Assembly (NCBI RefSeq): GCF_963676685.1
Contig: NC_092352.1
Location: forward strand, 80,786,001-80,850,000
Length of the DNA: 64,000 nt
Source of the DNA: Mytilus edulis
Taxonomy: Eukaryota
Direction: 5' to 3'
The notes under the pieces were generated by a model. It saw only the letters and a list, made by a program, of their open reading frames with translations. It was not told where the DNA came from and made no database searches. Shown one piece after another: positions 1 to 64,000 of the stretch. Position numbers and translations under genes: made by a program. The number at the start of each line of letters is the position of its first letter. Within the stretch, counting starts at the first letter, position 1.

Positions 1-488
1 TAAACAAGTAGCCAGGTAACACTAGTTATTACGATAAACAAGTAGCCAGGTAACACTAGTTATTATGATAAACAAGTAGCCAGGACTAGTTATTATGATA
101 AACAAGTAGCCAGGTAACACTAGTTATTACGATAAACAAGTAGCCAGGTAACACTAGTTATTACGATAAACAAGTAGCCAGGTAACACTAGTTATTACGA
201 TAAACAAGTAGCCAGGTAACACTAGTTATTACGATAAACAAGTAGCCAGGTAACACTAGTTATTACGATAAACAAGTAGCCAGGTAACACTAGTTATTAC
301 GATAAACAAGTAGCCAGGTAACACTAGTTATTATGATAAACAAGTAGCCAGGTAACACTAGTTAACACTAGTTATTACGATAAACAAGTAGCCAGGTAAC
401 ACTAGTTAACACTAGTTATTATGATAAACAAGTAGCCAGGTAACACTAGTTAACACTAGTTATTATGATAAACAAGTAGCCAGGTAAT
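1..488. repeat. 34-bp minisatellite (TAAACAAGTAGCCAGGTAACACTAGTTATTAYGA), ~13 copies, runs off window start; in KMT2 intron
   Basis: Direct tandem units with period 34; later units carry an internal TAACACTAGT duplication. Confidence 0.95.
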
Positions 489-497
489 ATAAAAAAC

Positions 498-526
498 AAG
501 ATGTGGTATGATTGCCAATGAGACAC
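498..526 (+). repeat. Fragment of an abundant interspersed repeat (AAGATGTGGTATGATTGCCAATGAGACA)
   Basis: Recurs at ~6675, ~9752, ~50905 and inverted at ~32385 and ~62305. Confidence 0.75.
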
Positions 527-792
527 ACTAGTTATTATGCATCAATTCTTTGTAATATCCAGAAATCAATTATAAATTGCTCTTTTATTCTGGTATTTTC
601 AATATTATTTTTCTAGCAAGAAAATATTTTTTTAAATGAAAATATTTTAAAATCTGAATATTTTACCTTTTATTTTTCAATTTCAAAATTGGCAATATTT
701 GAGATAAATTGACCCTTCATTAACCCTTTCCTTTGGTTTTACCAGGAATCTCAATGCAGTTTAATATAACAATGTCTTCTTATTATTTTCAG

Positions 793-922
793 TATGATCC
801 GAGGGCAGGAAGAGGGGACTTATGCTTTAAGGATCAGTTCTCTAATTTTACACAGTGTAGGACAATTACTACCACATCAAATAGCAACAGGGAAATTTCA
901 TACCAGAGATTTTATATACCCT
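793..922 (+). CDS. KMT2C/D: KMT2C/D-like histone H3K4 methyltransferase, internal exon (FYRN N-part); upstream exons outside the window
   Basis: ttcag|...|gtaag; frame gives MIRGQEEGTYALRISSLILHSVGQLLPHQIATGKFHTRDFIYP, resembling KMT2C RVGSLIFHTIGQLLPQQ...LFP; joins in phase 0 to the next exon; not in the ORF track frame. Confidence 0.9.
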
Positions 923-1676
923 GTAAGTGTACTGCAAGGAATGTTAATGAATGAAGGACAAAAAAAATAGTTTTTAGCCAATGTGCATAACACAAAGTAT
1001 ATACTGAGCTTTAAATCAGAAAACACATGAAATAAAAATTGCTAATACGTTGCAAGAAAATAAGATTGAGAATGGAAATGGGGAATGTGTCAGAGACAAC
1101 CAGCTGGCCAAGAGAAAAAGGCTTAAGGCAACCAATGGGTGTTCAACACAGCGAGAAAATACTGCACCTGGAGGCTGAAATTTAGCTGGCCAATAGCAAA
1201 ATGTAACTAGTTCAATGAAAAAATTTATTTTAAACAACTCAATAAGTTAATTCCATGTTTTGTTGAATTTATGTTGCAACTCACGGACAATTCTGACATA
1301 ATTTAAGTGGTCAACAAAATATACATTTTTTGCATTAGGGGGGAAATGGAAGATACCTAAGGATTATTAAAGCTCACCATGCTCACAGGTTGAAAACAAA
1401 CTGATGCTGTTGGTAAAAATGAAAATTACCAAAAGACAGACAAACAGTTTACGAAACAAAACATAGAAAATTATATAAAAACTGCAATATGAATCCTACA
1501 AAACTAATTCTTTACAGCATTATAAATCTTTGTTATAACAGATTGATTTTAAATCTTAATTAAATGATTTTCAGATGAAGTGTCATGAATTCTGCCAAAT
1601 TTTCGTTCACTTTGCCTTACTATTATATAAAAATTTAAAATGATTTTTAAAACCATTGTTATCTTTGTAATGACAG

Positions 1677-1976
1677 GTTGGTTTTAAATCTAGTCGATTT
1701 TATTGGAGTATGAGGAGGTTATATAAACGGTGTCGGTACGTCTGCAGTATTAGTGACAATGATGGTCGACCTGAATTCATGATTTGTGTAGTGGAAGCAG
1801 GCTTCGAGGATATTGTTATGAAAGACAGTTCACCACGTTCTGTGTGGTTTAAAGTGCTAGAACCGTTAGATAAAATGCGAAGAAATGCAGACTTAGTGAA
1901 AATATTTCCCAGTTTTATGACGGGAGAGGAATTGTTTGGTTTAACAGAACCAGCTATTATCAGGGTGATTGAATCT
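1677..1976 (+). CDS. KMT2C/D: KMT2C/D-like exon (FYRN end and FYRC)
   Basis: gacag|GTT...TCT|gtaag, 300 bp; VGFKSSRFYWSMRRLYKRCRYVCSI...GEELFGLTEPAIIRVIES. Confidence 0.95.
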
Positions 1977-2574
1977 GTAAGTTTATCTTTAAAAAAAATT
2001 TCATCTCATGAATGGACATTTATGTCGATGTGACAGCAACCCATAAAACAAAACAAAATTAAAAGAAAAAGTTTGATTATCTTTCTTTTACCGTCTTCTA
2101 TTCGTAGTATGTACAGCCACAAATTTCCCTAATTAAATAAAAAGTGAATAGTTGAACAGAGGATACAAAATCTGCCATTAACTCAAATTGAAAAGATTTC
2201 TATATCTTGACACTCAAATTAAAGTTTAATGGAGTTATTCCACTCATAAGTCACAATTATAGAAATCATGAGATTGCTTTTGTTCTTCTAATATTGATAC
2301 ATTTATTAAGCTCAAATTATATTTGTTCTTACCGTAAAAGTTGTTAAAAGTATGTCTTTGATCACCCTCTCTGAACGAAGGTTTACACGTAATGGCTATG
2401 ATTAAAAATTTGAAGCATTTTCATCAGGATTAAAGAATCAGAGCTTCCAGAAATTTTGTATTCTCTACTGTGTGGTGTGTTTGAATTGCGGGCAAGAGGA
2501 ATTTTATGGTTATGTATATCTTAACAGAAACCTATACATTTTGCAATAATCAAATGAATTATATTATTTTACAG

Positions 2575-2705
2575 CTACCTGGAACTGATCTCTTATTAGA
2601 CTACGCTTTTAAATATGGCCGCTGTGAATTGATTGAAATGCCATTAACAATCAATCCATCAGGCTGCGCTAGAACAGAACCAAAACTTAGAACTCATTTT
2701 AGAAA
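2575..2705 (+). CDS. KMT2C/D: KMT2C/D-like exon (FYRC end and WDR5-interaction Win motif GCART)
   Basis: tacag|...|gtaag; LPGTDLLLDYAFKYGRCELIEMPLTINPSGCARTEPKLRTHFR; phase 2 matches the next exon. Confidence 0.95.
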
Positions 2706-2817
2706 GTAAGTATGACATATGTAGTGTTATTATAGTCATATACTCTTGGTCAATGTATCAAACATTTTAATGTTATATTGTCCCATTAAATAAATACATA
2801 GCTATTGTTCAATGAGA

Positions 2818-3153
2818 CATTCTAATGCAACAACGTTTGTAACGTTCATTTTGATTGGATAACGTCACTTTCTTACATGGCATCAATTGACAATTGATGC
2901 TATGGGACGTACGCGCAATCGCAGACGACATATGACAGATTTTAAATACATGTTTTAACGTTGTTTTCTGTCCGTTTCATTAGAATGGAGATAACAATAT
3001 TGTATTATAAGCTCCGACGGCATCAATTGGGGATTTGATGGTCGCAAATACCCATTTACTGTCTCCGCTTACGCGTCGCCAGTAAACTTAATTTGCGACC
3101 ATCAAATCCCCAATTGATGCCGTCGGAGCTTAAAATACAATACAGTTATCTCC
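2818..3153. mobile_element. Non-autonomous element with a ~167-bp terminal hairpin (2987-3153) and a short internal inverted repeat
   Basis: Near-perfect palindrome GGAGATAAC...GTTATCTCC; CATTCTAATG (2818) is inverted at CATTAGAATG (2978). Confidence 0.65.
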
Positions 3154-3269
3154 TAAATAGAACAGACAAAAGTGTAATTACATTGACCAAGAGAAGATCT
3201 AGATGACTTTGGAACTGTTTCATTTGGTTAAGCAAAATTCTGTCTATGTAAATTTCTATTGATTCATTA

Positions 3270-4126
3270 TTATACCCCCGCTTTAAAAAAGGGGGGGTAT
3301 ACTGTTTTACCTCTGTCTGCCGTCCGTCAGTCCGTCCATCAGTCCGTCCATCAGTCCGTCAGTCCGTCAGTCCGTCAGTCCGTCCGTCAGTCAGTCCATC
3401 CCATGAAACTTTCGTCTCATTTTTCTCAGGAACTACACATCCACCCTTTCTGTAATTTGGTATCAACATTTATATATGTTAGCTATACCGTGTGATGCGT
3501 TTTCAGATTCATCACTTGACAACTTCCTGTTTACCGAACACTTGTATGATTTTACACATGATAGCCAAGTTGAAAATTTTCGTCACATTTTTCTCAGGAA
3601 CTACACATCCACCCTTTCTGTAATTTGGTATCAACATTTATATATGTTAGCCATACCGTGTGATGCGTTTTCAGATTCATCACTTGACAACTTCCTGTTT
3701 ACCGAACACTTGTATGATTTTACACATGATAGCCAAGTTGAAAATTTTCGTCACATTTTTCTCAGCAACTACAATACAAGGATTTCTGAAATTTGGTTTC
3801 AGGATTTATATAAGTCAGCTATACCGTGTGATGCGTTTTCAGATTCATCACTCGACAACTTCCTGTTTACCGAACACTTGTATGATTTTACACATGATAG
3901 CCAAGTTGAAAATTTTCGTCACATTTTTCTCAGGAACTACAATACAAGGATTTCTGAAATTTGGTTTCAGGATTTATATAAGTCAGCTATACCGTGTGAT
4001 GCGTTTTCAGATTCATCACTTGACAACTTCCTGTTTACTGAACACTTGCATATTTTTACACTATTAATATTATCCACTTGCGGCGGGGGTATCATCAGTG
4101 AGCAGTAGCTCGCAGTTTCACTTGTT
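3270..4126 (+). mobile_element. Non-autonomous Helentron/DINE-1/pearl-like element carrying ~4 copies of a 168-bp repeat
   Basis: 5' subTIR ATACCCCCGC with adjacent inverted copy, (GTCC/CAGT)n microsatellite, 168-bp units (3413, 3581, 3749, 3917), 3' GCGGGGGTAT then hairpin GTGAGC-AGTA-GCTCGC, T-rich flanks. Confidence 0.85.
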
Positions 4127-4211
4127 ATTCATGCATTTTGTGGACAGAAGAAAACCACTTTTAAATTTCCACAAGTACAAATTTTCTATGGGATTGTATG
4201 CAGACATCAAC

Positions 4212-4520
4212 AAAAACATGGAATCTTACAACCACAAAAACATAGAATCTTACATCCACAAAAACATGGAATCTTACAACCACAAAAACATGGAATCTTA
4301 CATCCACAAATACACGGAATCTTACATCCACAAAAATATGGAATCTTACATCCACCAAAACACGGAATCTTACATCCACAAAAACATGGAATCTTACATC
4401 CACAAATACACGGAATCTTACATCCACAAAAACACGGAATCTTACATCCACAAAAACACGGAATCTTGCATCCACAAAAACACGGAATCTTGCATCCACA
4501 AAAACACGGAATCTTGCAAA
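4212..4520. repeat. 24-bp minisatellite (AAAAACAYGGAATCTTACATCCAC), ~13 copies
   Basis: Period 24; explains the repetitive ORFs on both strands. Confidence 0.95.
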
Positions 4521-5065
4521 AATACAATTTATCCTCAATCCACTGAAATTGGTACCCATAAGAATTGATGAATTCAATGTATAGTGTGTGGCAGTGATTC
4601 TGTTGGTGTCTTTTCCTGTCACCTGCATCACTTATTTAATCTGTTGCTCTTTTTATTTGATTTAAGTGGTTTTGAGATTTCCCATACTTAACATACTAGA
4701 CCATAAACTACTACATTTCTGCTTTAATATAACAGTGGGTTAATCTGCAGCTGTGTGAAACAATGTTGATGTCACCAAACTTGCACAGATTCTTATTATT
4801 ATTACAATTGTGACAGAATAGGTATCACAAAAAAGTAAAAAAAGTTGTATTTCAAATTTTAATATTATTATTCATAAGGAGCTTATACTGAAGTAGGAAT
4901 AATAAATCTGTAATTTTTCTTCATTGTTCAAAAATCAAAATTTTAATGCATGCAAAAATTTGTGATTTTATTATATTTCAGAATCATGTGTATTCGTTGT
5001 TTGTATTATTTAAGCTCTAACATTTTTGTGTGCCCATGTCTTCAATAATAAATTTCCATTTTCAG

Positions 5066-5243
5066 AATGCATACATTACAATCCAGCCATACATCACGGT
5101 CACTCCCTGCCATGGTAACAGGGGTGACCGGAGACATTAATTCTCCATACATGAAACAGTTTGTCCATTCCAAATCTCAGCAGTATAGAAGGTTAAAGAC
5201 AGAATGGAAAATTAATGTCTTTCTAGGCAGATCTAGAATTCAG
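5066..5243 (+). CDS. KMT2C/D: KMT2C/D-like exon (pre-SET region)
   Basis: ttcag|...CAG|gttag; MHTLQSS...PYMKQFVHSKSQQYRRLKTEWKINVFLGRSRIQ. Confidence 0.95.
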
Positions 5244-5523
5244 GTTAGAATTAATTAATTGTTAACTACACAATTGCTGGAACAAAGACATAAAAGATCC
5301 CATTAGGTTTTGTATGCAGTATACAACAAGTTATGCTTTAGTTTTTCTGAAATCAGATGTAGATTGCAGTCAGGGATTCATTAATCAATAACATAAAAAG
5401 GGGAATAACTTATTTGATTCAGAAAAAAGCTAAGAACCAAATTCTGGCTGTCGAAAAAAGAAAAGGATTAGCTCATCTCACTGCCCCCTAAAATTGTTTT
5501 AAGTGATAGGATATTTGTATTAA

Positions 5524-5712
5524 GGGCTATTCCAGAAAAAAATGTATGGGGGGGTTGGAAGGCACGTTGTATTAATAATACATGGGTGATGAGTATCCGA
5601 GCAACTTTTCACACTATAATGCACTATGATTCTCAATTACAATTGTCTGGGTGGCGGGTGCTGACAAAAACTGCCTTCCAACCCCCCCATACATTTTTTT
5701 CTGGAATAGTCC
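5524..5712. mobile_element. MITE with GGGCTATTCCAGAAAAAAATGTATGGGGG TIRs and TWA TSD (PIF/Harbinger- or Zator-like), copy 1
   Basis: ~40-bp TIRs; TAA on both sides; near-identical copies at 9008 and 10460. Confidence 0.9.
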
Positions 5713-6506
5713 TAATACAAAACTGATATATGTTTAGATATATTACAAATTATTTCAGAGTTATTTCCCTTAGTACAATAGAATTCAAATATTTGATACA
5801 TGCTTACATAAACTTGTATGATGAAAGTAATAGTCCAAGGAGGAAATAAAAAACAGACAGCAACACTGTCAACATACAATGTATATTTGTTCCACCTAAC
5901 AGAAGTTCCAAAGGAAACTTAGTTATGAACAAATATAATATACCATCTATTCCGTTTGGAACATATGCTGTCATTTTCCTTTCAGTGGAAATAATATTCT
6001 AGAATATTTTTTTCCATTTCAATCTTCTATTTTGTGAGAACACTAATATTTAATAGAAGATAGACAAATATCAGTCCACAAAACACTTCATAGAAAAATA
6101 ATGATTGGGGAACATGAGTGCTACTGAAAAAACGAGGTGGTTATATAAAGTGATCCGAAATGTAAGCATTCCTTACTCTCTAAATATGGTGACATGTTTC
6201 CTGCAGATCCTGTGAACTTGCAAGTTTAAAACAAGCTAAGTGTGTCAGTCAAGTACAAAGAATGGTTCATACTCATATCGATTTAAATTGTTTTGCCCTG
6301 ATCATGCTGATTGTGCATATAATAGCTACTGTACATTAAACATCAGTACATTAAATCGAATTATGTAATAACCTTATATTAATATGATATATGTTTTTGT
6401 ACAGGGACTAGGGTTAATTGTTGTTTATATTAATAAGTTATATGTTTTTGTACAGGGACTAGGGTTAATTGTTGTTTATATTGATATAATATATGTTTTT
6501 GTACAG

Positions 6507-6623
6507 GGACTAGGGTTATTTGCTGCCCGTGATCTAGAGAAACATACCATGGTGATAGAATATATAGGCTATCTTATACGGAATGAAGTAGCTAACAGAT
6601 TGGAAGTAGTTTATGATGAACAG
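6507..6623 (+). CDS. KMT2C/D: KMT2C/D-like exon (SET domain N-part)
   Basis: tacag|...CAG|gtact; GLGLFAARDLEKHTMVIEYIGYLIRNEVANRLEVVYDEQ; two further in-frame acceptor copies lie upstream (see findings). Confidence 0.93.
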
Positions 6624-6737
6624 GTACTGTATTTAAGTCTTAAAATGAGTTAAAATCTAAAGTATAGAAATCAGAAGATGTGGTATGATTTCCAATTAGA
6701 CAACTCTCCACAAGAGTCTAAATGGCTATTTAAATAG

Positions 6738-8005
6738 CAGTGGTCTCGTTGGCCCAAAATAGAAGGGCGCCACACCCTGGGTGCCCTAAGCCTCGCCCTG
6801 TGTGCCCTCAGCCGCGCCCTTCTGCCCTGACGCTGTTTTCTGACCCTTTTCTGAAAAACCCTTGTGCCGTTTTGGTAAAATTGCCTTTTGTTTCATCAAT
6901 TTCTTATCAGAAGTTAAATTACATATATGACACCTGGTAATTGCCCCGAGGTAACGAGGTTAATCTGAAATTAATCATGTCATTGCAATCAATTATTGTG
7001 GATAAGACTTCAAAGGTGTTAATTACTAGGTAATTTAGTAAGACAATGTACCTTTTTGTCATAAATATGATGAATGTGTCGGCATTTTCTTTTCGATCTC
7101 CAAGTCACAATGGAAGAGTGTATGAATGAAGACTTTCATGAATTTAGAATTGAATTGAAGTAATCAACTTTTGCCTTCACAGAAACATCGTCCATCTCAT
7201 CTTTGTGAGCGACAAGCAGATGTAAACATGTTGAAATTAATTTTGGAGTTACTTCCCCTGAAAAAGCTTATTACAAAATTGTGTTCTAAAATATTATTTA
7301 GCTCTAAAAATAGGAAAAAATAACCAATTGAATACAAAATTATATAAGAATGTTACCGTAAGGATACTAACTGTCTTTGGACATACCAAAAAAAATATAT
7401 TGGAATTTATTTTTTATAATCATACTTTTGGCAATCCATGTTTTATACATTCTCAATTAAGAAATATGTATAACTTAATTGTTTGAAGGGTGTCAAGCTA
7501 TCAACTTACAAAAATGGAAGTGTGTAGTTAAACTCTCATCACAAATCAACATGATGAAGCTACACTAAATAATATATTCCCAAACACAAACAATAAAAAA
7601 AGTTCTGAGGGCCAAGCTCTAGACGAAAATTTTGAAATACAACTATTCTGTCATGTACATGTATGGTAAACTATGAGATGTTTAGTTTATGTTCTTTCTT
7701 TTTGGAAGGAGAGGGGGTGGGGGAGAATAGTAAGTTTATTTTGCCTCTTTTGGTTAATAGTATGAATGTGTATTGACATTGTTATATGAACATGTAGTAT
7801 GAATGACTTTTCTTATGCAAATTTTATAGAATAAATAATCATAACAACAACTTATGCATCTTTATTGACAATATATACAGTAAAAAAATATGTGATACAC
7901 GCAGGGACGTAGACAAAAGAAATGAGCAGTGCCTTCTCCTACCATAAAAAAGTGCCCTGCCCTCCACTGGCACCCTGCCCCTTTTGAATTCTAGCTGGAG
8001 CACTG
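6738..8005. mobile_element. Non-autonomous hAT-like element with CAGTG...CACTG ends and 5-bp TSD
   Basis: AATAG on both sides; GTGCCC/TGCCCT subterminal repeats at both ends; no ORF. Confidence 0.7.
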
Positions 8006-8586
8006 AATAGGAATTTGGAAATATGTCTTTATGTAAGATTAATAGGGGGAAAAATGGTCATACTGTACAAAAAATTCTTCAACCTATTTTCAGTGTTTTA
8101 GAACATAGTTATTCTTTTTATTGAAATGTTGACTCTCTTACAACTAAAAACTACATTTTTCCATTAACATCATAAGGGTAAATTTTGAAATACTGCTTTT
8201 GATTCCCAATAAACTTATTATGTATTGCTGTTTAAGCCGGGTAATAAGATTTAAATAATTATAAAAGTAGTTCCTAGACAAATCTAGGTTTAAGAAGATA
8301 ACCATCCTTTTGACATATTGAATATTTTTAGTTAATTTTATAGTCTGTGTTGAAGGGTTATATTCCTTTTAAGATTTTGAATTATCAACAAGACTCTAAA
8401 AAAATTCAAGCAGAAAACAGACATCATTAAAAAAACAAAAAAGCACATGTCAGAAATAGCATGCTTTTTTTTACTTTTTCTCTAGACAGATTTGCAAAGA
8501 TGTTATTTTCTAATCTGAAGAAAATCATGCAATTGAATACATAAACAAGTATGAAAACTAATTAATAACTTATTCAAATTTTGTAG

Positions 8587-8769
8587 AATCGTGGTGTATA
8601 TATGTTCCGTATAGACTCTGATATTGTTGTGGATGCTACCATGGCTGGAGGACCTGCTCGGTATATTAATCATTCATGTGATCCTAATTGTGTGGCTGAA
8701 GTCGTTCCATTCGACAAAGAAAGTAAAATTATAATTATAACAAATCGGAGGATACCTAAAGGAGAGGAG
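8587..8769 (+). CDS. KMT2C/D: KMT2C/D-like exon (SET core)
   Basis: tgtag|...GAG|gttag; NRGVYMFRIDSDIVVDATMAGGPARYINHSCDPNC...IPKGEE. Confidence 0.96.
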
Positions 8770-8969
8770 GTTAGTATTGACAATTAGGTTGAGAGAATAT
8801 GTGTTCACAATTAGGTTGAGAGAATATGCCGTGTATTTCTGGTTAGTGTCTGGGAAAATTCCATGGTATAAATCTAACTTACTGCATATTCTACACATTT
8901 TGGTGTACTACCATTGGAAAAAAACGATTTTTTTATATTAATTTTCAAACTTCTTGCACCTTATCGAAA

Positions 8970-9385
8970 AATTAAGGATTTTCTTATTCCAGGCATAGAT
9001 TACCTTAGGGCTATTCTAGAAAAAAACGTATGGGGGGGGGGGGGGTTGGAAGGCACATTGTATTAATAGTATTAATAATACATGGGTGATGGGTATCAGA
9101 GCAACTTTTCACACTATAATGCACTATAATTCTCAATTACAATTGTCTGGGTGACGGGTGCTGACAAAAACTGCCTTCCAACCCCAACCCCCTACATTTT
9201 TTTCTGGAATAGCCCTTAGCTGTATTTGGCACCACTTTTTGGAATTTTGGATCCACAATGTTCTTCAACTTTGTACTTGTTTGGCTTTATATAAATATTT
9301 TGATATGAGCGTCACTGATGAGTCTTATGTATACGAAACACGCATCTGGCGTTCTAAATTATAATCCTGGTACCTTTGATAACTA
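8970..9385 (+). mobile_element. Retrozyme-like interspersed repeat with a minimal type I hammerhead at 9307-9354 (degenerate)
   Basis: GAGCGTCA-CTGATGA-GTCTTATGTATAC-GAAA-CACGCATC-TGGCGTTC; stem I 8 bp; mismatches in stems II and III; related copies at ~17706 and ~20180. Confidence 0.75.
9008..9215. mobile_element. Same TWA-TSD MITE, copy 2, nested in a retrozyme-like repeat
   Basis: TTA TSD; the empty-site sequence GATTACCTTAGCTGTATTTGGC is seen intact (reverse complement) at ~17868-17889. Confidence 0.9.
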
Positions 9386-9980
9386 TTGTCATGCCTAAGT
9401 TTGAATAACAATTATGTGGGTATACATCATTGAGGATACAACCCTGTTCCTGAAAAAATCAGAGAGGACATCTACAAGGCAATTTACAATTTTTAACAAT
9501 GTACGAGTGTTAGGATATATCAGATATACATAACATTTTTATCCTTAAATGGACGCACAAATACTGATTTTATGTTTTTCATATAATTCAAATTTGGTAT
9601 TTCATAAGCAATGTTAAAACAAAAGAAACAAAAACTTAATTCAAACAAATCTCATATAGAGGCTTAAATCACAGACTCTGTCTGGGTGCAAGTTTTAAGA
9701 ATGAAGGGTTTGCAAACATCATAAAATATGTGCTGCAGATATGTAATAAAGAAGATGTGGTATGATTGCCAATGAGACAACTCTCAACAATAGACCAAAT
9801 GACACAGAAATTATAGGTCACCATACCACAATGCTTTTAAACCAAATAAAACTACCAAAAAAATGTTTTTTGATTCTTTAATTATGATGTGTTCAACAAT
9901 TCAAGAGACATACTAAAAAAATGAATAACTTTATAAAGTTTATTAAATATATCATTTGATCTTTTTGTTTCTTTTTTCAG

Positions 9981-10073
9981 CTTACATATGATTATAAATT
10001 TGACTTTGAAGATGAACAACATAAAATTCCTTGTTGTTGTGGTGCTAAACGATGTCGAAAATGGATGAACTAA
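9981..10073 (+). CDS. KMT2C/D: KMT2C/D-like terminal coding exon (SET end and post-SET)
   Basis: tttcag|[33 protein letters not shown]; the KWMN ending is typical of KMT2C/D/trr. Confidence 0.96.
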
Positions 10074-10459
10074 AATTTTCACCAAGGATGATAATTGCAT
10101 TATGGGAATAGTCTTGAAAACTTTCAAGTATTTATGTGAATTATTTAAAGAATTATTCAATTAGTCAATTTACAAAATGAAGTTTTACTTCTAAGAACAA
10201 ATATTGACTTCAGTGACAACTATTCATAAGGGATTATAATTATAACCAGAAAAGTGAGAAACAGATCTTCGAATAGTCAGGCGTACAAACAATTATAGAG
10301 TGAAGAAAAATAGAGTGTAAAGAAATAATGAATTGTGGCAAATATATTTATATGAAATACTTTTTATATATGAATTTGTAGGATGAAGGAAAAACCTAAA
10401 ATTGGATTTAGATGTCAATTGTTAGTTTAATAATATTATGTCTTGATAAATATATGTAA

Positions 10460-10649
10460 GGGCTATTCCAGAAAAAAATGTATGGGGGTGTTGGAAGGCA
10501 GTTTTTGTCAGCACCAGCCACCCAGACAATTGTAATTGAGACTTGTAGTGCATTATAGTGTTAAAAGTTGCTCAGATACCCATCGCCCATGTATTATTTA
10601 TATAATGTGCCTTCCAACCCCCCCCATACATTTTTTTCTGGAATAGCCC
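10460..10649. mobile_element. Same TWA-TSD MITE, copy 3, opposite orientation, downstream of the KMT2 stop codon
   Basis: TAA TSD, same TIRs, interior inverted relative to copies 1 and 2. Confidence 0.9.
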
Positions 10650-12379
10650 TAAGAGGAAAGAAAAAATATGTAGAAGGGAAGGAAAAACAAAATTGAAAAC
10701 TGAAATAAGGCCAAGTTTTTTTTATACTCATGTCAGAGAAGGACTGCCACATAGTTTGTGTCTATGCATTTTACAACAGACTGTTTGATGCTAATGGTCT
10801 AGTAGATTTTGGTATTTCTAGAATATCATATTGTTTTCCATAAAATAACAGACAATAGTTCTTCTTTTTAGTTCAATGTTAGATAAATATATATTGACCA
10901 TGCATGTATAATACATGCAATATTTAGATACATAAAAGATGTTCCAATAAATGGTGATAACTTTAATTTTATTCAACACTTTGCTTTTATAAAATAGAAA
11001 TAAAGGTATCACTGTACAATATTATATGAAACTGCTAAAAAGATATAGATCTAAAAATATTGGAGAAAGAAAATGAATTTTTTACTTTTTATTTTTTCAC
11101 TATTGCCAAAATTTATTAAGGGGGTCTACAGAATTATAAAAGTACAGCTAAAAAAAACTATGGTAAAGCTGGTTATTAGAATTGTTAAGTTGTTATATCT
11201 TGATAAATATGTTTTTCAATTTAAAATATCTGGTAGAATTTTACATCTGGCTTAGACAATTAGATATTATTCTGAAAAGGGTCCAATAATTTTTTATAAC
11301 TTGATAATTAGAAAGAACATTTTATCTGGGAATAAGTTGAATCTAGTTTTATAGATTTGATCTTCTTTCTTAAGATGGAGGAAATTATGAACTAACTGTT
11401 CTTCAGTCTTTACTTGTAAACTTTACGACCTTGAACTTACAGACGAATTGATAGCAATAATGTCATATTTTCCATCGACTCAGATATAAATCACATTACA
11501 GCATTAATATTCATTTGAATTTAGCCCATCGTTGTAGTTAAATCAGTAGAGGCATTTTTGACCTAGATACCACGGTTCATTGAACATTAACTAATCCATT
11601 CATAAAAGTGCATGAGTTATATGATGTATATATAGAGAGGATCTCATAGAATAAGATGACATTAACCATTTTAAGATACAGAATAAAATGTGTTGGTTAA
11701 AGATGTTCATGTTGAAATCCACATCAAATAACTTTCAGTTTGATCCAAAAAAGAGAAAATTTCCATGTCACAAATTTTCCATAATTATTGAATTTTAGAT
11801 TAGAATGGTCATTTTTGTACGTTTTTTCTTTTTCATCTGATTGCAGTGTGAGTGTTTGAAATATATAAGATTAAGGCCAGTGGTTGAAAAAGATCATTTA
11901 TATTATTTTCAAATATGCAGTTTTCATTTCTTAATGTTAAGATGAAAACATTGTGTGGATTGTGGAATATCATAGCAAGACATTTATCACAGAATGTTCT
12001 GTCCATTCTTTATTTATTAAGGCTACATACCAGTGCTTTATAAAATGTCAAACTTTTTAATAGAGATAATTCTTTGTTTCTCTTTTCTTCGGTGTTCTCT
12101 TTATTGTCAATTTTGTTTTTGATGTGTAAATTAGAACTACTCCTAACTTATGTGAGACTAAGTGAGGATTTTTTTTAATTATATATTTGTTTTACATATT
12201 TGTGCAATTAAAGATTGTTTGTGAACCTATTAATCAGATTAATTTTTGTTTAGATATTTCTTTATATTTTGTGGTTTGAACTTTGAACTTATATTGAGTG
12301 TGTGTTTCATATCAGTTTCTGTAGGTTGTACTGTTGCATTTTAAATGAACCAACAAAATATATGATGTCTGTTTAATAA

Positions 12380-12551
12380 GGGTGATTCCATTATAATGAA
12401 TGTGTGAGGTTAGGATGGGAAGATTTATTTTTGGACAGTTCCATTATTTTTGAAGGTTTATATTACAATTTACTAAAATGAGAGTGAATTGGCTGTATAG
12501 AGGATTTCACTCCCATTTTACTCTCCCACATTCTTGTTAATGGAATAACCC
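12380..12551. mobile_element. Older diverged TWA-TSD MITE
   Basis: TAA|GGGTGATTCCATTATAA ... TTGTTAATGGAATAACCC|TAA. Confidence 0.65.
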
Positions 12552-14468
12552 TAAAGTCAAACAAAAACATTAATAATTTTAAACTGAAAATTTCAAACAG
12601 GCAAATTATTTGGTGTTTAATAAAGAAAAACTAATTCTTTTTGGCAAAATTTTAATTTCAAGTCAATTTTTAACAAGTAGCTTTCTTGATTAGAATTTTA
12701 TTGAAACAAAATCACTTATGGAATGGAAATGAATAACACATGATTTTTTGTCATTTGTCAATCAAAACAAGTCTATTATTAAAACATGCGTTACACTTTG
12801 TTTTCCCAATGAACTTGAGCAAAAGTAAATATGAAACAAAATTTAAGTGGGGAATGTTTGATTATTAACATTACTAATTAATGTCTAGAGTAAATGTTTA
12901 TTAATAACTGCAGTCTTAAAATTAGGCAAGAATAATTTATTTATTATATATCATACATTTAAAGCACATAACCATGCTTAAATGCTTGTGTACATGGCTA
13001 ACATGCCCTCACTTATAAACTACATTTGTACATATGAATATACTAACATAAATTTTGTACATGTTAACCATTGAATGTCTTAATAGCTGTAAAATTTATA
13101 TTCCATTATTTAATTCAATCATTATCTACATAAAACATTTCATTTTCACACATTCATATTTATTAATAATATGCAAACTTTATATTGTCGAATGTTATGT
13201 TTGGAAGCATAATAAATATTTAGCTACCTCAAGACAGTTGAAATTGATTTTCTATAAATAACATTTTCAATGTATGTTTAATTTTTTACAGTCCAAACAG
13301 ACCGTATATTTCCTATTAATCCCAAATATGATACTCATTTGATGAAGAAATATCTGTTCTTGCATATATATTTACCAGAGAATCATTTGTTAATTATCTC
13401 CCTTTAATAGGTTGTGTTTGAGCCAACTCCCTGAAGAACATCGTGTGTTGGAGCATTATAATTTTCAGTGCTCAACATAATCCCTGACCAGAGGCTTTAG
13501 TGGGTCCATCATTAAATATTTAGGATCAGTATAAGTCCAATATATCAACCTTTCACCTTTGTCTTTGGGTTTTTAAACTTCTATGATTGGTAAAATCACA
13601 AAATATTTTTGAGAGATCATCACAGAGAAAAAAGTTTGGGTTTCATTGATATTTAATCATATAAGAATTACATTTTTTTTTAAATCAAGTAATGTACAAA
13701 TAAATTTAATACAGTGCACTTAAAAACTTATGTTTTCAATTATATTGATTGTTGCAAGTGAAGAAGGACCAAAGAGTACAACAACCTCCTCTTTGAAGAA
13801 AAAAAAAAGGGAGATTATAACTTTTATATGTAGCATATTTAAAGGATGATAACTGACCAATGTATCTCACAATGAAACACAAAAATTAGATTAGAAACCA
13901 CTGTCAAATACACCAGCCTTTTAAAAACAAATTCACATCAGATTTTTTCCATCATAAAAAAAGTCAACTTTTTATCTGAACACTTGATCATTACCACATG
14001 TATCATAACATTATAGAGCTTTTGCTGAAGACTTAAGTTTGATTACACAATGTTACAGCAATTTAGGTTTTAAGAAACTGAAAGGAAGTCATTTTAAATG
14101 CATTATGCATAATGTTTTGGAAGTACTCCAATGTGTAAACTGTACTTCCCCTTGCTCAAGCTGGGCAGGGAATCAAATGCTCTATACATGTATTAAAGAG
14201 GAGTTTGTTGCTTTACCAAAATATTTTATATTTTATATTGATCAAAATGTAGAACATACTTAATTTTATAGCCTGGCAGCTTGTTGAAAATTATTTTGCT
14301 TAGCAGAGTTATTTGACAAATGATTTTATATAGAATTTAAAAGAAATGCCAAATGAAATTTAATGGGTACTCACTATTTTATTACCGTTTCCACTGTCAA
14401 GGCTCAGTGAAAAATTAATTTTTATGGGTATTCATCATATTATACCCTTTAAACCAGAGCTTTTTTCT

Positions 14469-14741
14469 CAGAATTTGGGCAAGAACCGTACAGTCCTGTA
14501 ATATCTAAATTTGGACAAGAATCGTACAGTCCTGTAATATCTAAATTTGGACAAGAACCTTAGTTCTGTAATATCTAAATTTGGGCAATATCCCTCAGTC
14601 CTTCTGATATCTGAATTTGGGCAATATCCTCACAGTCCTTCTGATATCTGAATTTGGGCAATATCCTCACAGTCCTTCTGATATCTGAATTTGGGCAATA
14701 TCCTCACAGTCCTTCTGATATCTGAATTTGGGCAAGAACCT
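14469..14741. repeat. 36-37-bp minisatellite (TATCTGAATTTGGGCAATATCCTCACAGTCCTTCTGA), ~7 copies in two sub-variants
   Basis: Period 37 at 14608, 14645, 14682; diverged units upstream. Confidence 0.9.
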
Positions 14742-17700
14742 GTCAATAACAGCACCATTATGTACATTAATCTGCACAGGCTTTTTGCTGTACAATGCTT
14801 GTGTGAGTATTTATTTCTGAGGAATGACAATTTGATATGTTTGCAGTTTTATTCCATTGCATAATTATATAAAGTATTGTACTCTGTTGTTTGTTCGAAA
14901 TGTTTTGTGCTGGAATATCTATTGTAAATGTCTTATAGATTGATATAGTTGCTCAGTTTTAATAGAATTCCATATGTCATAGTACTAAGGACTCATTTAT
15001 AGTTCATAGTTTTCACCTCTTTTTTTTTTATAGTTTGACATATGTTGGATGTTATATATGTTAACTTTGCCTGTGACTGATTGAAATTTGGGACATGTTA
15101 ACATTCAAGGTATATCAGACTACGTAAATATATAAAAATCTTAAAACTATTACAAGAAACTTTGTGCATTTATGCAAATTGTTTAGACAAATGAAAGTTA
15201 TTACATAAATTTGCGTATTCTGCTGTCTTGTAGGAAATAGCAATCTACCATTTTACTAGTCAAATTGATCATTGAAATACATATTATAAAGTAAAAGTTA
15301 AAAATGTAGTTTCAAAACAAACCTGCTGTTGAATATTTGTTTTGTTTTGTAATTTTGAAGTGTTTGAAAAAAAGATTTTTCGTGTTTCAGAGAATCCTAT
15401 TTGAAATTTATAGTAAGCATGTTTGAATGTAAAAGTAGAGAAAGGGGGTGTTGTGATGCTGAATGACATTTTGCCCTCATTTTAAACTGAACTATAAATG
15501 AGTCCTCAGTGTTTTTAGCAAATAACATACCATAGTAGATACCAATTAGTAGAAATTATTAAAAATTTAACTTTAAGTTGTACAAAATCCTGTTTTATTT
15601 GTGAAATGTTTATTCAGTTTGTAAATAATGTACAATTTGTCTGTCAGATGATCTTTACATTATAAATATTTTATACCAACTTATATTAGATATTTGTTAT
15701 TATGTGTCAAACATTAGTCAGTTGTTCTCAGATCATTTCATAGATGTTGTATGTTTTAAAGATTTTTCATATTCTAGATGTAGGTGAAAACATTTTGTTA
15801 CTTGTTTCCGTTTGTAAATTATACATTGTATGTATTTTCATTAGCACATCAGTTCTACAGATTTTTTCAAATATTTCAAGGAGTTTAACCATTTGAGATT
15901 TCTTGGAATTTCTTTTGGAATTTATTAAGGAAAATCAGCTTTATAATCTAAAAATTTTGTAGCTACTACTATTTTCATAAATTTTTGTTTGAACTGTCAA
16001 AGTGATAATTTTCTGAATTAAGCTAAAAGAGGTTAAATCAGAGAATGCAATGACATCATAAGATAATGCCAATGTCATAATCTTAGAAATTAGCATGCAA
16101 CAGATTATCTATGACCTTCCATTTAATAAATTAGTAAACGGAATGGAGATAGTCATCAGCACAATAAAATGTATACAAGAATCAACCAAGGAGATATTTA
16201 AAATATTTTTCTGTCAAAGTTTCACAACCTTATAAACAGTTAACCTGTAATAAGGCAATTAAATATTATCAAGGGCTAGTTTTAACTTCTATTTTATATG
16301 TAACTAACTTTATTGACGTGTTAACCAATAGGTAAAGATCAATTTTTTTATATTTTTATTTTAAAAAATTGGCCAGAGGGTAAAATCAAAATGACAAGGT
16401 TTTTTTTTTACCATCATACAACATGTATATAGAAAAATATTGCACATTTAACCACTTTTTGTCAAACGTAAAGATGACGGTTGTCTGGCACATCCGACCC
16501 TAAGGAATTTTGATTTGTAAATTGCTGATTACTTAACCAATTGGTTGTTAGACGAATTACATAAAGGCAATAAATTTTATACAAAGATTTTGTATTTAGA
16601 TATTGTTAAAATTTAAGTAGCTAACTTTTGTATAATTGTTGTTAGATCCCTATTTGTATTGTACAGACTATCACAAATTATTTAAGAATAACATATTTTG
16701 AAATTTTGAAATGCAATTGTAAACACTGTTGTTCTGTGTGTCCCACTATTTCAGGAGAGGGTTTTCAGAAGATTTTATGTTCAAACAACAAAAAGGAATC
16801 AAAAATAATCTTTATCTTTTATTTAAGACATTGATATTTGTCTTCTTTTTTTTTTATTATTAAAAAAACAAACTTTTTGCAAATATCTTTTAGTATAATT
16901 TTTATGTTCCAAACATGTTTTAATGTTGGTTTTTTTGCAATCAAAGATATCAGATGCTGTCAGAACCAAAGTTACTGTTTCAAAATTTTCAAGATTAATG
17001 AAACTTAACTTATATAGAACTTCTTGATTTGAATGATTTCCACTAAGTACACTATCTGGATTGAGTTTGACCAGAATTGTTAAATTGAGTTGCACAAGAA
17101 TGTATTACACAATGCTTAAAACTGCATATTCAAATAAAAACAAGTTGCATTTGTAATAAAATTTATAGTTGATAACTTCTGAATTTTAATTCTCTATTCT
17201 TCTTTTTCTTTTCTTCTGCTGTCACATTTTATAAGGTTTTTATATTTAGTGTAGAAGTTAGAAATATTTTGTACAAAAAAATGTCTTGAATTTCCTTTCT
17301 TATTTTCTTATAAACTCAGGCCTGGATGCCTAATTGTAAATTATTATAATGTGAATAATTTATACAAATGAATTCTAATACTAATACTAAAACAGAGAAT
17401 CATTAACACAACAGAAATTGAAAACATGAATTGTAACTAAAATATACATTTAACAGTCTAAATTCATCATATTTTTTAGCTCTGGTTGTTTTCATGTAAA
17501 TGTATATTGAATTCACAACGTTAAATTATGTAAAATTCATTTTTTAGTCCTTTTTTTGTATGTAAATTTCACCCAATAAAATCATGTAAGTTTCATGTAT
17601 TATCCATCTTATAATATAGTGCTATCAGCAGACGATTGTAATTATATCAGAATAAAATTTTATCACATGTTTATTTGTGTTTGTTTTTTCCCTGACAGTG

Positions 17701-17745
17701 TCAATAAAACTCATCATATATACCAGGATTGAAATTTTATATTTA

Positions 17746-17790
17746 GGCCAGACGTGCGTTTCATCTACAAAAGACTCATCAGTGACGCTC
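17746..17790 (-). ncRNA. Minimal type I hammerhead ribozyme in a retrozyme-like repeat (~17706-18000, minus)
   Basis: Minus strand GAGCGTCA-CTGATGA-GTCTTTTGTAGAT-GAAA-CGCACGTC-TGGCC: intact core, 4-bp stem II, very short stem III, GUC triplet. Confidence 0.75.
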
Positions 17791-18622
17791 GAATCAAAAA
17801 ATGTTTAAAAGGTCAAATAAAGTATGAAGTTGAAGAGCATTCAGGATCAAAATTTCCTAAAAGTTTTGCCAAATACAGCTAAGGTAATCTATTCCTGAGG
17901 TAGAAACACCTTAGTATTTCAAAATTTCAAAGTTTTGTCAACAGTTAATTTATAATTATGAACCTATTGATAACTCAAGTCAACATAAAAGTGCTGACTA
18001 TATTTGTAGGGAGTTACATGTATGAAGCAATATATAAGCGATTCATCTGTGGTAGGTAGTATTGGTAGCTTCTTCTCAATTCCTCTGCCCATATGTTAAC
18101 TTAGATATGTATTGTAACTCCTATAGGTTATAATGGTTTCATTCATATAAAATATGGAAAAGAAGAGATGATAAATTCTAAACACAAACTTGAAAAAATA
18201 AAAACAAAAAACATACTCTCTTTGGGATCAGTAGGTTGTCTGTTGCAAGATATAATTGATTTGGAATGCAGTTCATTATTATTGTCAGAGACTATTGCTT
18301 GTTCAAGTGACAAATATTTCGGGTATAATAAAGACATAAACAAATTAACAATTTATACATCAGATAGGTTCTGCATGGTTGGTTGACCTAAATGAAAGAT
18401 GATAAATTTTGAGGTGAAATTGACATTGTGTTGTATATGGCAATAGACCCCTATTAACCCAAAAGAGAGTTGTTGCAAGGGTGATTGGCATTCAGACACT
18501 TTCTTTGCACAAGTATCAGATTTAAAGACCTAATACCCACATGACGTGACAACTTATCTAAGTTGTATTTGTCAAAACCGTTAGGAACTTTGGGTCCTCA
18601 AAGCTCTACAAATTCATACCTT

Positions 18623-20155
18623 TTTAGCTCACCTGGCCCGAAGGGCCAAGTGAGCTTTTCTCACCACTTGGCGTCCGTCGTCCGTCGTCGTCCGTCGTCG
18701 TCGTCGTTAACAATTTACATTTTGAACTTCTTCTAGAGAACCACTGAATGGAATGGAACCAAACATGGCATGAATGTTCCTTATGAGGTGCTGACCAAGT
18801 GTTGTTACTTTGTAGCCGATCCATCATCCAAGATGGCCGCCAGCGGGGGACTTAGTTTAACATAGGACCCTATGGGAAATGCATACAAATGACTTCTTTT
18901 AGAGAACCACTGAATGGAATGAAACCAAACATGGCATGAATGTTCCTTATGAGGTACTGACCAAGTGTTGTTACTTTGTTGCCGATCCATCATCCAAGCT
19001 GGCTGCTAGCCGGGGACTTAGTTTAACATAGGACCCTATGGGAAATGCATACAAATGACTTCTTTTAGAGAACCACTGAATGGAATAAAACCAAACATAG
19101 CATGAATGTTCCTTATGGGGTGCTGACCAAGTGTTGTTACTTTGTAGCCGATCCATCATCCAAGATGGCCGCCAGCAGGGGACTTAGTTTAACATAGGAC
19201 CCTATGGGAAATGCATACAAATGACTTCTTTTAGAGAACCACTGAATTGAATGAAACCAAACATGGCATGAATGTTCCTTATGAGGTGCTGACCAAGTGT
19301 TGTTACTTTGTTGCCGATCCATCATCCAAGATGGCCGCCAGCGGGGGACTTAGTTTAACATAGGACCCTATGGGAAATGCATACAAATGACTTCCTCTAG
19401 AGAACCACTGAATGGAATGAAACCAAACATGGCATGAATGTTCCTTATGAGGTGCTGACCAAGTGTTGTTACTTTGTTGCCGATCCATCATCCAAGATGG
19501 CCGCCAGCCGGGAACTTAGTTTAACATAGGACCCTATGGGAAATGCATACAAATGACTTCTTTTAGAGAACCACTGAATGGAATAAAACCAAACATAGCA
19601 TGAATGTTCCTTATGGGGTGCTGACCAAGTGTTGTTACTTTGTAGCCGATCCATCATCCAAGATGGCCGCCAGCGGGGGACTTAGTTTAACATAGGACCC
19701 TATGGGAAATGCATACAAATGACTTCTTCTAGAGAACCACTAAATGGAATGAAACCAAACATAGCATGAATGTTCCTTATGGAGTGCTGACCAAGTGTTG
19801 TTACTTTGTAGCCGATCCATCATCCAAGATGGCCGCCAGCGGGGGACTTAGTTTAACATAGGACCCTATGGGAAATGCATACAAATGACTTCTTCTAGAG
19901 AACCACTAAATGGAATGAAACCAAACATAGCATGAATGTTCCTTATGAGGTGCTGACCAAGTGTTGTTACTTTGTAGCCGATCCGCCATCCAAGATGGCC
20001 GCCAGTGGGGGACTTTTGAATGAAATTAAACATGTTCCTTTCCTTATCAATGAGGTTGTGTTGTCACTTTTAGCCAAATTTTATATTTTTTCATATGATT
20101 TCAAAAACCCAAGTAGAAGCAGGTGAGCGATACAGGCTCTTGAGAGCCTCTAGTT
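18623..20155 (+). mobile_element. Non-autonomous Helentron-like element carrying ~8 copies of a 166-bp satellite unit
   Basis: 5' GCTCACCTG subTIR with hairpin, (CGT/CCGT)n microsatellite, period 166, 3' CAGGTGAGC then hairpin AGGCTC-TTGA-GAGCCT, T-run insertion site inside a retrozyme-like repeat. Confidence 0.9.
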
Positions 20156-20713
20156 TTGGCTTTTTAACTTTTTAAATTCAAGTGTCATTAATGAGTCTTT
20201 TTAATTGACGAAAAGAGCGTCTTGCCTATAAAATTAAAATACTCTTTTGGTTTCTATAATGATTTATTTAATACTAGTAACATGTAATAGTTCAATTGCA
20301 TAACACGCTGATAAACATCCTGAAAGGCCAATTACAGACTACACTTTAGCAAGGCTTTAAATACTGAATGCCAATGTTATCAATTCTAACCAACCCTTGG
20401 CGTAAATGTCAAAACTGATCTGCAATACAAGATTACAAAAATACTATGACTATTTGCTCCTTGTTGAGAAGTCTTTGTGTCTTTGAGATTACGATTGCAA
20501 TAAAACTTGTTTCTTTTGATTTGTTTTGTAAAGGCCTCCAATGAAAATTTTTGACAAATTATAGCATTTCTTTGTAATATCTTGAAAACCCTTACTTATA
20601 AATTGACAAAAACTGTTACAATGAAAATGATTAGCAATTCAAGACCTACTATTCAAGAAACTTTTTACTGGAGTTATTTCCATTAAAAGAAATTTTACAG
20701 TACATTTGATTAA

Positions 20714-21432
20714 GAAATAATTCATGGCAGCCGTAGATTTGTTTTCATGTAACCATGGGTTGGGCATTTATATTCGATTACTTTACCCTGAGCTTTAACG
20801 GGGGCTAAAGTAAGAATATAAATGCCCAACCCATGGTTAAATGAAAACAAATCTACGGTTGGCATGAATTATTTCGATTTTAATAGGTCAAATTCGGTAA
20901 TTTTGTTAACCGTGAAAGCCCTATACATACGATACTGATTTGGCTTTTCCATTTTACCCAATTTTGATAATACTAGTAGCATCATATAATTCAATGATTT
21001 TCTTTTTAATTGCAATGTAATTTTATTCGTTCTGAGGCGTACAAGAATCTTTAAAACTCTCGGTATTTACATTTGATTTTTGTTTACGGAAACATACTTG
21101 TGACGTCACCTTTTTCGTTGCCATGCCAAAACAATAACATCATCTCTAAGGAATTTTCGTTTTATAAAATTTTACCATGAAAAATAAATTGAAATGGGCT
21201 GATTTGTTTATTTTGGCTGTAGAATAGAGATAAATATATGGTATCTGAATCTTGGCCTACGTAAACTGGGGGTTTTGATGTCGAAAATTGAGAATATCTT
21301 GCAGTACAAATAAGTAGGTCGTAGGCGGATTGCCGTTTTTGTGTTTTACTGCGTTTGCGCTAAAGGTAGATAGATATATTGCGATTATACTAGTTGACGA
21401 TAATAGGCCGTCATATTAGAATAGGAAATAAT
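20714..21432. mobile_element. Non-autonomous element with a ~162-bp terminal hairpin (20714-20875) and a distal inverted terminus
   Basis: GAAATAATTCATG...CATGAATTATTTC palindrome; ATTATTTCGATTTTAATA is imperfectly inverted at TATTAGAATAGGAAATAAT (21414-21432). Confidence 0.6.
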
Positions 21433-22050
21433 GCATCGGGTGCAAATCAATTCTTATAGTTAATGACAGACTTAAAATTTATATGCTGCGGAACAAGGTT
21501 CAGGAATTATTTTGTACAAAAGTGAAAATGAATAGGCCGGTGTATCAACAGATAAAATTGAATATTCAATCCGAATAAATCCTTCCCAGTAGAAAACGTT
21601 TTATCATATAATAATACTTCTTTGTTTGACAAGTCCTCAGTGCATGTCAAACATACTTGTGTCAGATTATAAACACGCACTTTATTATTATTTGCTACAT
21701 CATCTTGTTATTTATCTGATAACCAAATATTCGTGTGTTCACAACTGATAATAACAAACAAACAAGAAAGAAAAACTGATTTTTTTCTTGTTTGTTATTA
21801 TCAAGTGATATTGGCACTATCATTGAATAACTGCTGTCTCCTTCATTGATTAGAGTCAATCCGGGTAATATCTTCTTTATGTTCTTGAATATTCAACATA
21901 GTATGACAGAAATGTACTTGTGATTCCATTATGAAAAGGATTAATATACGATAACAACTTATTTCCGAATCCTATTGATAATTCAAATTTGATTGCATCT
22001 TCTTATCAATGTGTACCATTTCAATCCGGATGCATCATGTATGCATACGT

Positions 22051-22251
22051 GAGGGGGGATAGGACCTTTATCGGGACTCCGGGATCGGGTGTTTTTAAGC
22101 TCGGGATTTCGGGATTGACCCTTTCGGGATCCGGGAATTCTTTCTTTCGATTTTCGGGACCTCTGGATTTAGTGATTTTAAGCCCGGGATTGCGGGATCT
22201 AATGTTTTTTAGCTCGGGATTTCGGGATCAGAACCCCTCCTACCACCCCTC
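22051..22251. mobile_element. MITE with GAGGGG...CCCCTC ends, internal CGGGAT repeats, 6-bp TSD ATACGT
   Basis: ATACGT at 22045-22050 and 22252-22257 (an alternative reading is TGAG..CTCA ends with 4-bp TACG). Confidence 0.8.
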
Positions 22252-22280
22252 ATACGTTTAGGCTAGCTTTCTTTAATTAA

Positions 22281-22575
22281 CCCTCTTGCTGCCGGAGGGA
22301 CACATATGTCCAAACCGGCAGTGCCGGAGGGACACATATGTCCATGGATAAATTTATGCAAGCTTCTTATCAATGCTGTATCTCTTTCAATTAAAATACG
22401 GAAGAATAAACAGGGTTATGTTTTTCTCCAATTGGTCCCAAATGTAGTGGTCATTTTGTCGTGACGTCATATATCGAATGACGTTGTTGTTTGGCATGTT
22501 ACGTCACAGACGTTGAGCTGTCGTATTTTCCGGCATATGAAATGCAACCTTGAAAAACGGTCGGCAGCAAGAGGG
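22281..22575. mobile_element. piggyBac-like MITE
   Basis: TTAA|CCCTCTTGCTGCCG ... CGGCAGCAAGAGGG|TTAA; subterminal direct repeat TGCCGGAGGGACACATATGTCCA x2. Confidence 0.9.
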
Positions 22576-22768
22576 TTAAAGAATCTTTTCAACAGTAACT
22601 TTTTGTGAGGTCCGTACATATCATGTTGCAATATAATATAATGCCATTATCGAACATTTCAAGTGTCAGTACAGAGTTCATGTGTTGTATTCCGGTTGAT
22701 TTCATTGGTAAATCTACCAATTGCATATCTTTTTATTTGATATCTCCTTGAATGTGCCGGTCAAATAA

Positions 22769-22993
22769 GGGGGTCTCATTGGGGGGTTCCGATCCCGGAT
22801 CCCGCTTACTGTTTTGTCGGATTCCCGTATCCCGCTTGCACTATGTACGTAAGCAATTCTCATTTTTTGGTCATTTCCCGGATCCCGCAAGACCTCATTT
22901 CCCGTTTTCACGACACAATAATTTGACTTTCACGTGTCACGCTTACAAAAAATCGGCAATCCCGGGTCACGCTTAGACCCCAATGAGACCCAC
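22769..22993. mobile_element. MITE with GGGGGTCTCATTGGGG TIR, internal TCCCG repeats, 6-bp TSD AAATAA
   Basis: AAATAA at 22763-22768 and 22994-22999; right end CCCCAATGAGACCCAC. Confidence 0.85.
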
Positions 22994-23706
22994 AAATAAA
23001 TGCTATTATTATACCTTACGTATATTTCAAACAATTCTATTGGTTGAAACGTAATCACGTGACATGGAATAATTCAGTAATTTTCATTCAATTGCAAGGA
23101 AGGACGAATAACCCTAAAGAATTAGTTTGTTTATTTGTACTTGAATTACTTCCCATAAAAATGACGTCACAAACGTAAATAAACAAAATGGCAGCGTTCA
23201 CGTTACACTGAAAGCCCATCGAGAGACGAGGAAATACGGCATTGGACATAAATAGAGCTGAGAGTGGCAGCAGCCGATGATGTGTCTTATAAACGGTCCT
23301 TTTCAGGGCAATCAATATTTTACAAAAAGATTCTACTTTTGTAGTATATTCGAGAAAATCGAACACAAATGTATTTTCAAACGTCAGTCTGTGTGTAATG
23401 TTAAAAATATAGACTAGTAAGTGTTCGAAATGCACTTCCACTGTTAGTTCGGTATAATAAAACAAGTGTGGCCCCTTAGAATCAATGAATGCGCCCTCAA
23501 TGAAATAACCTTCTCGTTTTGACAATTTTGGATATTCACCTCTTCAACGGGCCATAATTGTATATATTCACGTGATTAAGTCTGTTATCTTTGATGAGGT
23601 TTTATCGTTATATAACTCCTTACATATCCAGATATTTATAATTCATGGGCTAATCATGTGTTAATGTTTAAGCATTTCTGCTTAATGTAAACAACAAGCG
23701 AACCAC

Positions 23707-23827
23707 TAGTCCAAATAATTATGACGTCTTGAAAGGCTATTATAATTTTTTTCTTTGACGCCTTACTTCGACGCGTCAAAGAAAAAAATTATAATAGCCT
23801 TTCAAGACGTCATAATTATTTGGACTA
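23707..23827. mobile_element. Fully palindromic MITE with TAGTCC ends and 9-bp TSD (AcademH- or MULE-like)
   Basis: ~54-bp near-perfect arms; GCGAACCAC duplicated at 23698-23706 and 23828-23836. Confidence 0.9.
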
Positions 23828-23870
23828 GCGAACCACATGCATTGATATTTTCAGATTATCGTTTCGGTTA

Positions 23871-24058
23871 CTGTAAACTCGCTTATTTTCGCGACCTTCG
23901 CGAGAAGAAAAATAACACTATTATAAATAGTCGCAAACAATTTAAAACGTGGATCTTTCCTTGTCTAACTCCATCAAGTAAATTTGAAAATCGAGAAATT
24001 AAAACGCCGCGAATTGGGATAGAAAAATTTAAACGCGAAATATAGTATCCGTTTACAG
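23871..24058. mobile_element. TA-TSD MITE (Tc1/mariner-like)
   Basis: TA|CTGTAAAC...GTTTACAG|TA with inner TTTCGCG/CGCGAAA inverted motifs. Confidence 0.7.
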
Positions 24059-24833
24059 TAATTATTAGGATATATAGAATAACGAATGTATGCCGGATTG
24101 ACAAATAGCTATCAACTGAAATTGTGAATACTAGAACTTTATCCAGGTATTTATTATCAGTTCAAACCAGAAAACGCCGAGTGATAAGAAAGAAAGAATA
24201 TTTTATCGCTCTTATATCTTCGCTGTCAGAATATGGACAGGAAAGTAAAGAGTAGCTTTACTATCGCACCAATCTGATTAAATCCAGATCAAATGTACTC
24301 ACTTACTTTTATGAGCAAACAAAATCAACGATCTATATAGGTCAACTAGATTGCAATCACCAATGATTATCATCATGCCAAGCAAGACGGTTAGGTTCAA
24401 GTACTGCAATTTGAAAATAATCTTGCTTATTAGTTTATAACTTATGTAATTAAAACTCCCACAGTTATAATACAAAAGTGGATAATTTGATATAGAATTT
24501 GAATTCAAGGCTTTAAATATAAACTGTAAATGCAATGTTGTGTAAATGAATTTTTTAATCATATATGACACCAATCCACTTCAAACTGGGTGAGGCAAAT
24601 TCAAATGGGAACAAAATTAATCGATTTCACCGATTCAATTCTTAAATAGTGTACAAGGTGCAATGTTTTGTATATTCATGTAAGTATTTCTACACTGCCA
24701 AGGTATACAATGTTCTTTTCGTATATGCCATAAAAAAGTAGTATTTATCTTAGTACTAGGAGCACAATTGATTCTGTTTGTACTGGGTGCACAATGTTTT
24801 CAGTAAGAGGTTCTATATAATAAACCAAACTTT

Positions 24834-24925
24834 TCAATAATAGCCTACATTATATCTATAGTTTGGACGAACAAAGCAGAAATAAGACTGATAAAAGTAT
24901 TCTGGATCGAACCAATAGTTATGTG
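24834..24925 (-). pseudogene. TMEM26-like relic copy B, C-terminal fragment
   Basis: Reads HNYWFDPEYFYQSYFCFVRPNYRYNVGYY-TGA versus PNYWSHPDYFYQSPFGFGRANYGYNGGYY-TGA in the intact gene; in-frame stop just upstream; 3' flank 24430-24815 resembles 34940-35290. Confidence 0.85.
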
Positions 24926-26084
24926 ACTTCTTTTTTTAATCTCTTTCGCCAGTCCGTCATCTTTTTGAAATACATCTAAAATTTTACATATCCTATTCCA
25001 AAATAACAACTAATGAAGGTTATTTTGTTTATTTTACACTGTTCAGCGTATAAATTTTGAAGGGTTAGATTTATATAAATTTGGTGAAACAAATGAAGCC
25101 CAATTATTGATTGTCTTAAATGACAGTTGCGTTTTGATGATATCCTTTTCGCGACATTTTTTGAAAGGGTCAACTTGATGTTATATAATATATTTATTTT
25201 AAAAGAATGTATTAACAAAAAAGGTACGATTTGATATTGAATTACGTGTAATTGGTTTAATATTTATTTCTAGGTTCAGAGTTATCATGATAGCAGCCAG
25301 TTAAAATCCTGTTTTCAAAACTATACATTCGTTTCACCCAGTTCTTTCTGTTAACCGCACATTTATCGAGTGTCATGTCTTATTATAACTTATTTTACTC
25401 AAAATTAACCACTTCATGTAAACTTATTAAATTTTTCAAAACACTGTATATTTTGAAATTAAAATTACTTCATGTACATTTTATATATACTATAGTATAT
25501 GAATAGCTCACCATGTCCTCCATGCAACATAAGTATAATATAGGTCAACGACAAAGTGTAACTATAGCGTGCAATTGCATTATACTTTAGTCACTTGTTC
25601 GGTAATGTTGACTGTTATCTGTTTATTATAACAGAAAGAATGATGTTATCCATATTGTTATTAATAAAAATCCATTTTATAGTGCATATATATATATAAA
25701 TCATCTCTAGATAGTTTGAATACACCGTCGTCGTGGTCCAACTTTAAGTCGTGTTGTTGTCATACAGAATATTACCAAATAAATTTGTTTATGTAAATCT
25801 GTTTTGATAATCTGTTAATTTGATTAAAGATGATTTAATTGAGGACATCAATTTGATTTGATATTAAAACTATTTGTTTTATATCTTATTTAGTTGTCAT
25901 TACAGCATTCGATATCGCGAATTGGACCAATGTTTATGATTATCAGATATCGTATTTTTATACCGTTGATACGACTTACTAATGAAGAATCTTAAAGAAA
26001 CCATGATCATAAACGGGTGTCATTCGTTATTAAAAAAATATCAGCCACAACATGAATTCATATCATAACTACTGATTCAACCGT

Positions 26085-26160
26085 TGAGTTGCCAATGGTA
26101 TTTTTAGCTGACATTTGGTTTACGGTAGCTGAAGACCTTTCCGATGTATCGTTTCAAACA
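26085..26160 (-). pseudogene. TMEM26-like relic copy B, exon 2 remnant
   Basis: TGAGTTGCCAATGGTATTTTTAGCTG resembles TGAATTGTCACTGGTATTTGTAGCTG (40498); collinear with intron matches 25400-25630 to 39730-39950 and 25890-26010 to 40260-40385. Confidence 0.65.
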
Positions 26161-27278
26161 TCTAAATTGGTAACAAAATATATGGCATGCGTTTTCTTCT
26201 TAAGAACCGTACTGCATTCTTCAAAGATATTACCCTGCAAGTTAGGCAAGCGTTCGAATTCACTATTGGGAACATTTCTATTTTTTTTCAATTGATAGTT
26301 TTTTATAGATAAGCTGAATTTTAGTCTGTAGTACCGTTAATGTCAGACTTATTATGGTAAATTATGTTAGGTGGGGTTGATGAGAGTATGCATACAACTA
26401 CGGCAGACACAACTTGATCTTTAGAAATATTAATCAATATAGTAAACAATTAGTGAACATCACCGACATTGTCAATCGGCTACGTGAAGGAGTATTCATC
26501 ATTGTTTATGACTTGAAGATTCTGTTATTTTCTTAAAAAGTAAAAAAAGAAAAACGGAAACTGTAAAATGATAAGCAAAATAAAATCTACAACTACGTCA
26601 CAAATACAGAATTGATTAATCGACTCAATACACAATTTATTAAATAAACTGACGATGTTTCCAGGTTTTGTGTTTGTAAATCATATTGATAATAAAAATG
26701 GATAGAACGAAAACTGAAGCAGCAAAACAAACCAGAAAAATAAAAATCTGCAAATATCTCAGTATAAACGATTCAGTATAAAATTGTCAATTGACTCGTA
26801 ATAGAAGTTATTTGTTCTTTAATAATAACAATTTAATTTGGTTTTTTTTTCTAATTTCGGATTTTCTGGAAAAATAAAGGCAACAGTAATATACCGCAGT
26901 TCAAAAAGGAATGAGAGAACACAGCAAAATCAATCCACATGATAAATAAACAAATAAGAAACAAGGCTAATTAAAATTTGGGCTGAAATTGATATCAAAA
27001 GGTCATTGGCTTGTAAGAAAAGGGATTCATGCTATCAAAACATTGAACAACTTGCCAATGAACAGTACTTTTTAAACAAAAAACGAAAACATCCCTTTGC
27101 AATTTGCGTGCATCTGGAGCTATTTTTCTCATAACGCTTTATAAAACTGGTGCGCAAAATATGCTTTTAATTATTTACCGTGGCTTCACTCGGAACTATT
27201 TAACGAAATACACGAAACTCAATGATGTAGAAATACGTGAATACGTATCGAAATGATGCACCAAAAACAACCTAAAAT

Positions 27279-27498
27279 GAGGGTCTGAATTGGGGGGGGG
27301 GGGGTCTGTTATTCTGTAAACATTTAATTTTCACCCCTTTTTTCTCTAATCTTCAAAAAATTAACCCCTTTTTTTTCTCTAATCTTCAAAAAATTTACCC
27401 CTTTTTTCTCTAACCTTCATTTTTTTTTGCCCGTTTTTCTCTAATCTTCATTTTTTAAGGGCATCATTCTTTAATCATTTAACCCCATCCAAACCCTC
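27279..27498. mobile_element. MITE with GAGGGT...ACCCTC ends, internal TTTTTCTCTAATCTTCA repeats, 6-bp TSD TAAAAT
   Basis: TAAAAT at 27273-27278 and 27499-27504; truncated relative at ~31168. Confidence 0.85.
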
Positions 27499-29601
27499 TA
27501 AAATGGCTAACGAATTTTGTATTATCATTTTATGTTTGTTTCTTAATAAAATATCTAAATTCCGCATCATCACTCCTCTGACGTCATACAATTTTACTTT
27601 TTGTTTTTGTTTTTAAAGAATTTGCACTTTGTTTTTTTAGATAGAACGGGTAGTAAATATGTAATCCCTTTCCTAAAAGTCAATGCAATAAAAAAAATAC
27701 TTATCTAAGATTTCAAATATCATACCAGATTAAACACATGAACGACAAACACGGATTAAATATCTATAAATTATGCTACAAGAGTAACGCTTTTTGCAGT
27801 GCTACGTAAGGTAACACATAAATAATTCAGAGAGTTATCCAAGCGAAAATTTCTTTAGTAAGGAATCGTTTTTATACAAAAAGAACATGTATAATATTTC
27901 CACCTAATAATATGTATATCACATCAAAATCTTTTTTTTTTTATAAATTTTAAACATAACAATCTTCCAATTCAGTGAAATAGGGAGACAGGATCAGGGC
28001 TCTTTTAACTTGTTCTATATTATATTTCCTAGTGTGATGACTATAAACACCGATATCTGCTAGAAATATAATATATGTCCTTTCTTAGTAATCTATAATC
28101 AGTATACTTTCATAATATGCAATATATATGTTGGGAACCTTTCGTAAAAGAAAAATATGATTTCTTGTTGTATGAAACGATAATATTTCATTTTTATATG
28201 TAATTTGACCATGCTTAAAAGGTGCATGCAATAACTTGGTATCACCATTACTTTCTACTCTAGCAGCAGGTGGTTTGTATATGTAGTAAAAAGTAAAATC
28301 ACAAAGATACTAAACTCCGAGGAAAATTCAAAACGTAAAGCCCTAATCAAATGGAAAGATCAAAGGCTCAAACACATCAAACGAATTGATAACAACAGTT
28401 ACTGTCATATTCCTGACTTGGTACGGGCATGTTCTTTTGTAGAAAATGGTGGATTAAACCTGTTTTTATAGCTAGCAAAACCTCTAACTTATATAATGGT
28501 CGCATAAAATTCCATTGTATTGACATTCATGTGAGAATAAAACAAACTGACATAAAAATGTCTGTCAGATGTCAATAGTTGAATTCTTGAACCCCTACTC
28601 AAAATATAGATACATCTAAAAAAAAATCAGATCAGACATACGCGCCTCGAGTATTTAACTAAAATTGCTTGTTTACATTAGGAAATGGATTAATATAAGT
28701 AATCAACTAGTATCCAAATCCTATCACGGATTCAAATTTACTTTTATCTTCTCGTCATCTGATGCATTGTGTTGGGAGACAGCTGTATGAGAGGTAATAA
28801 TATTTTTTCTAGTCTTGCTATATAAACATTAAATAAGGGAACCATCTATTATATAACTTACTAGTCCTACATAAAACCAATAATTCTTAAAATCAAATTG
28901 AAGATATTTGCTACAGTGTAAAAACAAAATTGACATATATCTGTCAAGTTTTTTTCATTTCGAAATCTGACTCGATTAGTAATGTTCTTGTTTAACAGAT
29001 GGAGTGTCCGAATATTTCCGAATACTGTTTACATGCAATTCTATAATATAGCTATCACATTTATTTATCATAATCCATTAAGTAAAGATGTGTCCAGTTC
29101 TACATGTGTGATAAAACTGAAGACAAATAACATATAGTTCACATTAAAAAGTTGAAATAAACATTTCCATGTGCTATTCGAACATTTTCAGACTGAAAAC
29201 CCTATGAAAACCCGGTCTCACGTCACATGGTCAGTCTTGTATAAAATAGTACGTTCGTACCGGAAGTTTTTGATATACATACTCGATATAAATATGTGAC
29301 ATTTCCCTTTCCACTAAGTGTAATCCTGCTTTCCGTTTTTGACCTTCGGATTACGATTCGCTCTAATAACCTTGTATATCAATAAATGATTTTTTCCTTT
29401 TATATTAGTCCAGTAATCATGCTATATAAGCCAGAGGCACAAGTCGAGTTCCATTAATGCGTTAAGTGAAGATTACAAAGTTGATATGGAAAAGACATTG
29501 TTATTATTTATTTCTGATACACCCAAACTTATAATGTATATAATCCTATAAAAGCCCGATCATTTGATATGATTACGCGTTCGAATAACACTTTGCAAAA
29601 T

Positions 29602-32216
29602 CACGGCCGACACTCGGCTAACCGAGAGATTGGTCGGTTAATCTATATTGAGTATGCGGCTATATGGGAGATTGATCTGTTAATCGGGTTGGTTATACGT
29701 CTGTTAAGAGTAAAACGCACAATTTAATGTTAAACTTTATTAAATATAAAGATTTTTTGGCATATTATAAGAACCAAATCAAAAAAAGAAAACTGTCTGA
29801 CAAAATGATATCTATCATAGAACATTTTCCACTTGTAAAAACATTTCATAGTGTACGCAGTTTTCAGTAAAATCAAAAGGCGTCGCGCAAGTATGTAGTA
29901 TTTATGCTTATACGCATAGCATTTTTTTTAATAAAAGTCGGAACTAAAAATTTTAGATATCATTTAAAGGACACAAAATAGTACTTTGGTTCTAAAACAT
30001 AAATTTACATTGGTAAATATTTCATAATTGTAATACAAAGTGAATATTACCACGTTTTAGTGAAAATTATGGGAATAAAGTCTGTTAATGGGTTGGACAA
30101 TTGAAATTGTGTCAGTTAAGAGTAATTTAGCCACAGTTATTTTTGCTACCTTTATATTTTCCTATAGAAAAAGTTAAGAATGAGATGTTCCTGAGTGAAA
30201 AAAAAATGATAATACGGTGCAACAGTATCCTACGGAAGCGAATTAGCGCAACACATTTTTTTTTTAATTTTTCGTCCTATATTTGCGTTACAACGCAAAC
30301 CTTTTGCGTTATAATGCAAACCTTTGCGATAAAACGCAGACCTTTGCGTTGTAACGCAAACCTTTGCGTTGTAACACAAAACTTTGCGTTGTAACGCAAA
30401 CCTTTGCGTTGTAACGCAAACCTTTGCGTTAAACGCAAACCTTTGCGAAATAACGCAAACCTCAAATATCTTGATTTCAATTGCTCATTAAGTTTTGTAA
30501 AAAATGTCCGTCTGTCATTCATTTCGGTTGTGATTTACTAGTAAGAGCATTTTTATTTTGACTTTCTTTGCATTTTATTGAAGGATGTGTCACTTCAATA
30601 TAGTGTGATATGGATTGGCCGCTGGAATACGCATGAATTTATTATTAACGTTTTCAATCAGCCTCAATTTTTGTGTCTGTTCAAAGTAGCACGTTCTCAA
30701 ATCCGACTGAAAGTGTCTTTCTAATACAACACAGGGTACATATAACGTGTTGTCATTCTCATATGCACATGATATTTGTCACTGGACGTTTAACCCTAAT
30801 TCGTAAGCATCGTCCAATTGGTTCTTTATTTCTATTACTTAATCATATGTTGTTTACAAATCATTCTCAAGTAGTAAATGGAAATGAACGAATTCAGCTA
30901 CACTTGGTCATCTTGAGTTTTAATACATTTTATTCCGTTTAGTTCCTTTCTTCATAAGTGTAGAGGAGAACGGCAGTTGTCCGCATGTAAACTTCTAGAA
31001 TTTGTCACCAATTAGAGTACATCGAAATCTGTTACTGTTTCAACACCCAGGGATGTTTCTTAAACAATTATTATTTTTTCTCTTTTTTTTAGCAATGCAT
31101 CACTCTCTACTGTCCTTATCTATTATTCTATATTCTGCTACTCCATCCAGATAATCGTGTATACCATGAGGGTTCGGATTGGGGGAGGGGTGTTTATTTC
31201 TGTATTCTTTAAATTGTTATGTCACGTTTCCTCCGTGACTTTTTTCCTTTTACCTTTTATTTATCTTACTCATTATTCTTTCTCTATTCTTTATATTTTA
31301 GCATCCCAATATATTTTACTTACTGATGTTTAGTTACATTACGATGTTTATCTCTGATCTATATACTGGTTACCAATGTAGATGACAAATTGGTGTCATT
31401 TATGACAATTAAACAGAATCCACACACATGACATATGCGACCATTCTTGGATGAAATTAACATTACTTTAATATTACACTTTTTTAAACCGTTTTTATCA
31501 ATTTTCAATTTCCATTGTTTAAATTGTTCATTGTTCATGTGTTGTTTCCGTATATTTTATGTTTCATTGCTCATGTGTTGTTTCCGTATATTTTAGCCGC
31601 TCGTCTTGAGCCTACCCATTTGATCCAATAACACCCCATATAGCAATAAAATTATACTTTTATTGCCATTCATAACTCTTAACAGACCAATTAACAGACT
31701 GGGTTTTATACATCCGACCCATTAACAGACCAGGTTTTAAATAAAGATTGATTTATGTCACCAAAATACAGATTTTCGTGAAGATTTTTCACACAATGAT
31801 TTCATTATGGTTAACAAACATAATGCCTGTCTTTTCTCGATGTTCAAAATATTGCATACACGTAAATTCAACCAACGTGTCATTTTGTGTACAGTTTGTG
31901 TGTGTAAAATGTGTATAAATTTATTGATGAGTAACCCGCCTTTTCATTTTATAGATCGTACATTGAAGCTAGAAAAATAATAATTACACCACTGGATTCA
32001 GTACATTGAATTGTTTTGTTAGACATGAATATTTTTTATGATAAAAATATATTTAAAAAGTTATACAATGAAACATGCTGAACTTTCAATGATTTTCTCG
32101 ATAACACTTGATTAACAGACTTTAGCCAACCCGATTAACAGACCAACCGCCGATATAGCCGCATACTCAATATAGATTAACCGACCAATCTCTCGGTTAG
32201 CCGAGTGTCGGCCGTG
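29602..32216. mobile_element. 2.6-kb non-autonomous element with CAC...GTG ends and 5-bp TSD (Transib-type)
   Basis: ~63-bp perfect TIR CACGGCCGACACTCGGCTAACCGAGAG..., extending to ~92 bp with mismatches; AAAAT duplicated (29597-29601, 32217-32221); subterminal TTAACAGAC repeats; no transposase ORF. Confidence 0.88.
30282..30461. repeat. 20-bp minisatellite of self-complementary units (CTTTGCGTTGTAACGCAAAC), ~9 copies
   Basis: Each unit is TTTGCGTT-NN-AACGCAAA. Confidence 0.9.
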
Positions 32217-32968
32217 AAAATGTTATCTTACCTCCTTGTTTTGATTAATGCCATTGATTTGTCAATTTTATTTCATATACAGAACTGGACATAGCCGACT
32301 ATACAGTATGGATTTTTTCTCATTGTTCAAGGGTTTATGGTTGCCTAAAATTGCGTAAATTCACTTCGTTTGAAATTTGGTGAATTGTTGTCTCATTGAA
32401 AGTGACATTCATACCACATTTCCCTATTTTCATATATATATTTGCTAAGAATATGATACGACACTAAACCAATTCAAGGCAGAACAGAATATTGTAAAGT
32501 TTTATCTCTTTGTTGGCCGCTGTCGGAATAAAACTTATGAAAGATGTTGTGGTGTAATTATAAGGGAACCTATAAAATTGCATCTGATAACCAAACATTA
32601 TAGCGAGAAGTTCTCTTTAATAGTACTTGTACAATTTAAACTTCACTTTTATGATACAAAAGTAAATATTTTGATATATCTTGCATCCAAGGTGTTCACA
32701 ATATGTAAATACAATCGAGTATAGAATAAATGTTTAAATATCAATTTCAAAACGGTCGAGTGGAAATTTAATGGGTACAAATTGGTCGATTACATTGATA
32801 TTATTAAAATTCCATCGACATGGAACAATTCTCTCTCTGTGGTTCTTAAGAAAAAGTCGAATTTATGTATATAAAGGGCACACCGTATTTTCAGTCATGA
32901 ACGTCTACTGGTGTGAATTTCAGGTTATTTATAATAAAGCATATTTCCTAAAACTTTAAAGCAAGCTT

Positions 32969-33035
32969 TCAATAAAAACCTAACTTATATCCGTAGTTTG
33001 CACGGCAAAAAAAACGACAGAAGACTTAATAAACA
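32969..33035 (-). pseudogene. TMEM26-like relic copy C, C-terminal fragment
   Basis: Reads ...RANYGYKLGFY-TGA versus RANYGYNGGYY-TGA; the FYQS codon Q is a stop; 3' flank 32625-32910 resembles 34940-35290; GATATTTTTCAAGTGTTGGTGTT at ~34087 matches intron 2 at ~39686. Confidence 0.75.
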
Positions 33036-33255
33036 ATTTGGGTTTATTTGTCTGTCAACTAATTTATCGAACAACAGAAACTCGAATTTAGTAAACTTGC
33101 TGTACAAACTATTCTAAGATGTTAGGCACACCACTCTATACCTCATACACGTGTTTAATCGTCTACATAAAATTCATCATTGACGTTAAAATGAAAACAT
33201 TTTTGAACACGTTTATCATAAATTGTATACACTGACCTTTAAACAGTACTTTTAA

Positions 33256-33528
33256 GGTGGTAACTAACACTACAGGGAGATAACTCTGTAAAATCAGCTA
33301 AACGTTTTAATTACTTTGTGTTGTAAAGGGAATATTAAGCTTCTCAATGATCAAAATTGGTGTTTTTCAAACTGCTATATAACCAGTGTAATTTTTCTGA
33401 TAAAATGGTTGGTTCAAAATTTCTGAAATTTTTTTATTTTTGTTAAAGGGTCAAAGTAAATACTTTGTCAAAATTTAATGAAAATTAAACGAGCCAAATT
33501 AATTTTAGTGAAAGTGTTGGGTACCGCC
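33256..33528. mobile_element. TTAA-flanked MITE with GG ends (Kolobok-like)
   Basis: TTAA|GGTGGTAACTAACACT ... AGTGTTGGGTACCGCC|TTAA. Confidence 0.7.
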
Positions 33529-35347
33529 TTAAACGCTAGTTTGAAGAAACAATATGAGGAAATATTTATGTTGATGATTTTGATCTTACATTTCCTGGTA
33601 TCTATGGTGAGTTTATTTGCAGTTAAATCATTGTACTTTTTTTAATAAATGGTTGTAACGGTTATGTACAATATTAACACAAATGACAGAAAATACTTTA
33701 CTTTGGAAGTATCAGTGTATAAAAAGTTGCGATAAGAGAAAAAAAAGTTTCCATCTATTGTGCCAATCTTAACTATAACGATTAGAAAAATTATAAGTCT
33801 ACACCAGACCTAAAGAAGTTAATTTTCTAAAGGTTACCCTATCGATAACATAATTCGGAGATTTGTTTGTATACATGTTTCAAAAACCAAACAAAGCCAT
33901 ATTATAAATATTTGCATAAAGCGTTTTTCAAGCCTATTCTCAACAATATTTTTGGAAGATTCGATTTGATGTCATATTCATTTTTTTTAAAACGTTGTAC
34001 ACAAAAAGAGCGATTTAATATTAGAGTACAAGGATCAAAGGTTGAAACAAAAGTGTCATCATCTGTCTCTTTCTTTATTTACTAAAGATATTTTTCAAGT
34101 GTTGGTGTTGGTTATTTTTCCTAATTGAAGAGCGGTATACTACTGTTGCCTTTATTTATACCACTCGACTAAACTTTCTTATAACATTTTAAAATTTCCA
34201 AACACTTGTCGTAGATGGAGATTTTTCATAAAAACGTCATCTATCAGCAATGTCCACAATACATTATTATCTTACATCTTATCTTTAAAGAGGGGAGAAA
34301 GATACCAGAGGGACTTTTTGTTTTTGATTTTAACTCATTTGATATTGCTTATTGTTTTTCCCCCTATCTTGGCTTACAGAAAGCTTTTACAATATGTTTA
34401 TTTGTGGTCAGTTCTTCATTTTCATTGTTGTTGGTTCATTCAAAATAAGTATGAAGGCGTATGTATGTCTCATCTAAATTTATTTTTGTTTTTTTACACA
34501 GATGTGCAATGTAAATTACAAAGTATTTTTCTTGTCGCTAAAATCATCATCACCATAAGGAACACAATATCTAAAATTCCTTTCCTATGTTTAACTTAAT
34601 TTGATGATAATCACATAGAAATGTGGATTAATTACATAGGACATTTGAGATATTCACTTATCCAAATATATTCATGTTTGGCACTCCGTGCAGGTTATGA
34701 TAAAGCATTAAATTCGAATACTCATGTATAACCTATCGTGACTGATTGGTACAGCAAACTTCCTATCAAGTTTCGGGAACAGTCGTCTTTCTTCTTCTTG
34801 TATATTCACTTGGTAGTAATTTAAGTGTATATTAGTATCAGAGAAGCTATACAATTGCACTCGAATACCAATCAGTTACGCGATAGGTCTTTAAATTGTT
34901 CAAGTATTACATTATTGAAATATTCTTTCTTATTATTTATTCACTTGTACAATTTAAACTCTCACAGTTGTAACACGGGAGGGGATGATTTGATATACAT
35001 TTTGAATTCAAGGGGCGTTTACAAACTATTAATGTAATTGTTGAATGTAATGAATCGTTAATTACATGATATGCTAGTCCACTTCAAACCGGATGGGGAA
35101 CAACCTAAATGGGTACAAATTGATCGATTGCACCCATACAATTCGTGTTAACTATAAGAGGTGCATTTTATTGAATATCTTTATTAATATATTTCTGCAT
35201 TGCCATGATACAATTCCATCTCCATAAAGTATTCGCAGTTTTTGTTTTGTACAGGGTGCACAATGTTTTCAGTCATAAACGTCTATGATTGTGTGCATTC
35301 CCTAAGCTGGCTATGTATAAAAAGGCATCAGACTTTAATGTAAGTTG

Positions 35348-36166
35348 TCAATAATAGCCTCCATTATATCCATAGTTTGCACGTCCAAAACCGAAAGGAG
35401 ATTGATAAAAATAATCGGGATGGGACCAATAGTTTGGTGGAGATCCACTTTTGCCTCTTCCATTTTTGCGCTTTTTATTATCTCGTGGGTTATCTTTAGA
35501 ATTTTGATGCTTGATCTTTCGAATGTCACTTAACTTCTTGATAACCTCCTTTTCTGTCATCCTTTCTTTCTCTTTGGCTTTTTCTTCGAGTTCTTTCTTG
35601 TGAGTTCCCACAACAATTACCCTATAAAATAACATCATTATCATAAGGCAATTTTTAAGAGCGAAAAATATCACACCATAACTCAGTACCTCTTTCACAA
35701 ATATTGCACACAACCGTATAGTTAGGTATGGACCGTCTTGTAACATGATTGCCACAAACAGACTCCATATTTCCATCTCCACCAATTTTGCGCAACATCT
35801 TGCCGGTGCTCTTTTGGACGTTGTCCAGTCATCTTCGTCGTCCGGATCTTCCGCATCTGTTTGACCACCGCGTTGCTTCTTCGTGGAGGTTAGGACGAGC
35901 GTAAACTGTAGTAAGCTAATCGTCCAAACCGTTAAAATTGCATAACTAAATGTTTTATCGGCTCTAATTTCTTTTTCTTCGAAAATAATGAAAAGTTCCA
36001 TGACATCTGACCCGGAACCAATATATACAAATAATAGCTGTGACAGCTGATCACGAGTAAGTTTCCCTCGTGGCAACATCCATCGACCTAATATTAGGAT
36101 GAACAGAAATCCTTGTTCTAACACTGACGCCCATGTATCTGCATCGAGCTTTACAGGAATAGTTAA
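35348..36166 (-). CDS. TMEM26: TMEM26-like transmembrane protein, coding exon 3 (terminal)
   Basis: tttcag|LTIPVKLDADTW; family motifs GRWMLPRGKLTRDQLSQLL, QDGPYLTIRL, FFALKN; TGA at 35350-35348. Confidence 0.92.
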   Translation of the reverse strand, partial: LTIPVKLDADTWASVLEQGFLFILILGRWMLPRGKLTRDQLSQLLFVYIGSGSDVMELFIIFEEKEIRADKTFSYAILTVWTISLLQFTLVLTSTKKQRGGQTDAEDPDDEDDWTTSKRAPARCCAKLVEMEIWSLFVAIMLQDGPYLTIRLCAIFVKEVLSYGVIFFALKNCLMIMMLFYRVIVVGTHKKELEEKAKEKERMTEKEVIKKLSDIRKIKHQNSKDNPRDNKKRKNGRGKSGSPPNYWSHPDYFYQSPFGFGRANYGYNGGYY

Positions 36167-38077
36167 CTGAAATGAAAACAAACTCCATGAGTGTATACTG
36201 AGTTTATAAACACAATTAAAATAACTAATAAAACGTGTTGATCATCAATCGTAAAGTCAGATACTTCAATGTAACTTCTAAACGCAGTGTATAAAAATGC
36301 ACAACGTACAATTGAAATTCGTTCTAACTAATTATGAAAATGCACTTATGAAAATGTAACTTCTTTTAAAAGAAAATTAGGTGTAGAAATGTGCGATTTT
36401 GCTTCATCAAAGTGCTAAATTGAGATTAGTGAATATTTTGATTTCAAATTAAAGTCATATGAAATGAGTGACTGGTGAAAAATAATGCTTATCCAATTCT
36501 TGAACCAATGCATGTATATATCATAAACGTAGTCTTCTGTACACGATTTTATCATATTTTACCCATATATCGTAAATCTGTTATGAGGTGGAAAAAGGGC
36601 AGCTACTTAATTGTCGTGTTTTGAAGCCGTAGTTTACCGATTGTCACTTTATGGTAAATAATCAACAAAGAATCAACATTGATATTGAGCACGTGTTTAA
36701 CATACACAATCAGATAATTATTTATTTTAATGACAGACCCATGCGTATTTCGATCACCGGATTTTTACGAAGAGGATCACGCTAAGGTCACTTTGCTTAC
36801 ATAAGTTTTACATTGAATGAAAACTATCCATTCAGTTATAAAAAAAAATATGCATCATTTTTTTTATTTGAGGTTTCATATGACTAAAAAACTAAAAAAA
36901 AACTATGACAGAAAATTTAACATTTCTTTGGATAATATCAAGTTGATAATGTTTATATTACACTATTCATTGTATAAATGTAAAAAAAAAATGTTTTATA
37001 TAAACATGATTAGACTAATGAAGTCCAATTAATTTACTTCAAACATTTTGTGCTTTTGTTAGCTTATTCGCAATATTTGTTTTGGAAATGTCAATTTGAT
37101 GTTATATAATGCATTTGTTTAAGAAAACTGAAATAATAAAAGTATGGTGGCCGGTTAAGGCCATTTCGCGTTTTCGCGTTTTCGCGTTTTCGCCCATCAT
37201 ATTATATAGGGCGAAAACGCGAAAACGCGAAATCGCGAAGTCGAAAACGCGAAAACGCGAAGTCGAAAACGCGAAAACGCGAAAACGCGAAGTCGAAAAC
37301 GCGAAAACGCGAAATATTTTTTCTTTCCGATTTCGCGTTTTCGACTTCGCGTTTTCGCGTTTTCGACTTCGCGTTTTCGCGTTTTCGCGTTTTCGACTTC
37401 GCGATTTCGCGTTTTCGCCTTTTCGCGTTTTCGCCTTTTCGCGTTTTCGCGATTTCGCGTTTTCGCGTTTTCGCGTTTTCGCGTTTTCGCGTTTTCGCGT
37501 TTTCGCGATTTCGCGTTTTCGCGTTTTCGCGTTTTCGCGATTTCGCGTTTTCGCGTTTTCGCGTTTTCGCGATTTCGCGTTTTCGCCTTTTCGCGATTTC
37601 GTGTTTTATATACCAATACATATTCTTAGTAATTGACTTTATTTCATAATCTATTTTGTTCAATTCAATATTTTATCATAAATATTTGTTGTTTTTTAAG
37701 GTGTTTCGGTTAAGGTTTAACTACCAAGGCTTTTCCTCATCAGGTATCCCAAGCCTCTAACTAATAAAATAATCAGTTTCAAAGTAAAGTTCAAAGCATC
37801 CATACGCACAGAATTTAAAAATTCTGCATACCGGGATACAAGTGAACAAACACTTCAACAGAGTTTACATATACAATGTATAATTTTTGAAATAGATTTA
37901 AACAAAATACAAATCAATTCATCTCTCAAATAGAGTAGAATTAATAAAATACATTTCATCTCTCAAATAGAGTTGAAGTTCATATATATTCATTTCATCT
38001 CTCAATTAGAGTTGAAATAATTATACAAACAAACAAAATAGTTTTGTCACAAAACAAATTTATACAAATAAATTACT

Positions 38078-38706
38078 ATGAGTAATAGAAAAAGATCTCT
38101 CAGAAAAAGGGATAAGAAAAAACGATTAATAAAATACAAAAGTAAACTCCGTATACATAATAATAACAAAGGCCATCTTAAACGCACAAAACACTTTCAT
38201 GAAAATGTAAAAAAAAGCTTTAAACTATATAGAAGTGTTTTCACGTGAGAATCTCACAAACTATGAAATATTAGTTCTTGCAAAGGGATTAAAATTTATT
38301 CCCAGTCCTGATGTAAAATACATTAAACAAAATCTCTTACGAGATTTTGACGAACTAGGTAGAAAAATGCATAAAAGATACACTAAAAGAAATTGAAACT
38401 TTTAAAACAAAACTTCTCCAAAGGGGATACTCGGAAAAAGATATCAACCCCATTATAACAAATGCACTTCATAAGGAAAGAAAAGATTGTCTAAGGTACA
38501 AGCTTAAAAACAAAAGAGCAATGCCTCCATTTGTTTTAGCCACCAAATTTAATCCTTCCTTCAATGGACTAAATAAAGCAATTAAAAAACATTGGCACCT
38601 AATTGAACAAAATGATAGCACAAAAACCATGTTTCCAAAACCTCCGATCATAGCATATAAAAGACACAAAAACTTGAAGGATCTACTTACATCCTCCAAG
38701 TTATAG
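38078..38706 (+). pseudogene. Internally deleted Penelope-like (PLE) reverse transcriptase ORF with no GIY-YIG endonuclease
   Basis: ATG 38078, basic leader, frameshift in an A8 run, then IEVFSRENLTNYEILVLAKGLKFIPSP...LLRDFDELGRKM (PLE N-terminal motif) fused at ~38370 to FKTKLLQRGYSEKDI...FVLATKFNP...KHWHLIE...FPKPPIIAYKRHKNLKDLLTSSKL-TAG (PLE thumb/linker); RT palm missing. Confidence 0.85.
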
Positions 38707-38808
38707 GATAAACCAAGTTATAGGATAAATCACAACATAAAAGACAATGGTTATATCAAATCATAAACTGATTTAATTTAGAATACAATACATCAATACA
38801 AAGTTACC

Positions 38809-38956
38809 AGGTGTCGTATCCCGGTATGCAGAATTTTTAAATTCTATGCGTATGGATGCTTTGAACTTTACTTTGAAACTGATTATTTTATTAGTTAGAG
38901 GCTTGGGATACCTGATGAGGAAAAGCCTTGGTAGTTAAACCTTAACCGAAACACCT
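38809..38956 (+). ncRNA. Type III hammerhead ribozyme, predicted cleavage after GUC at 38815
   Basis: Stem III AGGTGT(38809-14)/ACACCT(38951-56); C17=38815; stem I GTATCCC(38816-22)/GGGATAC(38905-11); CTGATGA 38912-18; stem II closed by GG/CC (38919-47); GAAA 38948-51. Confidence 0.85.
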
Positions 38957-40467
38957 TAAAAAACAACAAATATTTATGATAAAATATTGAATTGAACAAA
39001 ATAGATTATGAAATAAAGTCAAATACTAAGAATATGTATTGGTATATAAAACACGAAATCGCGAAAAGGCGAAAACGCGAAATCGCGAAAACGCGAAAAC
39101 GCGAAAACGCGAAAACGCGAAAACGCGAAATCGCGAAAACGCGAAAACGCGAAAACGCGAAAACGCGAAATCGCGAAATCGCGAAAACGCGAAAACGCGA
39201 AAAGGCGAAAACGCGAAATCGCGAAAACGCGAAAAGGCGAAAACGCGAAAAGGCGAAAACGCGAAATCGCGAAGTCGAAAACGCGAAAACGCGAAAACGC
39301 GAAGTCGAAAACGCGAAAACGCGAAGTCGAAAACGCGAAATCGGAAAGAAAAAATATTTCGCGTTTTCGCGTTTTCGACTTCGCGTTTTCGCGTTTTCGA
39401 CTTCGCGTTTTCGCGTTTTCGCGTTTTCGACTTCGCGTTTTCGCGTTTTCGACTTCGCGATTTCGCGTTTTCGCGTTTTCGCCCTATATAATATGATGGG
39501 CGAAAACGCGAAAACGCGAAAACGCGAAATGGCCTTAACCGGCCACCATATAAAAGGTCATTGAATATTTAAATACTACGATCATATACTAATTTATAAG
39601 CAATCATAGCAGCAGAAAGTTTAAACCCTGTTCAAATAAGAGTGTATACATATATACTCGTGTGTCCCCTTTTCTGTTAACAGTGGATATTTTTTCAAGT
39701 GTTGGTGTTCTCTGTCTAATTTCCCGCTCAATTAACCCTTTCATAAAACCTATTAAAATTTTCAAAGACTTGTTTATTTTTTCAGTTTGTCAGTGCAACG
39801 TCATGTACATTTTACATATTTATTAAAAGCTCGCCATGTGTCCTCCAAACATAATTATTTCACAGTTCACCGACAAACTGTATCTACATACAATTTCATT
39901 ATACTTCAGTTACTTGTTCGATAATATTGACTGTTATCCGTTTATTATTTCATAACCCATTTTATATGAAAATTAAATTATTACACGTGTCTAAATCAAT
40001 CCAAGGTCTGGAGTAATCAAGCATTTCTATAATCATAATGTCTATGGGTTTTTTAAAGACACTTTACAGTTTCCGGATTGTCATAAGCGAGGTCATAAGT
40101 TGTAAGGAGGTCTTACTTCTGACACTCGTAGTTTGTTCAACGAATTGAACAAATATTTATCTATTCGTGATCATCATATTCTGTCATTATGAATTTCGTG
40201 ATATCTCGAATTTATTTAGTTCTTATCGCGATATTCAGAGTATCGATTTGAATTTGACTTTAAGCTGTCATCGCAGCACTAGATATCACGAATTGGACCA
40301 TCGCTAATGAGTTGAAGATTACGAATGTTGATACCGTTTTGTTACCGTAAACTTATCAAGAGATATTGAAAACCCACTGCTCATTTGTAATGTTCATCAT
40401 TGTATACAAACTATATCTACAATATAAATTTACGCCAACAATTTATTATTTACAAAAATAACTTTAC

Positions 40468-40639
40468 CCCTTCAATGGCGGACAATGCTTCTCCCTGTGA
40501 ATTGTCACTGGTATTTGTAGCTGGAGTTGTTACTGTATTGTTGTTTACTATAGTCGTCGATTTTTCCAGACGATCGATTTCCAACAGCCAAATGGCGGGA
40601 ACGGTGTTGCAAAGGTGGATAAAAAAGCAGAGGCAAAAC
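40468..40639 (-). CDS. TMEM26: TMEM26-like coding exon 2
   Basis: ttgcag|G TTT TGC...GGG|gtaaag; FCLCFFIHLCNTVPAIWLLEIDR...; phases 2 and 0 fit both neighbours. Confidence 0.9.
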
Positions 40640-43489
40640 CTGCAAAGTGCGTATAAAAATATGAATGTTATAGAACCTATTTTGACTGGTATTCGTTTTA
40701 GAATGATGAGATAGGAAACGGTGAATACAGTGAGACAACAACCCAACCAAAGAGCAGAAAACAATTAAAGGCCAACAATTGGTCTTGAACACAGCAAGAA
40801 AATCCTGCACCGGAGGCAGACTTCCGATGGCCACTTAAAAAGATGTATACTCATCAGTCAGCGAAAATAGACGCAACGTCACATTAAACTCGAAAAAATA
40901 TCAATGAACCATAAAAAAAAAATAAGACAAACATGGCCCAAAGGTTCACGACTTTGGAAATGCGGCGGGTCTAACATGTTTTGTGAAATCTCAACCCTCC
41001 ACTTTACATCTAGCCAATGTGGAATGAAAAACACACACACATACATTTTATACGAACAGTATGTTTGCCTCTTTAGTTTGATATACTTAGCCGAGTATAA
41101 CGTATAATTTTCTCAGAATTAATGGACTTCTCCCTTTTTAATTTACCTTGGAGTTCTGTGGTTTTGTTTATATTTATATATTTTTTTTATCTGCATAGTA
41201 ATTTTTTGTGATTAATCTGGCGTAGTTGTCGATAATGTTGATACAGTTTGTTCCATACTAGTTACTGTACTGGATAAGATATATAATTAAGCTATCATGG
41301 TGCTCAGTAACATGACCTTAGAAACCCCAAAAAGCGATCGAACAGCATTTGTTATTTGATACCAATCAGTTCTCCAAAACAGACAAGTTTGATATATATG
41401 CGTCACATTAGCAGTTTAAATTAATATGGTGTTGTCTCGTCGACTCCGTCACATCTCCAAAAGAGAAACATATAATTGGGAGCTGTTGCTGCATATGTAA
41501 GTTGAATAAAAGGTCTGTTCTTATGCCTGCTTTGAAGTTTGATTTGAAAGCATTTTTTGTTAATGTATATGTTGTGTACAAGATATAAGCTTGTACTTGT
41601 ACAAAAAATCTGTACAAATTATAATTTGTACAACATCACATTTGTACACAATATATACAAACGTTTCAATGGATTATATTTTATTTTCAATGTAATTAAT
41701 TCATCCCTAGTTAGCATTGTAGTGCGTAATGCCTTCGTATACAGTATTGTAAGTTCTGCAAACAGACGTGGAATGTAAATTGCCAGTTGCGTAAATTATC
41801 ATCTTTAAAATAATTAAGCATTATATTTAAAAACTTTTTAATTCATATAACTTCTGCTTCATTGATTATAACGACATTAAAAAGTTAAAAAGATGATAAA
41901 TTACCCAGGAAATCTGAGATATTAAATCACTACTTTGAAAATTCTTGCTTTCCATTTTAAGTAGGTTACGCTTAAAAGTACTTTATTTCATTTCTCGGTC
42001 ATAATCTATTCTAACTGCTGTATATGTCAAATTTAACAACAGGTAGGATGCACGTTAAATTGTAAAAACGCATTTTAAATGACGGAATATATCCACTGTG
42101 TATGCAAAGCTCTGATTCCTCGCCTGTATTTTCTTATACCCTATGTCCCTTTTTTTCTTTTTCTTTTTCAGGTCAGCCATTTAAAGTTTGCATCAAGTTT
42201 TGGATTTTCCTTTTTTTTTTTACCTCGAGCATTACTGAGGAGACATTAATTGTCAAAATCGTCAATTTGGGACATGGCCCTAAAATTACAATATTTTGTT
42301 TCCGTTTTTGCCTTTTAGATTTTTTTTAAACTCATGCTTAAAAGGTAACGTTTTTGGCAAGTCACGTAAGGTAAAAAAAAAAACAAAGAATTATCATCTT
42401 ACTTAACACAAAGATTTCTTTGTTATCAATAGTATGCTTAAATAAGAATAACACGTATAATATTTCCTCTTTGAAATATGAATACTATCTTAATCTCATT
42501 TTTTAATTTAAAACGTAATCAGTCTTCCAATTCAGTGAGCTAATGAGACAGGATCATGGCTTCTTTCATCTGACACTATGTCATATTTCTTAGTGTGTTG
42601 TTAGTGAACGAACTGCGGTACCTGATATATCATGTATACATAAAACATTTCCTAGTAATCTGTAATATGTGATTAGTATAATTTCATAATATGTAATGTA
42701 TATGTTGGGAACTTTCTTTCGTGAATTGACCAGAAGAGAGAATGTAATATATTGGCCATGTGAAACGATTGATTTTAGGTATATTGTAATTTTATCCTTT
42801 AACTTTCATTGCACCACAGAATTCTATTCTGGAAGTATTTGAAACCCCGAAGAACCTCATTTGAAATTACATTTCCCAGGGAAAATATTTACCCCTGGTT
42901 ACTCAGCCACAAATGTGGAGAGAGACTTCCATTGGGACAAAAAAAATACCAATTCATACTCATTTTGAATAAAAGCAACTTTTTTTTTTACACATCTTTG
43001 AATACGTAAAAGGGGGGGGGGGGGTCTCCACAAACAACAGCTCATATTTGGAATTCTAATTATATTAATTAAATTTGTTCTTCGATACACAACTGTTTGT
43101 AAATAAATTGAGCCTCTTAATATCCAACAAATTGTGTCAAAATATTGCAGTTTTAGTATTTCTCGAGCTAGAAATTTTGCAATCCTTTTATAAGACGAAC
43201 AATGCACTCCCTTGGCGTAATAAAAAGGTTGATGATACTGTTGGATTAGTTTCTTTAATATGTCCAGTGGTAAATATCACATTGCATATTAGACCGAGGA
43301 TATGATAATGAGATAGGAAAATGGCCATGCTTTATATACTAGACCGACATGTTAGCACGCTATTTCACAGGATAATAGATGCTGGGAGACTCTCTCCGGC
43401 CATATCATTTAGACTCTTAAGGTTTTTTTCTTACTCCTAGTGCGGCATTGTTTGAGAAACCGAACAAATACAAATTTTCAAGTAATTGG

Positions 43490-43558
43490 TTTGACCCAGT
43501 CGATAATCGAACTCACAGCCTCTCGTGCCCGTGGCGAACACTCAACCGGGAAACCACC
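43490..43558 (-). mobile_element. Degenerate tRNA-derived SINE head
   Basis: Minus strand GGTGGTTTCCCGGTTGAGTGTTCGCC...GTGAGTTCGATT...GGGTCAAACC with A-box- and B-box-like motifs. Confidence 0.45.
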
Positions 43559-43601
43559 AAACCAGTTCTGAAAAGGTAGATGTCCCCGTAAAAGAACTTA
43601 C

Positions 43602-43795
43602 CATTTGTCCTCTTGTCCTCTCTTTTTCAAAATTCTATGCTCAAGTTCTATAATGTGTAAAATATTTCCAAGTCCAAGACACCAAAACAAATTATTTCCC
43701 TGAACATCAACCGTTCTCCAAATACACAAAAAACTATGAATAAATAGTAAAGATCGAACGAAAACAGCTTGTACTACACTCCAGATTATGACCAT
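43602..43795 (-). CDS. TMEM26: TMEM26-like coding exon 1
   Basis: MVIIWSVVQAVFVRSLLFIHSFLCIWRTV...KKRGQEDK-TG|gtaagt; resembles the vertebrate TMEM26 N-terminus; spliced CDS 1185 nt = 394 aa. Confidence 0.9.
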
Positions 43796-44975
43796 CTTTA
43801 ACCCGTCTTGTCAAATGTGATTGTCAGTAATTGTTTGTATGAATAGGCAAAATATACCTTCATATATATACGCTTCACTTCATTCAAAATCACCATAAAA
43901 TTATGCATGTTGTCCTCAAAAAGTTCACTGCATTGTAACTATTTTTTGTCATACACCAATGAGATTAAAATGTCATTAAAATTAACTTGAGATCTTTTAT
44001 TGTGTCATTAAATTACATTTTACAAAATATGATTACTTATTGAAGGTAAATGTTTAATTTATCCATCATCCACCTCTTCGAATTTTTTTCTAGTTTATCA
44101 GTGTACACACGAAGACACTAGAAACCGTAGACCTCTCAATAGCCGAGACTGTATACTTATACATTGCAGATTATAAACACTTTGCATGACAAATATTTAC
44201 CCCTTTTAAACACAACACGCTCAATCTGTACTTACGATTTTTAAAAGTCCGGTGGGCGTTTGTATTCCATTGAAAGAGAATATAAGGACATCTTTTTTGA
44301 CAGATTGAATAACTGTGATAAAACGATAAGTGAAAACCATTGATATCTAAAATTTCGTACTCTCAAATAGAGACCGTGGGTCTCACGTTTTTAACAATAT
44401 GAACGTTATATTTTAGCTTTTGCAAACACATGAAACTTATTTTGAAAATAGCAATGGTTTTAGCATGAGCATGCAACCGGATCTAGATTCGAAGATTCAA
44501 GTAAATTAAGAAAAAAAATATTCCAAATTTTCCGTGAATTTGTTTCAAACATTGGGTCACAGTCCGAATATTGATAAAACCGATTCTAATTGATATCTTT
44601 AAAAATATTAACACAAGATGTAAAATATTATTCAGTTCTAAACAATTTCTGTATATATAGACATTTTTTTTTCTTCATATTTCATAGTTACAAAGCTTTT
44701 GGTTAGGAAGTTTTGCTATACCTGCAGAAGACTTATTATGAACGATATAGCACCTCCTGATATATTACGATGCTGTTGAGAATAACGGCCCAATACTACA
44801 GAGAAATAAATCAGTAAATAAAAAACAAGAAAAATAGGCCAAAAAATATAAAGAATAGAGAATGGGGTGTTTAAATTATTACATTAAGTAACTAATTGGC
44901 AAAACAATTGATGAATCGAGAAAAATGGGCAGCAAATTTAAAGAATACAGACGCTCATATATTGAGTCTTTATAT

Positions 44976-45270
44976 CTGTAATACTAGTCGCTGTACCTCA
45001 ACATAGTTGGGTTTTTTTTATGTAGAATCATCAGAGGGAATGTGTTTCTCTGCAATACCGGCCGCTATACTTTGACATATAGTTTTTTTTATGTAGAATC
45101 ATCAGGGGAGATGTGTTTCTCTGTAATACTGGCCGCTGTACCTCAACATCGGTTTTTTTTTGTAGAATTAGCAGAGGGAATATGTTTCTCTGTAGTACTT
45201 GCCACTGTACTTCGAAATATTTTTTATGTAGAATCATCAGGGGGAATGTGTTCCAGTGTAATACCTGTCG
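44976..45270. repeat. Diverged ~70-bp tandem repeat, ~4 copies, upstream of TMEM26
   Basis: Recurring CTGTAATACTGGCCGCTGTAC...TGTAGAATCATCAGGGG..TGTGTTTCT. Confidence 0.8.
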
Positions 45271-48200
45271 TTAAGCTTAAAATATTTATATATATATATA
45301 ACAACAAGTAACAAGAAAAACTTTTGGAATTTAATAATGTCACCAAAAACGTTGATTTTTGCTATATATATATATGAAGACTGTGTGTTGAGCTCTAGAT
45401 GTCATTTGGTTATTCATGTTTGCATTATTGATGTCCGACAGTATTCTGGACACTGTTAGATGATACGTATTTTGCAATAATTGGGAGTCTAGGGCAGTGA
45501 CAAATATTTGACATATATACTTTAAATAAGTTAATATTATGAAGAAAACAAGTTGCATATGCCCATAATATATTATCAGTCATATTAACCCTGTCAATTT
45601 TTGAAAAATTAATAGCTATCAAGCAATATTTTATTTATGTAAAAAGTTTAAATTTCTGTCGTTCGGTCAAAATAAAAGAAAAACGACATCGCGTAACGTT
45701 AACAAATACTAAAGTGGATTTCCCGTTTGAATGGTTTTACACTAGTCATTTAGGGGGCCCTTTATATCTTTCTGTTCGGTGTAAACCAATGCTCCGTGCA
45801 TGTAAAAAGCCTTACTTTGACCTAGGATGACACTTGTACCACATCTTCTTATATCTATGAATACCGTGGGTAACGTCTGTGTATACTGACACACATTACA
45901 AATCTCCACTAATTCTTGTTTAAAATAGATTAAATGATGATTGTACTCTGTTTACTTTTATGCCTTCAATATGGAACTATTATGAAGTCTATACTTAAAA
46001 AGAATCTACGTCCATCGTTGGCCATGGTGAAAACTGGGAATAGTATATCCATCAATAACAATGTATTATATTTATTTTGTATATATATACATGTATTAAC
46101 GAAACATAAACTGTATATATGTTTTGTCTATATACTTATGCAAGTCAATTGCAAGTTTATATTCTACTAGGTGAATTAAGTAGCTTTGAAATGAATTATT
46201 TACAAGACACTACGGAATATCCATTCATGATCCTTTTCATGTTTATTGACATATTGACAAGCTGTCTCATACATGTAAATTGTCCATTCTACTTATATAC
46301 ATATAAAATGTCCAACGTCCATAAAACTGCCAGTATATGCTAAACTTCCACTCTCCAGACTTTCCTTGTCGGCCTACTAATTATTGACATGTTGTACATA
46401 CAGTAAAGGATTTCAAATATTACATACTTGATGGATTATATTCTCTATGATTATAAAATTTAATCATATATAACAAGGAAAAGTCCGTATGTATGCACGA
46501 TTTGATTAAACATCTTAATAAACTTTTACGGGCCACACCAACCTATTTTAATTTGATATGACTAATATTCAATTACTAGTAAAGGAAGAGTAGACAAAAA
46601 TATGAATGAGCAATGCAATCTTATTCTTTTATCTTTAAAACAATGATAAATTAAAGGAAGCGCTTCATACTAAATATGTGCGCACGGTCAACGCTTTTAC
46701 AACCCTATATGAAGTTACAAAAAGAAGCATTCAATACTTATAATTACATTTTTTAGCAATGATCATGAAAAAACGAATTTTATTATTGTTTTATTTAATT
46801 CACCTGTGCACTTTATTGTGCGACCACGTGTTATCATGAATGAAGAGTTTTATTGAGCAATGCAATTGCTTACGGAATAACACGTGATGTGCAGTTAGCC
46901 AATCAGAATAAAGTATCATAATGAAACATACATCTAATGTAATTATAAGAGAATGCGACAATTTTGGCAACAGGGGAGGGAGTAAAATTTTACGCTTGCC
47001 ATTTGTCCTGTCGATATTTGTGTAAAAAAAAAGATGTGTTGACCCAAACAAAATTTGAAAGAGGATCCTTTTTTTCTCAAAATTCTAAAGCGATTGAAAT
47101 ATAGTTTTAAAAATTGCCTAGTTACAGAATACAGAAATATAACGTTATTGATAACAATGTGTGTCGTTTCCTCTTATATTGAAACTTTGGGAACGACAAC
47201 TTGATCTAATGGAAAGGGTATATAGAGATTAGGAAACTAAATATCATGGCTTGGGAAGAACTTAATTACATTACATTGCGTTACAAGATATGATGAGAAT
47301 GAATTATCTGCTTCACAACAACATGCAGAAACCCTTTGAGTGCAAAAGTGAAACTATTGTTTTTGCACTGCAGACCCCTCTCTCCCCAAGAGGTATAGGG
47401 GGAGGATTGGGATCTAAAAAAAAACATGTTTTACCCCGCCGCATTTTTGTGTTTGTTTCAAGTCAGGAGGTTCTAGCATTTGTAAGTCTTGTATGATTTT
47501 TTATTTTAGTACATTTATACATTTAGGAGTTTAGTATGACGCCATTTTCACCGAACTAGTATATACACATTTTGCCGAAAAAATGAAGTGCGCCGGTTTA
47601 GCTGTGTGGGTAAACCAGTACGCAGCCATGTACAGTCATATTGAAACAGTCAAATTTGCTGTTTCGTGCAAAGAAATTGTCACTCGTATACTCGCACTGG
47701 CAAACAGACGACCTACTTTAGCGAGTGACCATATGTTTATTTCCAGCGTTTTGACTGAGGGGTTCAAAGGTGGACTGTTGCAAGACAAATTTCCCATCCC
47801 TTTCCTGTTCAATATAACCTCATTTTCCAGTTGCAGCAGTAAAAAATGTCCTGACCTTCATCCCCTTACTGCCTTTTTTACAGGACCTACCTTTATTATA
47901 TACATTGCTATTTTTTTCTCGTCCAGAAACATTTGCCACTGGACATTATAAGCAACGAACAATAAATCAATCTTATATTTACAGACTTGACGTTACATGT
48001 ATACATAATAAAACGTCAAGTGCGTCTAATCGTAAAAGACATGACCAAATTCAGATTTCATTTGTAAATGTGACGCTCTAACCTAAAAGCTAGTTCTATT
48101 ATAATATGAATAGCCTTGGTGGCATTTTTTCTTTTCTTTTTATTTATTTCTATTTTATTTCAGACATAATTTGTTTTTACTTTTGTGGCTATTTTTGTAT

Positions 48201-49373
48201 TTTTAAATGCAAACCTTAAATTTCGTGCATAATCGAAATTATGTGAAATTCAAAATGAAAACACAAATTAACACTTTTCAAAAGAAAAGAATTCATGACG
48301 ACAATTGAAATTGCAGTATTTCACTTGAAACCAAAATAATTAGAAAAATTAAGATAATAAAATTTCCGAGGAAAATTTAAAACGGAAAGTCCTTTATTAT
48401 ATCGTATATATGGCAAAATCAAAAGCTCAAACACACCCAACAGATGGATAACGAATATTTTATAAAGGGTTCACGCCAAAAGCATCCATGTATAATATTT
48501 TAGCTTTGAAGAGATATTGAATCAAAGGTAGGACATGTTTGTTCCAATGGGTGATAAAATAAAATGTTTGAATTTTACCGCGCTCAAACTTTAACCTTTT
48601 CCGGATCGGAACAAGCAGTTAGAATCGCCCAAGGGTGAAAGCCAAGAAGAAAGAGTTGTAAGTGTATAAACATATGTGGCCTTTTACTTCTCTGTCAGTT
48701 AAAACTCTCTACCATAAAAATGTACATGATGAACACAAGTGAACATAGAACAAAGGTTTAAATTATGAACTTCAAGCTGACTGAGACGTGCAGGTATGAG
48801 AAAGCCTGAACTGCATCAATTCTGTTTTCAACAGTCTCCCCTAAAACGCAAAGTGGATATATTTCTTATAATTGTCGTATGTGTCACAGAAATACAGGCA
48901 CTACTTCATCTACAGGGTATGAATAAAAGATCATAAAAAGTTAACTGATGGACTTTTCAATGAATAAGTGTTTTTTTTCACGAAACATTGGGCCGTCTCC
49001 AGGAACGGCATGGTCTAAAACGTGGAAGTGTAAACAAATAAAATAAATTTATATATAATTTATACCAGAGACATATAATACAAACAGAAATTTAAAGTTC
49101 ATATAATTACTCAAACACTGAAAGAAAACTATTGCATTGATATTGCAACACCAAATTTCTCAGTTGGACCTGGGATCTGATAATTAAAAGGAGTAGGTTT
49201 GAACAGTAAGACCCCTTTTTGGCCCCAAAATAGAGCAGTTTTACAAAATTGTGATAATGGAAGACATGTAATCTTTCAGCTATTTATTGGAATGAAGAAT
49301 GCTTCTGCTACATAAATATGGGCTGTTTTTGACAATATAATGCACATTTATCGGATACTAGCATCATAAAGTC

Positions 49374-49460
49374 TAGTCCAAATAATTATGAGGTCTTAAC
49401 AGAAGGCGTCCCAGAAAAAAAATAAAATAGCCTTGCCAGACATCATAATTATTTGGACTA
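49374..49460. mobile_element. Shorter copy of the TAGTCC / 9-bp TSD MITE
   Basis: TAGTCCAAATAATTATGA TIRs; CATAAAGTC duplicated on both sides. Confidence 0.88.
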
Positions 49461-51877
49461 CATAAAGTCATGCTAAATTACTGAATCTTCACAATTTCAG
49501 CATTTTAGTTAAATTTTAGACAGTTTCCATCTTAAATTGAAAGTGGCTGCATCCGTGTTCATTCATACTATTGAAATATAAGTTGTATTTGATGATAATA
49601 CATAACATAAATATAAAGGCTTAGGATGAACACGGATGCGGCCACTTTCATTTTTGACAAAAAATAACAGAAAAGTGATGTTTTTTTGCATATTTGATAG
49701 ATTTTTCATATTTAAGCTTGAATCGGAGTGGTTGTAAATAATTAATGACTAAATCAGTTAAAATCTTTCACATAAACTAATTGAATCAATTGAAATAAGC
49801 ACTTAAGTGATTAAAAATTGTCCAAAATCTGTCGTTAATATGTAAATCAACAAATTATTACGTTTTCTTTTTTATTCCTTCAGGAAAAAAAATGGTCAAT
49901 GCCAATGGCAATGATTTTTCAAATAAATCGAAAATTACATAAAAGATTTATTAATCCTTAATTTTGACATTGTATGTAAAAAACAATCCCATGGGGATCA
50001 GACTAATGTGTGTCAGAGGGCATTCCAATATTACAGAGATGGGGAACCTGGCATGTACCACCACATAGAATAGAAAAAATGTTAAAATAATAGCCAATTT
50101 TGAGGACCTTTTACTAAATATTTTTCTCCATTATTTAAAGCAAATTTTTACCCATGCAATTTCTTTGGCAAAATGATGTTGAATTTGAATTTTCAGGACT
50201 GAGTAATCTTAAGCCAAGCCAGAAATCTTTCTTGGTAGAACCTAGCACTTTTCACATGACTGCTAAAAATGAGCTGTCAATATACATTTGTACTTTACCT
50301 GAAGCTTAATTATAGCTGTCTGAAGCTAATTGCTATGTTTGCATGAATTATGATTAAAAAATATGTCACTAATTAAATTGAGCAATAATGACACAAATGA
50401 GCATTTATAATTACTGTATACTATTTATTTATCTTCATAATTTTAATAATTTACATGTTTTAATTGTCCTGTTTGTCTATATTTAGAAAATGGTTTTAAG
50501 AAAAATGGTATTTGATGTTTTAAATTAACTAATCTCTTTTAATTATATGCAATGCAATTTAATATATTTTGAATGGTTTCTGGTACATGAATATTTATGC
50601 CTGCAAGCTATTTCCAGTTTTATTGATATTTAATGTCCAGAGGGAAATTATTGAGGTACCATATTTAAGTAATATTGATATTGTAGGTCATAAAAGGTTA
50701 GAAGAACTTCAACATGTGAAGTTATAATTACATTTGATGAATAGAAATAACAGAGGGGACTTGCACTTGTAATTATATAAGCTGTAGATGAAATTTGTAT
50801 TTAAAGTATTTCAGGTGAGAGTTGTAATCAAACAGTAACTTTTTTAGCTTTTCAATTATCAATGATTATCTCTTCATATTGATTGCATTTTTTATATAAA
50901 AAAAAGATGATGTGGCATGATCGCCAATGAGATAACTCTCCACAAGAGTATAAATGACACAGAAATTATATAACAACTATAATTCACCATATGGCCTTAA
51001 AAAATGAGTCCATACCACATAAGTCTGAGAGCTATAAAAGACCTGGAAATGAAAAATGTAAAACAATTTGAATATACTAAAGCATCTTTTTGTAAAGCGA
51101 CCAAATAATTTTTGAATTTCGAGGAATAGTAACAACCTGTCTGAACTCTTAACAAGCTGTGCAAGCTTACAACAATAATAATAAAATGCATAGAATCTCC
51201 TAGGTAACCACTGTATGTCTCTACTTTACATTGTGTTTAAACATTTATCCTACATGTATGTACGTTAATTTATTTGCATAAGTCTCTATACCATTGCACT
51301 TTGGTTTAGAAGAGTACAGATATATATGTTTCATTTACAACTGTATTTCATTTTAACTTTATTCATAAAAAACTTATTTTGTAGGAATCAAGGAAAATAT
51401 TTCTATATTCTGATAAAACCTAGAAAGAACCACAGCTGCATAGTGTACATAAAAGGTAACATAAAATTAGGGAGACATTCATACTCATAGTAAAACAAAA
51501 ATTCACTCAAAAATAAACTGACAAGACCATGGCTGAAAAGATAAAAAACAGACAGACAAACAGACAGATAGACAAACAACAGTACACAAAACACAAAATA
51601 CATTGTAGAAACTTAAAGAATGTGCACCACAAACCCCACCTAAAACTGTGGGTCATCTCATGTGCTCTGGAAGGGTAAGCAGATCCTGCTCCACATGTGG
51701 CACCCGTTGTGTTGCTCATTTTTAGTTCAAACACGATAATAAATCTAATTCGGTAGGTCACATTCAGTGAAAAAGGGACTGGATTGTAGTTAGGACATTT
51801 GAAACATATCAGCTTTCATCTGTGGTAGGGATATTTCATAATGACAAACTAGCTCACAATGGTATCATTAACATTTA

Positions 51878-51920
51878 CAGGGGCGGGTCCAGGTAAGGGC
51901 GTAATGGGCGTACGCCCCCC

Positions 51921-51955
<35 letters not shown>

Positions 51956-52893
51956 ATCGTTATAATCTGCTAGTATTGTAATGAATAACATCAACCTTAA
52001 CTGATGTAAGGGCATGCTCGACTTTATTTCCAAACATCATGAAAGTTCTCTTCTTACTTGCTTTGACGAGCGTCACGTCAAGCTCCACTGAAAGATCTAA
52101 CTCATCCCTTAAGTTGATCAAGAATGATTTGAGAAGCACCATGAAGGAGGATCGTCTAAATGCTCTGCTTCTTTTATATGTTCACAGAGACATTAAACTT
52201 GATTTTGATAAAATTATTGACGATTACGCCATGAGAAATCCACGTAAAATGGTTGTAATGAATCCACTCTAGTAATTGAAAATGAGAGTCCGTCAGTATT
52301 TTTCTGTGTTCATTTAAGGTTTTGCGTCAAGGCACATGTATACTAGAGATATGTATATTTCCACATTAAAGCAATACTCAGAACGAAAGAACTTTATTCT
52401 TCAGTGTTTATTTGTCTTGTATCATGTGTGTCGTTCAACGAAACCCGAACTTAATCAAAAATAGAGGGATTACTTCATAATTTGATGCTAAATTGTTGAA
52501 ATTCAGGAGCTTCTGAGCTTCCCCCATGGACCCTCAACCGTAATCACGCCTCTCGTTCATAAAATCCTTGCCTAGGAATTGAAATGTTAAGAAACTCCTT
52601 ATACCCTTGAGTTTGGAATTTCTCGTTATTGGTCTACTGCTGTTAAGATCCATCCAATCATTTTAATATACCATAGACAATTAATGGAGAGAACTCGGCA
52701 TAAAAAATGTCACACCCTGACACTTTAACTATAAAATATACATGCTCCAAGTCAGGAACCGTTACATTAGTGCAATTCTCTATTATTTTATGCTTTTAAG
52801 CCAAAAAAGGTCCAAAAATTTTTTCGCCTAGCTTCGCTCTGCGAAATATTTTATTCTATGCCCCCCCTTTCAATTATCCTGGACACGCCCCTG
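51878..52893 (+). mobile_element. Deleted hAT transposon retaining the transposase C-terminus; 5-bp TSD
   Basis: 16-bp TIR CAGGGGCGGGTCCAGG / CCTGGACACGCCCCTG; ATTTA duplicated (51873-77, 52894-98); inserted in another repeat. Confidence 0.88.
51987..52272 (+). pseudogene. hAT C-terminal dimerisation domain fragment
   Basis: LFPNIMKVLFLLALTSVTSSSTERSNSSLKLIKNDLRSTMKEDRLNALLLLYVHRDI fits the hATC pattern FPNI...PVTS...ERSFS.LK.IK..LRSTM..ERL. Confidence 0.88.
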
Positions 52894-52987
52894 ATTTATG
52901 AAGGGGTAATTTCAACTTCACCATTTGGAACTCTTGGTTTAATAGCTTGTTTGTGAGCAGCAAACCTCATTCAAGGAAATCCTGATA

Positions 52988-53470
52988 TCAAACTGTTTAT
53001 AATTTTTATTTTCAATTCATTGTTTTAAAAATGTTCATATTTTTCTTTGATCAAAACAATGTATCCGATCAAACTGTTTATAATTTTTATTTTCAATTCA
53101 TTGTTTTAAAAATGTTCATATTTTTCTTTGATCAAAACAATGTATCCGATCAAACTGTTTATAATTTTTATTTTCAATTCATTGTTTTAAAAATGTTCAT
53201 ATTTTTCTTTGATCAAAACAATGTATCCGATCAAACTGTTTATAATTTTTATTTTCAATTCATTGTTTTAAAAATGTTCATATTTTTCTTTGATCAAAAC
53301 AATGTATCCGATCAAACTGTTTATAATTTTTATTTTCAATTCATTGTTTTAAAAATGTTCATATTTTTCTTTGATCAAAACAATGTATCCGATCAAACTG
53401 TTTATAATTTTTATTTTCAATTCATTGTTTTAAAAATGTTCATATTTTTCTTTGATCAAAACAATGTATC
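52988..53470. repeat. 81-bp tandem repeat, 6 essentially identical copies
   Basis: Period 81; source of the spurious 150-aa ORF. Confidence 0.95.
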
Positions 53471-53705
53471 CAATTGCAAATAGTCTTGGTCATGAAATTG
53501 TTTTGTTGAACTTTTGTTTAATTCATATAAACCAATAACTTTTAATTGATGCATGATATGACGCCTGTGATTAAATATTATATAGATTAATGTATGCACA
53601 GAAATGTTTGAAGTGTGATGTAATTATGGTAATAAACTTTCATTTGGGTTTGATTGTTGTCTGAATAATATTTTGATTTTATACAAGATAAAAAATATAT
53701 AAACT

Positions 53706-54247
53706 AGAAAAACAAAGGATGTGGGGTATCCATCCATGACACAAAATCATCTAACAGAAAAACAAAGGATATGGAGTATCCATCCATGACACAAAATCAT
53801 CTAATAGAAAAACAAAGGATATGGAGTATCCATCCATGACACAAAATCATCTAATAGAAAAACAAAGGATATGGAGTATCCATCCATGACACAAAATCAT
53901 CTAATAGAAAAACAAAGGATATGGAGTATCCATCCATGACACAAAATCATCTAACAGAAAAACAAAGGATGTGGGGTATCCATCCATGACACAAAATCAT
54001 CTAACAGAAAAACAAAGGATGTGGGGTATCCATCCATGACACAAAATCATCTAACAGAAAAACAAAGGATGTGGGGTATCCATCCATGACACAAAATCAT
54101 CTAACAGAAAAACAAAGGATGTGGGGTATCCATCCATGACACAAAATCATCTAACAGAAAAACAAAGGATGTGGGGTATCCATCCATGACACAAAATCAT
54201 CAAACAGAAAAACAAAGAATATGGGGTATCCATCCATGACACAAAAT
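53706..54247. repeat. 50-bp tandem repeat, ~11 copies in two variant blocks
   Basis: AGAAAAACAAAGGATRTGGRGTATCCATCCATGACACAAAATCATCTAAY. Confidence 0.95.
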
Positions 54248-54768
54248 TGAAATTCATTACATGCACAGCAACAAGAAAAAAAAACAATCAAACAGCAAAG
54301 TAACATTGCATTTATTGCTGTTCTTTATTTCATATGCATTTTTAGAGAATAATGAAATATTTAGTGAAAAATACTAAGTACGGCAATAGAAATTGAATTA
54401 AGTACACTACAGTCAAGTATTTTAGCCAGTCTATCCATACTATCAGTCAATATTCTGGACTTGACTGTATCCTGATAATTTTCTCCTTCCTGTAAGGAAA
54501 AATAACATTCTATCATTAGTAATGCTTTTAAGTTTGTCTTCTGGATGTCAGACAACAGCACAGTTTTAAAAAAATGTTTGCCTTAAAAATGAATTGAATT
54601 TTCTTTATTAAAATATATTGAGTTATTTTCTTTTTCTTTCAGGTTTTATGATGAAGAAGATAGAAGGAAATTCCTCCATTTATATATGTGGCATAAGCAA
54701 CAACAGTTAGTATCATTGATAGAAATCATATATAATTCAGGACAAGTATAGCCAATTACCCTAGTCAC

Positions 54769-57700
54769 ATGATCACTATGAATAACCTACGAGTCAAAAA
54801 GTTTTCTTGTGACAAATGTGGTAAATTATTTAATCAGGAATGCACACTTACAATACATCGAAGATCACACAATGCAGGAAAAAAGTTTGTGTGCCATGTT
54901 TGTGGGAAATCCTTTACATTAAAGTCAGTAATGCTAAAACATGCTATGTCTCATATGATGGAAAATATCGGTATTATGTATAAAGGAAAGAGTTTTTATA
55001 AGAATCGACAAAATGCCATGTCTGACTCCAGGAAAAAGAAATTCTATCAGTGTACCAACTGTCCAAAAAAATTTAGAAACCAGGAAAGTCTTGATGAACA
55101 TATTAAATGTCATGAAGAAAAGAAACAGTGGAATTTATCTACACCTGATAACAAACTTAACAATTCTACAGATTTTCAAAAAAATGAGGATGCTGGTTCA
55201 GATGATAGTTCACAAGATCTCTTTATAGAAAAGGAATCTTATGTTATCAGTGACAATTCTTTTGATAGCCATTCAGATGAAATAGAACCAAAAATGTTTA
55301 TTATTAGTGACAATTCACTTGATAGCCATTCAGATAAAATAGAACCAACAACTTTTATTATTAGTGACAATTCACTTGATAGCCATTCAGAAGAAAAGAA
55401 ACCAACATCTTTTCTTATTCAGAAATCTGATGAATGCTCTAGCTCAAATTCAGATGAACCCAGCCTAAAGAACTTGGATTTTAATTGTGTTTTATGTGGA
55501 AAATCATTCAAAACTGTTCCTTCTTTTATTCACCATGTTAACACCCATCAGCCTTCATACAATGATAAAGACAGTACAATAGAGCAGACAGCAAAGGACA
55601 GTTCTCAAGAAGATCCTTCTTCACCAGATAATAAGATTAAGACCTCTGTAGACTCATCACAAATACAGGGAACCAGGAAGAAAAATCCCAACAGGGATGC
55701 AGTAGAAACCAGCAAGAAAATTGCAAAACTGAAAACAGATGACGCCCTATTAGGCACTGATAGCAAATTCAAAAAATCAAAAGATGTTGGTAGTAAAAAA
55801 AATAAAACAAGGGATGGAAACAAGCATCCTTCCCTTTTAAACAATATTGATACAGTGGAAAAACAATTTCACCCTGCCCGGTCAGATAAATTAGCTAAGG
55901 GAAAGAAACAGATGGTGAAAAATCAATTTGAAGCTGCCAAGTCAGATGAATTAGTTGTAGATGATGACGGAATGAATAAAACACTGGCAAATCATTTCAT
56001 ATCTGTCAAGCCAGATGAATATGAGGTAAAAGATGAAGGGATGAAAAACACACTTGTAAATCATTTCAAATTTGTCGAGTCAGAAGAATTAGCTGAGGGA
56101 ATGAATCAATTTGAAGCTGCCACGTCAGACGAATTACCTGTAAAGGATGATGGGACAAAAGTACGGGAAAAGGTTAAAACCATATTTATTTGCAGATGTT
56201 GTAATAAGAAGTTTGCTAGCAGACATTTTGTCAAGGAACATTTGAAAATGTATTTTGAAATGGCAGCTAACAGTGTTGATATAGAACATAGACAATTCAT
56301 CGATCAATTAAAGGAAGATACTGAGTTTGACAGGGTCGTTGATAAATTTATTTACTCTATTTCTACAGGGAAGTTAAAAAGTATTACTCAAGACTTGAAG
56401 AAATCTGATGAAAAGCAAATTATTTATCAATGTGCAAAATGTCAAAAAAGTTTTCAAATACAACATCAAATCATTGATCATATAAAGGATTGTGAACCAA
56501 AACCCCAAAACACTGACAATTTCAAATGTCAAGACTGTAGTGGAAGTTTTACAACTGACATGATGTTGAAGAAACATATACTGTTATGTCACAATCGTTC
56601 CCAAGATTCAAGGAAACAGGAAACAGAAAAGAAATCTATGAAAGACCCAATTTATACAGAAAAACCAAAAGAAACAGAAGAAATAAGTATTACTCAAGAC
56701 TGGAAGAAATCTGATGAAAACTTAATTATTTATCATTGTACAAAATGTCAGAAAAGATTTCTAGAAAAACAACATATCATTACTCATTTAAAGGATTGTA
56801 AATCAAAACCCCAAAAAAAGGAAATTTTCAAATGTCAAGACTGTATTGGAAGTTTTATGTCTGGCATGATGCTGAAGAAACATATACTGGTGTGTCACAA
56901 TCGTTCACAAGATTCAAGGAAACAGGAAACAGAAAAGAAATCTGTGGAAAACCCCATTACAGAAAAACTAAAAGAACCAGAAGAAAACAAAGAGGTCAGA
57001 ATCGGGAATGACACACAAAAACAAGAAAAGAAACCAATAGAGAACATGACTATAAATGTATTGTCTGGAATTCGAAAGGTTAAGAAATTAACAGAGGTCA
57101 CAACTGGAAAAGAAACTCCGAAATATGAAAAGAATTCCAAGGAAAACATAATCAGAAAGAAAACTGCAGGGAATCAAAAAAAGAAATCTGAGAAGACGAA
57201 CATCAACAATCCAGGAAATAAAATTGAAATGACTTGCGAAAGATGTGAAAAAATTTGTGATTCTATGACAGAATACTTGAATCACATAGAAACAAGTCAT
57301 AATTCTAAGTCTAATGAAGTTGGTTCTGATGCTGAATTTATTTGTGCACATTGCAAAATGAGTTTTGATTCTCAGGCAAAGCTGTTTTCACATCTTAAAG
57401 GTCACAAAGAGTCGAATAGACAGCAGAGTACCTTTGAAAAATACAAAGATAAAATGACATACAATAGCGACACTGGACAATGGGGTTGTAGAATTTGTCA
57501 GAAGTCTTTATCAAACAAAACAAATTTATTAAGACACATTTCATTACATGATAAAGATATTAAAGAATCACATGTATGTCCCTTCTGTAATCGTATATTT
57601 AACCACCATCGATATCTTATGCATCACATTAACTATATGCATAATGGAGTGGAAAAAGAAGAATGTCTCATTTGCCATGCCAAATTTACAAAAAAAACAA

Positions 57701-58065
57701 GTCTTCAACGTCATATGGAACTCCATACAGGAGAATCACTTCAGAAAAAGATTTTGAAATGCGAAGAATGTGGAAAACAATTTAGAGGTAGTAAAGATTT
57801 GATAACCCACACAAGAATACACACGGGTGAGAGGCCTTTCCCGTGTGATCATTGTCCTTACAGAGCAATCAACTTATGGAATTTGAAGCGACACTTACTG
57901 ACACACGAAAATAGAAGGAAGAGAAAAAGAAGTAAAAGAGATGATGAAGACTCCCAAGAGGAAAACAATATAGAAAGAAAGATTAAAATGAAAATTTTAC
58001 ATGGCAGAAGTTATCTTATGGAAGCAGAAAACACCATGAGTGGAAAAGTCAAAGAAATGGTTTGA
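54769..58065 (+). CDS. C2H2 zinc-finger protein, 1098 aa, ~16 dispersed fingers, single coding exon
   Basis: Uninterrupted ORF; repeated CxxC-x12-HxxxH motifs, TGERPF linker, basic RRKRKRSKR; good acceptor at 54642 and in-frame stop at 54733 imply 5' UTR exon(s) upstream. Confidence 0.92.
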   Translation: MITMNNLRVKKFSCDKCGKLFNQECTLTIHRRSHNAGKKFVCHVCGKSFTLKSVMLKHAMSHMMENIGIMYKGKSFYKNRQNAMSDSRKKKFYQCTNCPKKFRNQESLDEHIKCHEEKKQWNLSTPDNKLNNSTDFQKNEDAGSDDSSQDLFIEKESYVISDNSFDSHSDEIEPKMFIISDNSLDSHSDKIEPTTFIISDNSLDSHSEEKKPTSFLIQKSDECSSSNSDEPSLKNLDFNCVLCGKSFKTVPSFIHHVNTHQPSYNDKDSTIEQTAKDSSQEDPSSPDNKIKTSVDSSQIQGTRKKNPNRDAVETSKKIAKLKTDDALLGTDSKFKKSKDVGSKKNKTRDGNKHPSLLNNIDTVEKQFHPARSDKLAKGKKQMVKNQFEAAKSDELVVDDDGMNKTLANHFISVKPDEYEVKDEGMKNTLVNHFKFVESEELAEGMNQFEAATSDELPVKDDGTKVREKVKTIFICRCCNKKFASRHFVKEHLKMYFEMAANSVDIEHRQFIDQLKEDTEFDRVVDKFIYSISTGKLKSITQDLKKSDEKQIIYQCAKCQKSFQIQHQIIDHIKDCEPKPQNTDNFKCQDCSGSFTTDMMLKKHILLCHNRSQDSRKQETEKKSMKDPIYTEKPKETEEISITQDWKKSDENLIIYHCTKCQKRFLEKQHIITHLKDCKSKPQKKEIFKCQDCIGSFMSGMMLKKHILVCHNRSQDSRKQETEKKSVENPITEKLKEPEENKEVRIGNDTQKQEKKPIENMTINVLSGIRKVKKLTEVTTGKETPKYEKNSKENIIRKKTAGNQKKKSEKTNINNPGNKIEMTCERCEKICDSMTEYLNHIETSHNSKSNEVGSDAEFICAHCKMSFDSQAKLFSHLKGHKESNRQQSTFEKYKDKMTYNSDTGQWGCRICQKSLSNKTNLLRHISLHDKDIKESHVCPFCNRIFNHHRYLMHHINYMHNGVEKEECLICHAKFTKKTSLQRHMELHTGESLQKKILKCEECGKQFRGSKDLITHTRIHTGERPFPCDHCPYRAINLWNLKRHLLTHENRRKRKRSKRDDEDSQEENNIERKIKMKILHGRSYLMEAENTMSGKVKEMV

Positions 58066-59452
58066 AAAGAACTTAATTAAACTGATTTATTTAATCATAT
58101 TAATAAGGATAGTTAAGGTTTTTGTGTTTTACAAAGAGAAGATAACTTGTGTTATTATGGTAATAGCAATAAATTAAAGGGAGAAATCAATGCAGCAGAT
58201 AAGTTATAAAAATAAATAATTACCAGTTTACTGATCTAGTCCTCTTTTATTTACTACTTAGGATTTTAAATGTAGACTGGTTTTTTTTTGTTAAATTGAA
58301 AACTTGATGGTTATGTATACATAATAAATGAAACTTGATTAAATGGTTAAGGGGAGACAATTCACTACATTCCAAAAGACAATTTATTGTTTTCTTTCTA
58401 AAACATTAAAATAGTTTGTTTATTAAGAATTTCTGAAGAGTGTTTATATATATGTATTTACTGATGATAATTTTATTATGTTAGAATGTGATTTTCTATC
58501 CTTAAGAGTGTACTTATTTTGACAATAATTTGTTATTTATAATTCTGGAAAGGAATTGAATGTAAAATATTTATAAGTGATTAAGTCAAGCAGTGATTCT
58601 CAATATCTCTTATTTTTTTTTAAAGTGATTTGAAAAAAGTATTTAAATCTGTACAATACAAAGATGTATGTTTGTTTATTATTAATTTACATTTAATTGC
58701 TTTTAAATATATAGATCTAATTCAGGAAATCTTTTATGTTTCCAGATCATGCAGATACGACTTTGAAAAATGTAAAAGTCACATCACTACCTCCATACCT
58801 CTATATTTATCTTGTGACATTTATATACCTTAAAAGAAAATGTTACCATATACATTCCATTTTCTAGTCATTCCAAATAAATTATTATTACCTAAAATAT
58901 TATTAAGCTGCAGCCATATAACTGAACTATATTATGTTATTTGTATATATATAGGTTTATTTCTATTTTATTTTTACATTTTATTTCTTGTCTTTTAAGT
59001 TTTTGTGACAGTTTACATAAGTGTATACATTCGTTAATTTCTAAATTGTTTGAATTTTAGTTTTTTCTGCCTTGCATTGTAATTTACATGTGTATAAAAA
59101 CTGTAATTTTGATAAGGGACCATAATCACCATGCATAACCTTAATTCTAGAACTTGAGAAAGCTTGAAGTATATTTGAAGAATGAGCCGCATTCTATTAT
59201 TGTAAAAATCATGTATTTGAATTGTGAATTTCTGTAAATTCTGAAACTTTTGTGATGTTTTAGTGTTCAGAAATTGTTAAAATCAGACTAGATAGGTTAA
59301 GAAAAAATAAAACTGGCATTTAAAATATTGAAAACACTATTTTGCACCATTTTCAGAAATTTCATTACTTATCTTGTATTTTTATCAAATAATCCACATA
59401 ATGGCAATAATAAATGCACACAATTTTCTGAATTTACAGTATTCCTACTTAA

Positions 59453-59826
59453 GGGAGTTCGCTTTTCAGTTTCAAAGTAATTAATTTTTCAAAACACTAG
59501 TTTATATAAATAGGGATTTAAAAAAGGAATCTAAAGAGCAAAAAAAATATATAGGTCACCATGCTTGTTTTCGAGATATTAGCCATTGAAATTTTGGCGG
59601 GAAATCATTCTCTTTTGACTTATCATAGCTTTATCATTGACCAGTTGAAGTTCTCGAAAACTGTTAAAAAGTAATTAAAATTTTATAAGACTTTCACAGA
59701 TGGCTCATCATTATGCATGTAAAAGATGGGGGTCACGGGGCAAAATTTTTCAAGGCATTCAAGTTGATAAAACCAGAGGATTCCAAAAATCTGACAAAAA
59801 AATCAAAACATGACAAGCCAGCTTCC
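59453..59826. mobile_element. Diverged TTAA-flanked MITE
   Basis: TTAA|GGGAGTTCGCT ... AGCCAGCTTCC|TTAA. Confidence 0.5.
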
Positions 59827-62552
59827 TTAACAACAAATACAAGGTGAAATATAATATATAGAGAGCACCACTGTTAGCCCTTCAACAATGAACAAGATTT
59901 TCAGAGTAGAATGTACATAGTATAATATAGGAAATACAAAGAAACCTTTTATCAACTTTTTTCATGAATGTATTCCAAGCTTATACTGGTAATACAGATG
60001 AATTTATTTTTGTAAAGCTTGAAGTGCTTGAACATCATTCATGAGAAACAAACATATAACTGGATGTGTTTTCTCCACTAGTCAGTTCTACCTCCTTATC
60101 AAGATATTCTATTTGTTTATTATATTTTATTTTGTTATGTTGTTTTGTTTTTGCAATACTCTTTAAAGTTTAAGCATGATGAGCAAAATTGTGTTTATGT
60201 ATTGATACAATGTACTTATTAGTTCCCCAAAGGTGTTTTGGAAATAAAATTATTTCACCATTGTTCATTTTATTGTTGCAAGAGTAAGTCAGATTTATTC
60301 GTGCAGGTGTTATGCATGTTTGGTCGAGGAAACACCATCTTCCTTTACAACATTCATACACGTCAGTAAGTTTTACCTTATATATGAACTTGTCTGGATT
60401 ATGTATATTTGCCTTTTGACTATTAGGCATCTTTGCCTCTAAACCATTAGGCATCTTTGCCTCAGGACGATTAGGCATATTTGTCTCTGGACTATATACA
60501 TTTCATTTGCTTAGAGACTACATAAACCCTACTGACATACTGTAAACGAGTTGGACTCAAGTGTCCTGTGAGGATGACCAGTGATATTTATAAGATAATT
60601 TTAACTTCATCATTTGGATTTCTAGGTTGAATAGCTTCCTTGTAAGTAAGATATCATGAGCCAAACACAAATCCTTGTTTACCATGACAACTAATGAAAT
60701 AAATATAATCCCCATTTGCAGGTATTGCAAAATTGTTTCTCTACAGAGTAATGGAAAGTTTCGTCATAAGGGTAATTGAAATGATCTCTTATGTCATAAA
60801 GTCTAGTTTAAACTGACTCTGATTGTTGATTTCTAGAAGTCCATACATGAAGTTGACCATATCTGTGAAGCATCCTTTATTAAGATAAAGTTGATTGTTG
60901 TTATTCATGTTTGTTTTTTTGCCACATTACTGTTGATGAGTTGCTGTCTATAAGATATTTTCCTCCATTCAAATACTTGATCATAGAATTCATTTTGTTT
61001 TGACTGTCCATTTAAAAATGAAATCTTAGTTCCAAGATTATCATACTCTTTCATGGGCAACAATATATATATGATATATGAAATGTTGTTGAAGTACAGT
61101 ACCAGAATCTTGATAATGCTGCTGAGTGAAGTGTTGGTTGAATTGTTTCACAAAATCTTTCTTTTTGCGAAATTTCTGGAAATTGGTTCAATTGCAACAG
61201 AACCGCATGAACAAACAATGAAATGTCTTGCCTGCTTTACTGACCATAATTGATTTTATGTTGAAGGTCATAAAGATAAAGGTTTAACTAAATGTATCAA
61301 AGTTTACCATTATCAACATTCAATGATGTCAAGGTCAGATAAATCCTGCCAGACAGACACGCACACCTTAAAACCTGAACATTGATCATTAAAAATGATG
61401 TCAAGTTATATAATACATGCCAGACACACATTACAATCATTCCATACACCAAATGTGGTTGACCTTTTGCTTTAAGTATCTTGAGACGAAGGCCAAATTA
61501 TGGAAATTTGACTCTTTAATCATTGAACAATGAAAAAGTTATCATATATACACATTATACTTGACCAAAAGACATGCACACTTAACAATCATTCCATAAA
61601 CCAAACATTGTTGGCCTACTACGTATAGAATTAGAAATGGAAGGTATGTGCCTGTTTTATATTGTTGTTTGCATTGTTATTGTATACATGTATCACATTA
61701 ATAGTTCTGTACATTCATCTGGCAGTCAGTTTTCTAATTTTAATTGTAAAAAATTATATTTGTTGCAAGGGGGCCTTTAATAGCTTACTATGCAGTAAGG
61801 TTTTGTTCATTGTTGAAGCATGAGTGGTGACCTATTGGTGACCTACACTGTAGTTACAAACTTCCTAATTCATTTAAGGCTGATGCAGTTGTCTCATTGA
61901 TGATCAAACAAACTAAGTCTTTATACACAAATGAAAAATTTACATTCACCAATGAACAATGAAAACAAGGTTAAAATCAGAAGAAACCTGCCAACTGACA
62001 TTCATATTACAATCATTCCATACACAATAAAAAGCTGACCTATTGTATTTGAAGGTATGGTCGGGCACCTACAAAGATGTTGAAACACGCCATAAATTGT
62101 TAGTTTCATAAGTCAAGAAACCTGTTATTCTAGGATTGTCATTTGTTGAAAATCAATTTGTTTTAACCATAAGTCAGGCAGTGAATTTTCTTGTTTTCCA
62201 TTTTTCATTTTTGGGCCATTTATAGCTTGATATGCAGTATGGGTTTTCTTTATTGTTAAAGGCCATATGATGACCTATAGGTGCTAAGATCTTCAGACAT
62301 TTGGGAGTTGTCTCATTGGCAATGCTATCATACCACATTCTTCATATTTTCATACAAAAACTGACAACATTCACAAATGAACCATGGAAATAAGGTAAAA
62401 ATGAAAGAAACCTGCGGACTGACATGTACATATTACAATCATTAATGTACGTCCACTCTGGGTCAAAACTTCTATTGGCCATATCTTAATAATCACATTA
62501 TAACAAACATGTGCCCACTATAAGCTTTCAAGTTATGTGACCATGACTTCAT

Positions 62553-62925
62553 GGTTATCTACATTAAACCAAGTATTTAATCTGAAATTGATTGGAAAAA
62601 TTAACAAACAGATGAATGGACACACAAACTGGAAAACAATAAAGCTTCATAATTCATAGACATTGAACAAAATGACATTCCAACCTATATAATCACCTCT
62701 TTAGATACTTGATCCCATAACAGGAGTTTTGATATAAAGGTTATCTAAATTAAACCAAGTATTTAATCTGATATTGATTGGAAAAATTAACAAACAGATG
62801 AATGGACGCACAAACAGGAAAACAATAACCTTCGTAATTCATAGACATAGAACAAAATGACATTCCAACCTATATAATCACCTCTAAAGATACTTGATTC
62901 CATAACAGGAGTTTTGATATAAAGG
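62553..62925. repeat. 186-bp tandem duplication
   Basis: TTAAACCAAGTATTTAATCTGA at 62564 and 62750 with collinear sequence following. Confidence 0.9.
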
Positions 62926-63287
62926 AACGTTGAACACAATAACAAGGAATTAAACAAATACAAAATATATTTTATATAATAGCAACATAAACATGAAACA
63001 ATTAGAACAACATATCTCCACATAATGGTAACAATTGATGAACATTTGTATAATTTATTAAACAATTTCTTTAAAACACAACTTTGAAAAATGTGATCCT
63101 AGTACCAGTACCAATATTTAAATTAACATCAGTTTTAAATTATCATTTTTACAAATGCTGTCTTCAAACTTTTACCCGACTTCAGATTCTTGTTACACTT
63201 GACTAGGTCTGGCTTCCAAAACTTCAGAAAAAAAATGCACCTCTAAACCTTAAATTTCTGAAGATGTTAAATGTAAATTAAATAAAT

Positions 63288-63685
63288 GGAATGTGTCCAT
63301 GGGACACAGATGATGCCCCTGCTTGCTTATAAAGTTATAAAAGGACAATTAACTCAAGAACAATAAAAGTGATGCTACCCAAATTAATACTTGATCTGAG
63401 AGTTGTGGTAATAATCATTGTGTAGAAGTTTCATAACATTTGGTTTATAAGGAGAACAGAAACGAAAATTCAGCAATTTTTCCAATTGTAAAGGGCATAA
63501 CTATTGAAAGGTGAAAGTAATGCCACCCAAAAATTTGATCTGTGTTTTTTGGTAATAAGTATTGTGAATAATTTTTAAAACAATTGGTTTAGGCAAACTT
63601 AAGTTAGAGAAAGATAACTTATTTCCAGACATACAGATGGACAAGGGTAAAACTTAATGCCCCTCTGCTTCGGCTTGGGCATAAA
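63288..63685 (-). mobile_element. Degenerate Helentron-like element with two core repeats
   Basis: Hairpin TGTGTCCATGGGACACA, ATGCCCC subTIR, opposite end ATGCCC...GGGCAT; two related core units. Confidence 0.55.
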
Positions 63686-63786
63686 TAAAATGTTCACAAT
63701 TTAGTTGTGCTACTAACATTTTTTTCCACAAGAGAGTTCAAACTGACATGTCTTCCCTGCCTTACTGATCATTATTTCAGCTTAAT

Positions 63787-63937
63787 CATAGGCGGATTTA
63801 GGGGGGGCCTGGGCCCCCCCTTTTTGGGAAAAAATTTTGTTGCTTATACAGGGAATCACTGAAGCATGACTGGAGCGGGCCCCCTCTTAGGTCAGTCAGT
63901 GGGCCCCCACTTATGAAAATTTCTGGATCCGCCACTG
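63787..63937. mobile_element. hAT-like MITE with 5-bp TSD
   Basis: TTAAT|CATAGGCGGATTTAG ... CTGGATCCGCCACTG|TTAAT. Confidence 0.8.
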
Positions 63938-64000
63938 TTAATAATAAGAATCTTTGAGATCAAGGTTCTACTACATGTATCACAAAACAATACAAAGATC

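Follow-up and report, generated by a model that had tools for sequence, protein, structure and literature searches.

Drosophila Foldback (FB) elements have long inverted arms of short tandem repeats, generate a 9-bp duplication and have their own associated transposases. IS3EU/GingerRoot elements are recognised by TA..TA termini and 6-bp duplications, and GingerRoot elements frequently carry captured fragments (PMC10045372, PMC6839031). Penelope-like elements (PLEs) typically show pseudo-LTRs, tandems, inverted 5'-truncated copies and short 3' tails, and lineages that lost the endonuclease need another source of 3'-OH ends (PMC8557442). Published work has shown that pseudo-LTR hammerheads are typical of PLEs and that priming can occur from both target strands in vitro. 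In a biochemical study from 2024, no RNA-seq read ended at the hammerhead site (PMC11167929). PLE pseudo-LTRs have also been proposed as the origin of retrozymes (bioRxiv 10.64898/2026.07.22.740005; PMC7229834).

Here, we analysed an insertion in the mussel Mytilus edulis that resembles several of these systems. The stretch analysed, called the window, was 64,000 nucleotides long (NC_092352.1, 80,786,001 to 80,850,000), and all positions refer to it. A preliminary description had suggested that the insertion may derive from a hybrid class, in which a reverse transcriptase (RT) and a ribozyme build a DNA bounded by terminal inverted repeats. Our results pointed to a fold-back DNA transposon with a dead endonuclease-less PLE as cargo, where the PLE probably entered the shell by insertion. 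A fold-back shell carrying a dead PLE amounts to two nested elements, not a new hybrid class.

Anatomy of the insertion

The insertion was located at 37143-39550 (2408 bp) with the ends TATGGTGGCCGG...CCGGCCACCATA. Its termini read TATGG...CCATA, and the hexamer TAAAAG was found on both sides, at 37137-37142 and 39551-39556. Every other copy had a different hexamer. The left arm covered 37143-37839 (697 bp) and the right arm 38816-39550 (735 bp), with a core of 976 bp between them. Complementarity of the arms was 100% over the outermost 171 nt and 93% over an inner 494-nt stretch. Each arm consisted of a shell arm (CGCGAAAA repeats) and one of the inverted pseudo-LTRs belonging to the PLE itself. 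The left shell arm (37143-37606, plus strand) started with the terminus TATGGTGGCCGGTTAAGGCCATTTCGCG and showed a CpG observed/expected ratio of 3.8. Its outer hairpin occupied 37143-37313, the loop followed at about 37314-37330, and the inner part, 37331-37606, was an array of 8-bp units (CGCGTTTT). The right shell arm (39049-39550, plus strand) contained 8-bp units (AAAACGCG) in an array and a nested hairpin, and finished with the terminus ...CCTTAACCGGCCACCATA.

The PLE between the shell arms was designated PLE1. Its pseudo-LTR unit was inverted on the left side (37607-37839, minus strand), and the same unit was seen in PLE1 copies without a shell. The PLE1 5' leader followed (37840-38077, plus strand). 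It was ~1960 bp shorter than in PLE1 copies outside the shell and contained three direct repeats of 37-38 bp each (37906-38021). The core held N-terminal and C-terminal remnants of the RT gene. The N-terminal remnant (38078-38370, plus strand; MSNRKRSLRK...LAKGLKFIPSP...) was shifted by +1 in a run of A near 38213; in the alignment of the copies (column 614), this frameshift was private to the window copy. The C-terminal remnant, with thumb and linker (38371-38706, plus strand), ended with ...FPKPPIIAYKRHKNLKDLLTSSKL and a stop. The RT palm was absent from the core because ~1340 bp had been deleted, with the deletion junction at 38370/38371. The sense pseudo-LTR unit (38816-39048, plus strand) ended at GTATTGGTATATA; in all PLE1 copies outside the shell, the 3' end lay ~36 nt further on. 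On re-measurement, the unit length, the TAAAAG duplication, the symmetrical ends, the arm lengths and the core length were the same as in the preliminary description. It had also read the core as a PLE RT relic with the 5' strand of a ribozyme, which agreed with the RT remnants and with GGTGTC at 38810-38815, just within the core.

The fold-back family and its two cargoes

The 28-nt terminus of the shell was searched genome-wide, which gave 163 forward and 159 reverse matches, and 0 for the reversed control. About 160 elements with shell ends were present in the genome, and the shell structure was far beyond chance. The termini TATGGTGGCCGG...CCGGCCACCATA were present in every copy, and all 17 units examined had complete, untruncated ends without tails. 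A private 6-bp target duplication was perfect in 16 of these 17 elements, and the remaining one matched at five of six positions. A paralogous empty site was found at locus L073, which had a single GAAATG, while the copy L009 was flanked by two. The shell and the PLE were independent of each other. Most family members had no PLE, and the shortest were pure fold-backs. Among the larger members were three of 2.0-2.8 kb (C1:39572240-39574720, C2:57718671-57720627 and C2:103765227-103768052). PLE-free fold-backs of 288-374 bp had the same ends and their own 6-bp duplications; two of them (L071 and L072) showed the same terminus and nested hairpin as the window shell. A fold-back precursor whose centre was empty was looked for and not found; neither the palindromic pattern expected at its centre nor CGATTTCGTGTTTTATA followed by non-PLE sequence had a match in the genome (0 each).

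The shell showed the 6-bp target-site duplication, the 5'-TA...TA-3' termini and terminal inverted repeats. The DNA-transposon-type ends claimed earlier were consistent with the published IS3EU/GingerRoot signature (PMC10045372, PMC6839031). The preliminary description had also suggested looking for an IS3EU-like transposase sharing the shell ends. Among the termini listed, of 322 in total, no transposase gene was tied to TATGGTGGCCGG ends. An integrase-type gene (L075; 346 aa, rve E=5e-17), with ~30 decayed relatives in the genome, had no shell-matching ends. Short integrase-type matches and an IS481-profile search of the genome gave nothing near a listed shell terminus. A 12-kb pair of termini (L074) was considered as an autonomous partner and rejected, since one end was old and diverged and no transposase or RT similarity was found inside. 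Only 20 variant shell termini were detected, none of them paired. As no transposase was tied to the ends, the IS3EU/GingerRoot assignment was based on two features only, the length of the duplication and the dinucleotides at the ends. The shell is a non-autonomous element that would be moved at the DNA level by a transposase acting in trans, most likely a DDE enzyme of the IS3EU/GingerRoot kind.

Exactly 14 copies of the shell with PLE1 were found (12 short and two long), with identical junctions. Eleven short copies differed by a mean of 0.22% and had one common deletion junction. With chimeras only ~0.2% different, the shell family must have moved very recently in Mytilus edulis. PLE1 had the N-terminal motifs, YxDD core and thumb of a PLE-type RT. 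An RVT_1 match was obtained (E=2e-8), although the window copy itself was without the RT core. The preliminary description had suggested a search for full-length copies with an intact YxDD RT. The long copies carried YRDDG, but none of the 14 cargo copies had an intact RT. The intact version of the N-terminal RT region was 99% identical to Mytilus proteins. There were 163 homologues, and GIY-YIG was borne by the more distant ones. In PLE1, no GIY-YIG endonuclease was found; the frame ended directly after the linker and ~105 nt remained before the ribozyme. The RT protein ended at the same point in five of six relatives examined, and PF01541 was absent from all relatives at 40% identity or more. 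The claim of an endonuclease-less RT lineage was supported.

PLE1 copies outside the shell had at least 1960 bp more at the 5' end, including two upstream reading frames. One of these frames had a glycine/arginine-rich tail, and no Pfam match above threshold was obtained for either. The outside copies also had ~36 nt more at the 3' end, and they were without octamer arms or shell termini. Since they were longer at both ends, the shell cargo was derived from them. PLE1 showed pseudo-LTRs, partial tandems, inverted 5'-truncated copies and short 3' tails. Its copies were interstitial, on 14 chromosomes or contigs, and the PLE1 3' end, which reads ...CTCGTTATATCTCATTCA, carried no telomeric repeats of the Athena/Coprina type.

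In addition, at least 10 elements with identical termini had another endonuclease-less PLE, designated PLE2, as cargo, arranged as in the PLE1 chimeras. The presence of a second PLE family in the same fold-back shell and layout is new here. These elements were 100% identical over a 943-bp probe, or over the part that each keeps. Across ~20 other loci the PLE2 segment was 93-98% identical, and ten loci at which the PLE2 marker differed by one base had no listed shell terminus nearby. The RT halves of PLE1 and PLE2 shared 37% identity. The PLE2 cargo, read in one copy, contained just the C-terminal 240 aa of the RT. The start of the PLE2 segment was considered as RT coding sequence and was shown to be an inverted pseudo-LTR. 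The left junction between PLE2 and the shell was read, and the right one was deduced from match coordinates. A clean type I hammerhead motif was recognised in PLE2 by eye, and Rfam gave no match. Many copies of both PLE1 and PLE2 were present outside the shell. A shared inner satellite unit, CACGAAATCG, was considered as a link between the two chimeras and was more simply explained as a CpG-to-CpA variant of the normal unit.

The hammerhead-like motif and the arm boundary

A hammerhead-like motif with a type III layout was found at 38810-38955 (plus strand). It spanned the boundary between core and arm, and the hammerhead of the preliminary description was supported to that extent. GGTGTC, inside the core, formed the 5' strand of helix III (GGUGU/ACACC, 5 bp), with a predicted cut after GUC at 38815. 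Helix I was GUAUCCC/GGGAUAC (7 bp) with a loop of ~82 nt, and the catalytic core read CUGAUGA and GAAA. Helix II was weak, with 2 bp and an interrupted extension, and the predicted active fold was 9 kcal/mol above the minimum free energy. Neither the window nor L073 gave a hammerhead match in Rfam at a permissive threshold (E<=1); the only matches were spurious microRNA-like ones on octamer hairpins. Older PLE1 copies had mutated hammerhead cores, and diverged copies were decayed, not compensated.

The inner arm boundary of the window unit was exactly the predicted cut site (38815/38816), and the inner end of the inverted pseudo-LTR, 37839, corresponded to the first base past it. L063 and L059, two insertions of PLE1 without the shell, had the same boundary: their inverted unit met the truncated body at the base that directly follows the predicted cut. 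No target duplication was seen at L063. Tandem units of 266-268 bp also ran from the first base past the cut to the PLE1 3' end. Given these two insertions and the tandem units, the inverted-unit layout is a habit of the PLE. Three independent genomic junctions at the predicted cut, together with the unit arrays, argue for cleavage in vivo, and the motif may be an active ribozyme. Since the left arm stops on its inner side at the cut, we infer that the 3' RNA fragment left by ribozyme cleavage was copied over its full length into cDNA to give the inverted pseudo-LTR.

Origin of the nested unit and comparison with known systems

Most probably, the PLE inserted once into the centre of a fold-back element, which gave a 3.5-kb form with the RT gene still present. 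This form would then have transposed. In one derivative, ~1340 bp of the RT would have been lost, and that derivative would have given rise to 12 near-identical copies, with the window copy among them. The cargo layout of inverted pseudo-LTR, 5'-truncated body and pseudo-LTR is the one that usually arises from PLE insertion. However, the two shell/PLE1 junctions were identical, and at both the PLE1 sequence stopped ~36 nt before its normal 3' end. A simple insertion does not predict this; internal priming would have to have been symmetric, or the arms would have to have been homogenised later. The shell family was also a tiny share of the genome, ~0.01% by a rough estimate. It is unlikely that two PLE families hit such a small family by chance, and targeting or a functional link may be involved. 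One such course is that bivalve endonuclease-less PLEs insert preferentially at breaks in fold-back centres, which supply the 3'-OH, with both ends priming, and are then spread by the shell transposase. We regard this course as speculative and unlikely.

The same observations could be explained by a true partnership, in which endonuclease-less PLEs and the fold-back family depend on each other and a DDE transposase spreads the PLE within chromosomes. The inverted inner arms would be products of the RT and the hammerhead, or else fold-back centres would be specific targets of the PLE. It would fit this that PLEs with RTs as different as those of PLE1 and PLE2 shared one shell and one layout, that the left inner arm was the exact reverse copy of the predicted 3' cleavage product, and that a consistently endonuclease-less RT lineage needs another 3'-OH source. 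However, all PLE1 cargo RTs and the one PLE2 cargo RT that was read were defective, and both cargoes multiplied anyway to near-identical copies. The PLE1 cargo was shorter at both ends than the copies outside the shell, the arms occurred mostly without a PLE, and longer, abundant PLEs occurred without the arms. A dependence of this kind is therefore improbable, and the hybrid class proposed earlier found no support in the same results. The chimera recurred at 14 loci with the same ends and junctions, and with private duplications in the elements examined. The window locus was thus not the sole chimera, whose uniqueness would have counted against that class. The simpler alternative given earlier, a one-off capture by a foldback MITE, was essentially right about the capture. 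It needs amending in two respects: the chimera multiplied afterwards, and two PLE families were captured.

The fold-back could also have taken up genomic PLEs at the DNA level, by Pack-MULE- or GingerRoot-like transduplication or by recombination, with no retrotransposition into the element. Captured fragments are frequent in GingerRoot elements, PLEs are published as being among the most abundant repeats in Mytilus, and a junction ~36 nt inside the PLE1 3' end resembles a recombination breakpoint. However, both chimeras were bounded by the outward-facing pseudo-LTRs of the PLE with no non-PLE flank (the right side of PLE2 by match coordinates), and random uptake would rarely give such symmetry twice. 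We consider this uptake unlikely. That the whole unit is a retroelement, with the arms as very long inverted pseudo-LTRs and the 6-bp duplications made by a PLE endonuclease in trans, is scarcely credible. PLEs are known from published work for inverted pseudo-LTRs and target duplications, but PLE-free fold-backs had the same ends and 6-bp duplications, outside PLE1 copies were without octamer arms and termini, and no unit examined was truncated or tailed. The same ends also enclosed PLE2, whose RT was so different.

For annotation, the locus is a warning that clean inverted ends, fixed duplications, an RT and a ribozyme can come from two ordinary nested elements and need not mean a new class. 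cDNA ends at the predicted cut in three independent insertions and in the unit arrays give genomic evidence that ribozyme-cleaved PLE RNA is used as a template by the RT. Two unrelated endonuclease-less PLEs in one fold-back family offer a testable lead on the source of 3'-OH, an open question (PMC8557442). If preferential insertion at fold-back centres were true, it would amount to a recurrent partnership between retroelement and DNA transposon. It would then explain how endonuclease-less PLEs last at interstitial sites, and in vivo cutting by PLE hammerheads would be demonstrated.

Compared with known systems, the shell was similar to IS3EU/GingerRoot elements in its TA..TA termini, 6-bp duplications without a strict target motif, long inverted arms and foreign fragments carried. 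It differed in that no integrase-related transposase was found between the ends, the arms were nested hairpins of a CpG-rich octamer array, and the cargo was a retroelement, not a host gene fragment. Like Drosophila FB and other fold-backs, it had short-repeat arms whose length varied by copy, a central segment that varied or was absent, and cargo between the arms; however, its duplication was 6 bp instead of 9 bp, and the termini were unlike. PLE1 shared with PLEs the N-terminal motifs, thumb/linker, pseudo-LTRs, tandems, inverted 5' copies, 3' tails and a pseudo-LTR hammerhead. Its relatives have a zinc finger and GIY-YIG after the AYKRxKNL linker, whereas the PLE1 RT gene ended right after the linker. 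Among PLEs, the comparison applied in particular to endonuclease-less families that arose inside endonuclease-bearing clades, such as the Neptune-like MjPLE01. Telomere-associated endonuclease-less PLEs (Athena/Coprina) are terminal, with reverse-complement telomeric repeats at their 3' end, in contrast to the interstitial PLE1 copies. Minimal type I hammerheads are usual in animal PLEs, whereas that of PLE1 was arranged as type III and its loop 1 was long. The tandem units from the predicted cut to the PLE 3' end resembled animal non-LTR retrozymes and fit their origin from PLE pseudo-LTRs. However, the internal unit junctions of PLE1 were without the 5' strand of helix III, so that a complete ribozyme was present only in the unit adjoining the RT gene. 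Unlike in ordinary PLEs, the PLE here was passive cargo.

Structure and copies of the element

The element at 37143-39550 (2408 bp) started with TATGGTGGCCGG, finished with CCGGCCACCATA and had TAAAAG on either side. Its ends, arms, core and flanks were all as the preliminary description had stated. The left arm (37143-37839, 697 bp) and the right arm (38816-39550, 735 bp) were complementary at 100% over the outermost 171 nt and at 93% over the inner 494 nt. The outer 460-500 bp of each arm was an array of the octamer CGCGAAAA with a nested-hairpin fold and a CpG observed/expected ratio of 3.8, and the inner 233 bp was unique sequence. The 976-bp core contained two remnants of a single reverse transcriptase (RT) reading frame from the Penelope-like element PLE1: the first was MSNRK...LAKGLKFIPSP, and the second was the C-terminal ...PPIIAYKRHKNLKDLLTSSKL with a stop after it. 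A 277-aa ORF (35348-36181, minus strand) lay about 1 kb from the insertion; it had several hydrophobic segments, and its C-terminus was basic and rich in glycine and tyrosine.

The ends, duplications and junctions recurred at other loci, and the core with both inner arms was found on other chromosomes at 98-100% identity. The 32-nt junction of octamer array and inner arm had exactly 14 forward and 14 reverse matches in the genome, which indicated 14 copies of the fold-back shell carrying PLE1. Twelve were short like the window copy, and two retained more of the RT gene, L061 on C2 (3520 bp) and L070 on C4 (3307 bp). Both ends were delimited in 13 copies, all with a private 6-bp duplication, one of them imperfect (5/6 positions); for L007, the fourteenth, a right end was looked for and not found. 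Eleven short copies differed by 0.22% on average and had a single deletion junction in common, so the window copy, which has a private +1 frameshift, belongs to a very recent burst. As a whole, the unit is a transposable element with multiple copies.

The shell is a DNA transposon independent of the PLE. Its 28-nt terminus had 163 forward and 159 reverse matches in the genome, implying about 160 shell elements; the reversed control had none. Termini paired 288-374 bp apart enclosed pure fold-backs, which shared the nested hairpin, lacked any PLE and were flanked by 6-bp duplications of their own (AGTAAA in L071, CAATAC in L072). The PLE1-bearing copy L009 was nested within another shell-family member, and in L073, a relative of that host, the target hexamer GAAATG was present once, which made L073 a paralogous empty site. 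IS3EU/GingerRoot is characterized in the literature by TA..TA termini together with 6-bp duplications, and captured fragments are frequent in GingerRoot (PMC10045372, PMC6839031). A genome search for a transposase tied to the shell ends found none among the termini listed, so the superfamily is assigned from end features only. An intact 346-aa integrase-core (rve) gene was found at L075:2857-3897 (C10:25887856-25888893), with the IS481 transposase profile as best score and about 30 mostly decayed relatives (45-97% identity) scattered across the genome. Inverted ends were looked for up to 3 kb from it and not found, and nothing connected it with the TATGGTGGCCGG ends. Three loci (C1:39572240-39574720, C2:57718671-57720627 and C2:103765227-103768052) had perfect termini 2.0-2.8 kb apart and matched neither the PLE1 junction pattern nor the marker of PLE2, a second PLE family.

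PLE1 outside the shell and its reverse transcriptase

PLE1 also occurred without octamer arms (L062-L065 and L069; more divergent in L066-L068). These copies were at least 1960 bp longer than the cargo, the PLE between the shell arms, at the 5' side. The extra region held two upstream reading frames (L069:3044-3328 and 3395-3802; 94 and 135 aa). Neither gave a Pfam match above threshold, and the glycine/arginine-rich tail of the second (GRGRRNFRNNYY) suggests a nucleic-acid-binding ORF1. The 3' end lay about 36 nt beyond that of the cargo, at ...GGATTGGTTCTGGACTCGTTATATCTCATTCA, and was followed by a short variable tail repeating the start of the unit. Since the cargo was truncated at both ends, it was not the source of these copies. 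They showed partial tandems, head-to-head copies and tails, which are standard PLE habits (PMC8557442). Directly 3' of the L063 insertion, a fragment of a related pseudo-LTR unit (L063:4753-4816, 84% identical) shared the ribozyme core but differed in its helix II segment. PLE copies appear to pile into one another.

The L061 core (2316 bp) encoded about 656 aa in two overlapping frames separated by one frameshift, with a Pfam RVT_1 match, a YRDDG motif and the same C-terminal stop at ...LTSSKL as the window copy. In L070 the RT was intact from the N-terminus through the RT palm (481 aa), with a deletion further on. The search for full-length copies with an intact YxDD RT thus yielded the motif in L061, but the RT was intact in 0/14 cargo copies. 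The 481-aa piece was 96-99% identical to Mytilus galloprovincialis and M. edulis proteins. In its nearest clade (40-57% identity), most proteins were 612-666 aa long and had no GIY-YIG domain, and five of the six members inspected stopped no more than a few residues from the AYKRxKNL linker. GIY-YIG was confined to relatives of at most 35% identity, mostly of 680-840 aa; an endonuclease-bearing relative ran on past the linker into a cysteine motif and GIY-YIG. The proposed RT lineage without an endonuclease was borne out by this near clade and by the proteins stopping at the linker, and the PLE1 lineage is genuinely endonuclease-less. Endonuclease loss inside endonuclease-bearing clades is already known, as in MjPLE01 (PMC8557442).

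A second PLE cargo in the fold-back shell

In the host element of L009 and in its deletion derivative L073, the C-terminal half of the RT was of another kind: ...KRMKDDGYILF...KKPTIAFKRNRNIGEIVKKHLK, then a stop. This PLE2 RT was 37% identical to that of PLE1 and stopped at the same linker. All ten exact matches of a 35-nt PLE2 marker were tied to shell termini: nine were enclosed by paired termini, and the tenth was next to a lone listed terminus; ten one-mismatch matches lay elsewhere than the listed termini. A 943-bp PLE2 probe was 100% identical to the shell copies, six of which matched it in full and four of which, deletion derivatives, matched part of it; at about 20 other loci the identity was 93-98%. 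The six full-length copies had the opening 107 nt of the probe a second time, in inverted orientation, some 150 bp downstream of the RT. From this, with the right side taken from match coordinates, PLE2 has the same layout as PLE1: arm, inverted pseudo-LTR, 5'-truncated body, pseudo-LTR, arm. The cargo RT, read in one copy, was only 240 aa.

The preliminary description had proposed a hybrid class in which an RT and a ribozyme build a TIR-bounded DNA. This reading is not supported, as shell and PLE1 each occurred alone. The cargo can be separated from the shell, and it is a derived, defective form of the PLE. Each chimera had multiplied as a whole, its ends fixed and its flanks showing 6-bp duplications, and from these observations we infer that both were moved by DNA transposition in trans. 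Two PLE families in one shell would not be expected by chance, since the shell is a tiny fraction of the genome (roughly 0.01%). At so low a protein identity, one PLE is unlikely to have cross-homed onto the other. The most economical idea would be that endonuclease-less PLEs exploited breaks at palindrome centres, which, if true, would also account for the symmetric layout. The two shell/PLE1 junctions were identical, each lying about 36 nt inside the PLE1 3' end, which simple insertion would not predict. A pattern search of the genome found no empty fold-back precursor.

Predicted hammerheads and the arm boundary

The PLE1 hammerhead-like motif paired GGUGUC (38810-38815) with ACACC (38951-38955) in helix III and GUAUCCC (38816-38822) with GGGAUAC (38905-38911) in helix I, all on the plus strand. 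CUGAUGA and GAAA were both in place and helix II was weak. The active fold lay 9 kcal/mol above the minimum free energy, and an Rfam search of the window did not report the motif. In the PLE2 pseudo-LTR, a sequence looked by eye like a clean type I hammerhead, at L073:565-650 (C4:70911293-70912246) and, antisense, at L036:2298-2404: CGACCU-CUGAAGA-GAGUU...AACUC-GAAAC-AUUG...CAAUG-UA/AGGUCG (slash, predicted cut after GUA). Helices I and III had 6 bp each, and helix II had 5 bp and an inner hairpin; an Rfam search of L073 did not report it at E<=1. At L009/L036 (C5:67403423-67408051), an element with PLE1 has inserted into one with PLE2, both belonging to this fold-back family, 7 nt downstream of the predicted PLE2 cut site.

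The predicted PLE1 cut, after 38815, was the exact inner boundary of the right arm. Two PLE1 insertions outside the shell, independent of each other, had this boundary too: L059 joined the inverted unit directly to a body truncated within the RT gene, and L063 had the same join with 6 nt of filler. The inverted pseudo-LTR would thus be the run-off cDNA of a ribozyme-cleaved 3' fragment, joined to truncated cDNA of uncleaved RNA. Some other inverted copies continued through the site, which suggests that cleavage was partial. The run-off reading fits the action of purified PLE protein, which cleaved and extended both target strands; in that study, no RNA-seq ends coincided with the site of the hammerhead (PMC11167929). 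Head-to-tail arrays of the PLE1 pseudo-LTR unit were also observed at L065:1527-2294 (C7:78667026-78667793) and in L018. Their 266-268-bp units ran from the predicted-cut base to the PLE1 3' end, and the internal junctions were without the 5' strand of helix III. In this unit structure, the arrays resembled those of retrozymes.
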